Position numbers and translations under genes: made by a program
Source of the DNA: Alphaproteobacteria bacterium
GTDB taxonomy: Bacteria; Pseudomonadota; Alphaproteobacteria; SP197
Length of the DNA stretch: 64,000 nt
Direction of reading: 5' to 3'
NCBI GenBank assembly: GCA_964291265.2
Contig: OZ219747.1
Span: forward strand, 608,001 to 672,000
Notes under the pieces: model-generated
What the model saw: only the letters and a program-made list of their open reading frames with translations
Databases searched by the model: none
What the model was told of the DNA's origin: nothing
Shown: in pieces, positions 1 through 64,000 of the stretch
Numbering within the stretch: the stretch's first letter is position 1
Layout of the letters: every line of letters begins with the position of its first letter

Positions 1-1737
1 TACAACACCTCGGCATTCACACTCCGCGACCTGCGTGCCCGTGCGAACAGGCAGCAGCTCGAAGCGGACTTTCGGGCCTGGCTCGACGGTTTCTCCCCCA
101 ACGTGCAGGACATTCTCGACTGCTTCGAGTTCCGCAACCAGATCCCGAAACTCATCCAGGCCGACGCACTCGGTGCATTGATCGAAAAGCTGGCTTCGCC
201 TGACATCAACCTGAGCCCTGCTCCGGTGATGAACGAAAACGGCGCCGTGCGCCATCCGGGCCTCGACAACCATGCCATGGGCACGATCTTCGAGGAGCTG
301 GTGAGGCGTTTCAACGAGGAGAACAACGAAGAGGCGGGCGAGCACTGGACACCTCGGGACGCCGTGCGCCTGATGGCGAAGCTGGTCTTCCTGCCGATCG
401 CCGACGAGATCGAGTCCGGGACCTATCTGCTCTACGATGGCGCCTGCGGCACCGGCGGCATGCTGACAGTCGCCGAAGAGTCACTGCAGGATCTCGCGAG
501 GGACCGCGGCAAGCAGGTTTCCACGCACCTCTTCGGCCAGGAGATCAACGCCGAGACCTACGCCATCTGCAAGGCCGACCTGCTTCTCAAGGGCGAAGGC
601 GAGGCGGCGGACAACATCGTTGGCGGTCCGGCGCATTCCACGCTTGCCAACGACGCCTTCCCGTCCCGCGAATTCGATTTCATGCTGTCGAACCCGCCCT
701 ACGGCAAGAGCTGGAAGACCGACCTTGAACGCATGGGCGGCAAGACCGGCATGCGCGATCGGCGGTTCCTGATCGAGCACGGCGGCGACCCGGAGTATTC
801 TCTGGTGACCCGCTCGAGCGACGGCCAGATGCTGTTCCTCGCCAACAAGCTCTCCAAGATGAAACAGCACACCCGCCTCGGCAGCCGCATCGCCGAGGTG
901 CACAACGGCTCATCGCTGTTCACCGGCGACGCAGGCCAGGGCGAGAGCAACATCCGCCGCTGGATCATCGAGAACGACTGGCTGGAGGCCGTCGTCGCGC
1001 TGCCGCTCAACCTGTTCTACAACACCGGCATCGCCACCTACGTGTGGCTGCTGACCAACCGTAAGCCCGCACATCGGGCGGGCAAGGTGCAGCTGATTGA
1101 CGCCACCTTGTGGCACCAGCCGTTGCGCAAGAATCTAGGCAAGAAGAACTGCGAACTCGGCGAGGACGACATCGGGCGCATCTGTGACACCTTCCTCGCC
1201 TTCGAGGAGACCGAACGGAGCAGGATTTTCGACAACGCCGCTTTCGGCTACCGGAAGGTCACGGTCGAGCGGCCACTCCGCATCGAGGGCGCCGAGAAGC
1301 GGGTCCACAAGGCGGCCGAGATCAAGCGCCTCAAGGACAACGGCCAGCGGAGCGAAGACGCGACGCCGATCATCAAGAGGATCCACAAGCGAGGCACTGA
1401 AGCCGATCCCCTGCACGGACTGTTCCGTGACACGATCGACGGCAAGACCGCCGTGGTCGAGTACGAGCCCGATACGGAGCTGCGGGACACCGAGCAGATT
1501 CCGCTTCAGGAGGAAGGCGGCGTCGATGCGTTCCTGGAACGCGAGGTCCTGCCTTGGGCACCCGATGCCTGGTACCGCCCCGACGCCGTCAGGATCGGTT
1601 ACGAGATCAGCTTCAACCGCTACTTCTACAAGCCGCAGCCCATGCGCTCGCTGGAGGAGATACGGGCCGACATCCTCGCCCTGGAGACGGAGACCGAGGG
1701 CCTGCTCACCTCCATCATCGGCGAAACCGGCTCATGA
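1..1737 (+). CDS. hsdM: Type I restriction-modification methyltransferase subunit (5' partial)
   Basis: Frame open from base 1 (YNTSAFTLRDL...); GEHWTPR, SAM motif YDGACGTGGML, catalytic NPPY, FYNTGIATY; ATGA overlap with hsdS. Confidence 0.96.
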   Translation, partial: YNTSAFTLRDLRARANRQQLEADFRAWLDGFSPNVQDILDCFEFRNQIPKLIQADALGALIEKLASPDINLSPAPVMNENGAVRHPGLDNHAMGTIFEELVRRFNEENNEEAGEHWTPRDAVRLMAKLVFLPIADEIESGTYLLYDGACGTGGMLTVAEESLQDLARDRGKQVSTHLFGQEINAETYAICKADLLLKGEGEAADNIVGGPAHSTLANDAFPSREFDFMLSNPPYGKSWKTDLERMGGKTGMRDRRFLIEHGGDPEYSLVTRSSDGQMLFLANKLSKMKQHTRLGSRIAEVHNGSSLFTGDAGQGESNIRRWIIENDWLEAVVALPLNLFYNTGIATYVWLLTNRKPAHRAGKVQLIDATLWHQPLRKNLGKKNCELGEDDIGRICDTFLAFEETERSRIFDNAAFGYRKVTVERPLRIEGAEKRVHKAAEIKRLKDNGQRSEDATPIIKRIHKRGTEADPLHGLFRDTIDGKTAVVEYEPDTELRDTEQIPLQEEGGVDAFLEREVLPWAPDAWYRPDAVRIGYEISFNRYFYKPQPMRSLEEIRADILALETETEGLLTSIIGETGS

Positions 1738-3164
1738 TCGACGGCATCACGCCTTATCCGAAGACAAAGCCCTCCAACGTCGAATGGCTTGGGGATGTGC
1801 CAGTGCATTGGGAAGTGCGGCGTCTTCGCAACTTGGCAAGAACTTGCTTCAGCAATGTTGACAAGCATTCAAAAGACGGAGAGCAACTCGTCCGACTTTG
1901 CAACTATTCGGATGTCTATTACAAGGAACGCATCCGCAATGATTTGGATTTCATGGTGGCTACTGCGACTGCGGAAGAGATCGGGAAGTATCAGCTTCAC
2001 GCTGGCGATGTGCTCATCACAAAAGACTCCGAATCATGGGACGATATAGGGGTTCCAGCGTTCGTAGAGAGCACGGATCACGACATCGTTTGCGGCTACC
2101 ATCTCGCGCTACTCCGCCCACGTAAAGGGCGCGCATTTGGGAAGTTTTTGTGCCGTGCCTTATCGGGTCGAGGCATCGCCGATCAATTTTTCGTAAGAGC
2201 GAACGGGGTTACTAGATTCGGCTTATCCCAGATCGCGATTCGGTCTGTATGGTTACCGACCCCACCCCTCCCCGAACAAGCCGCCATCGCCTGCTTTCTC
2301 GACCACGTGGACCAACGCATCACCCGCTGCATCAGCGCGAAGGAGAAGCTGATCGCGCTGCTGGAGGAATACAGGCAGACGGTTGTCAGCGAGGCCGTGA
2401 CGGGCCGGTTTGACGTGCGCACCGGCAAGCCCTACCCGGCTTACAGGCCCTCCGGCGTCAAGTGGCTGGGGGATGTGCCGGCGCATTGGGAAGTGCGGCG
2501 GTTGAAATACCTTTCAGACTTGATCATGGGGCAATCTCCGCCGTCCGAAGAATGCAGTGCCGAGCAAATCGGACTGCCGTTCCTTCAGGGCTGCGCCGAG
2601 TTCGGTTCAGAGCATCCACGACCAGTGCAGTACTGCCGATCTCCTGCCAAAGTAAGTCCGGCTGGCGCGATTCTCATATCGGTGCGAGCGCCGGTTGGTC
2701 GTTTGAACGTCGCCAATCAGCCGTACGGTATCGGGAGAGGACTTTGCGCCGTGATCCCGCAGCCTCGGTTTCTTGACTTCCAATGTTGTCGGTACGGCTT
2801 GGGTCTGTCCTCGACGGGCTTGATAATGCAATCAACAGGATCAACATTTGAAGCCGTGAGCATTGGCGATGTAGCGAGCCTACCAATGGCCATGCCACCC
2901 CTCCCCGAACAAACCGCCATTGCCCGCTTTCTTGACGGAAAGATCGAGAAGATCCAGGTAGGTATCGCCCGGGCACAAGGCGAAATCGACCTGCTGCGCG
3001 AGTATCGCACCAGGCTTATTGCCGATGTTGTCACCGGCAAGCTCGATGTGCGCGCGGCAGCGGCCGAACTGCCGGAGAGCGATGCTACCGTTACTGTCGG
3101 GGCGGACGGTGCGATGGATTGTGATGACGTGCCCGCACTCGGCTCTCCAGATCGGGCGGCATAG
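1734..3164 (+). CDS. hsdS: Type I R-M specificity subunit
   Basis: ATG at 1734 overlaps hsdM stop; two WLGDVP.HWEVRRL and two PPLPEQ.AIA.FLD blocks flanking two lower-GC TRDs; C-terminal LI.DVVTGKLDV. Confidence 0.95.
   Translation: MIDGITPYPKTKPSNVEWLGDVPVHWEVRRLRNLARTCFSNVDKHSKDGEQLVRLCNYSDVYYKERIRNDLDFMVATATAEEIGKYQLHAGDVLITKDSESWDDIGVPAFVESTDHDIVCGYHLALLRPRKGRAFGKFLCRALSGRGIADQFFVRANGVTRFGLSQIAIRSVWLPTPPLPEQAAIACFLDHVDQRITRCISAKEKLIALLEEYRQTVVSEAVTGRFDVRTGKPYPAYRPSGVKWLGDVPAHWEVRRLKYLSDLIMGQSPPSEECSAEQIGLPFLQGCAEFGSEHPRPVQYCRSPAKVSPAGAILISVRAPVGRLNVANQPYGIGRGLCAVIPQPRFLDFQCCRYGLGLSSTGLIMQSTGSTFEAVSIGDVASLPMAMPPLPEQTAIARFLDGKIEKIQVGIARAQGEIDLLREYRTRLIADVVTGKLDVRAAAAELPESDATVTVGADGAMDCDDVPALGSPDRAA
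1751..2936 (+). repeat. hsdS conserved direct repeats flanking the two TRDs
   Basis: 1751-1822 resembles 2429-2500; 2262-2303 resembles 2895-2936. Confidence 0.85.
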
Positions 3165-3422
3165 GGTCGCGGGTTGACCGTGCCGCCGCCCGCTTCGCCG
3201 AAGCTCTACCACATCGTCCACGTGGACCGGTTGCTGTCGATCGTTGCCGACGGCGGCCTCCGGTGCGATGCGGCGCTTCAGGAACAGCCACGGCCGGGGA
3301 CGACCATCGGCATGAGCACGATCAAGGAGCGACGTTTGACCGTAACTGCCCAGGTCTGATTTTGCCGAGTCCTGACGGGAGGTGGATTGATGGCTCCGGT
3401 CTGATGACGCCGAGGAGGGATG

Positions 3423-4964
3423 TCAGAAGCGCAGTTTCGGGATCAGCTGTATGGGATCGGGGTGGGCCAGTGTTTCGAGGACATTCCAGCCCTGTTTTCG
3501 GGCGATGGAGATGACGGATCGCAGCTTGGCGAAGTCCCATGCGCCCTGCATGGATCGGAAGCCGCCCGAGATTTTCTGGCGCAGCTTGCTCATGCGGAAG
3601 TCTTGCTCGGCCTGGTTGTTGGAGAACGGGACTTGCGGGTTGGTGAGGAAGCGCAGGCAGCCGTCCTTGTGCTTCTGAAGGCGAAGCGCGAGGTTGTGGC
3701 CGATGCGGCGTTTTCGTCGTCCGCGCTTTCCGGGCTGGAGCGGCGGCCTCTGTTCGTGGGAAGCGATGGCCTGCTCGAGGATCCTGTCCCAGGCTTGCGA
3801 GATGCGGGCGAGGAGTGAAGCGGGGATGTCGCGGTCGTTCTTGCGGGCGAAGCGGGCGGCTCTGTTGGCACGGATGAGGAGCCTGTGCATGGCGGTGGCC
3901 CAGTCTTCCTTCTCGATCTCGATCAGAGCCTGGAGTTCGCGCAGGTGATGGGCGTTGCAGGCACCGTGGCGCACGCCCTCGAGAGTGAAGTAAGTGGCCA
4001 AGTCGTCATGGATGACGATGCCGTTGAGCGTCTCGTCGATGTGTTTGCGGCCGGTGGCGATGCGCAGGATGGTGAGCAAGGGGGTGCACAGCACATGGAG
4101 CCAGTGGGTCTGGCCGTTGATGCGGATGCCGGTCTCGTCGAGGTGTTTGACCGGTGCTTGGGTGCGGATGATCTGCGCGACATGATCGAGGAAGCTCTCG
4201 AAGCGCCGGGCGGTGCGCCTGCCCATGGCGGCGATGGTGGCGGTTGAGATCCTGACGGCGAAGAGGTCGCTCATGACCTCGGCGACGCGCTTCTCGGGAA
4301 TGAACTGGGCGTGCAACAGGTAGGTCACCCAGGCGGTGATGCGCGGCCCGTACTGGACCGGGGCGCTCACGCCGTGCGGGAAGGCGGCTGTTGTCACAGC
4401 GCCGCAGGCGGCGCAGAGACAGCGATGGGCGCGATGTTCGGTGACCTCGAGGGGCTGCGGCTCGGGCATGTCGAAGACCTGCCGACAGACGGGTTCTGCG
4501 TGACGGTCATCATCCGACAGCGGTGCGCCGCAGCCCTTACAGGCAGACGGAGCATGATCGACGACATGGTCCGGGTTCTCGGCCTGCTTCAGGGTGACTC
4601 CCTCGTGGCCGCGCTGACCGCCACTGGGCCTGTCGGACTTGCCGCGCTGGCTCCGGGTGCGCTTCTGTCGGTTTCCGCTCTTCTTCTTCGGACCGTCGCT
4701 GGCCGGTGGCTTGGAGCTGGTGGAGCTGTCGAGCGCGGCGCTGCGCTCGAGTGCGTCAATCCGTTCGCGCAAGCCGGTGTTCTCCCGCTCCAGCGCCTCG
4801 ATCTCCCCGACCAGCGCCTCACTCAGGCGCAACATCCCCTGGCCCCAATCCCGGAGGGCCTTGACGGCAGTCACGGCGAAGGAGTGTGGACTGAACAGGT
4901 CCTGAAGGCCCACGAAGGCCTCGTCATGGGCGGCGATGTCCTCGCGCCAGCGCGAGACGGTCAC
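3423..4964 (-). CDS. IS66-family transposase
   Basis: SSTSSKPPASD, GGQRGHEG, zinc-finger CKGCG/CAACG, HLDETG, CNAHHLREL, NNQAEQDFRMSK; GTG start at 4964 overlaps methylase stop (GTGA). Confidence 0.93.
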   Translation of the reverse strand: MTVSRWREDIAAHDEAFVGLQDLFSPHSFAVTAVKALRDWGQGMLRLSEALVGEIEALERENTGLRERIDALERSAALDSSTSSKPPASDGPKKKSGNRQKRTRSQRGKSDRPSGGQRGHEGVTLKQAENPDHVVDHAPSACKGCGAPLSDDDRHAEPVCRQVFDMPEPQPLEVTEHRAHRCLCAACGAVTTAAFPHGVSAPVQYGPRITAWVTYLLHAQFIPEKRVAEVMSDLFAVRISTATIAAMGRRTARRFESFLDHVAQIIRTQAPVKHLDETGIRINGQTHWLHVLCTPLLTILRIATGRKHIDETLNGIVIHDDLATYFTLEGVRHGACNAHHLRELQALIEIEKEDWATAMHRLLIRANRAARFARKNDRDIPASLLARISQAWDRILEQAIASHEQRPPLQPGKRGRRKRRIGHNLALRLQKHKDGCLRFLTNPQVPFSNNQAEQDFRMSKLRQKISGGFRSMQGAWDFAKLRSVISIARKQGWNVLETLAHPDPIQLIPKLRF

Positions 4965-5630
4965 GAACCCTCCCCGGCCTCGACGGCCATGATCGCCGCC
5001 AGCACGGCCAGACGTTCCCCCGGCGGCATGGCCTCGTAGCGCCGCCCCCAGTTGGCCGCCTTGCGCTTGATGCACTGGCGGGCGGTGAAGTTCCGCCCCG
5101 CGTAGCGCGACCAGTGCACCCGGTCGGGAGCAAAGTTGAACCATACCACCTCGGTCCGCACCTGGGCCTGGGTCGTCACCTGCAGCGCCACCCGGCGCCA
5201 GCCCGCCAGAAGATCGTCATAGAGCGCTTCACGGGTGGCCCGAGACCATCACCTGGCAGGGCAGGCCCTTGAGCAGTTCAAGGAGCGCAACATGGTCCGC
5301 CTCCTCGTACTCGAAGCGGTAGCGCCGCGACGAACGCCGCGTCGCGTGCAGATAGGGCGGATCGCTGTAGACCAGCTCCGGACCCAGAAACGGGAACGAA
5401 GCCAGGAAGGAGTGAGCACAGTCGTGCACCAACTCCACCGGATAAGCGCACTCAAAGGCCTCAAGCGCACGCTCATCACGGTCAATCCCGATCGAGCGCT
5501 CCGACGCAGCCTTGCGCTTCATCAGCGCTCCGCCCCCCAGATGGCTCTCGATATAGACAGAGTGCGGCGGCATCAGCGCAATCAGCGCCTGGCACAAACC
5601 CGGCGTCGCCTTCGATCCGAAGTACCCCAA
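4961..5630 (-). pseudogene. Dam-like (D12 class) DNA adenine methyltransferase, stop/frameshift near 5230
   Basis: YFGSK, YIESHLGGGA, VYSDPPY; ...VMVSGHP* continues in another frame as ALYDDLLAGW...RTEVVWFNF to 4961. Confidence 0.88.
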
Positions 5631-6286
5631 CGGCCGCCCCCCTCATGACAGAGGGCAACTCATAGGCTCACCGGCCTAGTAAGTCAAGACGCGCAGAATC
5701 AACAAAGCGACGACACCAAAACCGCACCCAACGCAACCAACGTCAACACAGACTCAGACCTGGCGGGGTACCTGGGCAGTTACCGTTTGACCAATCCACT
5801 GGAGTGCCATCCCGGGCTCCATGTCGGCGACTGCGTACCGTTCTATTTCCGCCCGCGCTCCGTCATGCTCTTCGTGATCCACAAGGGCAATCATTCCGAA
5901 CTCGCGTATCGAGGTGGCCAGGACCCCATCGTGCATCTGGAGGCCAACCTGCGCGAAACGGTCAACTGGGCTGAACGGACCGACGCCGGTGGGCATTTAC
6001 CCTTTCCAATGCGGGATCCCGGCACTTCGAAGCCAGGTGTGATCTGGCGCAACTCGACGAGATCGACTGGGTTACCGTCGAGGCGCCACATTGGAGCGAC
6101 CGCATTGAGAGCAAGCAGGCGGAGTTCCTTGTCGAGCGGTCTTTCTCCTGGACGCTGGTTCAGCGCGTCGGCGCGCGCACGCCCGTAACCTGCGACCGGG
6201 CGGCGGAGGCACTGCGGGGCGCTGCTCACCGGCCTGATGTCACGGTTCAGCCGAACTGGTACTATTGACGCCGCAAGGAGACAGAG

Positions 6287-7348
6287 ATGATCCGCTTCAA
6301 GATGGACGATATCCTCGTCGAGGATGCCGAGGCGCTGATCAACACCGTCAACTGCGTCGGGGTGATGGGACGCGGGATCGCGCTCCAGTTCAAGAAGGCG
6401 TTTCCCGAGAACTTCCGCGCCTACGCCGAGGCCTGCAGGCGGGGAGAGGTCCACCCCGGCCGCATGTTCGTCTTCGAGACGGGCGGGCTCACCAATCCCC
6501 GCTTCATCGTCAACTTCCCGACCAAACGCCATTGGCGCGCCAACAGCCGGATCGAGGACATCAAGGCCGGTCTGGACGATCTTGCACGAGTGATCCGCGA
6601 GCGCGGAATCCGTTCTATCGCGGTACCGCCTCTCGGCAGCGGTCTCGGCGGGCTGGACTGGCGCGAGGTGCGGCCGCGCATCGAGGCGGCCCTGCGTGAC
6701 TTCAACGATCTGGATACCGTCGTCTTCGAGCCAGGCGGAGCACCGGCGCCGGCGCTGATGGTGCACGGCCGTGAGGCGCCGGCGATGACGCCGGGCCGGG
6801 CCGCACTGGTCGCGCTGATGAACCGCTACCTGAACGTCCTCCTCGATCCCTTCATCACTCTTCTGGAAGTTCACAAGCTGCTCTACTTCATGCAGGTCGC
6901 GGGCGAGCCGCTGAGACTCCGCTACGCCAAGGCCCTCTACGGGCCTTATGCCGAGAATCTGCGCCATGTCCTCAATGCGCTTGAAGGGCACTTCATATCC
7001 GGCTACGGCGACGGTGGCGACCGGCACGACAAGGTGCTGGAGATCCTCCCCGGCGCGGCCGAGGACGCCGCCGAGGTCCTGGACCGCTGCCCCGCGACGC
7101 GGGAGCGTTTCAGGAAGGTCGCCGACCTGATGGACGGGTTCGAATCGGCTTTCGGCCTTGAACTGCTCTCGACGGTGCATTGGGTTCTCGAACACGATGC
7201 GCCCGCGTCGTCGCAGGATGTTGTCGAGGCGATCTACGCCTGGAACGAGCGCAAGAAGAGGTTCTTTCCCCGGCAGATCGAGCTGGCGGTCGGCGTGCTG
7301 ACCGAGAAGGGTTGGACCGCCGGTGTCGGTGCCGCCGCCCAACCATGA
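6287..7348 (+). CDS. darG: DarG macrodomain antitoxin
   Basis: NTVNCVGVMGRGIALQFK, NFPTKRHWR, PPLGSGLGGL macrodomain; C-terminal HKLLYFMQ, GLELLSTVHW. Confidence 0.95.
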   Translation: MIRFKMDDILVEDAEALINTVNCVGVMGRGIALQFKKAFPENFRAYAEACRRGEVHPGRMFVFETGGLTNPRFIVNFPTKRHWRANSRIEDIKAGLDDLARVIRERGIRSIAVPPLGSGLGGLDWREVRPRIEAALRDFNDLDTVVFEPGGAPAPALMVHGREAPAMTPGRAALVALMNRYLNVLLDPFITLLEVHKLLYFMQVAGEPLRLRYAKALYGPYAENLRHVLNALEGHFISGYGDGGDRHDKVLEILPGAAEDAAEVLDRCPATRERFRKVADLMDGFESAFGLELLSTVHWVLEHDAPASSQDVVEAIYAWNERKKRFFPRQIELAVGVLTEKGWTAGVGAAAQP

Positions 7349-7459
7349 ATGCGGCTTCTGCAGGACGGGCTTGGAACGAACGGTTCAGCTGGTGTTCCTT
7401 GTCACGCTGTCCTGGTTCAGACCCAAGGCAGGTCCGCAATCCGGAAGGAGCTGACGAAG

Positions 7460-7687
7460 ATGACAGACTGGAAGACATGCCCGGCCGTGGAGCGGACACC
7501 GGGAAAGGTCAGCGGCGCATGGGTCTTTGCCGGTACGCGAGTCCCATTGTTCGCCCTTTACGAGAACCTCGCCAGCGGCGCCACGGTCGAAGATTTCGTC
7601 CAGTGGTTTCCCGGCGTGGACAAGGAGAAGGTTCGCGCGGTGCTCGAACACGAGGCTCGGGCGTTGAGGACGGCGCTGGCGCATTGA
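7460..7687 (+). CDS. DUF433 family antitoxin
   Basis: PGKVSGAWVFAGTRVP...LASGATVEDF..WFPGV; aaggag RBS. Confidence 0.88.
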   Translation: MTDWKTCPAVERTPGKVSGAWVFAGTRVPLFALYENLASGATVEDFVQWFPGVDKEKVRAVLEHEARALRTALAH

Positions 7688-8011
7688 GACTCCTGTTCGA
7701 CCAGGGAACGCCTGCGCCGCTGCGGCGTCATTTCCCGGCGCATTCCGTGGACACGCTGGCCGAGAAGGGCTGGTCCGACAAGGATAACGGCGGGTTGCTC
7801 GAACTGGCGGAGCCGGAAGGATACGAGATTCTCGTCACGACCGATCGGAGCTTTCGCCACCAGCAAGAACCTGGAGGGCAGGAAGGTCGGCATCGTGGTT
7901 CTGCTTTCGGCCGACTGGTCGTCGATCAGCCGTCATGTGCTGGAGATGGGACAGGCGATCGCGGCCTTGCAGCCCGGCAAGGTTGTCGAGGTGCCCATCC
8001 AGGCAGCATGA
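7684..8011 (+). pseudogene. DUF5615 PIN-like toxin, frameshifted near 7866
   Basis: TTG start overlapping DUF433 stop; RLLFDQGTP..ILVTTDRSFRHQQ then +1 frame NLEGRKVGIVVL..PGKVVEVPIQAA*. Confidence 0.85.
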
Positions 8012-8012
8012 G

Positions 8013-11000
8013 ATGACAACCGACACCAGCGAACGCGGCCTTGAACGGCTGATCTGCACGGCTCTGGCGGGCCATCCCTGCGAGCCGGAGGCGACGGACG
8101 CCCTCGGCGAGGCGGCGGGCGGCGACGGCGGCGCAGGCTGGGCCGGCGGGAGCCCGCACGACTACGACCGCGACCATTGTGTCGATCTGGTCCAGCTCAC
8201 TGCCTTCCTGCGCGCCACGCAGCCCGAGGCGGCCGAAGCCCTGGCCCTCGACGAGGACGGCCCGGCCCGGCGCAGGTTCCTCGCCCGGTTGCAGGGCGAA
8301 ATCGCGAAGCGGGGCACTGTCGATGTGCTCCGGCGCGGACTCCGGCACGACGCCCACGAGTTCGCGCTGTTCCACGGCGCGCCCTCGCCCGGCAACATGC
8401 AGGCGCGGAAGCGGTTCGAGCAGAACCGCTTCACCGTCACCCGCCAGCTTCGCTACAGCCGCAGCGAGACGCAGCGGGCGCTCGACATCGTGCTCTTCGT
8501 CAACGGTCTCCCGATCGTCACCTTCGAACTCAAGAACAGCTTCACCAGGCAGACCGTGGAGCACGCCGTCGAACAGTACCGGAGGGACCGCGATCCGCGC
8601 GAGAAGCTGTTCGCGCTCGGGCGCTGCATGGCGCATTTCGCCGTGGACGAGAGAAGTGTGCGGTTCTTCACCCATCTCGATGGCAAGGCGTCCCGGTTCC
8701 TGCCGTTCGACCGCGGCTGGAACGATGGTGCCGGCAATCCGCCCAATCCGGACGGGATCATGACCGACTACCTGTGGCGCGAGACGCTGACCCGCTCGAG
8801 CCTCGCCGACATCCTCGAGAACTACGCCCATCTCCTGGCGACAAAGGACAGGAAGACCGGGAAGACGCACCGAACACAGATATGGCCCCGTTACCACCAG
8901 CTCGACGTGGTACGCCGACTTCTCGAGGATGTTGCCGGACACGGAGTGGGAAAGCGCTATCTGATCCAGCACTCGGCCGGAAGCGGCAAGAGCAATTCCA
9001 TCGCATGGCTCGCACAACAACTGGTCGGCCTGACGAAGGATGGCGCCGCGCTCTTCGATTCAATCGTCGTGGTGACCGACCGGCGTATCCTGGACAAGCA
9101 GATCCGCGACACCGTCCGGCAGTACGCCCAGGTGGGAGCGACAGTGGGGCATGCCGAGCATTCCGGCGATCTTATCAAGTTCATCGATTCGGGAAAGAAG
9201 ATCATCATCTCCACGGTTCAGAAGTTCCCGTACATCCTTGATGCCATCGGCACGCAGCAAGGCGGCCGGCGCTTCGCCATCATCATCGACGAGGCTCATT
9301 CGAGCCAGGGAGGACAGGCAAGCGCAGCGATGGGACAAGCGCTTGGTTCGACTGACGCGGCGGAGACGGGCGACACCTTCGAGGACCAGATCAACCGGGC
9401 GATGGAATCGCGCAGGCTGCTGTCCAACGCCAGCTACTTTGCCTTCACCGCCACGCCGAAGAACAAGACACTCGAAATGTTCGGCGCGCCGGACCCGCAA
9501 CCGGACGGCGCAGTCAAGCGCCACGCCTTTCACAGCTACACGATGAAGCAGGCCATCCAGGAGGGATTCATCCTCGACGTTCTGACGCACTTCACGCCCG
9601 TGAAGAGCTACTACAAGATCGCCAAGACCATCGAGGATGATCCCCGCTTCGACACGAGGAAGGCGCGCCGGAAACTGCGCCGCTTCGTCGAGGGGCATGA
9701 GCACGCGATTCGCCTCAAGGCCGAGATCATGGTGGACCACTTCCACGACCAGGTCATCACGCCGGTCAAGATTGGCGGCGAAGCCCGGGCCATGGTCGTC
9801 ACCAACGGAATCAGGAATGCAATCCAGTACTATCACGCCTTCAGTGGCTATCTCGAAGAGCGGAAGAGTCCGTGGAGGGCCATCGTGGCGTTCTCCGGCG
9901 AACACGACATCGACGGCGCCAGGGTGAGCGAAGCCTCACTCAATGGCTTCCCTTCGCGCCTGATCACCGAGAAGTTCCAGGAATCCCCCTACCGCTTCCT
10001 GATATGCGCCGACAAGTTCCAGACCGGCTACGATGAACCTCTCCTGCACACGATGTATGTCGACAAGGCCCTTTCCGGGATCAAGGCCGTTCAGACATTG
10101 TCGCGCCTCAACCGGGCGGTCGCGAACAAGCGTGATGTCTTCGTGCTGGATTTCCAGAATGATGCCGACACCGTGCGTGAAGCCTTCTCCGACTATTACC
10201 GTGCAACGATACTGGCTGACGAGACGGATCCCAACAAGCTGCATGACTTGCAGGCGGCGCTTGACGGCGCCCAGGTGTATTCCTCCGATCAGGTTGAACA
10301 CTTCGTGCGCCTTTACCTCGGCAATGCCGAACGCGATCAACTCGACCCCATTCTCGATGCCTCAGTTACGACCTACCTGAGCGACCTCGACGAAGAGGGA
10401 CAAGTCGCTTTCAAGGGACATGCCAAGGCGTTCGTGCGCACGTACAACTTTCTTTCCTGCGTCTTGCCCTGGTCCAACGCCGACTGGGAACAGCGATCGA
10501 TCTTTCTGAATTTTCTGGTTCCAAGGCTTCCCGCGCCTCAGGAGGAAGATCTGTCCAGAGGTATCCTCGACGCCATCGATATGGACAGCTACCGTACGGA
10601 GAAGCAGGCGGTGCAGGCCGTCCTTCTGTCCGACGCGGATGCCGAAATCGGTCCGGCGCCACCCATTGGCGACGGCCACGGACCCGATCCCGAACTTGAC
10701 CGGCTTTCCAACATCATCAACGAGTTCAACGATCTCTTCGGTGACATTGACTGGGAGGACAGAGATCGCGTGGGCCGCCTCATCACCGAGGATATCCCGA
10801 CACGGGTAGCTGAAGACTCGAGTTTTCGGAATGCACTCAGAAACTCCGATCGCCAGAACACGCGCATTCAGCACGACGTGGCCTTGCGGCATGTCATGAC
10901 GTCGATCATCAATGACGATATTCAGCTCTTCCGTCAGTTCCAGGACAACGACGCGTTTCGCCGCTGGGTGACCGACAAGGTCTTCGATGCCACGTCAACC

Positions 11001-11054
11001 CGACGTTCCAGCGCCGATCAAGGGCACGTACCTGATGTGCATGACATGCGATAG
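8013..11054 (+). CDS. hsdR: Type I R-M restriction/motor subunit
   Basis: DIVLFVNGLPIVTFELK nuclease motif, HSAGSGKS Walker A, DEAH, FTATP, QTGYDEP, QTLSRLNR; start MTTDTSERGLE. Confidence 0.96.
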   Translation: MTTDTSERGLERLICTALAGHPCEPEATDALGEAAGGDGGAGWAGGSPHDYDRDHCVDLVQLTAFLRATQPEAAEALALDEDGPARRRFLARLQGEIAKRGTVDVLRRGLRHDAHEFALFHGAPSPGNMQARKRFEQNRFTVTRQLRYSRSETQRALDIVLFVNGLPIVTFELKNSFTRQTVEHAVEQYRRDRDPREKLFALGRCMAHFAVDERSVRFFTHLDGKASRFLPFDRGWNDGAGNPPNPDGIMTDYLWRETLTRSSLADILENYAHLLATKDRKTGKTHRTQIWPRYHQLDVVRRLLEDVAGHGVGKRYLIQHSAGSGKSNSIAWLAQQLVGLTKDGAALFDSIVVVTDRRILDKQIRDTVRQYAQVGATVGHAEHSGDLIKFIDSGKKIIISTVQKFPYILDAIGTQQGGRRFAIIIDEAHSSQGGQASAAMGQALGSTDAAETGDTFEDQINRAMESRRLLSNASYFAFTATPKNKTLEMFGAPDPQPDGAVKRHAFHSYTMKQAIQEGFILDVLTHFTPVKSYYKIAKTIEDDPRFDTRKARRKLRRFVEGHEHAIRLKAEIMVDHFHDQVITPVKIGGEARAMVVTNGIRNAIQYYHAFSGYLEERKSPWRAIVAFSGEHDIDGARVSEASLNGFPSRLITEKFQESPYRFLICADKFQTGYDEPLLHTMYVDKALSGIKAVQTLSRLNRAVANKRDVFVLDFQNDADTVREAFSDYYRATILADETDPNKLHDLQAALDGAQVYSSDQVEHFVRLYLGNAERDQLDPILDASVTTYLSDLDEEGQVAFKGHAKAFVRTYNFLSCVLPWSNADWEQRSIFLNFLVPRLPAPQEEDLSRGILDAIDMDSYRTEKQAVQAVLLSDADAEIGPAPPIGDGHGPDPELDRLSNIINEFNDLFGDIDWEDRDRVGRLITEDIPTRVAEDSSFRNALRNSDRQNTRIQHDVALRHVMTSIINDDIQLFRQFQDNDAFRRWVTDKVFDATSTRRSSADQGHVPDVHDMR

Positions 11055-11500
11055 ATTTCAGCGGTGTCTGACTGGATACACCTTGCGCTTCTTGCGACGA
11101 CGCGGCCCCCCGCAGGCTGCGATGTCGATCTGCTTCGTTGCGATGCACGGCTCGTCCGCCATGTAGTCCCAAAGGTCCCGGCAGGCGCCCGTTGCGGTGA
11201 CCACGCGGCGCCGTGTCGAGCGCCTGACGCGCACCAGCAGACCGGCCTCGTGCTCCGTGCTCCGGGCCAGCAGGTCCCAGATGTCGCCTTCACGGTCACA
11301 GATCACCAGCACCCTTGTCGAAGGACAGGCAGCGGCCAGTTCCACGGCCTTGTCGTACCCGTCGAGCCAGCGCCGGCTCTCCTTGTCGTCTGGCTCGTCC
11401 TTCTTCTGATCCGGCTTGAGACGGAAGTCGGCGTCGAGATGGAACAGGCCGAGGGATGATGAGCCGCCTTCGCTGAAGGCAACCCCGGCATGGGCCGCCA
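10837..11500 (+). repeat. Diverged ~660-bp direct repeat, copy 1 (hsdR 3' end + IS4 remnant)
   Basis: Colinear with 19127-19778 with scattered substitutions and small indels. Confidence 0.93.
11058..11500 (-). pseudogene. IS4-family (IS50/Tn5-like) transposase fragment
   Basis: KESRRWLDGY and VLVICDREGDIWDLL motifs; no ends. Confidence 0.75.
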
Positions 11501-11830
11501 GCCAAAGCGATGATGCGCTGCGCTACCAGTGTCGTCACATCGTGTTCAATGCGACCGGGATCACGATAATCGACAAAAGCGCCAGCGACACGCTCCGTCA
11601 CGTTGAAAAGCCTGTCTGCTTCCCGCAACAGCAGCGCACCACCGTCGGAGGTCATGCGGCCACCATCGAAATTGGCCACAATCTGCCGCCGTCCGAGACC
11701 TTCAAACTCCAGTTGTCGTGCTGGACACTGTGTCGCCATGAGGATGGGCTCCTTTGTGTATGTAACTCATTGGTCTTATTCATATATCACACCCACCCCC
11801 ATCAAAAGAAAACTTGGTGACAAATCCGGG
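11500..11830 (-). mobile_element. IS1380-family left-end remnant with truncated transposase (ATG 11739)
   Basis: FDGGRMTSDGGALLLREAD..DYRDPGRIEH..LVAQRIIALA; terminus cccggatttgtcacc at 11830. Confidence 0.85.
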
Positions 11831-11867
11831 CTAAGCATCCGCCGAAGACCTCGGGATGTTGGGAGGA

Positions 11868-12398
11868 TTAGCGGATCAGATCCCGGAAGCTGTCCAGCTT
11901 GAGGCGAAATCGGTGGCGCGTGGCCCAGTCCCCCTTGATGCGGTCGGCCTCCTCCACTTCGAGCAGGCCTTCGCGGATCATTGAGACCATCAGGTCCTGT
12001 CTTGCGAGGATGCGAAGACGGGCATCAGCCCTGCGCGCATGGCGGATAGCGAGGCGATCATCTATGGCAAGGATGTAGCCACGGTGAACGGCGAGGGCGA
12101 TTGCGGAACACTCTCCCGCTCCCAGACGCCCGGTGGTGAACAAGGATTCGAAGAGTTGAAGCTCTTCCGGCATGGTGACGCGCGTCTCCGAAATGGTGCC
12201 GGCGTCGAGAGCTTCGGCGAACCTCTGCTGTTGGTCGGGATAGCGGTCGCTGATTTCCGCCGTGACATGGTCGGTGGCGAGGAAATCGTGGGAGTGGCCG
12301 GCGATCAGGTCTGTCCGGTCAATGCGTAGAAAGTTGATGAGCACCGAGGTGTCGGTGACGATGATCGCCGGCTTGGTTTCTCCCGCTACGAATGTTAT
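11868..12398 (-). pseudogene. PIN-domain toxin apparently lacking its start codon
   Basis: IIVTDTSVLINFL, LGAGECSAIALA, LAIDD; first catalytic Asp lies upstream of the only GTG (12344); ATAA where an ATGA overlap is expected at 12398-12395. Confidence 0.72.
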
Positions 12399-13633
12399 CC
12401 GTTGCGGGCCGCTTCGGCCAAGTTGAGCAGGGTGTCTCCTTGGATCCGAAGGGTCTTGCTCAGTTCCAGGATCCGACCGCGGGAGATTTCCTTCAGGCGA
12501 TAGGCCTCGATGGCGAGATGCACGATTTCGCTGCGAAGCTCCCGATCCCAGTATTGTCGCCGTTCACGCTTGCCGACGTCATCGAACTTGCTGAGGGCAA
12601 CAAGATACTCTCGCCCGACGCTTCCCCGGTCGAGCAGGTCGCTGCACTCGCGCGCGGAAATGTATCGAAGGCTCTTGAGCCGATAGGCGGCTGCCGGGTA
12701 GCTCACGCCGAAATGGTGCGCGAGCATGGCGTTGTCCTTGTAGGTGATGCGCTGGGAGCGAGCCGGCGGGCGCTGGGCCGCCTCGATGTGGCCCCCGCTC
12801 GCGGCGTCGAAGATGGTGTGGTCCTGGCGGCTCGGCAGGCCCTTGTCGAGGGCCCGCAAGGAAGTACGGATTCCGGCCCTCGGCATGAGGAAGGCTGCGG
12901 CAAATGCGTTCGCGCGCTTTTCGACCATTTCGGACGAATTGTCGGTGCTGGTAATCGTCACGTAGTCATTCCGGTCGAGGAGGGCGTGCGCGTATTCGTG
13001 CGCGTAGGAAAAGCGCTTCCGTCCTTTCGGGTGGGACGAATTCACGAGAATGGCCAGCCCGATGCTCGGATGCCGCAGGAAGAGGCCTGACATACCGTCG
13101 GGAAGCGTGACGCCGGATGCCCAGATGCCTTGGGAAGCAATGAGTTCGGATACGTCAGCAATCGGCGCATTGGCGATTCCAAGCCTGCGGCGCTCCTGCT
13201 CGGCCGTTTCCTCTCCCTGTGCGACAGCCTCTCCGGGTGAGTGGGGAATCGGCATGTCGTAGCTGGGAGGGCCGGAACGGTAGTCAGTGCCCAGCAGACG
13301 TACGAGCGCAACGCCTTCCCGGCAGAGGTGAACACAACGGGTGATCTGCTCGCGCGTGTCCGGATCTTCCTCCAGCCCCGGGGCAATGCGGTGCAGAGAG
13401 ACGAGGACATCCTGATCCTCGTCCCTCGGGCCGTCATGCAAGAGATCGACGACGGGGTGCAGGTAGAGTTCGGAAAGCCGGATCAGTTCGAGGGTGGATA
13501 CAGATCGACTACCGGCCTCAAGCTGCGTGACGGCGGTGCGGGGAAGGTCCAACGCCTGGGCAGCAGCCTGCTGGCTGAGGCCGCGGGATTCGCGCGCCCT
13601 GCGCAATCGTGATCCCAGATCCTTCGCGCGCAT
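12395..13633 (-). CDS. XRE-family HTH fused to ImmA/IrrE Zn metallopeptidase
   Basis: LRRARESRGLSQQ..VTQLEAGSR HTH; RFSYAHEYAH (HEXXH); EKRANAFAAAFLMP; ggagg RBS. Confidence 0.92.
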   Translation of the reverse strand: MRAKDLGSRLRRARESRGLSQQAAAQALDLPRTAVTQLEAGSRSVSTLELIRLSELYLHPVVDLLHDGPRDEDQDVLVSLHRIAPGLEEDPDTREQITRCVHLCREGVALVRLLGTDYRSGPPSYDMPIPHSPGEAVAQGEETAEQERRRLGIANAPIADVSELIASQGIWASGVTLPDGMSGLFLRHPSIGLAILVNSSHPKGRKRFSYAHEYAHALLDRNDYVTITSTDNSSEMVEKRANAFAAAFLMPRAGIRTSLRALDKGLPSRQDHTIFDAASGGHIEAAQRPPARSQRITYKDNAMLAHHFGVSYPAAAYRLKSLRYISARECSDLLDRGSVGREYLVALSKFDDVGKRERRQYWDRELRSEIVHLAIEAYRLKEISRGRILELSKTLRIQGDTLLNLAEAARNG

Positions 13634-13707
13634 GGTGTTGTTTCCTCCCTGCTGAAATGCCGCCGCTGCAGCGGCATCGGAGCGAGTTTCCGTCATCAAA
13701 CATGTAA

Positions 13708-13728
13708 TGTCAAAATCTTCCATTGACA
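13708..13728. promoter_or_regulatory. Palindrome over a TTGACA -35 box upstream of the XRE gene (probable operator)
   Basis: tgtcaa-N9-ttgaca; minus strand TTGACA-N17-GAAACT. Confidence 0.5.
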
Positions 13729-14185
13729 GATTGGAAAACGCACATATATGGATGCAGTGTCAGAACCGAAGTCCGCTGCGGCGGGTCGGAAGCCTGATTC
13801 GCGCTGAACGGGGGATCGGGGAATCGATGCCGGAGACCCCGGCGGAGGGGAGCCATCGCGGCGCTTGAGCGGCGGGCGGTGCAGGCAGTCGTGCGCGGCA
13901 CGCTGCCGAAGGCTCGGGCGATCATGTCCGCACGGGTGCGGACAGCGCTGCACGGCGCAGTGCGGAGCGCGGTGCGCGGCGAAGCCGTCACCGGCGAGGC
14001 ACGGAGTGCAGCGGCGGCGGGCCGGGGCGATGCCTGCAGCCGGCGCAGCCGGCCAGGGCGAGCGGGGCGCGTTCGCCGACGAGCGCGCCGCGCGAGGCGA
14101 AGGCGGGCCGCGCGGGCGATGTGCGCATACGAAAACGGGCCACGCCGCCGCCGGAGCGACGACATGGCCCGTCGATGTGCTACGG

Positions 14186-14930
14186 TCAGGCGGCGCAGCG
14201 CTGCACGGGGATGCCGAGCTGGCGCGCCTTGTCGACGAGGTTCTCGGTGATGCCGGAGCCGGCGAAGGCGATGACGCCCCTGGGCAGGAGGTTGAGCAGT
14301 TCGTCGTTGTGACGGAAGGGAGCGGTGCGACCGCGGCGGTCCCAGTCGGGCTTGCAGACGATCTGATGGACGCCGTTGCGCTCTGCCCAGCTGGCGGCGA
14401 TCTTCTCGACGCCGGGGCCGCCGCCGTGGACGAGCACCATGTCGGCATACTTGGCGCGGACCTTGTCGAGGCGCTCGATGACGGCCGCCGGGTTTGCGAT
14501 GTCCTTTCCGCCGGCGATGGCGACGAGGGTTCCCTAGGGCAGGTGTGCCTGTGTCTTGCGGTCCTTTCGGGCGCGGACGAAGTCGCGGGCGTCGATGGCT
14601 GCGGAAGTCAGATGTCCGGTCTGGCTGGCGTGGCTGCCGCGCCGGGGCCGCCATGTGTCGCCGGTGTCTGCGCGGGAGGCTTCGGCGGCCTCGTCGCGCA
14701 AGGTCTCGAAGGCGTCGCGTCGGTCGGAGAGGTTCCGGGCGCGGTCGGTCGCGAGTTCCAGTTCCAGGGACCTGATCTCGGAGCCGTCCTGCGCGCGCCG
14801 GAGGTCCTGGAGTTCGGGGGTGAGCCCGTCGGCGGCGCGGTCAAGGCGCTGTGTCTGGGCGTGGAGCATGTTGACGAAGCCCCACAGCAGGCTTTCGCGT
14901 TCGTCGGCCATCTGGGTGCCGTCGGGCGCA
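14186..14930 (-). pseudogene. DUF2493 (SLOG-family) plasmid/ICE protein, 5' truncated with internal stop
   Basis: LLWGFVNMLHAQ, QDGSEIRSLELE, WRPRRGS, TSAAIDARDF, TAG at 14536-14534, then VLVHGG..APFRHND..FAGSGITENL. Confidence 0.85.
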
Positions 14931-16312
14931 ACAACAACAAAATGGTCCTGCCCTCGACGGAAAGACCGTAGACATCCTCAACGAGCCCTACGGACAACCA
15001 GATCCCAACAGGGTGTGGTTCTCATACGGGGTAATTTGTTCGTCGTTAGTCCGAAGTTCCCGCTGATTTCAGCAGCAGACTCACAACAAGTGGTTGATTG
15101 TGTTGGCAAAATAGCGCGATGATGACGGGAGAGTGTTCCCATGTAACCGCGAAGTTTTCCCTTGACAAGATGAGCTTTCATCCCCATATGCGTTGCCATG
15201 TACGTCGACATCGTCCCCAACCGTAACTCACCCCCCGCCGTCCTCCTGCGAGAGGGATGGCGCGAGAACGGCAAGGTCAAGAAGCGCACCATCGCCAATC
15301 TCTCCTCCTGGCCCATGGAGAAGGTCGAGACCCTGCGGCGCCTCTTGAAGAACGAACCCCTCGTCGGTCGTGACGACGCCTTCGACATCGTCCGCTCCCT
15401 ACCCCATGGGCATGTCGCCGCGGTGCTGGGAACCCTGAAGAAGCTGAGCCTGGACAGGCTGATCGACCCGAAGCCCTCGGCACGGCGCGATCAGGTCCTG
15501 GCCATGATCGTGGCGCGCATCCTCGAGCCCGCCTCGAAGCTGGCCACGGCCAGGGGGCTGGCCGAGACGACAGCGGTCTCCACCCTGGGCGAGGTCCTCG
15601 ATGCGGAGATGGACGAGGACGCCCTCTACGGCGCCATGGACTGGCTCCTGGAGCGTCAGGAGAGGATCGAGCGGTCCCTGGCGAAGCGGCGCCTCGAAGA
15701 GGGCTGCCTGGTGCTCTATGACCTGACCTCGGTATGGATGGAGGGGAGAGCGTGCCCCCTGGCCAGGAGGGGTCATTCCCGGGACGGCAAGAAGGGCAAG
15801 CTGCAGATCGAGTTCGGCCTTCTGTGCGATCGGGACGGCTGTCCAGTGTCGGTGGAAGTATTCCCCGGCAACACGGCGGACCCCGGGACGGTTGCCTCAC
15901 AGATCACCACGTTGCAGGAGCGCTTCTCCCTGGCGAAGGTGGTGCTGGTGGGAGACCGGGGGATGCTGACCGAGGCGCGGATACGCGAGGAGGTGAAGCC
16001 CGCAGGCCTGGACTGGATCAGCGCCTTGAGGGGACCGGCCATCCGCGCCCTTGTGGAGGCCGGCGACGTCGAGATGTCGCTCTTCGACGAGAGGGACCTG
16101 GTGGAGATCGCCAGCGATGCGTATCCCGGCGAACGCCTCATGGTCTGCCGCAACCCCCTGCTGGCCGAGGACCGGGCCCGCAAGCGCCAGGAACTGCTCG
16201 AGGCCACCGAGGCCCTGCTTGAACCGATCACAGCAGCGACACGGCGCGACAAGCGCCGTCTCAAGGGTGCCGACAAGATCGGGGAGCGGGTCGGCAAGGT
16301 CATCGGTAAATA

Positions 16313-18118
16313 GTGCCCGCCCGAGAAAGTGCAACCACTTGACTGGACTAGCTGAATCGGGTATTGGGGAGACGAAGAATCCCGCTTTGGAGCGGGAATC
16401 GCCCGGCTTGGTCTCGAATCAGCCGGATTTTCGGGAAACTTCGCGAGAATAGCCATGCGAGACTTCGTCCGCCCTCAGCTGGAGTTGGGACAGGTAGCGA
16501 TCGAGGAAATCGATCTCAACGAGCACTCGCGGGACGACACTCCGTCGATGCTGCGCGGGATTCAGCACGTGTACGCCGACCCGTCGACCCGAGCCCGGTT
16601 GTTTGAGATCCTGGAGGAAGGGATCCTTCCCGGAGTGTCGCACACGAAAGGGCGCCCCGGCATGGAGCTTTGGAAGATCCTGGTGATGGGTCTCCTGAAG
16701 CAGGGCCTGGGGTATGACTTCGATCGCCTGCACGAGGTGGTGAACGAGCACAAGACGGTTCGCAAGTTCCTGGGTCACTCCGACATCTGGGACGACACAC
16801 GCTACGGGCATCAGACGGTGGTGGACAACGTGAGCCAGCTGACGCCGGAAGTGCTGGAGAAGGTGTCGCAGCTGATGGCGGAGAGCGGCCATGCGATGGT
16901 ACGCAAGCGCAAGCGTGGCAAGGATCGTCGCCATGTGGACGGTCCTCTTCGTGGTCGTTGCGATTCGTTCGTGGTGGAGACGGACGTGCACTACCCGACG
17001 GACGTCAATCTTCTGTGGGATGCGATGCGTTGTCTGGTGCGCGATACGGGCCGCGCATCCATGCGCACGGGAATGACCGAATGGCGTCAGTGGAAGCATT
17101 GGACCCGGGTATTGCAGAAGCTCTTTCAGAAGGTTCGGCAGACCCGTCGGGCCTCTTCGGAGGATATCGAGGCGTACCTCGACGTCAGCCGGGAGTTGGT
17201 CCGGCGGGCGCAGGAGACAGTTCCGTTGCTTGTGGAGCGCGGCGTCGGGGCCTTCAGGATTCTCAAGATCGAGTCGTACCTTGAGCATGCCCGCCGGCAG
17301 ATCGACCAGGTGGACCGGCGCCTGCTCAAGGGCGAGAAGATTCCGCAGGACGAGAAGGTGTTCTCGATCTTCGAGGAGCACACGCGCTGGTGCGTGAAGG
17401 GCAAGGCCGGTGTGCCGGTGGAACTCGGTGTGCCGGTGGCCGTGCTGGAGGATCAGCACGGCTTTCTCCTGCACCACCGGATCCTGTGGGAAGGCAGTGA
17501 CGTGGACCATGCCGTACCCATGATCCGAGAAGCGCAGGCCCGCTTCCCGGATCTGCGTCTGTGCAGTTTCGATAAGGGGTTCCACAGCCCTTCCAACCGG
17601 GTCGCCCTGGACGCACTGCTGGATCACAACGTGCTTCCGAAGAAAGGGAAGCTCTCTCGGGCGGACCGGGAACGGGAAGCTGAGACGACGTTCCGGGAGA
17701 TGCGCCGGCAGCATCCGGCCGTGGAGTCCGCGATCAACAATCTCGAGCAACGCGGCATGGACCGGGTCCTGTCCTATGGAGCGGACGGCTTTGCGCGGAT
17801 GGTGGCGCTGTCCATGGTGGCCTTCAATGTCCACCGCATCGGGCTGCTGCTGCACAGGGAAGCTCGGGCCCGGGCCCGACGACGACGAAGACGCGCCGCC
17901 TGACGGCAGCTCCCAAGACCCTATCCGCAACGAAACCCGCTCAAGCGGGAACGGAGCCGCTTGCCCTGAAGTCGGGATTCTTGCCTGGGATAGCCCTGAT
18001 GCCGCCATGAATCGGCAGGAACAAGCCTCGAAAACGGAGCGCTCGGCGGCTCCGGAGGGCGACCAAACCCAAAGCTTCGCCGAAAGGTCAGCCGAAACGG
18101 GCATTTCCGGGTGAGCAC
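16313..18118 (+). mobile_element. ISNCY-type element nested in IS1634
   Basis: Imperfect IR gtgcccgcccgagaaagtgc vs gtgctcacccggaaatgc; duplication taaata (16307-16312, 18119-18124); exact ends ambiguous by 1-2 bp. Confidence 0.9.
16455..17903 (+). CDS. ISNCY/IS5-like DDE transposase
   Basis: GRPGMELWKIL, CDSFVVETDVHYPTD, KVFSIFEEHT..KGKAG..VELG, SFDKGF, VESAINNLE. Confidence 0.9.
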   Translation: MRDFVRPQLELGQVAIEEIDLNEHSRDDTPSMLRGIQHVYADPSTRARLFEILEEGILPGVSHTKGRPGMELWKILVMGLLKQGLGYDFDRLHEVVNEHKTVRKFLGHSDIWDDTRYGHQTVVDNVSQLTPEVLEKVSQLMAESGHAMVRKRKRGKDRRHVDGPLRGRCDSFVVETDVHYPTDVNLLWDAMRCLVRDTGRASMRTGMTEWRQWKHWTRVLQKLFQKVRQTRRASSEDIEAYLDVSRELVRRAQETVPLLVERGVGAFRILKIESYLEHARRQIDQVDRRLLKGEKIPQDEKVFSIFEEHTRWCVKGKAGVPVELGVPVAVLEDQHGFLLHHRILWEGSDVDHAVPMIREAQARFPDLRLCSFDKGFHSPSNRVALDALLDHNVLPKKGKLSRADREREAETTFREMRRQHPAVESAINNLEQRGMDRVLSYGADGFARMVALSMVAFNVHRIGLLLHREARARARRRRRRAA

Positions 18119-19126
18119 TAAATACAAGATGGCGAAGCACTTCACGTGGTCCATCGACGACGACGGTGTCTTCACCTATGGGCGCGATGAGGCTGCCATC
18201 ACCGCCGAGGCCAGGCTCGACGGCCTCTACGTGATCCGCACCAGCCTGCCGCAGAGCGAGCTCGACGGTCCCGGCACGGTGCGCGCCTACAAGCGGTTGA
18301 GTTCGGTGGAACGGGCCTTCCGTAGCCTGAAGACCGTGGACCTGAAGGTCCGTCCCGTCTGTCACCGCACCGAACCCCGGGTCCGCGCCCATGTCTTCCT
18401 GTGCATGCTCGCCTACTACATCGAATGGCACATGCGCCAGAGACTGAAGCCCATGCTGTTCGACGACGAGGATGCCGAAGGCGCCGAGGCCCGGCGGCCG
18501 TCCGTCGTGGCGCCGGCAGAAGTCTCGGCGAGCGCCCGGGTCAAGGCGGCAACGAAGAGGACGCCCGGGGGTGATCCGGTGCACAGCTTCCGCACCCTCC
18601 TCGATGATCTCGCGACCATCACCCGCAACACCGTGGCGCCCCGCCTTGCGGGCGCCAAACCCTTCCAGGTCACCACGCGGCCCACGCCGCTCCAGAAAAA
18701 GGCCCTGGACTACCTCGGCATACGCCTGCAGCGTTCCCAGTAGCGACACACCCGATTTTTTCAAACGTCAATATATTCATAACGATACGTCTGATCGGTT
18801 CTGGAACTTCGGGTTAGTACCTGTCATGCACGCTGTATGCCGAGTATCTGCCCATGTTGTTTTGAGTGCTGCATCAAAATTCAGGAATTGGACGCATATT
18901 CGTACTTAATTTGACCCGTGCCGGCGGTTGTCATCACGGCTACGTATCATCAGCACTATTGGTTCAAAGGTGTTCCAAAGACTGTCAAAGGGCGATTTAT
19001 GAGGAACTTACATAGATGTTTCCGAGAAGGACAGCGGCATGGCCCACATGATGAAACACTCGGGAAACATTGAACAAAATTACCCAGTATGAGAATCGCT
19101 CCCCCCAACAAGGGGTGAGTGGTTAC

Positions 19127-19778
19127 TCAGAAACCCCGATCGCCAGAACACGCGCCTTCAGCACGATGTGGCCTTACAGCATGTCATGACGCCGATCATC
19201 AATGACGATATTCAGCTCTTCCGTCAATTCCAGGACAACGACGCGTTCCGTCGCTGGGTGACCGACAAGGTCTTCGATGCCACGTCAACCCGACGTTCCA
19301 TCGCCGATCAAGGGCAAGTACCTGACGTGCATGACATGCGATAGATTTCAGCGGCGTCTGACTGGATACACCTTGCGCGCCTTGCGGCGACGCGGCCCTC
19401 CGCAGGCTTCGATGTCGATCTGCTTCGTTGCCATGCACGGCTCATCGGCCATGTAGTCCCAAAGGTCCCGGCAGGCGCCCGTTGCGGTGACCACGCGGCG
19501 GCGTGTCGAGCGTCTGACACGCATCAGCGCACCAGCAGACCGGGCCTCGTGCACTGTGCTCCGGGCCAGCAGGTCCCAGATGTCGCCTTCACGGTCACAG
19601 ATCACCAACACCCTTGTCGAAGGACAGGCCCCGACCAGTTCCACGGCTTTGTCGTATCCGTCGAGCCAGCGCCGGCTCTCCTTGTCGTGTTCCTCGCCAT
19701 TCTTCTGATCCGGCTCGAGACGGAACAGTCTGAGGCATGAGCCGCCTCCGCTGAAGGCAACCCCGGCATGGGCCGCCA
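19127..19778 (+). repeat. Diverged direct repeat, copy 2 (orphan hsdR 3' end + IS4 remnant)
   Basis: Matches 10837-11500; starts exactly at the IS66-type terminus. Confidence 0.93.
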
Positions 19779-19860
19779 TGCCAAGGGCGCCCGAGACACC
19801 GCCGCCGATGTCGACAAGACCCTTGGTCGCCTCCAAGCCACTGTAACCAAGGAACACCAG
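19348..19860 (-). pseudogene. IS4-family (IS50/Tn5-like) transposase fragment
   Basis: GLVDIGGG..AHAGVAF, KESRRWLDGY, VICDREGDIWDLL. Confidence 0.75.
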
Positions 19861-20136
19861 ACATTGCGCTCGATCAGTCCCAGTGCTACGAAGATGACCA
19901 CCCTGGCCACAACGCTGACGGGCCGCTGCGCCGTGACCTCCACACCGACATCTTGGGCTGGCTCGGGACCGTGCTGGTCACGGACCACGGGTTGCTGAAG
20001 GGGGCTCCACTGGGAAGAGAGAATGGCGCGGTCCGGTCTCTTTTTGGTTTGAGGAGCGAGCAGGAGGGTCCGTTCACTCGTCGTCTCGCGCCTCCTCGTC
20101 AGTGGAAAGTGGAATCCATGCTGGAGATGATGCGCC

Positions 20137-21294
20137 ATGGCTGCTGCCAATCCCCGGACCGAGGTCGATCGTGACATCGACTGCGAAGCCGACGACAGTG
20201 GACTTGCAACCGAGCGTGAAGATTCCAACGAGGTCAGGCAACCCTTCGATCCGGCGAAGATCAAGGTTCGTACCGTCAACGTCGTTGTCGACCAGGTCGT
20301 GTCGCGAATTGCTCATGACGAAATCGACCTGGCCCCGGACTTCCAGCGTGTGCCGGGCATCTGGGACGACAAGCGCAAGAGTCGGCTTGTCGAATCTCTC
20401 CTGCTGCACATCCCGATACCGGTGTTCTACGTAGCGGCGGACGACGAAGAGCGGTGGTCCGTGGTTGACGGTCTCCAGAGGATTTCGACTATATATGTGT
20501 TTGTGAAGGACCGATTCAGATTGAGACAACTTGAATATCTGGACAATCTTAACGGCTGTCGCTACGAAGATCTCCCGCGCCCGATGCAGCGAAGGATCAG
20601 CGAGACGCAGCTTGTCATCAATGTCATCGAACCGGGAACACCGGAAGACGTGATGTTCAACATCTTTCGGCGAATCAATACCGGCGGCATGATGCTCAAC
20701 GGACAGGAGATTCGCCACGCCCTGCATCCCGGCCCCGTACGCGGCTATCTCAAGGAGCTGACGGAAACGGAGGAATTCCGACGCGCCACGAATTGTTCGA
20801 TAAAACCGAACCGCATGGCGGATCGCGAGTGCGTACTTCGATTTCTCGCCTTCCACATCGACCCCTGGGAACGGTACACTGCGAATGATCTCGATGGTTA
20901 CCTCGGTCTTGCGATGAAGAAGATCAATGCGATGAATTCACATGGTCGTGCTCGTCTACTGGATGATTTCAGGAAATCCATGCAGGCGGCGTTCGATATT
21001 TTCGCGGATGATGCATTTCGCAAGCGTCGTGATCCGCAGGATGGACGTCGGCCTGTCAGCAAGGCGCTCTTCGAAGCGTGGGGTGTCGGCCTGGCACGGC
21101 GCTCGCATGAGGATCTCGATATTCTCAAGAAAGATCGGGAGAGAGTTATCAATGAGTTCATTGGGCTGATGAACGAGGATTCGGAGTTCGACCGCGCGAT
21201 ATCCTACACCACCGGATCACCTTCCAGGGTGAAGAAGCGTTTCCGTGCCATTGACGAGCTGATCGAGAAGTGCCTCACGGCGAGCAGAGCATGA
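20137..21294 (+). CDS. DUF262 (ParB-like) protein, Menshen NsnA-like
   Basis: PDFQR..W...RKSRLVESLLL.IPIP, VVDGLQRISTI, IFRRINTGG..LNGQEIR. Confidence 0.88.
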   Translation: MAAANPRTEVDRDIDCEADDSGLATEREDSNEVRQPFDPAKIKVRTVNVVVDQVVSRIAHDEIDLAPDFQRVPGIWDDKRKSRLVESLLLHIPIPVFYVAADDEERWSVVDGLQRISTIYVFVKDRFRLRQLEYLDNLNGCRYEDLPRPMQRRISETQLVINVIEPGTPEDVMFNIFRRINTGGMMLNGQEIRHALHPGPVRGYLKELTETEEFRRATNCSIKPNRMADRECVLRFLAFHIDPWERYTANDLDGYLGLAMKKINAMNSHGRARLLDDFRKSMQAAFDIFADDAFRKRRDPQDGRRPVSKALFEAWGVGLARRSHEDLDILKKDRERVINEFIGLMNEDSEFDRAISYTTGSPSRVKKRFRAIDELIEKCLTASRA

Positions 21295-21311
21295 CGGGGA
21301 GATCATGTCCG

Positions 21312-22427
21312 ATGCTGCGTGTACTCAAGTTGACGAACTTCAAGTGCTTCGAGAGCGCGGAGTTGATGTGCGCCCCGTTGACCCTGTTGTGTGGCCTGAA
21401 TGGAATGGGAAAAAGCAGCGTCATCCAGGCCTTGCTGGTTCTGCGGCAGTCTTTCGCTACCGGCGAGCTGCGCGAAGGGAGACTGGTTCTCGGTGGGGAG
21501 CTGGCGGATCTCGGGACTGACCAGGACGTCCTTTTCGAAAGTGCCGGGACGGATACGGTGGAGTTCGAGCTCCTCCGGGACGACGCGACACCTTGCAGAT
21601 TGTCGTTCGACTACTCGAGAACCGCAGATGAATTGCGAGTCGGCAGCGCAGGGCTCTGGACGGAACCCCTGTCCGAGATCCTCTCGCGGTGGGAGACGGT
21701 TCCACCGATGGGTGGTCATCTGGTCTATGTCAGCGCGGAGCGAATCGGCCCGCGGAAGTTCTACAGTCACTCGGAGGTTCTCGCCCGCCGGGGCGATCTG
21801 GGTACACGCGGCGAATATGCTGCGAACTATCTTCACGCTCAACAGGACGATACTCTGTCGTCATCCGATCCGCGGTGCCCCGACCTGCCGAGTCGAAGTC
21901 TGCGGGGGGTGATCGACCACTGGTTGCGGGAAGTGGCGCCCGGCGCCCATCTTCACCTGGAAGCCGATGCAATGATCGCCGGATACTCGTTCGAACGACC
22001 CGGTGATGTGGAGACCCGACGATACCGCGCAACGAATGTCGGATTCGGACTTTCCTACACGCTGCCGGTGCTGACGGCCCTGCTGGCGCCTGCGGGTACG
22101 ATGTGCCTGATCGAAAATCCGGAAGCCCATCTGCATCCTCGAGGCCAGACCAGGCTGGCCGAGCTTGCCGTTCGCGCCTCGCTTGCCGGCGTGCAGGTCA
22201 TCGCGGAGACGCACAGCGACCACTTCATGGACGGCGTACGCATCGCGGTCCGAGAGGGTCTGATCGGGCCACATGAGACGGCGTTCCATTACTTCGAACG
22301 AGACGGGGGCAAGACCGTGGTGTCTTCGCCCGAAGTGAATGCCGATGGCCGTCTTTCGTCGTGGCCATCAGGATTCTTCGATCAGCATGAGGACAATCTG
22401 TCGAGGCTGATCGCACCGAAGTCCTGA
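21312..22427 (+). CDS. AAA ATPase with C-terminal DUF3696, Menshen NsnB-like
   Basis: NFKCF, GLNGMGKS, NVGFGLSY.LP, IENPEAHLHP, ETHSDH, WPSGFFDQ; alternative ATG at 21291. Confidence 0.9.
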   Translation: MLRVLKLTNFKCFESAELMCAPLTLLCGLNGMGKSSVIQALLVLRQSFATGELREGRLVLGGELADLGTDQDVLFESAGTDTVEFELLRDDATPCRLSFDYSRTADELRVGSAGLWTEPLSEILSRWETVPPMGGHLVYVSAERIGPRKFYSHSEVLARRGDLGTRGEYAANYLHAQQDDTLSSSDPRCPDLPSRSLRGVIDHWLREVAPGAHLHLEADAMIAGYSFERPGDVETRRYRATNVGFGLSYTLPVLTALLAPAGTMCLIENPEAHLHPRGQTRLAELAVRASLAGVQVIAETHSDHFMDGVRIAVREGLIGPHETAFHYFERDGGKTVVSSPEVNADGRLSSWPSGFFDQHEDNLSRLIAPKS

Positions 22428-22428
22428 C

Positions 22429-23371
22429 ATGCGGGAGATGGTGCTCAATCACGCGAGCGTGTCCGCTCCCCACCTGGATCGCGGGTGCGATTGCGGAGTG
22501 GCTGAAGGACATGGCGAGCGGAATGGGTCAGATCGTTCGCCAAAGGGGCGTGCTGAGCAGTCTGCGCATGGCCCGGGAACCCCGTGAAACGCAGTGCATG
22601 CCCGGCTACTCGCTGTTCGACGCCTTCAAGACGCTGCAAAACCGGGGATATCGGGACGAGTCCATGTTTCTTCTGCGGTTGGCGGCGAAGACGCCGCTGT
22701 TGAGCGATGTTGGAGCGGAGATCGAAGATCGATTCCACGCCTGCGAGGAGCAAACCCTGCCCGCGGGTGATGGCGAGCCTCTGGTCCTCTGCGCCATCGC
22801 TGACTGGATAGCGATCGGGTTCCCGTCGGATCCGATCTGGGACCGTGACCGGATCACGATCCGTTTCAGCGAGCTGCTGCCCGACGGGATGATCGGACAA
22901 GCGTCGGAAGAGATCGATCAGCTCACCCGTTCCCTGCACGCCCAACCCACTTGCGTTCGACACCGAGATCGAATCCGCGCGGGCACTAGTCCCGCTGCTT
23001 TCTGGGAGAACCGCGAGGCCATCTTCCCGAGCCTTCTCTTCGGGCCCGATGTCGAGGACAACATCAAGGCTTCGTCGCACTTGTTCCAGACCATCATGAG
23101 GAGGCTGTCGGATCTCGACCGCTCGGCCGAAGTGTGGCAAACCAAGGAAGGGCCTGCGCCTCGCTGGAGAACGAAGGTATCGCCGGAGAGTGCCGAGAAG
23201 ATGAGGCATTCCGCTTTCCGGGCCACACGTCGATTTCGGTCTCGTTCAGGGATGATCGAGACGTTCGAGTGGCATGCCCGTTACGGGAGCCGAGGCCGTA
23301 TCCACCTGCGTTTCGACCCGGAATCCCGGGAAGTCGAAGTCGGATACATCGGACCGCATCTGCCCTCTTGA
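22429..23371 (+). pseudogene. Third gene of Menshen-like operon (RelE-like C-terminus), frameshift near 22483
   Basis: MREMVLNHAS.. starts 2 nt after ATPase stop, shifts +1 into AIAEWLKDMASGM..; ends FEWHARYGSRGRIHLRFD..VEVGYIGPHL. Confidence 0.7.
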
Positions 23372-23667
23372 TTCGGAACCGCGACGTGTGAGCGCCACTA
23401 CGCTGTCCAGGTCCGGGATCCGCGTCCATGCGCGAGGTTGCGAGTGGGATATCCTGCGCGAATTCACCGAAGCGCGAGTGTTCCAGCTCAAGAGCTTGTT
23501 CCTGAAGTCCCATGGTCTCGGCCTCGGGGTCAAGCACGGAACACACACAGAGATCATTCTCCAGGATGACGGGTGCGGTATTTGACAAGAAATCGGCTGA
23601 ACGTGGTTGTGAGCCCTTGTGGAACCCGACGATGAGGAACAGCACCTTGACTTCAGCAACAAGATTC

Positions 23668-24558
23668 TCAGTCCTTCGGGCGTCCGGTCGCTCGCGACCG
23701 CAGGGTCGCTTCGCGGTGGAAGATGTAGACGCCCGATGCGGCGATGACGGCGACGCCCACCAGGGTCCACAGGTCCGGCACCTCGCCGAAGACGACGAGT
23801 CCGGCGATCATGGCAAGGATCATGTGCGCGTAGGTGAAGGGCGCCAGGGCCGAGACCGGGGCGTGACGAAAGGCGTGGATCAGGCAGTAGTGGCCGGTCA
23901 TGGCGCAACCGCCGAGCAGAGCCAGCATCAGCCAGTCGATGGCGCCGGGCGGCGTCCACTGCCCGGGAAGCAGGAGAACCACCAGCGACATGACCGAGGC
24001 GCCGGCCACGTTGTTGTAGGCCATGCTCGTGCGAGCCTCGTCATAGCGATTGACCAGGCGGGTGAGGACATTGTAGGTGGCCATCCCGGCGGCGACCCCG
24101 AGGGGCAGGAAATAGGCCCAGTGGCGTTCCTCGAATCCGGGTCTGAGCACGATCATGACGCCTGCGAAACCCACGACAATCGCCGTCCAGCGGCGGATGC
24201 CGACCTTCTCGCCCAGCACCGGTATGGCGAGCACGGCGGTGATGAAGGGCGCGGCAAAACCGATGGCGACGGCATCGGCCAGGGGAATGTGACTGATGGC
24301 GATGAAGAACGCGCAGGTGACCGAGACCAGCAGGACCGAGCGGGCCATCTGCAGATCGAGGCGCCTGGTGCGCAGGGACGGGAACAAGAGCCGCGGGGAA
24401 ATGAGGAAGGGCAGCAGGACGACGGAAAATACGTACCGTCCCCAGGCAATCTGCAGTGACGGCAGGGTCTGCGTCATGATCTTCGCCAGCGAATCCAGGG
24501 CCACGAAAAAGACAATCGATATCAGGGTGAAGGCGATGCCGCGGGGAATGTTGTCCAA
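23668..24558 (-). CDS. DMT/EamA family transporter
   Basis: About ten hydrophobic segments; PLADAVAIGFAAP, LGEKVGIRRW, LAPFTY..FGEVPD. Confidence 0.92.
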   Translation of the reverse strand: MDNIPRGIAFTLISIVFFVALDSLAKIMTQTLPSLQIAWGRYVFSVVLLPFLISPRLLFPSLRTRRLDLQMARSVLLVSVTCAFFIAISHIPLADAVAIGFAAPFITAVLAIPVLGEKVGIRRWTAIVVGFAGVMIVLRPGFEERHWAYFLPLGVAAGMATYNVLTRLVNRYDEARTSMAYNNVAGASVMSLVVLLLPGQWTPPGAIDWLMLALLGGCAMTGHYCLIHAFRHAPVSALAPFTYAHMILAMIAGLVVFGEVPDLWTLVGVAVIAASGVYIFHREATLRSRATGRPKD

Positions 24559-24737
24559 CGATCACCTCGTCAACCGTCGCAGCCACGCTGCTGTCGTCCA
24601 CGGTAGGACATGCGCATGATAGATGTTGTCGGCAATCCGTGCCATGGCTTCGTGGCACGGCCGGCGCCCGTGATGATCCCGGGAGCCACCTCATTCAGGG
24701 AGTGTGCCGACTTGATCTTCACCGGGCTGTCACGCGG

Positions 24738-25895
24738 GTGATTCGTCTGAGCGCCAAGCAGCGCAGCATCGCGGCGGTCATTGCGAGTGCCTTTGTGGCT
24801 TCTCTGACGTTTTCCATCTGCATGCCCCTGCTGTCGCTCATCCTCGAGCAGCGGGCGACGGCGAGCTGGCTCATCGGTCTCAACAACGCGGCCGGGCCGG
24901 CTGGATTGCTCGTCGCCACGATCTTCATGCCACGGATCGTTGAATGGCTGGGCACGATGCATGCGCTTTATGTCGGTTTCGTGCTCATGGCCGTGTCGAT
25001 CGCCTTCTTGCCCGTCTTCGACAACGTGTGGGCCTGGTTCCCGCTCAGATTTCTGCTCGGTGTCGGCACCGCACTTCACTGGGTCGTCAGCGAGACCTGG
25101 ATCAACACGCTTGCCGACAATCGGAACCGTGGCCGGGTCATGGCCGTCTACGTCACCGCTCTCTCGGCTGCCTATCTTGCCGGGTTGCCGGTGCTGCTTG
25201 CCGTCGGCACCCAGGGGATCCTGCCCTTTGTCATCGTCGTCACGATCATGTGCATTGCCGTCCTGCCTCTCGTTCTGGCGCGCAACCTGGCGCCCCGCAT
25301 CTCCACGCAGGCCGGTTTCGGCCTGCTCGCCGCCGCCAGGCGGGCGCCAGCCACCATGGTGGCAGCCCTCGTCGACGGCGCCGTGATGGGCGCACTCTTC
25401 GTCTTCTTCCTCATCTATGCCGGCCGCCAGTCCTATACGGAGGACCAGGCCATCGTTTTTCTCATCACGATGGCCGCGGGGAACGTGATGCTCCAGTACC
25501 CGGTCGGCATGCTCGCCGACCGGTTCGACAAGCGCATCCTGCTCATCGTCTTCGCCGTTGCCATCTCACTTTTCACCATCGCCTTCCCGTTCGTCCTCCA
25601 CCATCCATGGCTCGTGTGGCCCACGCTCTTCGTGTGGGGCGGCATCATGGGTGGAATCTACACCTGCGGGCTGGCCCAGATCGGCCAGAGATTCAGGCCC
25701 TCCGAACTGGCCCCGGCCAACGCCACGTTCATCTTCGTCTACGAGCTCGGACACCTCGTCGGACCTCCGGCGGCGGGTTACGCCATGGGACTGTGGAATC
25801 CCCACGGCCTCATCGTGTTCTGCGCCGCGGGCGGCATGCTCTTCGCCCTCTTCGCGACCGCGCGTCATCTCATTGTCCGCTCCCGGAACATATGA
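24738..25895 (+). CDS. MFS transporter
   Basis: About twelve hydrophobic segments; SETWIN..NRGRVMAVY, QYPVGMLADRFDKR; start approximate. Confidence 0.88.
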   Translation: MIRLSAKQRSIAAVIASAFVASLTFSICMPLLSLILEQRATASWLIGLNNAAGPAGLLVATIFMPRIVEWLGTMHALYVGFVLMAVSIAFLPVFDNVWAWFPLRFLLGVGTALHWVVSETWINTLADNRNRGRVMAVYVTALSAAYLAGLPVLLAVGTQGILPFVIVVTIMCIAVLPLVLARNLAPRISTQAGFGLLAAARRAPATMVAALVDGAVMGALFVFFLIYAGRQSYTEDQAIVFLITMAAGNVMLQYPVGMLADRFDKRILLIVFAVAISLFTIAFPFVLHHPWLVWPTLFVWGGIMGGIYTCGLAQIGQRFRPSELAPANATFIFVYELGHLVGPPAAGYAMGLWNPHGLIVFCAAGGMLFALFATARHLIVRSRNI

Positions 25896-26982
25896 ACAGG
25901 CGAGAGGCCGCCTGCTCTCCGGAACCCGGCGTTCACCGGTCTCGCGGCGTGGCGGATGACTGCGGGCAGGTGGAGTGGCCGTTGATTCTCCTTTGTGCGG
26001 CCCCGTGAACGAACGACGGAAAGGCTTGGTGATCGTCACCGGTTGCCACGCTCCCGGCCTTTCATGGAAGCATGGTTGCAGACATCCTGACCTGGCCTCG
26101 TTCAATGTCAGGTGGAGACGATTGTGGAGTGTTGCGCGGTCGATGTCATGGACGGCGGAGGCTTGTTCCCGGATGAACGGTCCCGACTGGGTTGAGTTCC
26201 TCGATCAGCGCCAGCGGTGCTCTTGCCGTTGCGTTGCCGGTCAGGCCGAGGGTTGCTGACCCTGAGGATGCCCCTCATGCAGCCGCGCGGGTGGCCTGCA
26301 ACACCCGTCTGAGCAACACCAGCGTCGCCTCTTGATACCGGTAGGTGTTGGCGGTGTCGGAATGGGTCGATCAGCGTCAGCATGTGGCGGCCGACATTCC
26401 GCCGCCCGGTCGTCGAGAGCATGGTCTCAAGCTCAGACGAACCGCGAATCCTGTGCCGTCTGTTCCGAGTTTGGAATGGACGGCACACTTTCCCGTGTGC
26501 TGGCTCTCAGCGAGAGCTTCCCCGTGATCGGGAGCTGCTCGTGTCACACACGCAGGTGCAAACGACCATACGCCATGCTTACACCGTGAAAGTGTCGGGA
26601 TCGCGGGTCGGGGGCGGCATCGGTGACGACACCCCGGGGCGCGGCTCGCGACCCGGAGTCCGTATCAGGCGTGAAGCACGGAAGGGATTGAGACCATGAA
26701 TGCAGTCACGCACATGAATGATGGAACATGCATCGTTGTCCATCACCGGATGGACAACGAGGTCGGCGGGTGGGAACCCGGGCATTGGCCGAGCGCAGGT
26801 TCTTTGGGGATCTCCCGGTAGGGGCGCGGGCGGCTGGACCGATGCTCTCCCCGTTGGCAATGCCCATCGAGCAGCGTGGTGAAACCGTGACGCACGGAAC
26901 GGCTGCATCAGCCGGGAATGGTTCGGTGTAAGGATCCGGTATGGGGCGCGTCGTGGTGCGGATAGGCGTTCACGGGTCCCGC

Positions 26983-28548
26983 TCATGCGATCTCGGCGCG
27001 GATGTCGAGGAGGTTGCGCGCCTCGCGCCCGCAGGCCACGCCGACGAGGTGGACCGGGCCGGCGTGATCGCGGTAGGTCTCGGCATAGCCACGCTCGCGC
27101 ATCTGCGCCAGCGCCGCATCCAGCGCCGCAGCGTCGTCCCCCTCGCCCTCGGCCATCTTGAACTCCAGCACGAAGACCTGACCGCCGAGGCGCACCACCA
27201 TGTCCGCACGGCCGCGGTGCGAGGCCTCCTCCACGCTCAGATCCACCCCGACCGAACGCAGGCACATGTAGAGAAGGCTCGCATACCAGGCCTCGTAGCG
27301 CGCCAGGTCGCCCTTCGCGTGCCACTGGTAGGGAATGCCCGCAAGCCAGGCGCGGAGCTTCTCGCCGAAGCCGGCGAAGTCGTTCGCCTCCAGCAGGGCG
27401 CAGAACTCCCGGCCCCGCTCCAGCGGCTCGACCCCCTTCCTGCTCAGCCAGGCAAGCAGTTCGTCGTTGAGGCTGAGCCGGACCTCGAGGTTGGGATAGT
27501 CCAGCCGGTAGAGGGTCCTGTGGCCTTGCTTCTCCTCTCCCGCGATGGTCAGGTAGCCGGTCTGGAAGAGCAGGGCCTCGATGGCGATGTCGTCGACATC
27601 GAACTTCGAGACCAGGGACGTGCCCGCCAGCCGCCCCTCCAGTTCCATCGGGCTCACCGACTTCTCCATCAGCATGCGGAACAGGAAGTCCGGCGACCCG
27701 GTCTCGAACCAGTAGGGACGGAACTCGCGGCTGTCGAGCAACAGGAGCACGTCATAAGGGTTGTAGACCCGCTCCCCACCCCGCCAGTGGTAGCCGTTGT
27801 ACCAGGTGCGGATCTCCTCGCGGTCCAGTCCGACAAGCTCAGGGGCGAACACGCGGTCGAGATCCTCCTCGCGGTAGCCGCAGATCGTGGCGAAGCGCCG
27901 ATCGAGGCTGATGTCCTTCAGGTTGTTGAGACCCGAGAACAGGCTGACCTTGGAGAACATGCTGACGCCGGTGACGAAGACGAAGCGGACATGCCTGGCG
28001 CTGCCCTTGACGATGCCGTAGAAGCCGCGCAGGTAGTCCCGGTTGGCCGTCGCAAGACCGGGATCGTGAAGCACGTCGAGGATCGGCTTGTCGTACTCGT
28101 CCACCAGCACCACGACCTGCCGGCCGGTGGCGCCGTGCAGGCGGTCAAGAAGATTCCGCAGACGCCTCGGACCGGTATCGGAGGTCCGGGCAGGCGGAAG
28201 ATCATACCCGCGTTCCACGCTCTCCAGTTGCTCGATGATGTCCCCTTCGATCTCGCCGGGCTCGTTGTACTTCCCGTCGAAGCTCAGCCGCACCACCGGA
28301 TGGGGCGCGGACCAGTCCCAGTGGGAATGGATGGCGAGTCCCCGGAACAGGGGTTCGTCACAGGCAAACAGCGACCCCAGGGTGTCGAGCAGCAGGCTCT
28401 TGCCGAAGCGGCGCGGGCGGGACAGGAAGTAGTGCCGCCCCTCGTCCACCAGACGCCGGACGAGCGAGGTCTTGTCGACGTAGTAGAAGTCCTCGCTGCG
28501 GATCGTCGGAAAGTCCTGGATCCCGATCGGAAGACGGCGACGGCTCAT
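26983..28548 (-). CDS. AAA-ATPase-like protein with C-terminal PD-(D/E)XK nuclease domain
   Basis: LPIGIQDF, YYVDKT, SRPRRFGKSL, VDEYDKP, WYNGY, YWFETG, GRADM..VLEFK. Confidence 0.92.
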   Translation of the reverse strand: MSRRRLPIGIQDFPTIRSEDFYYVDKTSLVRRLVDEGRHYFLSRPRRFGKSLLLDTLGSLFACDEPLFRGLAIHSHWDWSAPHPVVRLSFDGKYNEPGEIEGDIIEQLESVERGYDLPPARTSDTGPRRLRNLLDRLHGATGRQVVVLVDEYDKPILDVLHDPGLATANRDYLRGFYGIVKGSARHVRFVFVTGVSMFSKVSLFSGLNNLKDISLDRRFATICGYREEDLDRVFAPELVGLDREEIRTWYNGYHWRGGERVYNPYDVLLLLDSREFRPYWFETGSPDFLFRMLMEKSVSPMELEGRLAGTSLVSKFDVDDIAIEALLFQTGYLTIAGEEKQGHRTLYRLDYPNLEVRLSLNDELLAWLSRKGVEPLERGREFCALLEANDFAGFGEKLRAWLAGIPYQWHAKGDLARYEAWYASLLYMCLRSVGVDLSVEEASHRGRADMVVRLGGQVFVLEFKMAEGEGDDAAALDAALAQMRERGYAETYRDHAGPVHLVGVACGREARNLLDIRAEIA

Positions 28549-29503
28549 CGGTCTCTCCCTTCGCGGCGCCAGGAACCTGCGGCTGATGCGGGCGCGCGGA
28601 ACCTCACCTTGCCGTAGCTCCAAGTGTCCCGGAACGCCACGCTATCCGCCTACCTGACCATGGGCAAGGGGCGGAGGACATGGCCGCGGCAGGGAGTGCC
28701 TGCAGCCCGCTTATCCCGTCAGGCTTTCGGGGCTTTGGTCGATTCCGTCCGGAGGACATCACGACGAATGCGCCACGCGACGTTGCGGTGCATGGTCTCA
28801 TCACGGTTGCCCGGGCGGAGCAGCGTCACCGCGTCCCGCGCGAACCTTCGTTCTCCCGTCCCCCCGCCATCATGTCCCGAGCGGCAGACAACGAGACCCT
28901 TCGTGACCTGAATTCGGGCGGTCAGCGCCAGGGAGCTCCCTTGGGTCGAGAGCATCGATGGCGCGAGTTCGACGGGGAACCGGGTGACGCTCAAGGCGCT
29001 TCTCCTGGCGACCGTTGCGATGCGGCCCCAACTGTTCAGCGTCTTCCTGTTCCCGGAATCCGCCCATGGTTCCCGGCTGTTGTCAGATGCAGCATGGGTC
29101 GATGACAGCAAGCTGTTGATGGCTCGAACGCGATGCACCCACCGGCGGCAACGAGACTGGATCGCAGGCCCACCTTGGGCCGCTGATCGGTGACGCCTTT
29201 CAGCCTGCCATTGATCAGTGACAGATCTTCCCGGCCTGCAGCTCGAGCGGCGCTTGAGAGGCGTCGCCCCCCGAACCGTGGCGCGGCTTTCGGGCAGCAT
29301 CATGGGAAGCACGATACGACGAGGCACGTGCGGAACTTCGCACGGTCGTTGTCGGCTGTTGATGGCGGCCCCTGCATGCGCCACGAACCGCGCGCGGCTG
29401 TCGGTCCCGCAGCGACCGACGACGGTCGGCTGCGGGCACGCTTGCCGTCGAGGTTGCCAAGGAAACGGGCTCCCTCATCGTCCGGGCGGAACAGCGCCGC
29501 TGT

Positions 29504-30262
29504 TCAGCGCCGGGGTCGCAGCACGTGGTGGTGGGTCTCGTCGTAGAGCATGCTTGAACGGAAATCACCTCCTTCGAGGGCGCGCCCGACGAGAATGAGC
29601 GCCGTGCGCGTGATCCGGGCCTGCTTGACCTTGTCGCGGATGTCATCGAGCGTGCCGTGGATCAGCAACTCGTCGGCCCAGCTGACACGGAATGCGACAA
29701 TCACAGGACAGTCGCCTCCGCAGACCGGAACCAGGGTGCGCACCACGCGTGCGAGATTGTTGATCGAAAGATGGATCGCGAGAGTGGCCCCGGTGCGGGC
29801 GAGGTCGGCGAGATTCTCCCCCTCCGGCATGGCGCTCGCCCGCACGGCGGTCCGCGTGAGGATGACCGTCTGCGAGACCTCCGGCAGGGTGAGTTCCCGG
29901 CCGATGGCGGCGGCAGCGGCGGCAAAGGAGGGAACGCCGGGCGTGATGTCCCAGGCGATGCCGAGAGCATCGAGGCGGCGTATCTGCTCGGCGATGGCGC
30001 CGTAGACCGAGGGGTCGCCGGACTGCAGGCGGGCGACATCGTCGCCGGCGTGGCTGGCCCCGGCCATGAGGTCGATGATCTCGTCGAGATGAAGGGGCGC
30101 GGTATCGACGATGCGGGCATCGGCTGCCGCCTCGGCCACCAGGTCGCGGGGCACCAGGGAACCGGCATAGAGCACCAGTGGCGATGAACGGATCAGCCTC
30201 AGTCCACGCACGGTCACGAGGTCGGCCGCACCCGGTCCGGCGCCGATGAAGTGAACGGTCAT
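29504..30262 (-). CDS. cobM: Precorrin-4 C11-methyltransferase (CobM/CbiF)
   Basis: VHFIGAGPGAADLVTVRG, YAGSLV, RLQSGDPSVYGA, ELTLPEVSQT. Confidence 0.93.
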   Translation of the reverse strand: MTVHFIGAGPGAADLVTVRGLRLIRSSPLVLYAGSLVPRDLVAEAAADARIVDTAPLHLDEIIDLMAGASHAGDDVARLQSGDPSVYGAIAEQIRRLDALGIAWDITPGVPSFAAAAAAIGRELTLPEVSQTVILTRTAVRASAMPEGENLADLARTGATLAIHLSINNLARVVRTLVPVCGGDCPVIVAFRVSWADELLIHGTLDDIRDKVKQARITRTALILVGRALEGGDFRSSMLYDETHHHVLRPRR

Positions 30263-32055
30263 GAGGCGTCGTAACCGCGCGGCGTGTAGACGACCGTGCA
30301 CCCGCGGTGGCGGTAGCGCCTGGTCCGCGACGAACCGACGATGACGAGGCTCAGCATGTCGACGGCGCCGGCATCCAGGCAAGCCAGTGTCGTGTGCGCC
30401 AGCGAATGCCCCTCGCGCCCCAGCAATCGGCCGATGACCACCGGCGTGGCGGGATCGCGATACTCGAGCAGAATGTCGCGGGCGAGGCCGAGGAGAAGGC
30501 GCCGACGTCCGGACACCGGATTGTAGAAGGCGACCACGAAGTCACCCTCGGCGGCCGCGCGCACGCGGGCGAGCACGGTGTCACGCGGCGTCAGGAGGTC
30601 CGAGAGGGAGATGGCACAGAAATCGTGGCCGATGGGAGCCCCGGACTCCGCTGCCGCGAGCTGCACCGCGGAGATGCCGGGGATCACGCTGATCCCGACA
30701 CCGCGCCACCGGGTGGAACCGTCGACGAGTTCGTGCACTAGGCTTGCCATGGCGTAGATGCCCGGGTCGCCGGAACTGACCAGGACGACCTTCCTGCCGG
30801 CGGCGGCGAGATCGAGGGCATGCCGGCAGCGCTGCGTCTCCTCGCCGAGGCCGAAGGCATGGCGGGTCTTGGAACCCACCAGGGCTGCGATGAGTTCGAG
30901 GTAGGCGCCATAGCCCACCACGTCGCTCGCCTCACCGATGGCCCGGCTTGCCTGCAGGGTCCTCAGATGGTCCGCGCCCGGCCCGAGGCCGACGATCGCC
31001 AGATGGCCCGGCGGCGCACCGACCGCGTCGGCTTCAATGGCGTCCGGCGACCGTGCGACGGCGCAGGTGGCCCGGCGCGACCTGGTCTTTTCGATCACGA
31101 GAGCGCCGGCCTCGCCGGCCACCGCCAGGGCCGCGCCCTCCGCCACGCCGTGGCAGCCGGTGACGGCGTGGACAATGTCTGACGGATGGCGAAGGCGCGG
31201 CAATTCCTCCTCGAGACGTTCGGGAGGAAACACCACCAGGGGAACGTCCAGTCGTTCGGCCAGCGCCAGCATCGCCGGTTCATCGGACTTGAGATCCAGA
31301 CTGGCGACACAGGCGACGGCCTGCTGCGCCAGGCCCGCCGCCGCCAGGGTTTCGAGCACGAGCGAGGTCAGTTCCCCGGCATCGCAACCGCGCTCGCAGC
31401 CGGCGCCGACGGCAAGGACCGGGGGATGCATCACGAGGTCGGCCGACCTGTCCGCCCGGTCGGTCACACAGACCTCGAGATGTCCGTCGTCGCAAGCAAC
31501 GAGTCCCGTCTCGCCGAGCCAGGTTCCATCCCCCACCTCGACACTGAGGCGGACCGCCTCGCCGGCGGCGACAGCGGCCATCACCGGCGCCGTTCGGGAA
31601 GCGGCGGCAAGACGCCAACCACGCGGCATGTCGTCAAGAGCGCGCGCATGGCGCACGTCGCCCAGCGTGGTCGTCACCGCATGGCCGCCCGTCACGTCCG
31701 CGCAGTGGTGCGCCAGCCGGTTGGCGCCCCGATGACCACCGAGAAGCGGGATGATCGATGTTCCGTCCTCGGTCACGGCCAGCAGCGGAGGTTCGTTCAT
31801 CTTGTCGGCGACCAGGGGCGCCACCGCGCGGATCAGGATGCCCGTGGCGCAGACACCGATGACGGGCACGCCGGCAGCGAAGAGTCCCGCCACGTGGTCC
31901 ACTGTCGCCGTGAATGCGACATCGGCATTCCCCACCCGGTGCGCGAGACCGTGCACGCGGGCGCCGGGCAGGCTTCCGGCAATGCGTCTCGCCGTCGGCA
32001 TCCCCGAGGCGGCGAGACAGATCACCGCGGCCCCGGCTGGAAGGGTCATCGCCAT
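30259..32055 (-). CDS. cobJ: CbiG fused to precorrin-3B C17-methyltransferase (CobJ/CbiH)
   Basis: CbiG: ATGILIRAVAP, LLGGHRGAN, GAGCERG, GVAEGAAL; CobJ: VGLGPG, SSGDPGIYAMA, HDFCAISLSDLLTP, YTPRGY. Confidence 0.9.
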   Translation of the reverse strand: MAMTLPAGAAVICLAASGMPTARRIAGSLPGARVHGLAHRVGNADVAFTATVDHVAGLFAAGVPVIGVCATGILIRAVAPLVADKMNEPPLLAVTEDGTSIIPLLGGHRGANRLAHHCADVTGGHAVTTTLGDVRHARALDDMPRGWRLAAASRTAPVMAAVAAGEAVRLSVEVGDGTWLGETGLVACDDGHLEVCVTDRADRSADLVMHPPVLAVGAGCERGCDAGELTSLVLETLAAAGLAQQAVACVASLDLKSDEPAMLALAERLDVPLVVFPPERLEEELPRLRHPSDIVHAVTGCHGVAEGAALAVAGEAGALVIEKTRSRRATCAVARSPDAIEADAVGAPPGHLAIVGLGPGADHLRTLQASRAIGEASDVVGYGAYLELIAALVGSKTRHAFGLGEETQRCRHALDLAAAGRKVVLVSSGDPGIYAMASLVHELVDGSTRWRGVGISVIPGISAVQLAAAESGAPIGHDFCAISLSDLLTPRDTVLARVRAAAEGDFVVAFYNPVSGRRRLLLGLARDILLEYRDPATPVVIGRLLGREGHSLAHTTLACLDAGAVDMLSLVIVGSSRTRRYRHRGCTVVYTPRGYDAS

Positions 32056-32753
32056 GCCTCGCCGCGGCGATGAACGAGAATCATCGAAAAATAGGGACCG
32101 GTGGTGTCGGTGACGTCTGCCAGGGGCATCACGACCTGGCGTCCCATGGTGGCATGGGCCACATACCAGGCATGCTCGAGCAGGCCCGCCGCCTCGAGGA
32201 CGCGTCTGATCCTGTCCAGATGGCGCCCCACCTTGATGATGGCGACGGAATCGGCAAGGGCGAGGCGTTCCGTCATCGCGGCCTCGGCGAGGGTGCCCGG
32301 ACAGACCAGCAGCGCATCGTTGCGCGCCGCCAGCGGCACGCCGGCGGCCGCCGGACAGGCCATGAGGGAGGAAACGCCGGGCACCACCTCGACCTTGTAG
32401 CGGTCTGCCACACGAGCAAAGAGATACATGAAGCTCCCGTAGAAGAACGGATCGCCCTCACAGATGGCGGCGACATCCCGGCCGGCGTCAAGATGGCGGC
32501 TGATGGCGTCGACGGCACGGATGTAGACCTCCTCGGCCGGAAAGCGGTTGGCGTCGAGTGGCATGCGGATGGCAATCTCCTCCTGGTCGCCGCGCAGCCA
32601 CGGGGCGATGATCGAGCGGGCCAGACTCTCGCCCGACTGCGGGGCAGGCCAGGCGATGACGGGAACTTCGCCGAGAACCCGGTGCGCCTTCAGGGTCACG
32701 AGTTCCGGGTCGCCCGGGCCCACGCCAAGGCCGTAGAGCACTCCCGCAGTCAT
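32046..32753 (-). CDS. cobI: Precorrin-2 C20-methyltransferase (CobI/CbiL)
   Basis: LYGLGVGPGDPELVTLKA, CEGDPFFYGS, PYFSMIL. Confidence 0.93.
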   Translation of the reverse strand: MTAGVLYGLGVGPGDPELVTLKAHRVLGEVPVIAWPAPQSGESLARSIIAPWLRGDQEEIAIRMPLDANRFPAEEVYIRAVDAISRHLDAGRDVAAICEGDPFFYGSFMYLFARVADRYKVEVVPGVSSLMACPAAAGVPLAARNDALLVCPGTLAEAAMTERLALADSVAIIKVGRHLDRIRRVLEAAGLLEHAWYVAHATMGRQVVMPLADVTDTTGPYFSMILVHRRGEAWR

Positions 32754-33952
32754 GGCTTGATGACGCGCCATTGCGTCACCGGCATCGCCGGCTTCCAGCC
32801 GGAGAATCCGCCCACCGGGGCGACGTGCGAGACCGCGATCCGCACCAGGTCGCCCCCAAGGTCCCGGTGGAGGCTTGCCAGCACCTGTTCGCTCTCCACG
32901 GTCACGGCGTTGGCGACCATGCGCCCTCCCCCGGGCAGCGCATCCCAGCAGGGCCCGGCAATGGCGCCGGCAGCAAGGCCGCCGCCAATGAACACCGCAT
33001 CGGGCGTCTCGCACTTCTCCAGGGCTTCGGGCGCGGTGCCGGTGACGATGTCGATCCCGGGAACACCCAGGGCCGCGGCGTTCTCGGCAATGAGGGCCGA
33101 GCGCGCCGGATCGCGCTCGATGGCAATCGCCGTGGCCTGCCCGGCTGCCCGCATCCACTCGATGGCGATGGAACCACAACCTGCGCCGACATCCCACAGA
33201 CGCTGTCCACCAAGTGGCATGAGCGCTGCCAGGGTCGTTGCCCTCACTTCGCGGCGGGTGAGCTGGCCGTCGTTGCGGAAGGCACTGTCGGGAAGACCCG
33301 GTGTAGAGGGCAGCGGCACCACACCGGTATCGGCCTTCGCATCGATCGCCACGGTGTTGAGATCGTCCGCCCGGCAATCGACCAGTGTCTTCGCCATGCC
33401 GCTCAGTACACGCTCCCTGGCGGCGCCCATGTGACACAGCACATGGACCTCGCTTGCGCCGTAACCGGCCTCGCAGAGCAGGCGGCAGAGGGTTGGTGGC
33501 GTTGTCGCGTCGTGGGAGAGGACCAGAATCTTCTGACCGGGCGCGAGGTGGGCGCGTACGAGTTCCGGCGGTCTGCCGTGCACCGTGAGCTGGACAGTCG
33601 TGGCAAGCGGCCAGGCAAGACGGGCACAGGCAAGGGAAAAGGCCGATGGCGCCGGCAGCACCACGAGAGCCTCCCTGCCGAAGCGGCGCGCCAGCGTGAC
33701 TCCGATGCCGTAGTGCATCGGATCTCCAGTCGCCAGGACACAGACCCGGCGTCCCTCGTGGGCGGCAATCGCCTCCACCGTCCGCGACAGAGGCGACTCC
33801 CAGGCCAGTGCAGGCCGGTTGCCCGCATCGACCATGGCGAGGTGGCGGCGGCCGCCCACCAGCACCTCGGCGTCCGCAATCAGTGCCCGCGCGGACACGG
33901 CGAGACCATCAGGGCCGTCCTCGCCGAGGCCGACAACCACAAGCCAGGGCAT
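32750..33952 (-). CDS. cobL: Precorrin-6Y C5,15-methyltransferase (CobL, CbiE+CbiT)
   Basis: VVGLGEDG, ATGDPMHYGIG, GQLTRREVR, WDVGAGCGSIAIEW, PDAVFIGGG. Confidence 0.93.
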   Translation of the reverse strand: MPWLVVVGLGEDGPDGLAVSARALIADAEVLVGGRRHLAMVDAGNRPALAWESPLSRTVEAIAAHEGRRVCVLATGDPMHYGIGVTLARRFGREALVVLPAPSAFSLACARLAWPLATTVQLTVHGRPPELVRAHLAPGQKILVLSHDATTPPTLCRLLCEAGYGASEVHVLCHMGAARERVLSGMAKTLVDCRADDLNTVAIDAKADTGVVPLPSTPGLPDSAFRNDGQLTRREVRATTLAALMPLGGQRLWDVGAGCGSIAIEWMRAAGQATAIAIERDPARSALIAENAAALGVPGIDIVTGTAPEALEKCETPDAVFIGGGLAAGAIAGPCWDALPGGGRMVANAVTVESEQVLASLHRDLGGDLVRIAVSHVAPVGGFSGWKPAMPVTQWRVIKP

Positions 33953-33955
33953 CGC

Positions 33956-34573
33956 CTAGAGGGTTCCGTTGAGCGCGTTCACCGCCGCCGCCGCCATGGC
34001 GCTGCCGCCACGGCGGCCGTGAACGGTGATGTAGTCGAGACCGCTTTCCGCCAGGGCACGCTTCGCCTCCACCGCCCCGACGAAACCGACAGGCATGCCG
34101 ATGATCAGGGCCGGGCGGACATCCGGCGCCTTTTCGAGAACCCGATAGAGTGCGGTGGGCGCATTGCCGACAGCCACCACGGCGCCCTTGAGCATGCCGC
34201 CCCAAAGATCCGCTGCCGCCCATGACCGCGTGGTGGCGGAGCGCTTCGCATGATGCCGAACCCGGGAGGTATGGACCGTGCAAACGATCCGGTTCCGCGC
34301 CGGCAGCAGCCGGGTGATGATTCCCCTTGCCGTCATGTCAACGTCGCAGAGCACCGGCGCGCCGTCGGCAAGGGCACGGCAGCCGGCGGCGACCGCGCCG
34401 GTCGAAGCATCAAGATCCTTCACCACGTCGGTCATGCCGCAACTGTGGACGAGTCTCACCGCCACCTCGCGCAAGGCCTCCGGAACCGCCGACAACCCGG
34501 TCTCGGCCTCGATGATGGATCGTGACCGGGCGTAGATCAGGGTCCCGTCGTTGAGGTAGCTGTAGGCGTTCAC
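33956..34573 (-). CDS. cobH: Precorrin-8X methylmutase (CobH/CbiC)
   Basis: RLVHSCG, VGNAPTAL, GMPVGFVGAVEAK, GRRGGSAMAAAAVNAL. Confidence 0.94.
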   Translation of the reverse strand: MNAYSYLNDGTLIYARSRSIIEAETGLSAVPEALREVAVRLVHSCGMTDVVKDLDASTGAVAAGCRALADGAPVLCDVDMTARGIITRLLPARNRIVCTVHTSRVRHHAKRSATTRSWAAADLWGGMLKGAVVAVGNAPTALYRVLEKAPDVRPALIIGMPVGFVGAVEAKRALAESGLDYITVHGRRGGSAMAAAAVNALNGTL

Positions 34574-35373
34574 GAACGCTCCCGGCCGTCATGGGACGAC
34601 AGATCGACGATTTCCGGCGCCTCGCCGCACAGCGCGCAGCCGGGGTCGCGCTCGTATGCCACCCTGTGAAAGGAGGCTGCCAGGGCGTCGTAGATCAGCA
34701 GGGTACCGGTGAGGCGGTCGCCGAGATCGAGCAGTTCCTTGATGGCCTCGGCGGCCTGCAGCGTTCCCATGACGCCGGCGATGGCGCCCAGAATTCCGGC
34801 CTCGGAGCAAGACGGCACGAGACCGGCTGGCGGCGCTTCGGGAAACAGGCACCGGTAGCACGGTCCATCGGCGGGAAACGTCGTCAACTGGCCGTCAAAA
34901 CGCATCATGGCGGCGCTCACCAGAGGCTTTGCCGCCAGATGACAGGCATCGTTGACGAGGTAGCGCGTCTCGAAATTGTCCGAGCCATCACACACCAGAT
35001 CGTAGTCAGCGAGAATGCCCAGGGCATTGCAGTGATCGAGACGTTCCGTGTGGCAGCGAACCTCGACGCCGGGATTGATGGCGGCGATGGCGCCGCGTGC
35101 GCTCTCGGTCTTCCATTCGCCGATCCGCGGAGTCGTGTGAATGACCTGGCGCTGCAGGTTCGAGAGTTCGACCCGGTCGTCGTCGATCACGCCCAGGGTG
35201 CCGACACCGGCGGCCGCCAGGTACATGAGAAGCGGCGCTCCGAGACCACCCGCTCCGACAACGAGCACCCGCGAGTTCAGCAGCCTGATCTGCCCGGTGC
35301 CGCCGACCTCGGGCATGACGATGTGCCGGGCATAGCGGTGAAGCTGCTCTTCGGTGAAGTCGGAGAGCTCCAT
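34570..35373 (-). CDS. moeB: MoeB/ThiF family adenylyltransferase
   Basis: RYARHI, VGAGGLG, SNLQRQ, DGSDNF, CYRC, C..CG. Confidence 0.9.
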   Translation of the reverse strand: MELSDFTEEQLHRYARHIVMPEVGGTGQIRLLNSRVLVVGAGGLGAPLLMYLAAAGVGTLGVIDDDRVELSNLQRQVIHTTPRIGEWKTESARGAIAAINPGVEVRCHTERLDHCNALGILADYDLVCDGSDNFETRYLVNDACHLAAKPLVSAAMMRFDGQLTTFPADGPCYRCLFPEAPPAGLVPSCSEAGILGAIAGVMGTLQAAEAIKELLDLGDRLTGTLLIYDALAASFHRVAYERDPGCALCGEAPEIVDLSSHDGRERS

Positions 35374-35477
35374 GGGTCAGGACGAGGACACACCGGATGC
35401 GAACGGCACCGTCATGGGTCGCAACGGTCGTCGTCGGAGGCGTCGGCGCGAAATTGGCCTCAGGGGGGCGAGCGCCG

Positions 35478-36683
35478 TCATGGGTTGAAGTAATCCGCCA
35501 TTCTGCCCGCCAGCCGCCGGGCGACCTCCACCTTGGCCATACGGGGCCATGCCTCCGCGCCCTCCGGGCTCACCAGGTGGATGAGGTTGTCGTCACCGCC
35601 GAAGGTGTCCGTTCCCGGGCTGACATCGTTGGCCACCATCCAGTCACACTTCTTGGCGGTACGTTTTCTGGTCGCTTCACCAAGCACGTCACCGGTCTCG
35701 GCGGCGAAGCCGACAACAAGGCCTGGCCGGCTGTTTCCAGGGGCGGCGAGAGTGGCAAGGATGTCGGGATTCTCGACAAGTTCGAGAACCGGCGCTCCTC
35801 CGGAAGCCTTCTTCCACTTCGACGGCCGGGGTTCCGCCACCCGCCAGTCGGCGACGGCGGCAGCGCACACCGCGGCGTCGGCAGGCAGGGCGTCCAGACA
35901 GGCATGGAGCATGTCGCAGGCCGTCTCGACGTGGACAACGTCAGCTCCCGGGGGATCAGCAAGAGTCACGGGGCCCGACACCAGGGTCACTCTGGCGCCA
36001 AGGTCGACACAGGCTGTTGCCAGCGCATGTCCCTGCTTGCCGGAACTGCGGTTGCCGACATATCGCACCGGATCGACCGGTTCACGCGTCGGGCCGCTTG
36101 TGACGAGGACATGGCGACCACTGAGCGGCCGGGCGCCGTCTTGCCCAAGGAGAACGGTGATGGCGTCGACGATGGCATTCGGTTCGCTCATGCGGCCCGG
36201 TCCGGTTTCGCCACAGGCGAGATCGCCCGCTTCCGGTCCCACCATGGCGACTCCGTCGGCGGCGAGCCGGGCGACGTTGCGGCGCACGGCGGGATTCTCC
36301 CACATCCGGGCGTTCATGGACGGAGCGGCGAGAACCGGCTTGTCGCTGGCAAGCAGAACAGCCGTCGCCAGATCGTCCGCCAGGCCGCCTGCCATGCGGC
36401 CCATGATATCGGCCGTTGCCGGCGCCACCACGACGAGATCCGCTTCCCGAGACAGGCGAATGTGGTCCATTCCGGTGTCACCGGTCGGCGTGAAGAGATC
36501 CTGGAAGACCGGCTCACCGGAGAGCGACACCACGGCAAGGGGTGTGACGAACTCGAGGGCGGCCGGAGTGAGCACACACCGCACGCGGACCCCTTCCGCC
36601 CGCAACCGGCGGATGAGATCCAGGGACTTGCAGGCGGCGACACCGCCCGAGATGACGAGAAGGACACTTCTTCCGTTGAGCAT
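35478..36683 (-). CDS. coaBC: Phosphopantothenoylcysteine decarboxylase/ligase
   Basis: APATAD, APSMN..MW, LACGETGPGRM, TSGPTREPVDPVRYVGNRSSGKQG, GFAAET. Confidence 0.95.
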   Translation of the reverse strand: MLNGRSVLLVISGGVAACKSLDLIRRLRAEGVRVRCVLTPAALEFVTPLAVVSLSGEPVFQDLFTPTGDTGMDHIRLSREADLVVVAPATADIMGRMAGGLADDLATAVLLASDKPVLAAPSMNARMWENPAVRRNVARLAADGVAMVGPEAGDLACGETGPGRMSEPNAIVDAITVLLGQDGARPLSGRHVLVTSGPTREPVDPVRYVGNRSSGKQGHALATACVDLGARVTLVSGPVTLADPPGADVVHVETACDMLHACLDALPADAAVCAAAVADWRVAEPRPSKWKKASGGAPVLELVENPDILATLAAPGNSRPGLVVGFAAETGDVLGEATRKRTAKKCDWMVANDVSPGTDTFGGDDNLIHLVSPEGAEAWPRMAKVEVARRLAGRMADYFNP

Positions 36684-36756
36684 CGTCGACATTCTCCTGC
36701 CCGGCGCCACTATACGCCTGTTGTCATGTCCTGGAGAACTGTCTTCGGCACGGCCA

Positions 36757-37509
36757 TCACAGGCGCCAGGCCGTTGTCAATGCAGCGATTCCGCCGGACA
36801 GGTTGCGCGTCGCCACGTGACTGAAACCGGCCTCGCGGACCATGGCGGCAAAGCGTTGCTGGTCGGGAAAGCGGGCGATGCTCTCCACAAGATACCGGTA
36901 GGATCCGGCGCTGCCGGCAACGAGGGCGCCGAGACGCGGTATCACGATCCGCGAGGCACGGCGGTAGAGGCCGGTAACGGGTCGCGCCGGACGACCGAAT
37001 TCGAGGCACAGGAACCGGCCCCCGGGCTTGAGGACCCGAAAGGCCTCGGCCAGAGCCCGGTCGATGTGCGTGACATTGCGGATGCCGAAGGCATTGGTGC
37101 AACCGTTAACCGAACGGTCCCCATAGGGCAGTGCCTCGGCGCGACCGCACACGAAGGCCAGCGAACCGGCGGGAACTCCGGCCGGGCGGCGCGACCGCGA
37201 GACGTCGATCATGGCCCTGTTGATGTCGACAACATCCACCCGGAAGCCGCGGCGTGCCAGGGCGAAGGCGATATCGCCGGTTCCGCCGGCGACATCGATG
37301 ACGTGGCCGCGGGAGAGATCGCGGGCCAGCAATGTCACCATCTCGCGTTTCCACAGGCGATGGACCCCTGCGGACATGAGATCGTTCATCAGGTCATAGG
37401 AGGCCGCCACCTCGTCGAAGACGGCGCCGACCATGGTCTCCTTGCGGTCTTCACCGACATGCTCCTCGCCGAAACGTCCGGCATGGTCGCGATAGTCATT
37501 CGTGGTCAT
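36757..37509 (-). CDS. ubiE: UbiE/MenG C-methyltransferase
   Basis: YDLMNDLMSAGVHRLWK, DVAGGTGDIA, FGIRNVT, RVLKPGG, YLVESIARFP. Confidence 0.93.
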   Translation of the reverse strand: MTTNDYRDHAGRFGEEHVGEDRKETMVGAVFDEVAASYDLMNDLMSAGVHRLWKREMVTLLARDLSRGHVIDVAGGTGDIAFALARRGFRVDVVDINRAMIDVSRSRRPAGVPAGSLAFVCGRAEALPYGDRSVNGCTNAFGIRNVTHIDRALAEAFRVLKPGGRFLCLEFGRPARPVTGLYRRASRIVIPRLGALVAGSAGSYRYLVESIARFPDQQRFAAMVREAGFSHVATRNLSGGIAALTTAWRL

Positions 37510-37647
37510 GTTCCCTTCTAGCACAGCTTGGCGTTGTCCGATCCGCAGAGAGGCCGCCGGTCTACTCGGACTTCTCCTCGGCGCCGGTCCATTGTGCGCC
37601 TGTCATGAAGTTGTCACAGTGACCTGATACAGAGATCGGCCATTTCC

Positions 37648-38478
37648 ATGCCGGAACTTCCCGAAGTCGAAACTGTCCGCCTGGGTCTCGAGTCCGTTCT
37701 CCGCGGCCAGCGCATCGCCCGTGTCGAGGTGCGCCGCCCGGATCTCAGGATCCCTTTTCCTCCCGACTTTGCCAATCGCCTTGCAGGACGCCTGGTGACG
37801 GGATTGCGACGCCGGGCGAAGTATCTCCTGGTCGACCTCGACGACGGAGAGGTGGTGATCTGTCATCTCGGCATGTCGGGACACTTTCTCGTGCGACCGT
37901 GCGCCGGCTCTTCTTGCGGACCCCACGACCATGTGGTGATCACGCTCGAGGACGGCAGCGAGGTCGTCTTCAACGACCGGCGCCGCTTCGGCCTGATGAC
38001 CCTCGCAGCCGGAACCGCCGAGGCCGACCATCCACTGCTTCGCCGCCTGGCTCCCGACCCCCTCGACACTTCATTCACATCAGGCTCCTTGCTCGCCCGT
38101 CTCGCCGGACGCCGGTCGCCGGTCAAGGTAGCGCTTCTCAACCAGGAGATTGTCGGGGGTGTCGGCAACATCTATGCCTCGGAGGCCCTCCACCAGGCGC
38201 GCATCTCGCCTCGCCGTCTGGCAGCCCATGTCGGCCGCAGCCGGGCGGCGGCACTCGCCGGCGCACTCGGCAATGTCCTTCACCGGGCCATCGCCGCCGG
38301 GGGCGCATCACTCAGGGATCATGTCCAGACGTCGGGTGAGCCCGGCTACTTTCAGCACGACTTCCGCGTCTATGGCCGTGAGAACGCTCCCTGTGCGAAT
38401 GCAGGGTGCAGCGGCACCATCCGGCGGATCGTCCAATCGGGGCGGTCGACATATCTCTGCGGTCGCTGCCAGCGCTGA
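37648..38478 (+). CDS. mutM: Formamidopyrimidine-DNA glycosylase
   Basis: MPELPEVET, HLGMSG, GVGNIYASE, C-terminal zinc finger. Confidence 0.97.
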   Translation: MPELPEVETVRLGLESVLRGQRIARVEVRRPDLRIPFPPDFANRLAGRLVTGLRRRAKYLLVDLDDGEVVICHLGMSGHFLVRPCAGSSCGPHDHVVITLEDGSEVVFNDRRRFGLMTLAAGTAEADHPLLRRLAPDPLDTSFTSGSLLARLAGRRSPVKVALLNQEIVGGVGNIYASEALHQARISPRRLAAHVGRSRAAALAGALGNVLHRAIAAGGASLRDHVQTSGEPGYFQHDFRVYGRENAPCANAGCSGTIRRIVQSGRSTYLCGRCQR

Positions 38479-38572
38479 ACCGAACCCGAATCGAGCGATT
38501 CGCAAAGGCTTTGGTTTCGCAATTGCCTGTCGACCACGATGCGAGAGGCCGTGACTCCGCAGATTTCCTGAA

Positions 38573-38601
38573 TTGACGGCCTCTGCGGGCACGGGTATAA
38601 G
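38573..38601 (+). promoter_or_regulatory. Sigma70-type promoter of rpsT
   Basis: TTGACG-N17-TATAAG about 28 nt before the ATG. Confidence 0.75.
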
Positions 38602-38629
38602 CCGCCTTCCCGTGATTGGAAGAAGCGAC

Positions 38630-38890
38630 ATGGCCAACAGCCTTCAGGCCCGCAAGAGAGTACGCCAGACAGCCCGCAAAACTGCGGTAAACCGCCAGCG
38701 GATGAGCCGCATGCGCACCTTCGTGGTCAAGGTCGAGACGGCGATTGCGGCCGGCGAGAAGGACGCAGCGGCCACCATGCTGCGGCAGGCCGAATCCGAG
38801 TTGGCGCGAGGGGCCAGGCGCGGAGTTATGCATCGCAATGCAGCGTCACGGAAGGTTTCGCGACTCTCCAGGCGTATCGCGAAGATGTAG
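38630..38890 (+). CDS. rpsT: 30S ribosomal protein S20
   Basis: MANSLQARKRVRQ..SRMRTFV..GVMHRNAASRKVSRL. Confidence 0.96.
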   Translation: MANSLQARKRVRQTARKTAVNRQRMSRMRTFVVKVETAIAAGEKDAAATMLRQAESELARGARRGVMHRNAASRKVSRLSRRIAKM

Positions 38891-39247
38891 TGACCGGCAG
38901 CGGCGTGCTGCCCCATCTAGCGTGACCGGCTCCCCTTTCCGCCGCGGCGGGAAAGTTTCCTTTCCCCGATCCATACAGCGAACGTCAACAATCCCTCCCT
39001 GCCTTGCAGGCCGAGCGGCGCTTGCGTCGTGTTGTTTTCGGGCTAGGCCCTCTCTAGTTTGAAACACGGATCGCGAGCCGACCGTCTGTGTGAGAGGACG
39101 AGGCGAAGCACGGCAAACCAGAACAACCGGAAGCGAGTTTCGGGGAGAAGCGGGGGGCATTGAATCGATGGTCGTTACAATTTCGAGATCATTAACAATG
39201 AGTTGCATGCGTGCGGGTGTGCATGGTTCAACTGGGAGGACGGGTTG

Positions 39248-40675
39248 ATGGCCCCGAGGCAGCTGAAGCGCACGGCCCTCGTCGAGGACCAGTGGAAACG
39301 CGTGCGCTCGCGGTTGAGGGCCGAGCTGGGGGAAGCGGCCTTCAGAACGTGGCTGCGGCCTCTCACACTCGACGGGGTGTCGGGGACCAAGGTCGTGCTG
39401 CGAGTGCCGGGCGACAACATGAAGAAGTGGGTCATGTCGCGCTGTGGCGAGCGCCTGCGTGACCTGTGGTGCGGCGAAAGCGACGAGATCACCGATATCG
39501 CCATTGCGGTCGGCGTTCCCGAACGCCGCGCCAAGACGCGGGAAATCCGGCCCGTGCAGCGCCATCCCGGGGCCGCCGACGGCGCGGCGCGGGCGTCGGG
39601 GGACGTGGCCGGCGCCGCGACCCAGCTCAATCCGCGGTTCACCTTCGAGAACTTCGTGGTCGGCGAGACCAATCACTTCGCCCATCGGGCTGCCATGGAC
39701 GTCGCTGACAGCAACCGGGTTTCCTACAACCCGCTGTATCTCTACGGCAGCGTCGGACTGGGCAAGACCCATCTCATGAATGCCATCGCCTGGCGGATCC
39801 GCACGCAACGGCCGGAACGACAGGGCCTCTTCATGTCGGCCGAGAAATTCATGACCCGCTTCGTGCACGCCCTTCGTTTCAAGGACACGATGGCCTTCAA
39901 GAACGAGTTCAGGTCGGTGGATGTCCTGATGATCGACGACATCCAGTTCATTGCCGACAAGGCATCCACGCAGGAGGAGTTCCTTCACACCTTCAATGCC
40001 CTTGCCGACCTCAACCGGCAGATCGTGATCACCGCTGACCGGGCGCCATCGAATCTCGAGGGGATCGACGAGCGTCTGCGGTCCCGCCTCAACGGTGGCG
40101 TCGTGGCCCTGCTCCGTCCTGCCGACTACGCCTTGCGTCTTGACATCCTGAAGAACAAGCTGGTTCACAGCATCGGCGAGAAGCGGCCCGGCATTGACCC
40201 GCAAGACGTGGTGCCGGCAAATGTGCTGGAGTTCCTGGCCACCACCATCACCTCCAACGTCCGTGAACTCGAGGGAGCTCTCAACCGGGTTGTGGCCCAC
40301 GTCCATATGGTGGAGCAGCCGGTGACCCTCGACTCGACCCGCGAGCTGCTGCGTGACCTGTTGCGTGCCCAGGAACGGCGGGTGACGGTGGAGGAGATCC
40401 AGAAGATGGTGGCCGACCATTTCAACCTGCGCCTGGCGGACATGTTGTCGAGCCGCAAGGAGAGGGCCATCGCCAGGCCGCGTCAGGTCGCCATGTATCT
40501 CGTCAAGCGCCTGACCAACCGCAGCCTGCCTGAAATCGGCCGCAGGTTTGGCGGCCGCGACCATACGACAGTCATGCACGGTGTGCGCAAGATCGAGGAG
40601 CTCAAGGCGAAGGACCCGGCCCTGGCCGAGGATGTCGAAACTCTCGAGCATCTGCTTGGCCAGCCTTGCCGTTAG
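39248..40675 (+). CDS. dnaA: Chromosomal replication initiator
   Basis: FTFENFVVG, YNPLYLYGSVGLGKTHL, IDDIQF, RELEGAL, SLPEIGRRFGGRDHTTV. Confidence 0.98.
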   Translation: MAPRQLKRTALVEDQWKRVRSRLRAELGEAAFRTWLRPLTLDGVSGTKVVLRVPGDNMKKWVMSRCGERLRDLWCGESDEITDIAIAVGVPERRAKTREIRPVQRHPGAADGAARASGDVAGAATQLNPRFTFENFVVGETNHFAHRAAMDVADSNRVSYNPLYLYGSVGLGKTHLMNAIAWRIRTQRPERQGLFMSAEKFMTRFVHALRFKDTMAFKNEFRSVDVLMIDDIQFIADKASTQEEFLHTFNALADLNRQIVITADRAPSNLEGIDERLRSRLNGGVVALLRPADYALRLDILKNKLVHSIGEKRPGIDPQDVVPANVLEFLATTITSNVRELEGALNRVVAHVHMVEQPVTLDSTRELLRDLLRAQERRVTVEEIQKMVADHFNLRLADMLSSRKERAIARPRQVAMYLVKRLTNRSLPEIGRRFGGRDHTTVMHGVRKIEELKAKDPALAEDVETLEHLLGQPCR

Positions 40676-40783
40676 ACGGCAAGGGTGTGGCGCAGGCATG
40701 CCGCTTCCTGCTAGATTGGCATGACATGCCAGCCGGCGGTGCCCGCACCTCGGTCGGCGTTTACCTGCCAGGGATGCTGGTCC

Positions 40784-41905
40784 ATGAAACTTGTTGTTGA
40801 ACGTGGCGCCCTGATGACGGCACTGACGCACGCCAACAGTGTTGTCGAACGGCGCAGCACGATCCCCGTTCTTGCCAATGTCAGACTCGACGCGGACAAG
40901 CAGGAGCTCCGTCTCACCGCCACCGACATGGACCTCGAGGTGGTGCAGAACATCGCCGCCGACGTCAGTGCACCCGGTACCACGACGGCGTCAGCGGCCC
41001 TGCTCCAGAACATCTGCCGCACCCTCCCCGACGGCGCCCAGGTGGAGTTCGAGCGCGATCAGGAAAGCGGGCGTCTGTCGATCCGTTGCGGACCCACGCA
41101 GTTCGCGTTCGCCTGCCTGCCGCCCGAGGATTTCCCCCTGATGACGGCAACCGCCTTCAGCCACGGGTTTTCGCTTCCGGCCGCGGAACTGCGGCGTCTC
41201 CTCGACCGCACGCATTTCGCCGCGCTCGTGGAGGGCGCCCGGGAGAACCTTCAGGGCGTCTTCTTCCACGCGACATCAGGCGACAGCGGCCCCGCGCTGC
41301 GCGTCGTCGCCACGGACGGCCACCGGCTCGCCAGGGTGGATGCCGAGCAGCCCGAGGGCGCCGACGGCATGCCGGGAATCATTGTCCCCAACAAGACCAT
41401 CCATGTGCTGCGCAGCCTGATCGACACTGCCGATGGGGACATCGACATCGAAGTGGCGGAACGCAAGGTGAGTTTCCGTTCCGGCGCCATCCAGATGACG
41501 TCCAAACTCATCGACGGCACCTATCCGGACTACGAGAAAGTGATTCCCGACGACAACGACAGGATCATGAAGGTCTCGAGGGACACGTTCGTGAGGGCGA
41601 CCGCCCGCATGTCCGTGATCACCACCACGGACAAGGGACGGCCCGTCAAGCTGGACATCTCGAGCGGACGCCTGCAGGTGTCCGCCAGCAATCTCGAAGG
41701 GGTCACCGGAGAGGAGGAAATGGAGGTCGATTACGAGGGACCGTCCATGACAATCGGCTTCAATGCACGCTATATTTCTGAAATGGCAAAGAATTTCGAT
41801 GGCGACCTCATGCTGATCATCATGTCCCGCGGCTCGTCGCCGGCCATCGTTCGGGATGCCGACGACAACCGGACGCTCTATGTCCTGATGCCGCTCAGGG
41901 TCTAG
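40784..41905 (+). CDS. dnaN: DNA polymerase III beta clamp
   Basis: TIPVLANV, ATDMDLE, VATDGHRL, KLIDGTYPDY, VLMPLRV. Confidence 0.97.
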   Translation: MKLVVERGALMTALTHANSVVERRSTIPVLANVRLDADKQELRLTATDMDLEVVQNIAADVSAPGTTTASAALLQNICRTLPDGAQVEFERDQESGRLSIRCGPTQFAFACLPPEDFPLMTATAFSHGFSLPAAELRRLLDRTHFAALVEGARENLQGVFFHATSGDSGPALRVVATDGHRLARVDAEQPEGADGMPGIIVPNKTIHVLRSLIDTADGDIDIEVAERKVSFRSGAIQMTSKLIDGTYPDYEKVIPDDNDRIMKVSRDTFVRATARMSVITTTDKGRPVKLDISSGRLQVSASNLEGVTGEEEMEVDYEGPSMTIGFNARYISEMAKNFDGDLMLIIMSRGSSPAIVRDADDNRTLYVLMPLRV

Positions 41906-41916
41906 GCACGGCGACG

Positions 41917-45497
<3,581 letters not shown>

Positions 45498-45519
45498 ACC
45501 GGGCATGGCCTGACCCGAC

Positions 45520-47418
45520 ATGAAGAAGCGCCGTCCCCTGCGCATGATCGTTCCCGTCCTGCGCTGGACCATCATCGCCACCATCTGGATCTCGCTCGTC
45601 GCCGGTGGGCTTGTCGGCTGGTACGCCCTCGATCTTCCCGATCCCGGCCGCCTCGTCAGCGACCGCGCACCCTCGGTGACCATTCTGGATTCCAGCGACG
45701 GAATTCTCGCAACCTACGGCGACTTTCGCGGCGAGATCGTTCCCTTTGACCGTCTGCCGCCGGATCTCGTGGCAGCTGTCATCGCCACCGAGGATCGCCG
45801 CTTCTTCAGCCATGGCGGCATGGACATCTTCGGCGTTCTGCGCGCCATCATCGTCAACCTGCGCGCCGGGGAGGTGGTCCAGGGCGGCAGCACCATCACC
45901 CAGCAGGTCATCAAGAACGTCTTTCTGACACCGGAACGCTCCCTCAAGCGCAAGGTTCAGGAAGTGCTGCTCGCCTTCTGGCTGGAACGGAAGTTCGCCA
46001 AGGAGGAGATCCTCGCCATCTACCTCAACCGGGTCTATTTCGGGGCCGGCGCCTTTGGCATCGCCGCCGCTTCGCATCGCTATTTCGGCAAGAAGGCGGG
46101 GGATCTTTCCCTGGGTGAATCGGCCATGATCGCCGGTCTCCTGAAGGCGCCTTCGCGCGACAACCCCTTCAACGACCCCGGCCGGGCCCTTGTCCGGACC
46201 ATCACCGTCATCGACAGCATGGTGGATGCCGGTTTCATCGACCGGGAACGTGCCGGACGGGCGAAGGCGACCCCCCTGATCCTGGCCATGGACAGCAATA
46301 CCGGTAGGGATGCGCGCTATGCCACCGACTGGGTGACGGCACGGGCGTCCGAGTACATCGGTGTGGCAACCCGCAACCTCATCATCTCGACGACCATCGA
46401 CGCAACGCTCCAGGAGAAGGCCGGCAACGCGCTTGTCTCCCGGCTCGCCGAAGGCGGGCCGGAAACCGTTGCCGAAGGCGCCATCGTCTCCATGGCCCCC
46501 GACGGCGCCGTACTCGCCATGGTCGGCGGCTCGGGATACGGTCACACGCAGTTCAATCGCGCCGTCCACGCCTACCGGCAACCGGGCTCGGCCTTCAAGC
46601 TCTTCGTCTATCTGGCAGCCCTTGAAGCCGGCTGGCAGCCCGACACCGGCGTGGAGGACCGCCCGGTGACGATCAACGGCTGGAGTCCGGGCAACTTCCG
46701 TGATCGCTACGAAGGCGCCATGACGCTCGCCGATGCCTTCGCCGGTTCGGTCAACACGGTGTCGGCCGCCATCGCCTGGAAGGTCGGCATTGCGAACGTC
46801 ATCGAGGTCGCGCATCGCCTCGGCATCGACAGGGAATTCCCGGAGATCCCGAGTCTTGCGCTGGGAACGACGGAACTCAGTCTCCTCGAACTGACCGGAG
46901 CCTACGGCACCATGGCCAACCAGGGCCTCGCCACCTGGCCCTGGGTGATCCGGGAAATCCGTACCTCGTCGGGCGAGGTTCTCTACCGGCGCCACGACCT
47001 CGCCGCACCCCGCCTCATCGAACCGGCCGTCCACGCCCGGATGACGGCGATGCTCGGCAGGGTCATGGAAGACGGCACCGGCCGGGCGGCGCGGATCGCC
47101 TGGCCGGCCGGGGGCAAGACCGGCACCAGCCAGGATTTCCGCGATGCCTGGTTCATCGGATTCACCCGTCAGTACGTGACAGGCGTATGGGTGGGAAACG
47201 ACGACGGAAGCCCGACCGGCAAGGTCACCGGCGGTGGCCTGCCGGCCCGCATCTGGGCCGACTACATGACCGAGGCCCTCGCAGGGGAGCCCTCCCTGAA
47301 GCTCGTCGATCACGCACCCCCAGCCGCGACCGACGATTTCACGGACTTCGTCAGCGACCTCCTCGGCGACCTCACCGGCGACAGCCCCCCCTCCCGCCAG
47401 AGAGGGCCCGAGTGGTAG
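45520..47418 (+). CDS. Class A penicillin-binding protein (PBP1A family)
   Basis: Transglycosylase EDRRF, QGGSTITQQ, RKVQE; transpeptidase SAFK, SVN, KTGT. Confidence 0.94.
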   Translation: MKKRRPLRMIVPVLRWTIIATIWISLVAGGLVGWYALDLPDPGRLVSDRAPSVTILDSSDGILATYGDFRGEIVPFDRLPPDLVAAVIATEDRRFFSHGGMDIFGVLRAIIVNLRAGEVVQGGSTITQQVIKNVFLTPERSLKRKVQEVLLAFWLERKFAKEEILAIYLNRVYFGAGAFGIAAASHRYFGKKAGDLSLGESAMIAGLLKAPSRDNPFNDPGRALVRTITVIDSMVDAGFIDRERAGRAKATPLILAMDSNTGRDARYATDWVTARASEYIGVATRNLIISTTIDATLQEKAGNALVSRLAEGGPETVAEGAIVSMAPDGAVLAMVGGSGYGHTQFNRAVHAYRQPGSAFKLFVYLAALEAGWQPDTGVEDRPVTINGWSPGNFRDRYEGAMTLADAFAGSVNTVSAAIAWKVGIANVIEVAHRLGIDREFPEIPSLALGTTELSLLELTGAYGTMANQGLATWPWVIREIRTSSGEVLYRRHDLAAPRLIEPAVHARMTAMLGRVMEDGTGRAARIAWPAGGKTGTSQDFRDAWFIGFTRQYVTGVWVGNDDGSPTGKVTGGGLPARIWADYMTEALAGEPSLKLVDHAPPAATDDFTDFVSDLLGDLTGDSPPSRQRGPEW

Positions 47419-47883
47419 GACTTGACCGCTCTCCCGCCTTGTCGGGCGGGCCTCGACCTCGGACGGGGAGATGTCCGGGAGTTTCCAGATGGACCGGGCA
47501 GACTTCCATGCGCTTGCTGTTCGACATGGCCGCACCGTCGCACATCCAGCGCAGGATGGTCAGAAAAACCGTCCTCAAGCACGCGTGCAACGCAAGAAGG
47601 CCCGACGTCGAGAGGAATCACGCGATTCCAGCGCGGAATCGTCCTGGTCGACATTGCGCCATTTCGAACCATTGCTTGTTCGGCGCGATCTTCAGACCCC
47701 TGTGTGCGCCAGTCTTGGAGTATGCAGTGCAACCCAGTCGCCGGGCCAGGGTTGGGTCTTATCAAGGATGGCGCCTGCCACGCATACGACGTTCTTGGTA
47801 ACGCTTCCGACTGGTGATTTCGCCTTCTCCGGGCGCACTGCGCCATGCGTCGACCCCCACATTCTCGCAGTCAGACTGTCATG

Positions 47884-48543
47884 TCATGCCGTTCCCCGCG
47901 CCCGACAATCCGCTTTTCTGATGGCTCTGGTCAAGTCACCCACGGTCGTGGAAGGGCGTCCGTGCGGCGCACCTTCGTCTTCCCGACGCCGATGCAGCTC
48001 GTCTCCCCTTTTTTCCGCATCGATCACCCGGGCCACCATTTCCTCGCAATCCGGCACCTTGGCTCCCGATGCATGGTACTCGGGCCGCAACTGCTGCAGT
48101 TTCCTTTGCACATCATGGCGGTCGTCCGGTCGATCAAAGTCCTGCTCGTGCAGGATCAGCCAGACCTCGAAGCATGGATTTGATCTGGCGACCCCTATGC
48201 CGTTGGATTCACAAACCTTGACGGCCTCTTCATGTCTTTCGTGTTCGTCCCTATCGAATACGGCCCACACCTCGTCACCTTCTTCAAACAGATTCCGCTG
48301 CCGCCTAGCGCCTTGCCTCGACCTCTCCGATCTCGCAAACTCAACCGCCTTCCGGGCAACAGTAATCGGCGTCCCCACTCCACTACGGCTTTCGACCGAA
48401 ATCAGCGCACCTGTCCAAGCCTTCCTGACCGCAGCAAAATAGGCAGGCTCCGTATTCCTCCCTTCGCAAAATAGGGTAAATCGCACCTTGGGTTCTCTTC
48501 TCGGACCGCGCCTTCCAATACGCCCGGTTCGACGCCTTGCCAT
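47884..48543 (-). CDS. RloB-family protein (AbiLii-like)
   Basis: FCEGRNTEPAYF, VWAVFDRD, SNPCFEVWLILH, PSTTVGDL. Confidence 0.9.
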   Translation of the reverse strand: MARRRTGRIGRRGPRREPKVRFTLFCEGRNTEPAYFAAVRKAWTGALISVESRSGVGTPITVARKAVEFARSERSRQGARRQRNLFEEGDEVWAVFDRDEHERHEEAVKVCESNGIGVARSNPCFEVWLILHEQDFDRPDDRHDVQRKLQQLRPEYHASGAKVPDCEEMVARVIDAEKRGDELHRRREDEGAPHGRPSTTVGDLTRAIRKADCRARGTA

Positions 48544-48548
48544 CCTGA

Positions 48549-49823
48549 TCAGGACTCGCACAATGCGGCAACGGGATCACTCCCCGGCATGGCTCCGTAG
48601 CGTCCCTGCAGGTACCCCAATTCGACATTGTCCCCCTTCCGCGTCCGGATATCCGTCAGCGGATATATGACTGTCGCCCCTTCATCACTCTTCTCTGCAA
48701 ACCAGAGTTGATCTCGTCGGAGCATATGAGACTTCATCAAGTTGGTATCATGCGTGGTGGCGACGAGTTGCGCACCGTTGCGATTCACCTTCGGCGAACA
48801 AAAGAGCTTCAGTACGGCTTCGCACGCATGGGTGTGCAAGCTGACGTCCAGTTCATCGATGAGAATCGGCAGTCCCGCATCGATGGCCTTGAATGTCTGA
48901 TCAAGTATGACCAGCAACCTTCGCGTGCCTGCACTCTCCAGATCCAGATCGAGATGCACCACGCCCCCGTCCTTTCCACGGTGGGCAAGTTCAAATGTCT
49001 CGAACTCATCCTCCCCATCCAACGAAAACTTGATCGCGCCGGCAGAAAACTTTTCCAGCACCGTGTGGAGTTCGCGATATATGGCACGGGCTGTCTCCGG
49101 GACATCGAACTTCTTCCTTTGGTATCCAACCACTCCTGTATTGATCGTCTGCAGGAACTCGATGACACGTTCATCAATGCCGTCTCCCATGACGTGGGAT
49201 GACGCTTCAATACCCGGCACGGATACCGGACCGGAGAACACGATACTCTGAAAATAGCCATAAATTCGGGACAGCAACTCGTGCCCGTTTTGCGCAGCTG
49301 CCGATAGAAACAGGCTGTTCGAACGTGTCAGTCTGGCGATGGCGTGATTCTGTCCTTTCAGCCAACGCCCAAAGTCGAATGTCTGGTCCACCCGCTCATA
49401 CAGTTTTCTGCGGTGTGCCTTCGGAATCTCATACAACCACTCCGACGTAAACGCCTCGTCGCTTACCGTGAATCCATAGTGATAGCGGATGTCATCAAGG
49501 AGAAAATCGATTTCGAAGCATGATGGTCTTTGGGAGAAGCTCGGATCGAGCAGGAATGCACGACGCGGCGCACCGCCACCAGGCTTGCCCATGGTCTGCG
49601 ACCACAGGACCATGCCCTTCATGGTCGATACGGCATTGACGAAGTTCGACTTGCCAGACGCATTCGCGCCGTAGATCACGACAGCCGGAACAACCGCCCT
49701 GCTGCCCACGGCCGCGCATGGAATCAGGCCATCGCCTCGATCCTTCAGCGATGACGCCGCGAACGAGAGCTCTTGCCTGTCACGGATCGAAAGGTGGTTC
49801 TCGACGGCGAAGCGCAATAGCAT
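48549..49823 (-). CDS. AAA_21-type ATPase (RloA/AbiLi-like)
   Basis: IYGANASGKSN, ESAGTRR, IDELDVSLH, AQLVATTHD, LRRDQLWF.EK, YLQGRYGA. Confidence 0.9.
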   Translation of the reverse strand: MLLRFAVENHLSIRDRQELSFAASSLKDRGDGLIPCAAVGSRAVVPAVVIYGANASGKSNFVNAVSTMKGMVLWSQTMGKPGGGAPRRAFLLDPSFSQRPSCFEIDFLLDDIRYHYGFTVSDEAFTSEWLYEIPKAHRRKLYERVDQTFDFGRWLKGQNHAIARLTRSNSLFLSAAAQNGHELLSRIYGYFQSIVFSGPVSVPGIEASSHVMGDGIDERVIEFLQTINTGVVGYQRKKFDVPETARAIYRELHTVLEKFSAGAIKFSLDGEDEFETFELAHRGKDGGVVHLDLDLESAGTRRLLVILDQTFKAIDAGLPILIDELDVSLHTHACEAVLKLFCSPKVNRNGAQLVATTHDTNLMKSHMLRRDQLWFAEKSDEGATVIYPLTDIRTRKGDNVELGYLQGRYGAMPGSDPVAALCES

Positions 49824-50452
49824 CCGTCTGGAGTCCTCATTCTGGTTGGCACCTGGTATAGTTATGGTCTTGCGTGCGTGATTTCTGCAAAGTCCTGCCT
49901 ATTCTGCATTCCTGTTGTCCACCGTCAACCGTGCGGTACCGCGCTCATCACTGCCCGGACCGGCTCTTGCCAGCCCTGCTCGGGCCATTCGAACTCTCTT
50001 GAGTCATGGCTGCCCTGTGCTCCCTTCTGCCCCTGTCGGCGATTGCGGGCACGCGCATCGGCTTCAACGCATCCAGTTCGCCCGTGCAGTCCAACCGGCG
50101 TGTGGTGTTGCAGTCGGAGAGCAACAGGTCGCTGTCGTTAGTGGTGCGGAATGACGCTGGGCTGGTTTGAGCGATGCGATGTTAAGAGAAGTGTTCTGGT
50201 CGTGGTCGCAGGAGTGCCTGCGCGTCACGTTGGCATGCTGACGCATGCTGACGAGTTGAAACCGCTGTGCGCCGATCTCGAAGACAGCAACCGGGAGTTC
50301 TGGAGATCGCTCGACATGCCCCTCCATCAGGATTGTCACGTTTTCGTCTCGGCATCGGAGCATGGCTTCGTGTCGCTCCTGATGTGGTCGGGAGACCGTG
50401 CGGATGGCATGGCTGAAGGGGAGGGCAGCCGGTGGATCAGTCTCCGGTGAGG

Positions 50453-50588
50453 CCGAGAACGTTCTCCATGCCGTAGAGTCTTGCGGGGGGCTGTGATGGG
50501 CCACGAAGATGCCCCGATCGCTGGCCGGCCGGGGGCAAGACCGGCGCCAGCCAGGATTTCCGCGATGCCTGGTTCATCGAGTTCACCC
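50453..50588 (+). repeat. Chimeric junction: dapB 3' fragment fused to internal pbp fragment
   Basis: 50453-50526 matches 60904-61002 with small deletions; 50516-50588 matches 47094-47167; shared gatcgc(c)tggcc at the joint. Confidence 0.9.
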
Positions 50589-50910
50589 ATGGCTCTCCAT
50601 CCCGAACCCTGGATCCCACATCCTCGCCAACATGCGACGCCGACTGTCCGATGAGGGGACCAGACGCTACAACACCACCCCGGTCCTCATCGCAACCTGC
50701 GTCCAGACACCGCGCTACACAGGCGCCGTCTACAAGGCGTCGGGATGGATCCGTGTCGCAACCACCAAGGGACGCGGACGCTGCGATACGCACAACAAGC
50801 ACGGCAAACCGAAAAAGGACATCTGGCTCAGACCTCTGGGCAAGCATCCCTGGAAACGCATCCTCCAGCGGTGACAATCGCTTAGCAATCACCTCGTGAC
50901 CGAACGCCTG
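50588..50910 (+). pseudogene. DUF4338 C-terminal fragment ending in degenerate IS66-type terminus
   Basis: PWLSIPNPGSHILA..RYNTTPVLI.T.V.TPRYTGAVYKASGWIRV.TTKGRGR..KDIWLRPL; cacctcgtgaccgaacgcctgc. Confidence 0.78.
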
Positions 50911-50999
50911 CCTTCGACCCAGGAGCGACGCTTGCGACGCGGACGGTGTAAACCCCGGCGTTCCTCATGATCGTGCCAGAGCCTCCGGAATTGAGCGTG

Positions 51000-51156
51000 G
51001 CCAAGCGCGTTGCGCCACTCCTCGCGCTCGCACAGTCCCCGCGCCAGGGACGAGCGTGTGCTGCTCTCGCCAACCGCCGCCGCCTTCAGCCAGTCAACCG
51101 TCGTCGCAGACAGATGTCGAAAGCCGATCCTCATGGACCACTATGTAAGGCCTCAT
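51000..51156 (-). mobile_element. Left-end remnant of an IS4-like element with N-terminal gene fragment
   Basis: MRIGFRHLSATTVDWL..TRSSLARGLCEREEWRNALG preceded by tgaggccttacatag; assignment by resemblance only. Confidence 0.5.
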
Positions 51157-51199
51157 GAACGGCGAGTTAAACATGTCATTTGACAGGACGGTACCTGGG

Positions 51200-51989
51200 A
51201 TCGGAGCGCACGAGGTGCCGCATCCTCTCCGCCCGGCAGCCGGTGCGGGAACGGCGCAACCCGCTCACCCACCCACGCTACGCCACGCCCGAACTCATCG
51301 CCCGCGCCCCGAACCCGGTCGGGGCCTAGGACCGCACACGGCTGCTCGGGCCGAAGACCGGGTCTTCCTTCTACCTCTACGTGCTGCTCGACCTCTTCCG
51401 CCGCTACGGGGTGGGATAGAGGGTCGCCGAACGCGAGAGTGCTGCGCGGACCCGCCGGCGGATCGAAGAATCGTGTCTCAAGCAGGGGATCCAGCCCCGG
51501 GTGCGGACCCTGCACTCCGACCGCGGCGCCCCCATGACCCGCTAGTGCACCGCACAACTCCTCGCTCCGCTCGGCATCACCCGCTTGCTCAGTCGCCCCA
51601 GGGTCCGCGACGACCACCCCTTCTCGGAGGCACCGTTCAAGACCTTGAAATCCCACCCCGGGTTCCCCGGGCGCTTCCCGGACCGGACTGCCGCGATCGC
51701 CTTCTGTCGATCCTTCTTCCCTTGGTACCCCACCGAACATCGCCATGCCGGCCTCGCGATGCTCACCCCTGACGAGGTCCACCACGCCCGCGCCCGACGC
51801 CGGATCGAGCCACGCCGACGCACCCTGGGCCGAGCCTGGGGGCGGCGCCCGGAGCGATTCGTCCGGGGGAGACCAACACCGCAGACGCTCCCCGAAACGG
51901 TCGGGATCCACCCGCCGAAGGTTACCGCTACCGTGGGAGATGCTCAGTACGGGACAATCTTTGCGGTCTCAATGGCGTTGACAGGTTCC
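51200..51989 (+). pseudogene. IS3-family integrase-core transposase remnant with right end
   Basis: Degraded RERRN..PELIARAPN.V...D.T, YLYVLLD.F.RY, LHSDRGAPMT, SRPRV.DD.PFSEA.FKTLK; end gtctcaatggcgttgacaggttccg. Confidence 0.85.
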
Positions 51990-52226
51990 GCGGCTCTATC
52001 CGCACGCTCACCATCGACGCCAAGGTCCGGGGCATTCCGCGTCCTTGTCGGCAACGCCCACATCGGTGAAGCCTGGGATGCCCGGGCAAATGACGACAAC
52101 CCGAAATACTATCACCGCGTCCGTCTCGACGACCCAAGCCTTTCCAAGCCCTTCACCGCCGCCCTATTCCCCTCCGAGGAAGGGGATCGGGCGCAGCTCT
52201 TCTGGAACAGGCGACGGGAGGGATGA
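51990..52226 (+). pseudogene. DUF736 family fragment
   Basis: GSIRTLTIDAKVR then other frame FRVLVGNAHIGEAW..VRLDDPS..PFTAALF..QLFWNR. Confidence 0.75.
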
Positions 52227-52257
52227 GCCGTTCTGATTTGCTCTATTCCGAAATCGT

Positions 52258-52292
52258 TCGCAAAAGACTTCAAAATATGATAGGTTTTGCGA
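52258..52292. promoter_or_regulatory. Inverted repeat upstream of abiEi (probable autoregulatory operator)
   Basis: tcgcaaaa-N19-ttttgcga enclosing a TATGAT -10-like hexamer. Confidence 0.6.
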
Positions 52293-52309
52293 TCAATTTC
52301 GGGGGCGCC

Positions 52310-53095
52310 ATGTCGGACGCTAGGAGCTACATTGACGGACTTGCCGAGCGCGGCCGGTATCATTTCACGCCGGGGGAAGCGCAGGAAGCGCTCGGCGGCA
52401 CCAAGAACGCCGTCATGCTCGCGCTGCACCGGCTTGCCCGGCAGGGGCTGGTGGCGCATCCGGCGCATGGGTTCTACGTCATTATCCCGCCCGAGTACAG
52501 GCGGCTCGGATGCCTGCCAGCCGATCAGTTCATCCCGGCGCTGATGGAACAGCTTGGCCTCGGCTACTATGTCGGGTTGCTTTCCGCCGCCCAATATCAC
52601 GGCTCCGCTCATCACCGGCCGCAGGAATTTCAGGTTGTGACGGGGAAGAAGCGATGCGGAATCGCCCGCGGTGCGATCAGGGTCGTCTTTGTCGTCCGCA
52701 AGCGCCTCGCCGATGTACCGACACAGCCCTTCAACACGCCCCGCGGCACAATCCGGGTCTCGACCGTCGAGGCCACGACGGTCGATCTCATCGGCTATCC
52801 GCATCATGTGGGCGGGCTCGAACATGCAGCGACGGTCATCGCCGAACTGGCCGAACGGATTGATCCCGAGCGACTGGTCGCGGCGGCCCGAACGGCACCC
52901 ATGCCGTGGGCACAACGGCTGGGCTATCTGCTGGACGTGGCGGGGGAGGCGGACAAGGCCGAACTCCTCAAGCGCCACGTTCAGGAGGAAGCGCGGGACA
53001 TCGCGCCGCTCATCCCTACCATGTCACGCGAGGGTGCGACGCGTGACGCCGGCTGGAAACTGGACGTCAATGCGGATGTGGAGATCGAGGTATGA
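52310..53095 (+). CDS. Type IV TA antitoxin, AbiEi family
   Basis: GRYHFT, GFYVIIPPEYR, YYVGLLSAAQYHGSAHHRPQEFQV, STVEATTVDL, QRLGYLL. Confidence 0.9.
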   Translation: MSDARSYIDGLAERGRYHFTPGEAQEALGGTKNAVMLALHRLARQGLVAHPAHGFYVIIPPEYRRLGCLPADQFIPALMEQLGLGYYVGLLSAAQYHGSAHHRPQEFQVVTGKKRCGIARGAIRVVFVVRKRLADVPTQPFNTPRGTIRVSTVEATTVDLIGYPHHVGGLEHAATVIAELAERIDPERLVAAARTAPMPWAQRLGYLLDVAGEADKAELLKRHVQEEARDIAPLIPTMSREGATRDAGWKLDVNADVEIEV

Positions 53096-53904
53096 TCCCG
53101 CGCGACTACATCACGGAGTGGCGCGCGCGGGCGCCCTGGGTCGAGGATTCCCAGGTCGAGCAGGATCTAGTCATCAGTCGCGCACTAGTGGAGATATTCT
53201 CCCATCTGTATTTGCGCGAGAGCCTTGCCTTCCGTGGCGGCACCGCCCTCTACAAGCTGCATGTCGATCCGCCGGCCCGCTATTCGGAGGACATCGATCT
53301 GGTGCAAATCCGTACCGAGCCGATCGGCCCGACACTCGATGCCTTGCGCACCGTTCTCGATTCCTGGCTCGGCAGGCCGCAATGGAAGCAGAACGCGGGG
53401 CGGGTCACGCTGAGCTACCGCTTCGAGTCCGAGGACGTTCCGCCCCAACGGCTGCGGTTGAAGATCGAGATCAACTCAAGGGAACACTTCACCCTGTTCG
53501 GGCTCAAGGAGAAGCCGTTCGTGATCTCGTCGCGCTGGTTCGGCGGCAAGGCAAAAATCACCACCTATGCCTTCGACGAATTGATCGGCACCAAGCTGCG
53601 CGCACTCTATCAGCGGCGCAAAGGCCGAGATCTCTTCGATCTGGCCGTGGCGTTGAAGCAGCCTGCCTTTGACCCTGACCGCGTCGTCGAGGCGTTCCTC
53701 CACTACATGGCGCAGGAAGCAGGCAATATCACCCGCGCGCTGTTCGAGCGCAGTCTCGCGGCAAAACTCAAGATGCCGCTGTTCGCGGCTGATATCGGCC
53801 CGCTGCTTGCGATCGGGTATCGCTGGGACATTCACGTTGCGGCCGAGGACGTCTCCTCGCAACTGATCGAGCGTCTGCCCGGCGAACCGTGGAAGGGTGA
53901 ATAG
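53092..53904 (+). CDS. Type IV TA nucleotidyltransferase toxin, AbiEii family
   Basis: QVEQDL, FRGGTAL, RYSEDIDL, KLRALYQRRKGRDLFDL; ATGA overlap. Confidence 0.93.
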   Translation: MIPRDYITEWRARAPWVEDSQVEQDLVISRALVEIFSHLYLRESLAFRGGTALYKLHVDPPARYSEDIDLVQIRTEPIGPTLDALRTVLDSWLGRPQWKQNAGRVTLSYRFESEDVPPQRLRLKIEINSREHFTLFGLKEKPFVISSRWFGGKAKITTYAFDELIGTKLRALYQRRKGRDLFDLAVALKQPAFDPDRVVEAFLHYMAQEAGNITRALFERSLAAKLKMPLFAADIGPLLAIGYRWDIHVAAEDVSSQLIERLPGEPWKGE

Positions 53905-53910
53905 ATGACA

Positions 53911-54066
53911 GTAAGCGTTCGGCCGTGCGGTGACGCTACGATACGCACAAGAAATTCGACAAGCCCAAAAAGGACATCTGGCTGAGGCCTCTGGGCAAGC
54001 ATCCCTGGAAACGCATCCTCCAGCGGTGACAATCGCTTCGCAATCACCTCGTGACCGAACTCCTAC
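53911..54066 (+). mobile_element. Internally deleted GTAA-ended (IS66-type) miniature element containing a DUF4338 3' tail
   Basis: gtaagcgttcggccgtgcggtg vs reverse complement of right end gtaggagttcggtcacgaggtg (16/22 match); no target duplication seen. Confidence 0.55.
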
Positions 54067-54227
54067 CTTCGACCCAGGGGCGACGCTTTCGACGCGGACG
54101 GTGTGAACCCCGGCGTTCCTGATGATCGTGCCAGAGCATCCGGAGTTAAGCGTGGCCAGGCGCTGAGCGGATCCCGAACTCCTTGGCGAAGGTGCCGATC
54201 TTACCGCACGCCCGAGTATCGTCAGAA

Positions 54228-56181
54228 CCGAAGTTCCGGACGTTTTCCAGCTGGAAGTCGCGTCAAGTCGTTGATCTTGCGTGGTTTATCGGGTTTGACG
54301 GACTTCACAGTGTACCCATGTACGGATGCATTTTGTGCTTGACACACGGCAGTGCCGTGCCTATGTACGGTAGCCATGTACATCGAAGCCGTCCCCAACC
54401 GCTCCTCGCCGCCCGCCATCCTGCTCCGCGAGTCCTATCGCGAAAACGGAAAGGTCAAGAAGCGCACCATCGCCAACCTCTCCAAGTGGTCCCCCACTCT
54501 CGTCGAGGGATTGCGCATCCTCCTCAAGGGAGGAACAGCAGTCCGACATCTCGACGATGCCTTCGACATCGTCCGCTCCCTCCCCCATGGGCATGTCGCC
54601 GCGGTGCTGGGAACCCTGAAGAAGCTGGGACTGGACAGGCTGATCGACCCGAAGCCCTCGCATGAGCGCGATCAGGTCCTGGCCATGATCGTGGCGCACA
54701 TCCTCGAGCCCGCCTCGAAGCTGGCCACGGCCAGGGGGCTGGCCGAGGCCACAGCGGTCAGCACCCTGGGCGAGGTCCTCGATGCGGAGATGGACGAGGA
54801 CGCCCTCTACGGCGCCATGGGCTGGCTCCTGGAGCGTCAGGAGAGGATCGAGCGGTCCCTGGCGAAGCGGCGCCTCGAAGAGGGCTGCCTGGTGCTCTAT
54901 GACCTGACCTCGGTATGGATGGAGGGGAGAGCGTGTCCCCTGGCAAGGAGGGGTCATTCCCGGGATGGCAAGAAGGGCAAGCTGCAGATCGAGTTCGGCC
55001 TTCTGTGCGATCGGGACGGCTGTCCAGTGTCGGTGGAAGTGTTCCCCGGCAACACGGCGGACCCCGGGACGGTGGCATCACAGATCACCACGTTGCAGGA
55101 GCGCTTCTCCCTGGCGAAGGTGGTGCTGGTGGGAGACCGGGGGATGCTGACCGAGGCGCGCATACGCGAGGAGGTGAAGCCTGCGGGCCTGGACTGGATC
55201 AGCGCCTTGAGGGGACCGGCCATCCGTTCACTGGTGGAGGCGGGTGACGTCGAGATGTCGCTCTTCGACGAGAGGGACTTGGTGGAGATCACCAGCGATG
55301 CGTATCCCGGCGAACGCCTCATGGTCTGCCGCAACCCCCTGCTGGCCGAGGACCGGGCCCGCAAGCGCCAGGAGCTGCTCGAGGCCACCGAGGCCCTACT
55401 TGAACCGATCGCCGCAGCGACACGGCGCGACAAGCGCCGTCTCAAGGGTGCCGACAAGATCGGGGAGCGGGTCGGCAAGGTCATCGGTAAATACAAGATG
55501 GCGAAGCACTTCACGTGGTCCATCGACGACGAGGGTGTCTTCACCTATGGGCGCGATGAGGTTGCCATCGCCGCCGAGGCCAGGCTCGACGGCCTCTACG
55601 TGATCCGCACCAGCCTGCCGCAGAGCGAGCTCGACGGTCCCGGCACAGTGCGCGCCTACAAGCGGTTGAGTTCGGTGGAACGGGCCTTCCGCAGCCTGAA
55701 GACCGTGGATCTGAAGGTCCGTCCCGTCTACCACCGCACCGAACCCCGGGTCCGCGCCCATGTCTTCCTGTGCATGCTCGCCTACTACGTGGAATGGCAC
55801 ATGCGCCAGAAACTGAAGCCCATGCTGTTCGACGACGAGGATGCCGAAGGCGCCGAGGCCCGGCGGCCGTCCGTCGTGGCGCCGGCAGAAGTCTCGGCGA
55901 GCGCCCGGGCCAAGGCGGCAACCAAGAGGACGCCCGGGGGTAATCCGGTGCACAGTTTCCGCACCCTCCTCGATGATCTCGCGACCATCACCCGCAACAC
56001 CGTGGCGCCCCGCCTTGCGGGCGCCAAACCCTTCCAGGTCACCACGCGGCCCACGCCGCTCCAGAGAAGAGCACTCAAGCTCCTGGGCGTGAAGCCGTAA
56101 TGTACCCAGTCAGACGCCCCTGAGATCCATCGAATGTCATTTATATCAAGCACTTGCACTTGATCGACGCTGGAACTTCGG
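54228..56181 (+). mobile_element. IS1634-family element, copy 2 (intact)
   Basis: IR ccgaagttcc / ggaacttcgg; 6-bp target duplication tcagaa (54222-54227, 56182-56187); 1954 bp. Confidence 0.95.
54376..56100 (+). CDS. IS1634-family transposase
   Basis: MYIEAVPNRSSPPAILLRESYRENGKVKKRTIANLS, LYDLTS, VGDRGM, VERAFRSLK, RVRAHVFLCMLAY. Confidence 0.94.
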   Translation: MYIEAVPNRSSPPAILLRESYRENGKVKKRTIANLSKWSPTLVEGLRILLKGGTAVRHLDDAFDIVRSLPHGHVAAVLGTLKKLGLDRLIDPKPSHERDQVLAMIVAHILEPASKLATARGLAEATAVSTLGEVLDAEMDEDALYGAMGWLLERQERIERSLAKRRLEEGCLVLYDLTSVWMEGRACPLARRGHSRDGKKGKLQIEFGLLCDRDGCPVSVEVFPGNTADPGTVASQITTLQERFSLAKVVLVGDRGMLTEARIREEVKPAGLDWISALRGPAIRSLVEAGDVEMSLFDERDLVEITSDAYPGERLMVCRNPLLAEDRARKRQELLEATEALLEPIAAATRRDKRRLKGADKIGERVGKVIGKYKMAKHFTWSIDDEGVFTYGRDEVAIAAEARLDGLYVIRTSLPQSELDGPGTVRAYKRLSSVERAFRSLKTVDLKVRPVYHRTEPRVRAHVFLCMLAYYVEWHMRQKLKPMLFDDEDAEGAEARRPSVVAPAEVSASARAKAATKRTPGGNPVHSFRTLLDDLATITRNTVAPRLAGAKPFQVTTRPTPLQRRALKLLGVKP

Positions 56182-56226
56182 TCAGAACACCGCTTGATGC
56201 GCCGGAAGAAAGGCCACAGGACCCAT

Positions 56227-56694
56227 TCATTGGGGCTCAGGGAGCTCATCTTCGAGAGTGCTGTCGCGCTCGAACAGCACTCGGTATGTGTTGTCCGCAC
56301 ACACCCGGGTCTGCACCCAGTCATGAAAAGGAACATGGTTGGCCTCGGAAGCCGCAACCTCGATGATGCGGTCGGCGATCTCGTCATCGGACAATGACGG
56401 ATCAAGACGCCAGCCATTCGCCGCCAGGGTAGTGACGAGGGCGCCGTAGCCGGCGCGTTTGTTGCCGTCCACCCAAGGATGGTTCTTGACGATCGTCCAG
56501 CAGAGCATGACGGCGGCCCCGACGAGATCGAGGCCGACATAGTCCACGGCCCGTTCCACTCTCCCGACCTCGGACTCGAGCAGGCCACGGTCGCGGAGAT
56601 GAGGTGCGCCGCCGAAGCGGCGCAGCATCGCGTCATGCAGGTGGATGAGGTCCTCGGCGCTCGGCAGGATGATCGCCGGGCGCTCGCTGCTCAC
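56227..56694 (-). CDS. doc: Doc (Fic-family) toxin
   Basis: LRDRGLLES, HPWVDGNKRAG Doc-type motif; GTGA overlap with antitoxin. Confidence 0.9.
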   Translation of the reverse strand: MSSERPAIILPSAEDLIHLHDAMLRRFGGAPHLRDRGLLESEVGRVERAVDYVGLDLVGAAVMLCWTIVKNHPWVDGNKRAGYGALVTTLAANGWRLDPSLSDDEIADRIIEVAASEANHVPFHDWVQTRVCADNTYRVLFERDSTLEDELPEPQ

Positions 56695-56924
56695 TGCGCG
56701 AGACGCCGATAGACATCGCTGCGGGCGTCCATGTCGTCGAGCAGCGCCTGATACATGGCGCCACCGACGGTAGCCTTGGACTTGAGGATGACGCCGTCCT
56801 GGACGGGCAGGGCAACCACCTCTTCGCCGGGCGCGAGGTTGGCCTGGTTGAGGAGGTCACGGCCGAGGATGACGGCGTGAGAGCCGCCGACCTTGGTGAT
56901 CTTGAGCGTTGCGGCCTTCGGCAT
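56691..56924 (-). CDS. AbrB/MazE-type antitoxin
   Basis: LKITKVGGSHAVIL, C-terminal DVYRRLAQ; upstream of doc. Confidence 0.85.
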   Translation of the reverse strand: MPKAATLKITKVGGSHAVILGRDLLNQANLAPGEEVVALPVQDGVILKSKATVGGAMYQALLDDMDARSDVYRRLAQ

Positions 56925-56945
56925 GGCTGATGGCTCCAGCAGAAA

Positions 56946-56964
56946 GTTTTACATATTGTAAAAC
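56946..56964. promoter_or_regulatory. Palindromic operator of the AbrB-Doc operon
   Basis: Perfect gttttaca-tat-tgtaaaac about 22 nt before the ATG. Confidence 0.75.
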
Positions 56965-57029
56965 ACTGGGCTGCGATGTCAGACAACAAGGCAGTGCGTG
57001 GCAGGACGCTCCCACGCTTCAATCCGCCT

Positions 57030-59122
57030 CAGGACCATTCTTTTGTCAGTCCTGTGGATTGTTGATGTGACAGAGACCTGGCATGGTTGAGGCGCCCGGG
57101 TTCACTGTGGGCTGGTTTCAGTGGGCACTGCTGGTGCATCAGGGCTCGCCAGGCACGTTTTTTCGAGTGTGCGAGCAGAACTGTCCTGTTGCGCCGTCAG
57201 GCGGCGCGTTCCCGGCTTGTGGCGCGGGGTCAGGAGCGAAGGTTCATGCGCCGGGCGGGATGAGGATAGCGTCGAGCGCGTCCTGGGCGCGGGCGGCGTC
57301 GTGCCGGTTGGCTTCGGGCATATAGTCGAATTGTCCGCCGCAGCGCACGATGGCGATGGCGGCGTTTGTCAGGCAAGAGAGATTGCGCGGCAGATGGCGC
57401 ACATGGACCCTGCAGCGGTCCTCGTCGTAGGTGAAGTCGCGTACGTAGTGGAGTCGATTTTCGATGACCCAGTGGTCGCGCACGAGGGCCAGAAGCATCT
57501 CGGGTCCGGCGCGTTCGGGACCGAGCGAGGTGAGGCACCAGGTGGTCTCGACACTGCGCTCTTGTGTCTTGCAGATCTCGCGTTCGCGCTCGATGCGGAT
57601 GGCTTGGTGGCGACCGTGGAGAGCGGCGTAGCCGTCCCACTTGGCGCCGGAGATGTCGACCACGGCACAGCGGCGGCGCTCGATGCGTCCGTGTCCCTTG
57701 TCGAGTGTCTCGAACGAAGCCGCACCCTTGAAGTCGATGGCCTTGAGGTCGTCGAGCATGGTCTCCTGGTTATCCTTGATCGCCGTGATGACATAGTCGG
57801 CGCGGCGCTCGAGAAGCCGTCGTGCGGTCTCGTGCTGAGTGTGCATCGCGTCCAGGGTGACGATGCGGCCTGTGACGTCGATGCTGCTGGCAAGGTCCCG
57901 CACGGCGGGGATCTCGTTGCTCTTCGCGTCGATCTCAACCTGGCCGAGGACCATGCCGGTTCCGTGCTCGACCGCTGCGACCATCATCCGCCGCCCGTTT
58001 TTGGTCTGCCTGGAGGCGCCGCGGATGTCCTTGCCGTCCATGGCGAGCGGCGTGTCTGCACCGGCCTGCTGGGCCGTCCACAGGCCGATGGCGTGGTCCA
58101 GGGTCTCGGGCGGCAGGTTGGCGAGAATGGTGTGGAAGGTTGTGGACGTGGGCGCCGTGTAGCGCTTCTTCGACGGGCTGTAGAACGCACCCACCGCCGC
58201 CAGCTGTTCCTGGGTGAGCAGGGCGGCGAACTGAGCGAATGCGCTCACGCCGCGGTAGCCGGCGAGCCGGGCTGCGACGGCGATCGCGAGAATGGTTCTC
58301 AGCGGATAGCGCTTGCCCCGGGGCTTGCGGCACTCGGGCACCTCGCCCAGGCAGGCGAACAAGCTGCGCAGCCCGGACGCGGCCATCGGTCCGGCTTGGT
58401 CGTGCTGCTCCGCGTTCCAGTTCTCCGGGATCGCGTCCCGGCTCAGCGCCTCGGCGGCACCGTCGGTCAGTTCGTACATGAAGATCTCCTTGGGCTGGCC
58501 GTGGTGACGGAAGCGTGCGGCGCCGCCGGGCTTGCGACCGAAGCCGCGCGTCAATCCCAGCGAGCGCCAGTTCGCCGCGCGATAGCAGGTTCCGGCGAAG
58601 CGCTTGATGTCGACGAACGTCTCCGCGAGGAACACTGGATATCCGTGCGCGGCCTCGATGTCGGCGGACAGCCGCCGAAGGCTCAGGCCGAGCACACGGG
58701 ACGCCAGGTTCGGCACCCCTCTCGGGCCAAGAATGACGAACCGGGAATTGTTCGCGATCAGATGCAGGCGCCGGAACTGCTGCTCCGCAGTCCAGCCGAT
58801 CCAGCGGTCGCGTGCAGCAAGCTTGAACGCGCCCGGCTGCCAGCCGACCAGCGCCACCCAGGTCTCGCCGTGCAGGGCGACATGGCGCAGGCCTTTGCCG
58901 ATGATGCCGTGAAACCGCAGGTAGTGATGCTCCTTGACCAGACGATCCCAGAGCCGGTGCTCACGTGCGCCACGGGTCGGGCGCACCGTCACCTCGCGAA
59001 GGTCGATAGGGGAATCCGGGGTCACAAGCGTCGTCATGCCGGCACAATGCCACGGCGAAAACGGGATGTCCACCCCAAAATCAGCCTGCGCCGAGCGCCG
59101 GGACGACAACAGAAAAGTCCTG
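57030..59122 (-). mobile_element. ISAs1-family element, complete
   Basis: IR caggaccattcttttgtc vs caggacttttctgttgtc (15/18); 10-bp target duplication caatccgcct (57020-57029, 59123-59132); 2093 bp. Confidence 0.95.
57244..59037 (-). CDS. DUF4338 domain fused to ISAs1-family DDE transposase
   Basis: N: EHHYL, RDRWIGW, IANNSRFVIL, NLASRVL, ETFVD..RFAGTCYRAANW..LG.TRG; C: MDGKDIRG, KSNEIPA, VTLDAMHTQ, HWVIENRLHYVRD.TYDED. Confidence 0.92.
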   Translation of the reverse strand: MTTLVTPDSPIDLREVTVRPTRGAREHRLWDRLVKEHHYLRFHGIIGKGLRHVALHGETWVALVGWQPGAFKLAARDRWIGWTAEQQFRRLHLIANNSRFVILGPRGVPNLASRVLGLSLRRLSADIEAAHGYPVFLAETFVDIKRFAGTCYRAANWRSLGLTRGFGRKPGGAARFRHHGQPKEIFMYELTDGAAEALSRDAIPENWNAEQHDQAGPMAASGLRSLFACLGEVPECRKPRGKRYPLRTILAIAVAARLAGYRGVSAFAQFAALLTQEQLAAVGAFYSPSKKRYTAPTSTTFHTILANLPPETLDHAIGLWTAQQAGADTPLAMDGKDIRGASRQTKNGRRMMVAAVEHGTGMVLGQVEIDAKSNEIPAVRDLASSIDVTGRIVTLDAMHTQHETARRLLERRADYVITAIKDNQETMLDDLKAIDFKGAASFETLDKGHGRIERRRCAVVDISGAKWDGYAALHGRHQAIRIEREREICKTQERSVETTWCLTSLGPERAGPEMLLALVRDHWVIENRLHYVRDFTYDEDRCRVHVRHLPRNLSCLTNAAIAIVRCGGQFDYMPEANRHDAARAQDALDAILIPPGA

Positions 59123-59289
59123 CAATCCGCCTGATTTCTCTTGACCTCGGGCATTCGTATGGTGCACGCGCGTACTCGGGAAGCTTCCGCTGGCCATCTG
59201 GACTCATTCACATGTGCCATGGAGTCCATCTCCACGAGGAGGGATTGGCAAGCGAACCTGACGCAGACAGACACACGGAGTAGCTCGCG

Positions 59290-60189
59290 ATGCTGAGCAG
59301 GCAGATGACCGCCAACCTCGCGTTGCTCGCCGAAGGCTCTTCCGGGACCGATGCGACATGGCAGGAACACCGCGAATCGTACGACAGCCTGGGCGAGGTG
59401 TTTCCTGCGCTGCCGGGGGTACGGCGGGAGAACGCCGAGTTCGGAGGTATCGAGGGCTTTCGCTACGTGCCGCCCGGGGCCGACGAGACGCGCGCCATCG
59501 TCTATTTCCATGGCGGAGGCTATTGCATCGGCTCCGAGAGGAGTCACGAGATGATCGTCACCAGGCTGGCCGGGATGGCCGGTTGTCCCCTCTGGTTCCC
59601 TCTCTACAGACTGGCGCCTGAGCATCCCTTTCCCGTTCCGGTCGAAGACTGCATTGCGGCGTGGCAGGGATTCGCGGAGCTGGGGGCAGAACCGGACCGT
59701 GTCGGGTTTGCCGGAGATTCGGCCGGTGGCGGCCTGGTCTTCAGCATTTCCCAGGCCGCCAGGGACCGGGGCATGGCCCTGCCGAAATGCTGCGTCGCCC
59801 TCTCGCCCTGGACCGACATGGAAGGAGTCGGCACGTGGCGTGTCGGCGACCCGGAGCGCGATGCATTCCTGTCCCCGGCGGAGCTCGACATGTTCGTCGA
59901 CGGCTTCCTGGCGGGTGCGGACCGCCGCGACCCTCTTGCCGCGCCGATTCTTGGCAGCTTTCAGGGATTGCCGCCCTTTCTGATCCAGGCCAGCCGAAGC
60001 GAACTCCTCTACGACGACGCGATACGCCTCGCCGAGGCGCTTGAGCGCGCCGGCAACCCCGCGCTGCTTGAGCTTGCCGAGGAGGGGACGCCCCATGTCT
60101 GGCACCACATGGCGCCCGATGTTCCAGAAGCCTTGAGGGCTCTCGGCAATGCCGCAGCCTACATGCGGCACCTCACGAACGATGGATGA
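59290..60189 (+). CDS. Alpha/beta hydrolase, HSL-type esterase
   Basis: HGGGY, YRLAPEHPFP, GDSAGG, ELLYDD, PHVWH; possible original TTG start at 59245 followed by in-frame TAG. Confidence 0.9.
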   Translation: MLSRQMTANLALLAEGSSGTDATWQEHRESYDSLGEVFPALPGVRRENAEFGGIEGFRYVPPGADETRAIVYFHGGGYCIGSERSHEMIVTRLAGMAGCPLWFPLYRLAPEHPFPVPVEDCIAAWQGFAELGAEPDRVGFAGDSAGGGLVFSISQAARDRGMALPKCCVALSPWTDMEGVGTWRVGDPERDAFLSPAELDMFVDGFLAGADRRDPLAAPILGSFQGLPPFLIQASRSELLYDDAIRLAEALERAGNPALLELAEEGTPHVWHHMAPDVPEALRALGNAAAYMRHLTNDG

Positions 60190-60881
60190 TAAGAGGTCCG
60201 GACGTGCGCATGCCGCCCGCGGTACCAGAGGTTGGGGATCACTCGCGCAAGCACCGGGAGAAATCCTGTGTCTCACCAAGGGGCAGACCCTATCACCTGG
60301 TGGACCGAGGATGCGTCAATGGCTCGACGTAGAAGACAGTGCGTCAGGCGGTCGAATGAGTGATGTTGATAGGCCCCGCGCACGGGCGCACACGGGCGCA
60401 CACAGAGCGGTCTCGGGTCGTGGTGGTTCGACCGTAGCCTGCCCGCGGTTGCATCCGGCGTGGCGTCGGGGAATGCCGAGGCCGTCTGGAGAGGTAAGCA
60501 GGCCACGGATTCGGCCTTTGCCGGGCCAGGGCCTCTGGCGGTGCTGACGCCCTGGGCCGGGCTGAGTCCGGCGGAGACGGGCGGGCGCGCACCGGCAGGA
60601 TCCAACCCCCGAAGACAGTCTCACGCTGCGGGCGCGTTGCCCCGGATATCACGAGACGGTCAAATATCAGGGTCAGGAAGTCCCGTCGTTCCCTGTTGCT
60701 GGCCGACGACCTGCCACGCATTGGCTCTATGGCCGCCGGAAGCGCCAGGCGGTATTCCTCGGGCGAAAGGCCATAGAGGTCAAGGAAGGCCTGGTTGTCG
60801 CCGATCGTCTGGATGATCCTGACGACCTGGGCCACAACGGCCTCGGGCGGAGCGCCCCTGTGTCGGCATGGAGCCGCTTGC

Positions 60882-61700
60882 TCAACACCCATGGGCGCCC
60901 AGACCGAGAACGTCCTCCATGCCGTAGAGTCCCGCGGGGCGCCTGTGGAGCCAGCGGGCGGCCGTGATGGCGCCACGCACGAAGATGCCCCGATCGCTGG
61001 CCCGGTGGCCGATCTCGATGCGCTCGCCGGGGGCAAGGAACATGACCTGGTGTTCGCCGACGACGTCGCCGCCTCTCATGGCGGCCATGCCGATGGCGCC
61101 GCGCCGGCGGGCTCCGGTGATTCCGTCCCGTCCGCGGTCGACGACCTCGTCGAGGTTGACGCCGCGTCCCCTCGCGGCGGCCTCGGCCAGCATCAGCGCC
61201 GTTCCCGAGGGCGCGTCCACCTTGTGGCGGTGATGGGTCTCGACCACCTCGATGTCGAACTCCTCGTCGAGCGCCGCGGCGACTCTCCTTGTGATGCCGA
61301 GCAGGAGGTTGACCCCCAGGCTCATGTTTCCGGCGCTGACGATCGCTGACCTGCGGGACGCTTCGGCCATCACCCTGCGCGCTGACGCATCGAGTCCGGT
61401 GGTTCCCGCCACAAGGCCCTTGCCCGTGGCCGCCGCGGCGCGGGCATGGGCGACGGTGGCCGAGGGGGACGAGAAGTCGATGACGACGTCGCAGGACGAA
61501 AACAGCGCTTCGGCGCTGTCGACGACGGCGACTCCGAGGGCGCCGATTCCGGCCATCTCGCCGACATCCCGGCCAACGGCGTCGCTCGATGGATGTTCAC
61601 TCGCTGACGTCACCGCGATGTCGTCGCGTGCGCTGATCATCTGCACGAGCATTCTGCCCATGCGTCCCGATGAGCCCGCGATTCCTGCCCGCACGGTCAT
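60882..61700 (-). CDS. dapB: 4-hydroxy-tetrahydrodipicolinate reductase
   Basis: GSSGRMG, IDFS, GTTG, ETHHRHKVDAPSGTAL, RGGDVVGEH. Confidence 0.97.
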   Translation of the reverse strand: MTVRAGIAGSSGRMGRMLVQMISARDDIAVTSASEHPSSDAVGRDVGEMAGIGALGVAVVDSAEALFSSCDVVIDFSSPSATVAHARAAAATGKGLVAGTTGLDASARRVMAEASRRSAIVSAGNMSLGVNLLLGITRRVAAALDEEFDIEVVETHHRHKVDAPSGTALMLAEAAARGRGVNLDEVVDRGRDGITGARRRGAIGMAAMRGGDVVGEHQVMFLAPGERIEIGHRASDRGIFVRGAITAARWLHRRPAGLYGMEDVLGLGAHGC

Positions 61701-61718
61701 GATCACCCCCTCGTTCCG

Positions 61719-62837
61719 TCAGTCGGTCAGATTCTGCCAGAATTCCCTGACGCGCGAGAAGAATCCTTCCGTTTCGGGATTGTGCCGACCCGCATGACCG
61801 GCCTCGTCGAGTTCCTTGAGCAACTCCTTCTGCCGAGAGTTGAGGTTGACGGGAGTCTCGACCACGGTTTCGATGATCATGTCGCCGCGTCGGGAACCGC
61901 GCACCTCCTTCATGCCCTTGCCACGCAGGCGGAACTGGCGACCGGTCTGGGTTCCGGGGGGAATGGCGATCCTCGCACGCGTGCCTTCTATGGTCGGAAT
62001 GTCCACGTCCTTGCCCAGGGCCGCCGAGGTGATGGAAATCGGCACACGGCAGTAGACCGTGCCTCCCTCGCGCTGGAAGAAGGGGTGCGGCTCGATGGAG
62101 ACAATGATGTAGAGATCGCCAGGAGGACCGCCCCGCACCCCGGCCTCCCCCTTGCCCGAAACGCGGATGCGCATGCCGTCCTCGATGCCCGGGGGAATCG
62201 TCACGCTGAGGGTCGTTTCCCTGTGCACGCGGCCCGAACCCGAACACGACGCGCAGGGTTGGCTGATGACCCTGCCGGATCCGCCGCAGGCCGGACACGT
62301 CCTCTCGATCGAGAAGAAACCCTGCTGGGTGCGCACCTTGCCGTAACCAGAACATGTGCCGCAGGAGGTGACTGCATCGGGATCCTGCGCACCGCTGCCC
62401 CCACAGGCCTGGCAGGTCACGCTGGTCGGCACGCGAATATCGGCCTTCTTTCCGGAAAACGCCTCCTCGAGCGTGATGTCCATGTCGTGGCGGAGGTCCG
62501 CGCCCTGCATGCCGCCGCCGCGGCGGCCGCCGCCAAAGTTGCCGAAAAGGTCGTCGAAGACGTCCGCGAAGCTGCTGGCGAAGTCATGAGCCTGGCCAGA
62601 TCCCGTGGACCCGTCGAACGCCGCATGACCGAAACGGTCATAGGCGGCCCGTTTCTGCGTGTCCTTGAGAACCTCGTAGGCCTCGTTGACCTCCCTGAAC
62701 CTGACCTCGGCCCTGGCATCGCCGGCATTGCGGTCAGGATGGTACTTCATCGCAAGCTTGCGATACGCCTTCTTGATGGCGCCTTCGTCGGCGTCACGAG
62801 CCACCCCGAGCACATCGTAGAAGTCCTGTTCAGCCAT
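61719..62837 (-). CDS. dnaJ: Chaperone DnaJ
   Basis: J domain with HPD, G/F region, four CxxCxGxG repeats. Confidence 0.98.
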   Translation of the reverse strand: MAEQDFYDVLGVARDADEGAIKKAYRKLAMKYHPDRNAGDARAEVRFREVNEAYEVLKDTQKRAAYDRFGHAAFDGSTGSGQAHDFASSFADVFDDLFGNFGGGRRGGGMQGADLRHDMDITLEEAFSGKKADIRVPTSVTCQACGGSGAQDPDAVTSCGTCSGYGKVRTQQGFFSIERTCPACGGSGRVISQPCASCSGSGRVHRETTLSVTIPPGIEDGMRIRVSGKGEAGVRGGPPGDLYIIVSIEPHPFFQREGGTVYCRVPISITSAALGKDVDIPTIEGTRARIAIPPGTQTGRQFRLRGKGMKEVRGSRRGDMIIETVVETPVNLNSRQKELLKELDEAGHAGRHNPETEGFFSRVREFWQNLTD

Positions 62838-62860
62838 GACACCGGCTCGTCTTCGGACGA

Positions 62861-64000
<1,140 letters not shown>

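Follow-up and report, generated by a model that had tools for sequence, protein, structure and literature searches.

A Dam-like first gene shared by insertion sequences of several families is a candidate repressor of its own promoter and of transposase expression

What does a Dam-like gene do in an insertion sequence that otherwise encodes only its transposase? The question is raised by an IS66-family element of 2,442 bp, on the minus strand at positions 3342–5783 of the 64,000-nucleotide stretch of DNA analysed here (the window). The preliminary description had placed the element between perfect 14-bp inverted repeats, and had described two genes overlapping at GTGA and an absence of the usual TnpA and TnpB helpers; all of this stands. 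The list of open reading frames and profile searches give two genes only, the Dam-like gene and then the transposase gene, and tnpA and tnpB have neither an open reading frame nor room in the 153 bp upstream of the Dam-like gene or the 80 bp downstream of the transposase gene. The features of the element are as follows.

5770–5783, minus strand: GTAACTGCCCAGGT, left inverted repeat (the upstream end as the element itself is oriented), a perfect 14-bp complement of 3342–3355
3342–3355, minus strand: right inverted repeat, perfect over 14 bp with 5770–5783
3333–3341: target-site duplication, left copy in window coordinates, CGTTTGACC, identical at 9/9 positions to 5784–5792
5784–5792: target-site duplication, right copy in window coordinates, CGTTTGACC
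5229–5630, minus strand: N-terminal piece of the Dam-like (Upf31-family) gene, 133 codons from a TTG start to a premature TGA at 5231–5229
4961–5227, minus strand: C-terminal piece of the Dam-like gene, read in the +1 frame, from ALYDDLLAGW to TGA at 4963–4961, including two C-terminal helices
3423–4964, minus strand: IS66-family transposase, 513 aa, GTG start (PF03050, E 2e-39; PF20042, E 1.9e-10; NF033517, 280.3 bits against a cut-off of 180)

Terminal inverted repeats that start with GTAA are a feature of the IS66 family in ISfinder, and this start is present at both ends of the window element. The left-end sequence recurs in four other full-length copies in the genome, and the ends of family B elements, a second group considered below, read GTAACTACTCACCCC. 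The flanking match of 9 bp had been taken for the duplication itself. It is real at this site, but three sister copies with clear duplications show 8 bp (tccgtgac, cctgtgtc and gatattcg), so the element family duplicates 8 bp, a 9-bp duplication as a family trait is ruled out, and the ninth matching base in the window is a 1-in-4 chance. One full-length copy has no target duplication. The window element departs from the canonical IS66-group organisation, in which tnpA and tnpB lie upstream of tnpC. It resembles instead the single-transposase elements without tnpA and tnpB, which we take to be the ISBst12 group of ISfinder; these share the DDE_Tnp_IS66 domain with DUF6444 and a zinc-finger region, GTAA ends and 8-bp duplications. 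The difference is that the window element adds a first gene, with a promoter-like site, that overlaps the start of the transposase gene.

The element had also been described as landing in a toxin gene of a restriction-modification operon. This was borne out: the insertion interrupts darT, which is flanked by hsdM and hsdS and by darG and hsdR in an hsdM-hsdS-darT-darG-hsdR operon, and the interrupted gene carries a second lesion further downstream.

3174–3341, plus strand: darT 5' piece, PF14487 profile positions 1–44 (E 1.2e-9)
5787–5990, plus strand: darT middle piece, after the insertion, PF14487 profile positions 48–101 (E 6.1e-17)
5984–6268, plus strand: 3' piece of darT, whose different frame marks a second lesion, PF14487 profile positions 101–201 (E 2.9e-20)

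The Dam-like gene of the window copy is broken. Its N-terminal piece, which contains GSK, HLGGGA and DPPY, is 98.5% identical to the intact sister protein P0001 and matches the 'dam' model TIGR00571 at E 2.3e-5, with 24 bits, far under the cut-off of 114.85. A stop with a +1 shift near 5230 had been proposed, together with a search for intact copies, and comparison across the genome agrees on both counts. Eight genomic copies span the site, and in three of them the sequence is CCG TCT GCG, which leaves a protein of 222 aa uninterrupted; in the window it is CCG TGA A GCG. Programmed frameshifting at CCG TGA A was considered and rejected: relatives in other genomes are unbroken and the three local copies have a plain TCT codon. 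It is further disfavoured by the reasoning that tRNA-Pro would be unable to re-pair in the +1 frame. At the far end of the gene, GTGA at 4964–4961 joins the TGA stop of the Dam-like gene to the GTG start of the transposase gene, as it does in 58 of 59 related loci with both reading frames intact. The transposase has its own Shine-Dalgarno sequence (GGAGG, 4 nt upstream of GTG), so some independent translation is possible.

The association of the two genes extends well beyond this genome. We compared 76 related loci in genomes of four phyla; at 74 of them an IS66 transposase begins where the Dam-like gene ends. Among metagenome loci, 80 were fetched and 10 with less than 400 nt downstream were left out; at 67 of the 70 assessable loci the gene is followed immediately, on its own strand, by a DDE transposase, which belongs to IS66 (61 loci), IS701 (3), IS4 (2) or ISKra4 (1). 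Inverted repeats enclose cassette and transposase together at an IS4 locus (L115; 33 bp, 91%) and an ISKra4 locus (L130; 19/22). The same gene, promoter and palindrome thus head IS4 and ISKra4 transposases, and probably IS701 transposases as well. Because the linkage spans several transposase families, a cofactor specific to one transposase is unlikely. The cassette genes that IS4, ISKra4 and, in two cases, IS701 elements carry fall within the IS66-linked ones, which implies that the cassette was taken up repeatedly. The preliminary description held the methylase to be an integral part of the element, open to refutation as a one-off capture if the closest transposase homologues lacked it. Those homologues (64–83% identity) all carry the Dam-like gene; single-ORF IS66 relatives whose transposases are 56% identical to that of the window lack it. 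In pairs within the family A clade, dN/dS is 0.12–0.32 for the Dam-like gene and 0.15–0.51 for the transposase at similar dS, so that purifying selection is on average stronger on the former. The gene is therefore conserved, selected and carried by all closest relatives, but it is not an IS66-specific replacement for TnpA and TnpB, since it also heads IS4, ISKra4 and probably IS701 transposases. Our literature searches, in which most matches were judged by title or abstract, found no published account of this cassette in insertion sequences.

Upstream of the gene, the cassettes share a palindrome, YRTAG-N10-CTAYG, between a fixed TTGAC and the gene. The window holds a homologue of this region.

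5644–5693, minus strand: homologue of the cassette promoter-plus-palindrome, degenerate, with TTGACT at 5687–5682 and arms ACTAG at 5680–5676 and CTATG at 5665–5661

In the window copy the left arm is degenerate and the -10-like hexamer lacks its final T; a scan of the element for consensus promoters and terminators gave 0 sites, and the assignment of promoter and palindrome in this copy rests only on homology. The upstream alignment comprised 81 rows, the window and 80 other cassettes, whose segments were anchored on TTGAC, so that its presence in 81/81 is by construction. The arms are complementary in 90.9% of cells over the inner five positions, as against 17–54% when one arm is slid by 1–3 columns, and longer arms (CAnCATAG/CTATGnTG) are complementary in 78.8% of cells. 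One arm position alternates between A:T (39) and G:C (16), with the observed value reached by 0 of 500 shuffles; this covariation comes largely from one clade of 28 rows and therefore represents few events. A plasmid-borne relative from Xanthomonas has the same CATAG-N10-CTATGCTG. Enrichment of k-mers upstream of the gene is confounded by shared ancestry and served only to direct attention to the promoter and palindrome.

The nearest relative that has been studied points to a function. P0001 is 44% identical to Upf31 of the IncP-1beta plasmid pBP136 over the full length (residues 3–220, E 4e-64), with DPPY kept. The likeness extends to the C-terminal helices, the other motifs and the promoter, in which TTGACAGCAT(C/A)G overlaps the -35 element; the upf31 promoter reads TTGACAGCATCG, compared with TTGACAGCATAG in many cassettes. 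An operator-like repeat that runs across the -35 element of the gene's promoter, a feature of the Upf31 family, is thus found in the cassettes and is degenerate in the window copy. Supplying Upf31 is reported to have lowered the activity of upf31p from 4.76 to 0.09 XylE units, and this autorepression depended on the C-terminal domain (Elg et al., 2025; PMC11997246). The same study reports no SMRT methylation signal for Upf31 in a methylase-free E. coli strain, and GATC-sensitive digestion that detected no GATC methylation (PMC11997246). Upf31 differs in standing alone on its plasmid, where it is proposed to act on KorB (PMC11997246), whereas the Dam-like gene stands as first cistron in insertion sequences.

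The explanation that we favour, at roughly even odds (probability about 0.5), is that the gene and its promoter form a portable cassette, which by autorepression restrains the transposase. One promoter likely serves both the Dam-like gene and the transposase gene that overlaps it, and the Upf31-family product, which may also be an active methylase, is predicted to act there as a repressor. Its target would be the palindrome, which a dimer would probably contact by way of the C-terminal helices, in the way Upf31 is reported to repress upf31p. Since the transposase gene would share the transcription unit of the Dam-like gene, repression would throttle transposase output, more strongly with more copies per cell, and a copy newly arrived in a naive cell might be briefly de-repressed. 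With the C-terminal part missing from the truncated product of the window copy, only the three intact sister genes could provide repression here, in trans. Homodimer prediction gave a score of 0.22 (mark, 0.42). The preliminary description had offered control of transposition or a shield against restriction; control is the role that we favour, although likely through repression and not through methylation of the Dam type.

Negative control of this general kind has precedents. Host Dam acts on IS10 and IS50, and InsA of IS1 and the Tn5 inhibitor are element-encoded inhibitors. The proposed cassette resembles them in limiting transposase expression, through methylation state or an element-encoded repressor; it differs in that the agent there is host Dam or a product of the transposase gene, whereas a separate, portable gene derived from a methyltransferase is proposed here.

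The principal alternative holds that the gene is useful cargo and that its product is active as an orphan N6-adenine DNA methyltransferase. Donor DNA would be pre-methylated, so that DNA leaving the cell, the element included, survives restriction in new hosts, and the place before the transposase would merely supply a promoter. Several observations suit such an enzyme. GxK, E..LGGG and DPPY, the motifs for SAM binding and catalysis, do not vary across the aligned members (46/46), including those borne by IS4, IS701 and ISKra4 elements, and motif I and DPPY are likewise invariant in a smaller alignment (14/14). A structure model from the 46-sequence alignment (pLDDT 84.8), which replaced a 14-sequence model (pLDDT 61), is predicted to adopt a class I methyltransferase fold, with best query-normalised TM-scores to E. 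coli Dam (0.55) and DpnM (0.53). A profile search of PDB sequences returned only DpnM (E 0.004) plus spurious TPR matches. P0001, a family A protein, matches no Pfam family at E 0.01, PF02086 included; a family B protein matches PF02086 with 33.9 bits (cut-off 22), partially, over profile positions 175–218 only. Relatives on conjugative plasmids neighbour ArdC-like zincin genes, in the leading region or an accessory one, more distant relatives adjoin an Ogg-like glycosylase in an arrangement resembling a restriction-modification pair, and near-identical elements occur in metagenome-assembled genomes of four phyla.

Invariant catalytic motifs are expected of an active enzyme and are not needed by a plain repressor; Upf31 keeps them too.

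Other evidence weighs against active cargo. The constant first place, shared orientation and frequent overlap with the transposase (67/70 and 74/76 loci) would be unexpected of cargo. The protein shares the order of the N-terminal GxK, motif I and DPPY with the Dam/D12 class (E. coli Dam, DpnM and T4 Dam), but at about 220 aa it has a segment of only some 55 residues from motif I to DPPY, where Dam has about 135, its target-recognition hairpin included. Upf31, with the same motifs and 44% identity, gave no methylation by either assay (PMC11997246). We consider active cargo unlikely. Upf31 keeps DPPY and represses its own promoter without detectable methylation, which leaves the label 'methyltransferase' of the preliminary description unproven, and the Dam-like gene should not be named an active DNA adenine methylase without evidence.

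A second alternative, to which we give a still smaller share of belief, is that the element supplies for itself the Dam switch of IS10 and IS50. Adenines in its own promoter or ends would be methylated, and transposase expression or binding would be high only while that DNA is unmethylated or hemimethylated, as it is when the element enters a new host or has just been replicated. The conserved catalytic motifs would fit, as would an invariant CTA in each palindrome arm, a GATC behind the -10-like hexamer in many cassettes, and an excess of GATC inside the elements of family A (17 observed, 7.8 expected, z 3.5) and family B (23 observed, 8.8 expected, z 5.1). Family A cassettes, however, have no GATC at that place; no evident motif is common to the ends of the four IS families; frameshifted copies still moved, although intact copies could act in trans; and Upf31 is reported to methylate neither GATC nor anything detectable (PMC11997246).

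That the gene is a neutral passenger, captured once and dragged along without a role, is very improbable: passenger genes, methyltransferases among them, are on record in transporter insertion sequences and the 56% identical IS66 relatives do without the gene, but purifying selection on average stronger than on the transposase, the same position and orientation in four transposase families, repeated uptake (IS4, IS701 twice, ISKra4) and the conserved regulatory palindrome all contradict it. Among such transporters, IS220 of the IS1380 family is described as carrying a methyltransferase (PMC11891212, after Siguier et al., 2009). Compared by that description only, it shares with the window element a non-transposase gene between IS ends; here, by contrast, a single cassette with its promoter is found at an unchanged place in several IS families, and purifying selection acts on it.

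Should the autorepressor reading be correct, it would describe a new and widespread way for insertion sequences to limit themselves, with a brake that is neither a product of the transposase gene nor host Dam but a separate methyltransferase-derived gene common to different transposase families. It would account for a spread across phyla at moderate copy number, and Upf31-like 'DNA methylase' annotations would gain a tested meaning; a 50%-identity library contains 1,189 cluster representatives at E 1e-30. More tentatively, and with considerable doubt, the self-repressing cassette may be a general governor of transposition, taken up independently by insertion sequences of at least four unrelated transposase families, with the SAM pocket kept so that copy number, and perhaps the methyl-donor state of the cell, sets how much transposase is made; defective copies reduced to the cassette might then act as host immunity against active ones.

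The genome itself records some history of the element. A frameshifted twin, 100% identical to the window copy, lies at another genomic site with its own 8-bp duplication, so the lesion did not immobilise the element. These two copies, both with a broken cassette gene, are the only sign of very recent movement in this genome, which fits the loss of a brake only weakly. The same genome also contains a second IS66 lineage, whose transposases are only 33% identical and whose copy of the Dam-like gene is 63% identical.

The element under study is an insertion sequence with two genes, a Dam-like gene and a transposase, and the former is broken by a lesion that divides it into two frames.

5783 to 3342, minus strand: insertion sequence, IS66 type, 2,442 bp
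Ending at TGA 5231-5229, minus strand: Dam-like gene, first piece, a 133-codon open frame
Down to 4961, minus strand: Dam-like gene, remainder, in the +1 frame

Both ends read GTAACTGCCCAGGT, bearing out the perfect 14-bp inverted repeats of the preliminary description, and the GTG of the transposase does share GTGA with the Dam-like stop at 4964-4961. The 513-aa transposase belongs to the IS66 type (PF03050, E 2e-39; DUF6444, E 1.9e-10; NF033517, 280 bits vs a cut-off of 180). With just 153 bp ahead of the first gene and 80 bp behind the transposase, there is no room for TnpA and TnpB helpers, which had been described as missing and are indeed absent. GSK, HLGGGA and DPPY all lie within the 133-codon frame, the truncated product is without the C-terminal helices, and the transposase retains a GGAGG of its own. 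GATC is in excess inside 3342-5783 (17 observed vs 7.8 expected, z 3.5) and inside an element of family B (see below), L013:984-3600 (23 vs 8.8, z 5.1), relative to mononucleotide shuffles; over-representation of GANTC was not found inside either stretch by the same measure.

Five uninterrupted full-length copies in the same genome are 100, 100, 99, 98 and 97% identical to the window copy, and interrupted and partial copies are likewise present. At the lesion site, five of the eight spanning copies read TGAA and the other three TCT; these three encode an unbroken 222-aa protein, P0001. The search for intact copies proposed in the preliminary description thus succeeds for the Dam-like gene (3/8) and fails for the two genes together (0/8): the transposase is frameshifted or interrupted behind each intact Dam-like gene (C2:160259, 1377786 and 2255529), and each of the three intact transposases (window, C2:1235822 and 2478985) stands behind a broken one. 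The window element is flanked by a 9-bp repeat, CGTTTGACC, which had been taken as its target duplication. A clear duplication of 8 bp flanks three sister copies (one other has none), so 8 bp is the family's rule and the ninth matching base at the window element is due to chance. At C2:1235822 stands a copy 100% identical to that of the window, with the same frameshift and a separate 8-bp duplication; a frameshifted element therefore moved recently. Given this identical twin and the transposase's own GGAGG, movement has continued despite the lesion, which may even have relaxed control in cis.

A second IS66 lineage in this genome, family B, has the same organization. Twelve of its 13 full-length transposase genes lie directly behind an uninterrupted gene 63% identical to P0001, which the transposase gene overlaps; the transposases of the two lineages share only 33% identity. 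Family-B elements end in the 15-bp repeat GTAACTACTCACCCC and make 8-bp duplications. We refer to the Dam-like gene, with its own TTGAC promoter-like site and palindrome, as the cassette.

Of 3,793 scored candidates, 2,728 are relatives of the Dam-like protein at E 0.001, and every one of the best 120 of these is at least 70% identical; where a source gives a name, it is DNA adenine methylase, DNA methylase or hypothetical protein. One genome per species was scanned, yielding 592 confirmed stretches; the best 80 of these correspond to 76 loci in metagenome-assembled genomes (MAGs) whose titles read Alphaproteobacteria, Dehalococcoidia, Binatia and Tectimicrobiota, commonly with many copies per genome. 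A one-off capture of the Dam-like gene, the case named as refuting the preliminary description, is contradicted by these 76 loci, 74 of which have a window-type IS66 transposase at the gene's end (at L038 it comes only after another 2 kb; L086 has none adjacent). The GTGA junction is found in 58 of the 59 among these 76 loci in which both ORFs are intact. Between lineages within this clade, the two genes have similar dS, and dN/dS ranges over 0.12-0.32 in the Dam-like gene and over 0.15-0.51 in the transposase. Among 401 evenly sampled genomes of the window's phylum, the window-type pair occurs in the window's own genome only; the distribution is therefore patchy, which points to horizontal spread. 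One transposase relative, P0160 (aligned to 76% of the query at 75% identity), is recorded with an IS66 Orf2-like domain (PF05717) besides PF03050 and may represent a fusion or a nested insertion.

The cassette also precedes other transposases. A scan of metagenomes with the family-B protein at its centre yielded 80 loci, their genes 60-74% identical, and 10 of these loci have <400 nt downstream; a same-strand DDE transposase lies directly downstream in 67 of the 70 assessable loci.

Genes directly downstream of the cassette in 70 metagenome loci
IS66: 61/70, some forms sharing only 17-23% identity with the others
IS701: 3/70, NF049999 159-165 bits, just below the cut-off of 170
IS4: 2/70, NF033592 177 bits vs a cut-off of 115
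ISKra4: 1/70, NF033572 274 bits vs a cut-off of 205
Ordinary genes: 3/70, no transposase

Inverted repeats enclose cassette and transposase together at an IS4 locus (L115; 33 bp, 91%), at the ISKra4 locus (L130; 19/22) and, more weakly, at an IS701 locus (L119; 17/20). In a tree of 91 cassette proteins, from a quick search with SH-aLRT support only, the genes linked to IS4, IS701 (twice) and ISKra4 are nested among those linked to IS66. The proposed check of co-phylogeny holds in part: identities of cassette and transposase correlate (Spearman 0.75, 54 non-independent pairs), with clear exceptions such as L166 (cassette 80%, transposase 22% identical). There is also a single-ORF IS66 without a cassette (L079:2087-3592), its transposase 56% identical to the window's. 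Together, these results indicate that the linkage is mostly inherited within lineages and that other elements have repeatedly taken up the cassette. The cassette-free type is present in many copies in a MAG that also holds dozens of cassette-bearing elements.

In a structure model built from 46 sequences (pLDDT 84.8), two long C-terminal helices come after a fold of the class I methyltransferase type. Its best query-normalised TM-scores are to E. coli Dam (0.55) and DpnM (0.53), and by E-value many RNA methyltransferases match about equally. GxK, motif I and DPPY are invariant (46/46). The Pfam D12 profile does not reach E 0.01 with P0001, and scores 33.9 bits over a partial stretch of the family-B protein. 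In two genomes of the same phylum, more distant relatives of the Dam-like gene (L172:2642-4218, L173:3313-4835) overlap an Ogg-HhH-type DNA glycosylase gene, an arrangement that may mark a modification or defence pair; both loci are near a PfkB-nucleoside 2-deoxyribosyltransferase fusion. Plasmid relatives stand alone and are at most 53% identical, among them upf31.0 of IncP-1beta plasmids. P0001 is 44% identical over its full length to Upf31 of pBP136 (E 4e-64), which retains HLGGG and DPPY.

We aligned 50-nt windows upstream of the gene, anchored on the last TTGAC ahead of it, for 81 of 88 cassettes; in the other seven (L110, L132, L133, L136, L144, L146, L170) TTGAC is missing or at the wrong distance. 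The layout is TTGACA, 2 nt, YRTAG, 10 nt and CTAYG, the last overlapping a -10-like TAYGCT. Across the five arm positions, 90.9% of cells are complementary, vs 17-54% with one arm slid 1-3 columns; for eight-position arms (CAnCATAG / CTATGnTG), 78.8% of cells pair. At one arm position, A:T (39 distinct rows) and G:C (16) replace each other, a left G is always paired with a right C (17/17 rows), and 0/500 shuffles reach the observed covariation. The G:C type is limited to one clade of 28 proteins, so the covariation represents few events and tracks the protein's own phylogeny. The window's site is degenerate (ACTAG / CTATG, -10-like TATGAG), and a consensus promoter scan of the window element found no promoter. 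The upf31 promoter reads TTGACAGCATCG. Upstream of its gene, a Xanthomonas plasmid relative shares the CATAG-N10-CTATGCTG of the cassettes, and there the right arm and its flank, GACTATGCTGCAGG, occur twice in tandem (L090:3900-3985).

The simplest account of these data, resting on homology and architecture, is that the cassette is a predicted self-repressing unit that insertion sequences would repeatedly have put ahead of their own transposase, tying its output to an autoregulated promoter. Repression would then grow with the number of copies per cell, and a copy newly entering a naive cell would briefly be free of it. For Upf31, Elg et al. (2025; PMC11997246) report a drop in the activity of its own promoter from 4.76 to 0.09 XylE units and a need for the C-terminal domain in its effects; they also report that GATC methylation was not restored by Upf31 and that no modification was detected when a methylase-free strain was examined by SMRT sequencing. 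Two less likely readings with an active methylase, as a self-supplied Dam-type switch or as anti-restriction cargo, draw on the invariant SAM-binding and catalytic motifs, which a pure repressor does not account for. Our literature search found no description of the cassette in insertion sequences; PMC11891212 mentions transporter ISs with methyltransferase passengers in general terms.

The window element lies, as the preliminary description held, in a toxin gene within a restriction-modification operon, where it splits darT, which has hsdM/hsdS upstream and darG/hsdR downstream. Positions 1-44 of the PF14487 profile precede the element and 48-101 follow it. The final part of darT (profile 101-201; window 5984-6268) is in a different frame from the middle piece, which runs through 5975-5990; darT therefore has a second lesion besides the insertion. 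The operon (window 1-11054) runs hsdM, hsdS, darT, darG (macro domain) and hsdR, a darT-darG pair embedded in a type I restriction-modification operon.

Follow-up and report, generated by a model that had tools for sequence, protein, structure and literature searches.

An insertion sequence of the ISAs1 family carries, fused in frame to the N-terminus of its transposase, a domain that is Mom-like by its predicted fold and its residues and lies outside the Mom family in the strict sense. The domain is under purifying selection, stronger than that on the DDE core of the same protein. We tentatively read it as a transposase-tethered, tRNA-dependent adenine-modifying enzyme that would aid the horizontal spread of the element, a reading that is plausible and still short of probable. 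The element lies in an alphaproteobacterial stretch of 64,000 nucleotides, called the window below.

The element and its copies

The element occupies positions 57030-59122 (2,093 bp) and is abutted at both ends by CAATCCGCCT; its features are listed in Table 1. Its termini are imperfect inverted repeats with CAGGAC first, in which 15 of the 18 outermost bases pair up, and its sole open reading frame runs through 597 codons without a frameshift. The original prediction of a complete ISAs1, with an intact 597-codon fusion inside inverted repeats and a perfect 10-bp duplication, is thus borne out by coordinates, reading frame, Pfam and NCBIfam.

That the fusion moves as a unit, also part of that prediction, can be seen from the other copies. 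Genome G000 (4.8 Mb in two contigs) holds five full-length copies at 97-100% identity, of which four have their own, distinct 10-bp duplication and three keep the 597-aa frame whole; the domain moves along with its element, and chance does not explain the fusion. Altogether, 13 domain-bearing loci of this lineage are found in G000. The length of about 2.09 kb and the 10-bp duplication recur at 12 related loci, whose duplications have no target consensus; these are 12 of 58 loci examined, and the end pattern used missed the right end in many of the others. An IS50-type element that also bears the domain is inserted within one copy of the present ISAs1 (G000:C2:3773124-3775553), which weakens the suggestion that the domain serves target immunity.

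No consensus promoter turned up when the element was scanned. The lone match, a consensus-like promoter at 56982-56955, serves the adjoining 77-aa reading frame, and the element was inserted about 50 bp upstream of it. Folding of the leader, done without a shuffle control, gave no single structure common to seven sequences. In contigs of sequencing runs, the summed depth is far higher over the element than over its flanks, a figure that measures neither expression nor modification; in contigs of one RNA run, relatives cover the element patchily, which is likewise not a measure of expression.

The 77-aa frame has no Pfam match, looks AbrB-like by eye and precedes a Fic/Doc gene (window 56227-56924, minus strand). 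Also in the window are an AbiEi/AbiEii type IV toxin-antitoxin pair (52223-53904) and an intact-looking 582-aa DDE transposase (PF01609; 54352-56100, plus strand), which is putatively IS1634-like.

Table 1. Features of the ISAs1 element and its insertion site, in window coordinates
Feature	Position	Strand	Basis
10-bp target-site duplication, left copy (CAATCCGCCT)	57020..57029	.	sequence
Terminal inverted repeat downstream of the transposase gene	57030..57052	+	same end in other copies
597-codon ORF, Mom-like GNAT domain and ISAs1 DDE transposase in frame	57244..59037	-	Pfam, NCBIfam
Mom-like GNAT domain (PF14236), residues ~12-200	58438..59004	-	Pfam, predicted model, alignments
Mom-equivalent residues of the GNAT domain: H38, Y39, R99, S113, D143, Y152, possibly R146			
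Met218 codon, candidate internal start	58384..58386	-	ATG in 12/12 close lineages
DDE_Tnp_1-associated domain, residues 228-321 (putatively DNA-binding)	58075..58356	-	Pfam
DDE catalytic domain, residues 329-544; likely triad D334, D396, E526	57406..58053	-	Pfam, conservation
Terminal inverted repeat upstream of the gene	59101..59122	-	end comparison
10-bp target-site duplication, right copy	59123..59132	.	sequence

The transposase part

Pfam assigns residues 24-168 of the 597-aa protein to DruA (PF14236; E 4e-21, 75.8 bits against a cut-off of 27) and the stretches given in Table 1 to DDE_Tnp_1_assoc and DDE_Tnp_1. With the NCBIfam ISAs1 model NF033564 it reaches 203 bits, well above the cut-off of 70. 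The likely DDE triad, assigned from conservation, is kept almost throughout the 53 full-length rows out of 70 aligned (D334 in 53, D396 in 52 and E526 in 51). ISAs1 elements have short terminal inverted repeats starting with CAGG and target duplications of 8-10 bp, and typically, though not by definition, are about 1.2-1.5 kb long with a transposase of 350-400 aa. Met218, which lies within a variable linker, is a possible internal start, judged from its conservation, for a domain-free 380-aa transposase; since it has no clear ribosome-binding site, it is treated only as a lead.

Resemblance of the domain to Mom

PMC13219725 describes Mom of phage Mu as moving glycine from Gly-tRNA to N6 of adenine in DNA. 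The Gly-tRNA-dependent product in double-stranded DNA is 6-NcmdA, the enzyme is a homodimer through W48, the residues named are H58, Y59, R111, S124, D149, R151 and Y159, and deleting a helix-turn-helix insertion abolishes activity. By its authors' own account there, the substrate cannot be predicted from the fold. DUF4338 (PF14236) is already called a GNAT in PMC10853773.

The AlphaFold2 model of the domain has a pLDDT of 93. VIA-align places Mu Mom (8bv8) first of 48,161 chains (Z 15.4, rmsd 3.7, 168 residues aligned; next GNAT 12.6), and Foldseek, proposed as a check in the original prediction, also ranks it first, with a small margin over ordinary GNATs (3.7e-6 against 6.4e-6). For the IS66 version of the domain, Mom comes third by Foldseek and first by VIA. 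A BFVD search has a phage protein named Mom among its five best matches. The best ESM Atlas cluster, when PF14236 is excluded, is a Mom cluster (0.91; PF25680 on 11% of its members); Pfam Mom matches 21 of 101 relatives at E<=0.1 (best 2e-6); and the sole PHROG match is to the Mom-like phrog_1384 (weak, E 0.22). These last three hints, from Atlas, Pfam and PHROG, are weak singly and concordant. Pfam Mom (PF25680) has no match to the 597-aa protein and none in G000, and sequence searches of the PDB returned nothing meaningful, by single sequence or by profile. The profile-profile probability against Mom is only 14%, with at most 1.3% for 10 column-shuffled controls.

The active-site residues can be followed across the alignment. 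Mom H58, Y59, R111, S124, D149 and Y159 align to H38, Y39, R99, S113, D143 and Y152, respectively, equivalences that come from sequence alignment and not from superposed coordinates; among 101 rows, these are conserved in 99, 90, 99, 97, 94 and 98. The equivalents of R111 and S124 are present in all nine IS lineages examined in G000, and within the ISAs1 clade conservation of the domain is highest at the Mom active-site positions. In IS50-type lineages, the positions of Y59, D149 and Y159 are often substituted. The essential R151 is found in 121 of 121 Mom rows; its possible counterpart in the domain, R146, is one residue off and present in 72 of 100 rows. The helix-turn-helix insertion of Mom (about 175-209) is absent from the domain, in which the model and alignment place a short beta-hairpin (166-178) instead, and no Trp aligns with W48. 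The predicted fold and the kept residues together uphold the GNAT/Mom likeness proposed originally from two motifs, which are located at residues 37-40 (HHYL) and 139-161 (ETFVDIKRFAGTCYRAANWRSLG).

Relation to Druantia

In Pfam, PF14236 is labelled ‘Druantia protein DruA’, and G000 has 85 matches to it. Counting that label would overstate anti-phage defence, since each of the nine lineages examined proved to be an IS gene. In the present protein the match covers only positions 59-222 of the 297 in the model, PADLOC DruA matches residues 69-92 only (E 0.011), and a profile of the domain fails to retrieve a full-length DruA of 401 aa (L121) at E<=1e-4. L121 also has other residues at the positions of the Mom-type Arg, Ser and Asp, so that ‘DruA-related’, as the domain was called in the original prediction, is weakened to a Pfam label. 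The same prediction held that no other dru genes are nearby, and the flanking genes agree: they are the Fic/Doc gene, the 77-aa frame and an alpha/beta hydrolase gene, with no dru gene among them. On these grounds the idea of a part of Druantia was rejected. The three PF09369 matches in G000 are all more than 1 Mb from the element.

L121 itself (G319:C1:2600364-2604227) sits directly between tniQ and a 404-aa frame without a Pfam match, with no recognisable dru genes within the 3.9 kb seen. Two loci, L151 and L152 (G000:C2:1715853 and 2122749), have PF09369 (MZB) in reading frames some 645 aa long, with IS copies that bear the domain 2-5 kb away; this nearness is probably chance in an IS-rich genome.

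The domain on other elements and in phages

The nine lineages examined in G000 comprise two ISAs1 fusions, one IS4 fusion, five IS50-type fusions and one IS66, in which the domain is a separate gene behind tnpC. A tblastn search of G000 yields 116 loci, 87 in these lineages and 29 diverged and left without a lineage; 52 of the 116 look whole, and one IS50-type lineage accounts for 11 domain-bearing loci. Elsewhere, a separate domain gene is found beside IS66 tnpC (five loci), UPF0236-type transposases (two) and a Tn5-type transposase (one). An extra helical module of about 80 aa precedes the domain in the IS66, IS4, IS50-type and three early-branching ISAs1 versions, and is absent from the present ISAs1 lineage; reading the IS66 module as a helix-turn-helix would follow from predicted secondary structure only. 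The ends of the different IS families have no evident shared motif.

A 51-row tree with Mom as its root places the 25 ISAs1 domains in a single group (93/85), to which five IS66 genes are the sister (97/91); the six IS50-type domains make up a second group (94/83). The ISAs1 domains may have one origin, with which the tree is compatible; its ISAs1 rows were chosen by likeness to the query, and the label of P0262 was taken as given.

Several further occurrences can be listed. On phage contigs, stand-alone relatives lie beside genes for dGTP diphosphohydrolase, nucleotide kinase and DNA methylase. Those on viral contigs L112-L118 are PF14236 genes of 250-310 aa in phage replication and nucleotide-modification regions and are candidate phage DNA-modifying enzymes; L112 has an additional DruA-type gene of 421 aa. 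L136, L137 and L138 (702-1,297 aa) have a long insertion that splits the PF14236 match and are possibly the DndF-type fusions described in PMC10853773. The second ISAs1 fusion lineage, L031 (G000:C2:3249771-3251876), has a tandem repeat in its DDE domain (units like GSGDAGKE) whose copy number varies between copies. The window itself contains two decayed remnants, one from the C-terminal part of a stand-alone gene (50509-50874, plus strand; PF14236, E 1.8e-6) and one resembling the N-terminus of an IS50-type fusion (50892-51134, minus strand).

The original prediction allowed that the fusion may already be in databases, and it is indeed common there. Domain relatives number 3,341 at 328-1,045 aa (6,306 at 50% clustering), and most of the best 120 of the 3,341 also carry DDE_Tnp_1_assoc or DDE_Tnp_1. 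The spread is patchy: with G000 included, the protein is matched in 16 of 201 genomes of the phylum and the Pfam family in 26 of 401. Elements whose transposases are 75-80% identical turn up under record titles that name Alphaproteobacteria, Gammaproteobacteria, Dehalococcoidia and Binatia, which points to horizontal spread. With tblastn, the domain has no match in 50,697 phage records and two in 72,556 plasmid records, both annotated as ISAs1 transposase.

Selection and retention

For selection, we used 12 lineages retrieved by the transposase part alone, which give 66 pairs that are not independent. The dN/dS is 0.20 for the domain, 0.63 for the linker, 0.35 for the associated domain and 0.24 for the DDE core. 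The dS is alike for domain and core (0.44 and 0.46), and the domain has the lower dN in 62 of the 66 pairs. Identity over 558 distant pairs is 52% for the domain and 36% for the core, a comparison that favours the domain because the set was chosen by domain similarity. Domain and core identities track each other (rho 0.91, 1,378 pairs).

The domain is also seldom missing. A search with the transposase part finds 66 loci, 54 of them with the domain upstream. Nine of the other 12 are distant or fragmentary (at most 45% identity; one has fewer than 100 bases upstream), and the remaining three are closer and do not include the start of the transposase itself. In G000, the domain is upstream of 12 of 12 ISAs1 transposase starts.

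Natural deletion of the domain in IS66

Of the 27 IS66 loci in G000 that span the region from the tnpC end to the right end, 25 are deleted and two are whole (an example locus is L198, at G000:C2:2097900-2101000; there are 26 more). At least three different deletions have removed most or all of the GNAT core, and the helical module is always spared. Of the deleted copies, 22 were checked: 15 of them are flanked by 8-bp duplications, and seven are elements of 2,883 bp whose tnpC frame has 555 codons. Because deleted copies carry target duplications, the domain is dispensable in cis for IS66, and the case for a function that transposition as such depends on is weaker; possibly, the 52 apparently whole domain copies in G000 could act in trans for IS66. 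This dispensability is limited to IS66, since no ISAs1 copy of the present lineage was seen to have moved without the domain (66 loci; 12 starts in G000). Several IS66 copies hold an insertion that by its appearance resembles a group II intron fragment.

Proposed function and alternatives

DNA-adenine modification is the most likely chemistry of the domain, as judged from sequence and model. The Mom-like GNAT domain, likely an active enzyme, would move an amino acid from a charged tRNA to adenines in DNA. DNA binding would be provided by the transposase part, because this lineage lacks both the helix-turn-helix insertion and the module of about 80 aa; targeting by the transposase would make the marking local and low in dose. 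The modification would likely shield the DNA that carries the element from restriction on passage between hosts, and the benefit would then fall on between-host spread rather than on cut-and-paste inside one genome. More generally, it is conceivable, if somewhat doubtful, that at least five kinds of IS (ISAs1, IS4, IS50-type, IS66 and UPF0236-type) encode their own DNA-hypermodifying enzyme, here in a minimal form in which the transposase would aim a tRNA-derived adenine mark near the element. Many insertion sequences cross phyla without such a domain, which counts against the main reading. Some relatives have strain names that, we presume, are reminiscent of sponge symbionts. Restriction systems are enriched in sponge metagenomes, according to PMC5099237. 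Among the sequencing runs, those labelled ‘sponge metagenome’ had small shares.

The same enzyme might instead mark the ends or leader of its own element and so throttle transposition, in which case the catalytic evidence would be identical. Dam methylation throttles IS10 and IS50 in transposition. The multiplied IS66 copies are the domain-less ones (25 of 27), and for the two copies with a whole domain no left end lies within 6 kb, as expected after loss of a brake; fusion also holds the dose at 1:1, in cis. Such self-regulation is nevertheless rather unlikely, since domain-bearing elements are themselves multi-copy (the 13 ISAs1 loci and the 11 of one IS50-type lineage), the ends of the IS families lack an evident common motif, and a pure brake would be expected to be lost often, whereas the domain is retained across the ISAs1 clade.

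The acyl acceptor might also be something other than DNA, namely tRNA, a host protein or the transposase, with the domain serving as a mild toxin, defence effector or regulator. Most GNATs do act on proteins or small molecules, ordinary GNATs score near Mom, the DNA-binding insertion of Mom is missing, and the RDxWIGW region is common to the domain and the defence protein DruA. PMC10853773 (2024) reads a DndF-fused DUF4338 GNAT as a protein-targeting co-effector. We consider this kind of acceptor unlikely: the equivalent of R111, an Arg that has been described as conserved in Mom homologs and not across GNATs, is kept in 99 of 101 rows, the element encodes no antitoxin-like partner, and the stand-alone relatives in phages adjoin nucleotide- and DNA-modification genes.

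It is quite improbable that the domain is non-catalytic and aids nucleic-acid binding or transposase assembly. In its favour, several Mom residues are lost in IS50-type versions, the essential Mom insertion is missing, and the domain is retained in ISAs1; against it, the most conserved positions of the ISAs1 clade are those of the Mom active site, and IS66 and UPF0236-type elements encode the domain as a gene of its own, which thus needs no transposase partner on the same chain. A stray anti-phage piece of Druantia, or neutral cargo, is very improbable: the PF14236 score above cut-off favours the former, against the dru-free surroundings, the short PADLOC match and the failure to retrieve L121, and the latter was rejected as contradicted by purifying selection stronger than that on the DDE core.

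Simple insertion sequences are generally regarded as encoding little more than what transposition requires. If adenine marking is indeed what the domain does, then several unrelated IS families have taken up a DNA-modifying enzyme, held under stronger selection than the DDE core, and IS biology would gain a chemical step, as an IS-encoded means of chemical anti-restriction or self-marking, and would offer a programmable enzyme for local DNA marking; G000, with its 52 apparently whole copies, would carry a modification layer written by insertion sequences. Iyer, Tahiliani, Rao and Aravind (2009, Cell Cycle 8:1698) reportedly linked Mom-like proteins to diverse bacterial transposase families and suggested DNA modification by transposable elements, as a computational prediction only; the idea is therefore probably in print, in outline, as a prediction, and the fusion is widespread in databases. 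Our literature search found no paper on the ISAs1-domain fusion or testing it, among sources of which part was accessible: PMC7824862, PMC4738411 and bioRxiv 861617 have no mention of the fusion in that part, bioRxiv 2025.09.15.676423 has no DruA or GNAT passage there, and transposase fusions may also appear in the supplements to PMC10853773 and to PMC13219725. Now that the chemistry of Mom, its donor and its key residues are known (PMC13219725), assays already at hand and two point mutants would allow a direct test of the question.

Comparison with known systems

Druantia DruA (PF14236/DUF4338) and the domain share a Pfam model, the N-terminal strands and the RD motif (RDxWIGW region); unlike DruA, the domain has no full-length match to a DruA of about 400 aa, and no druB-E operon surrounds the element. 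Phage Mu Mom (PDB 8BV8, PF25680) is the closest solved structure, with six active-site counterparts kept. It differs in sequence (16-19% identity), in its helix-turn-helix insertion, in W48 and in the place of R151, whereas the domain has an extra RDxWIGW helical hairpin and is fused to a transposase. Distant actinobacterial ISAs1 elements (36-41% identity) have no domain upstream, unlike the present lineage. With the ISAs1 family (NF033564; H-repeat type) as a whole, the element shares a single DDE transposase with DDE_Tnp_1_assoc and DDE_Tnp_1, inverted repeats starting with CAGG, and 10-bp duplications that follow no target consensus in 12 related insertions; it differs from that family in its length of 2,093 bp and its 597-aa protein, with about 220 extra N-terminal residues that form the GNAT domain.
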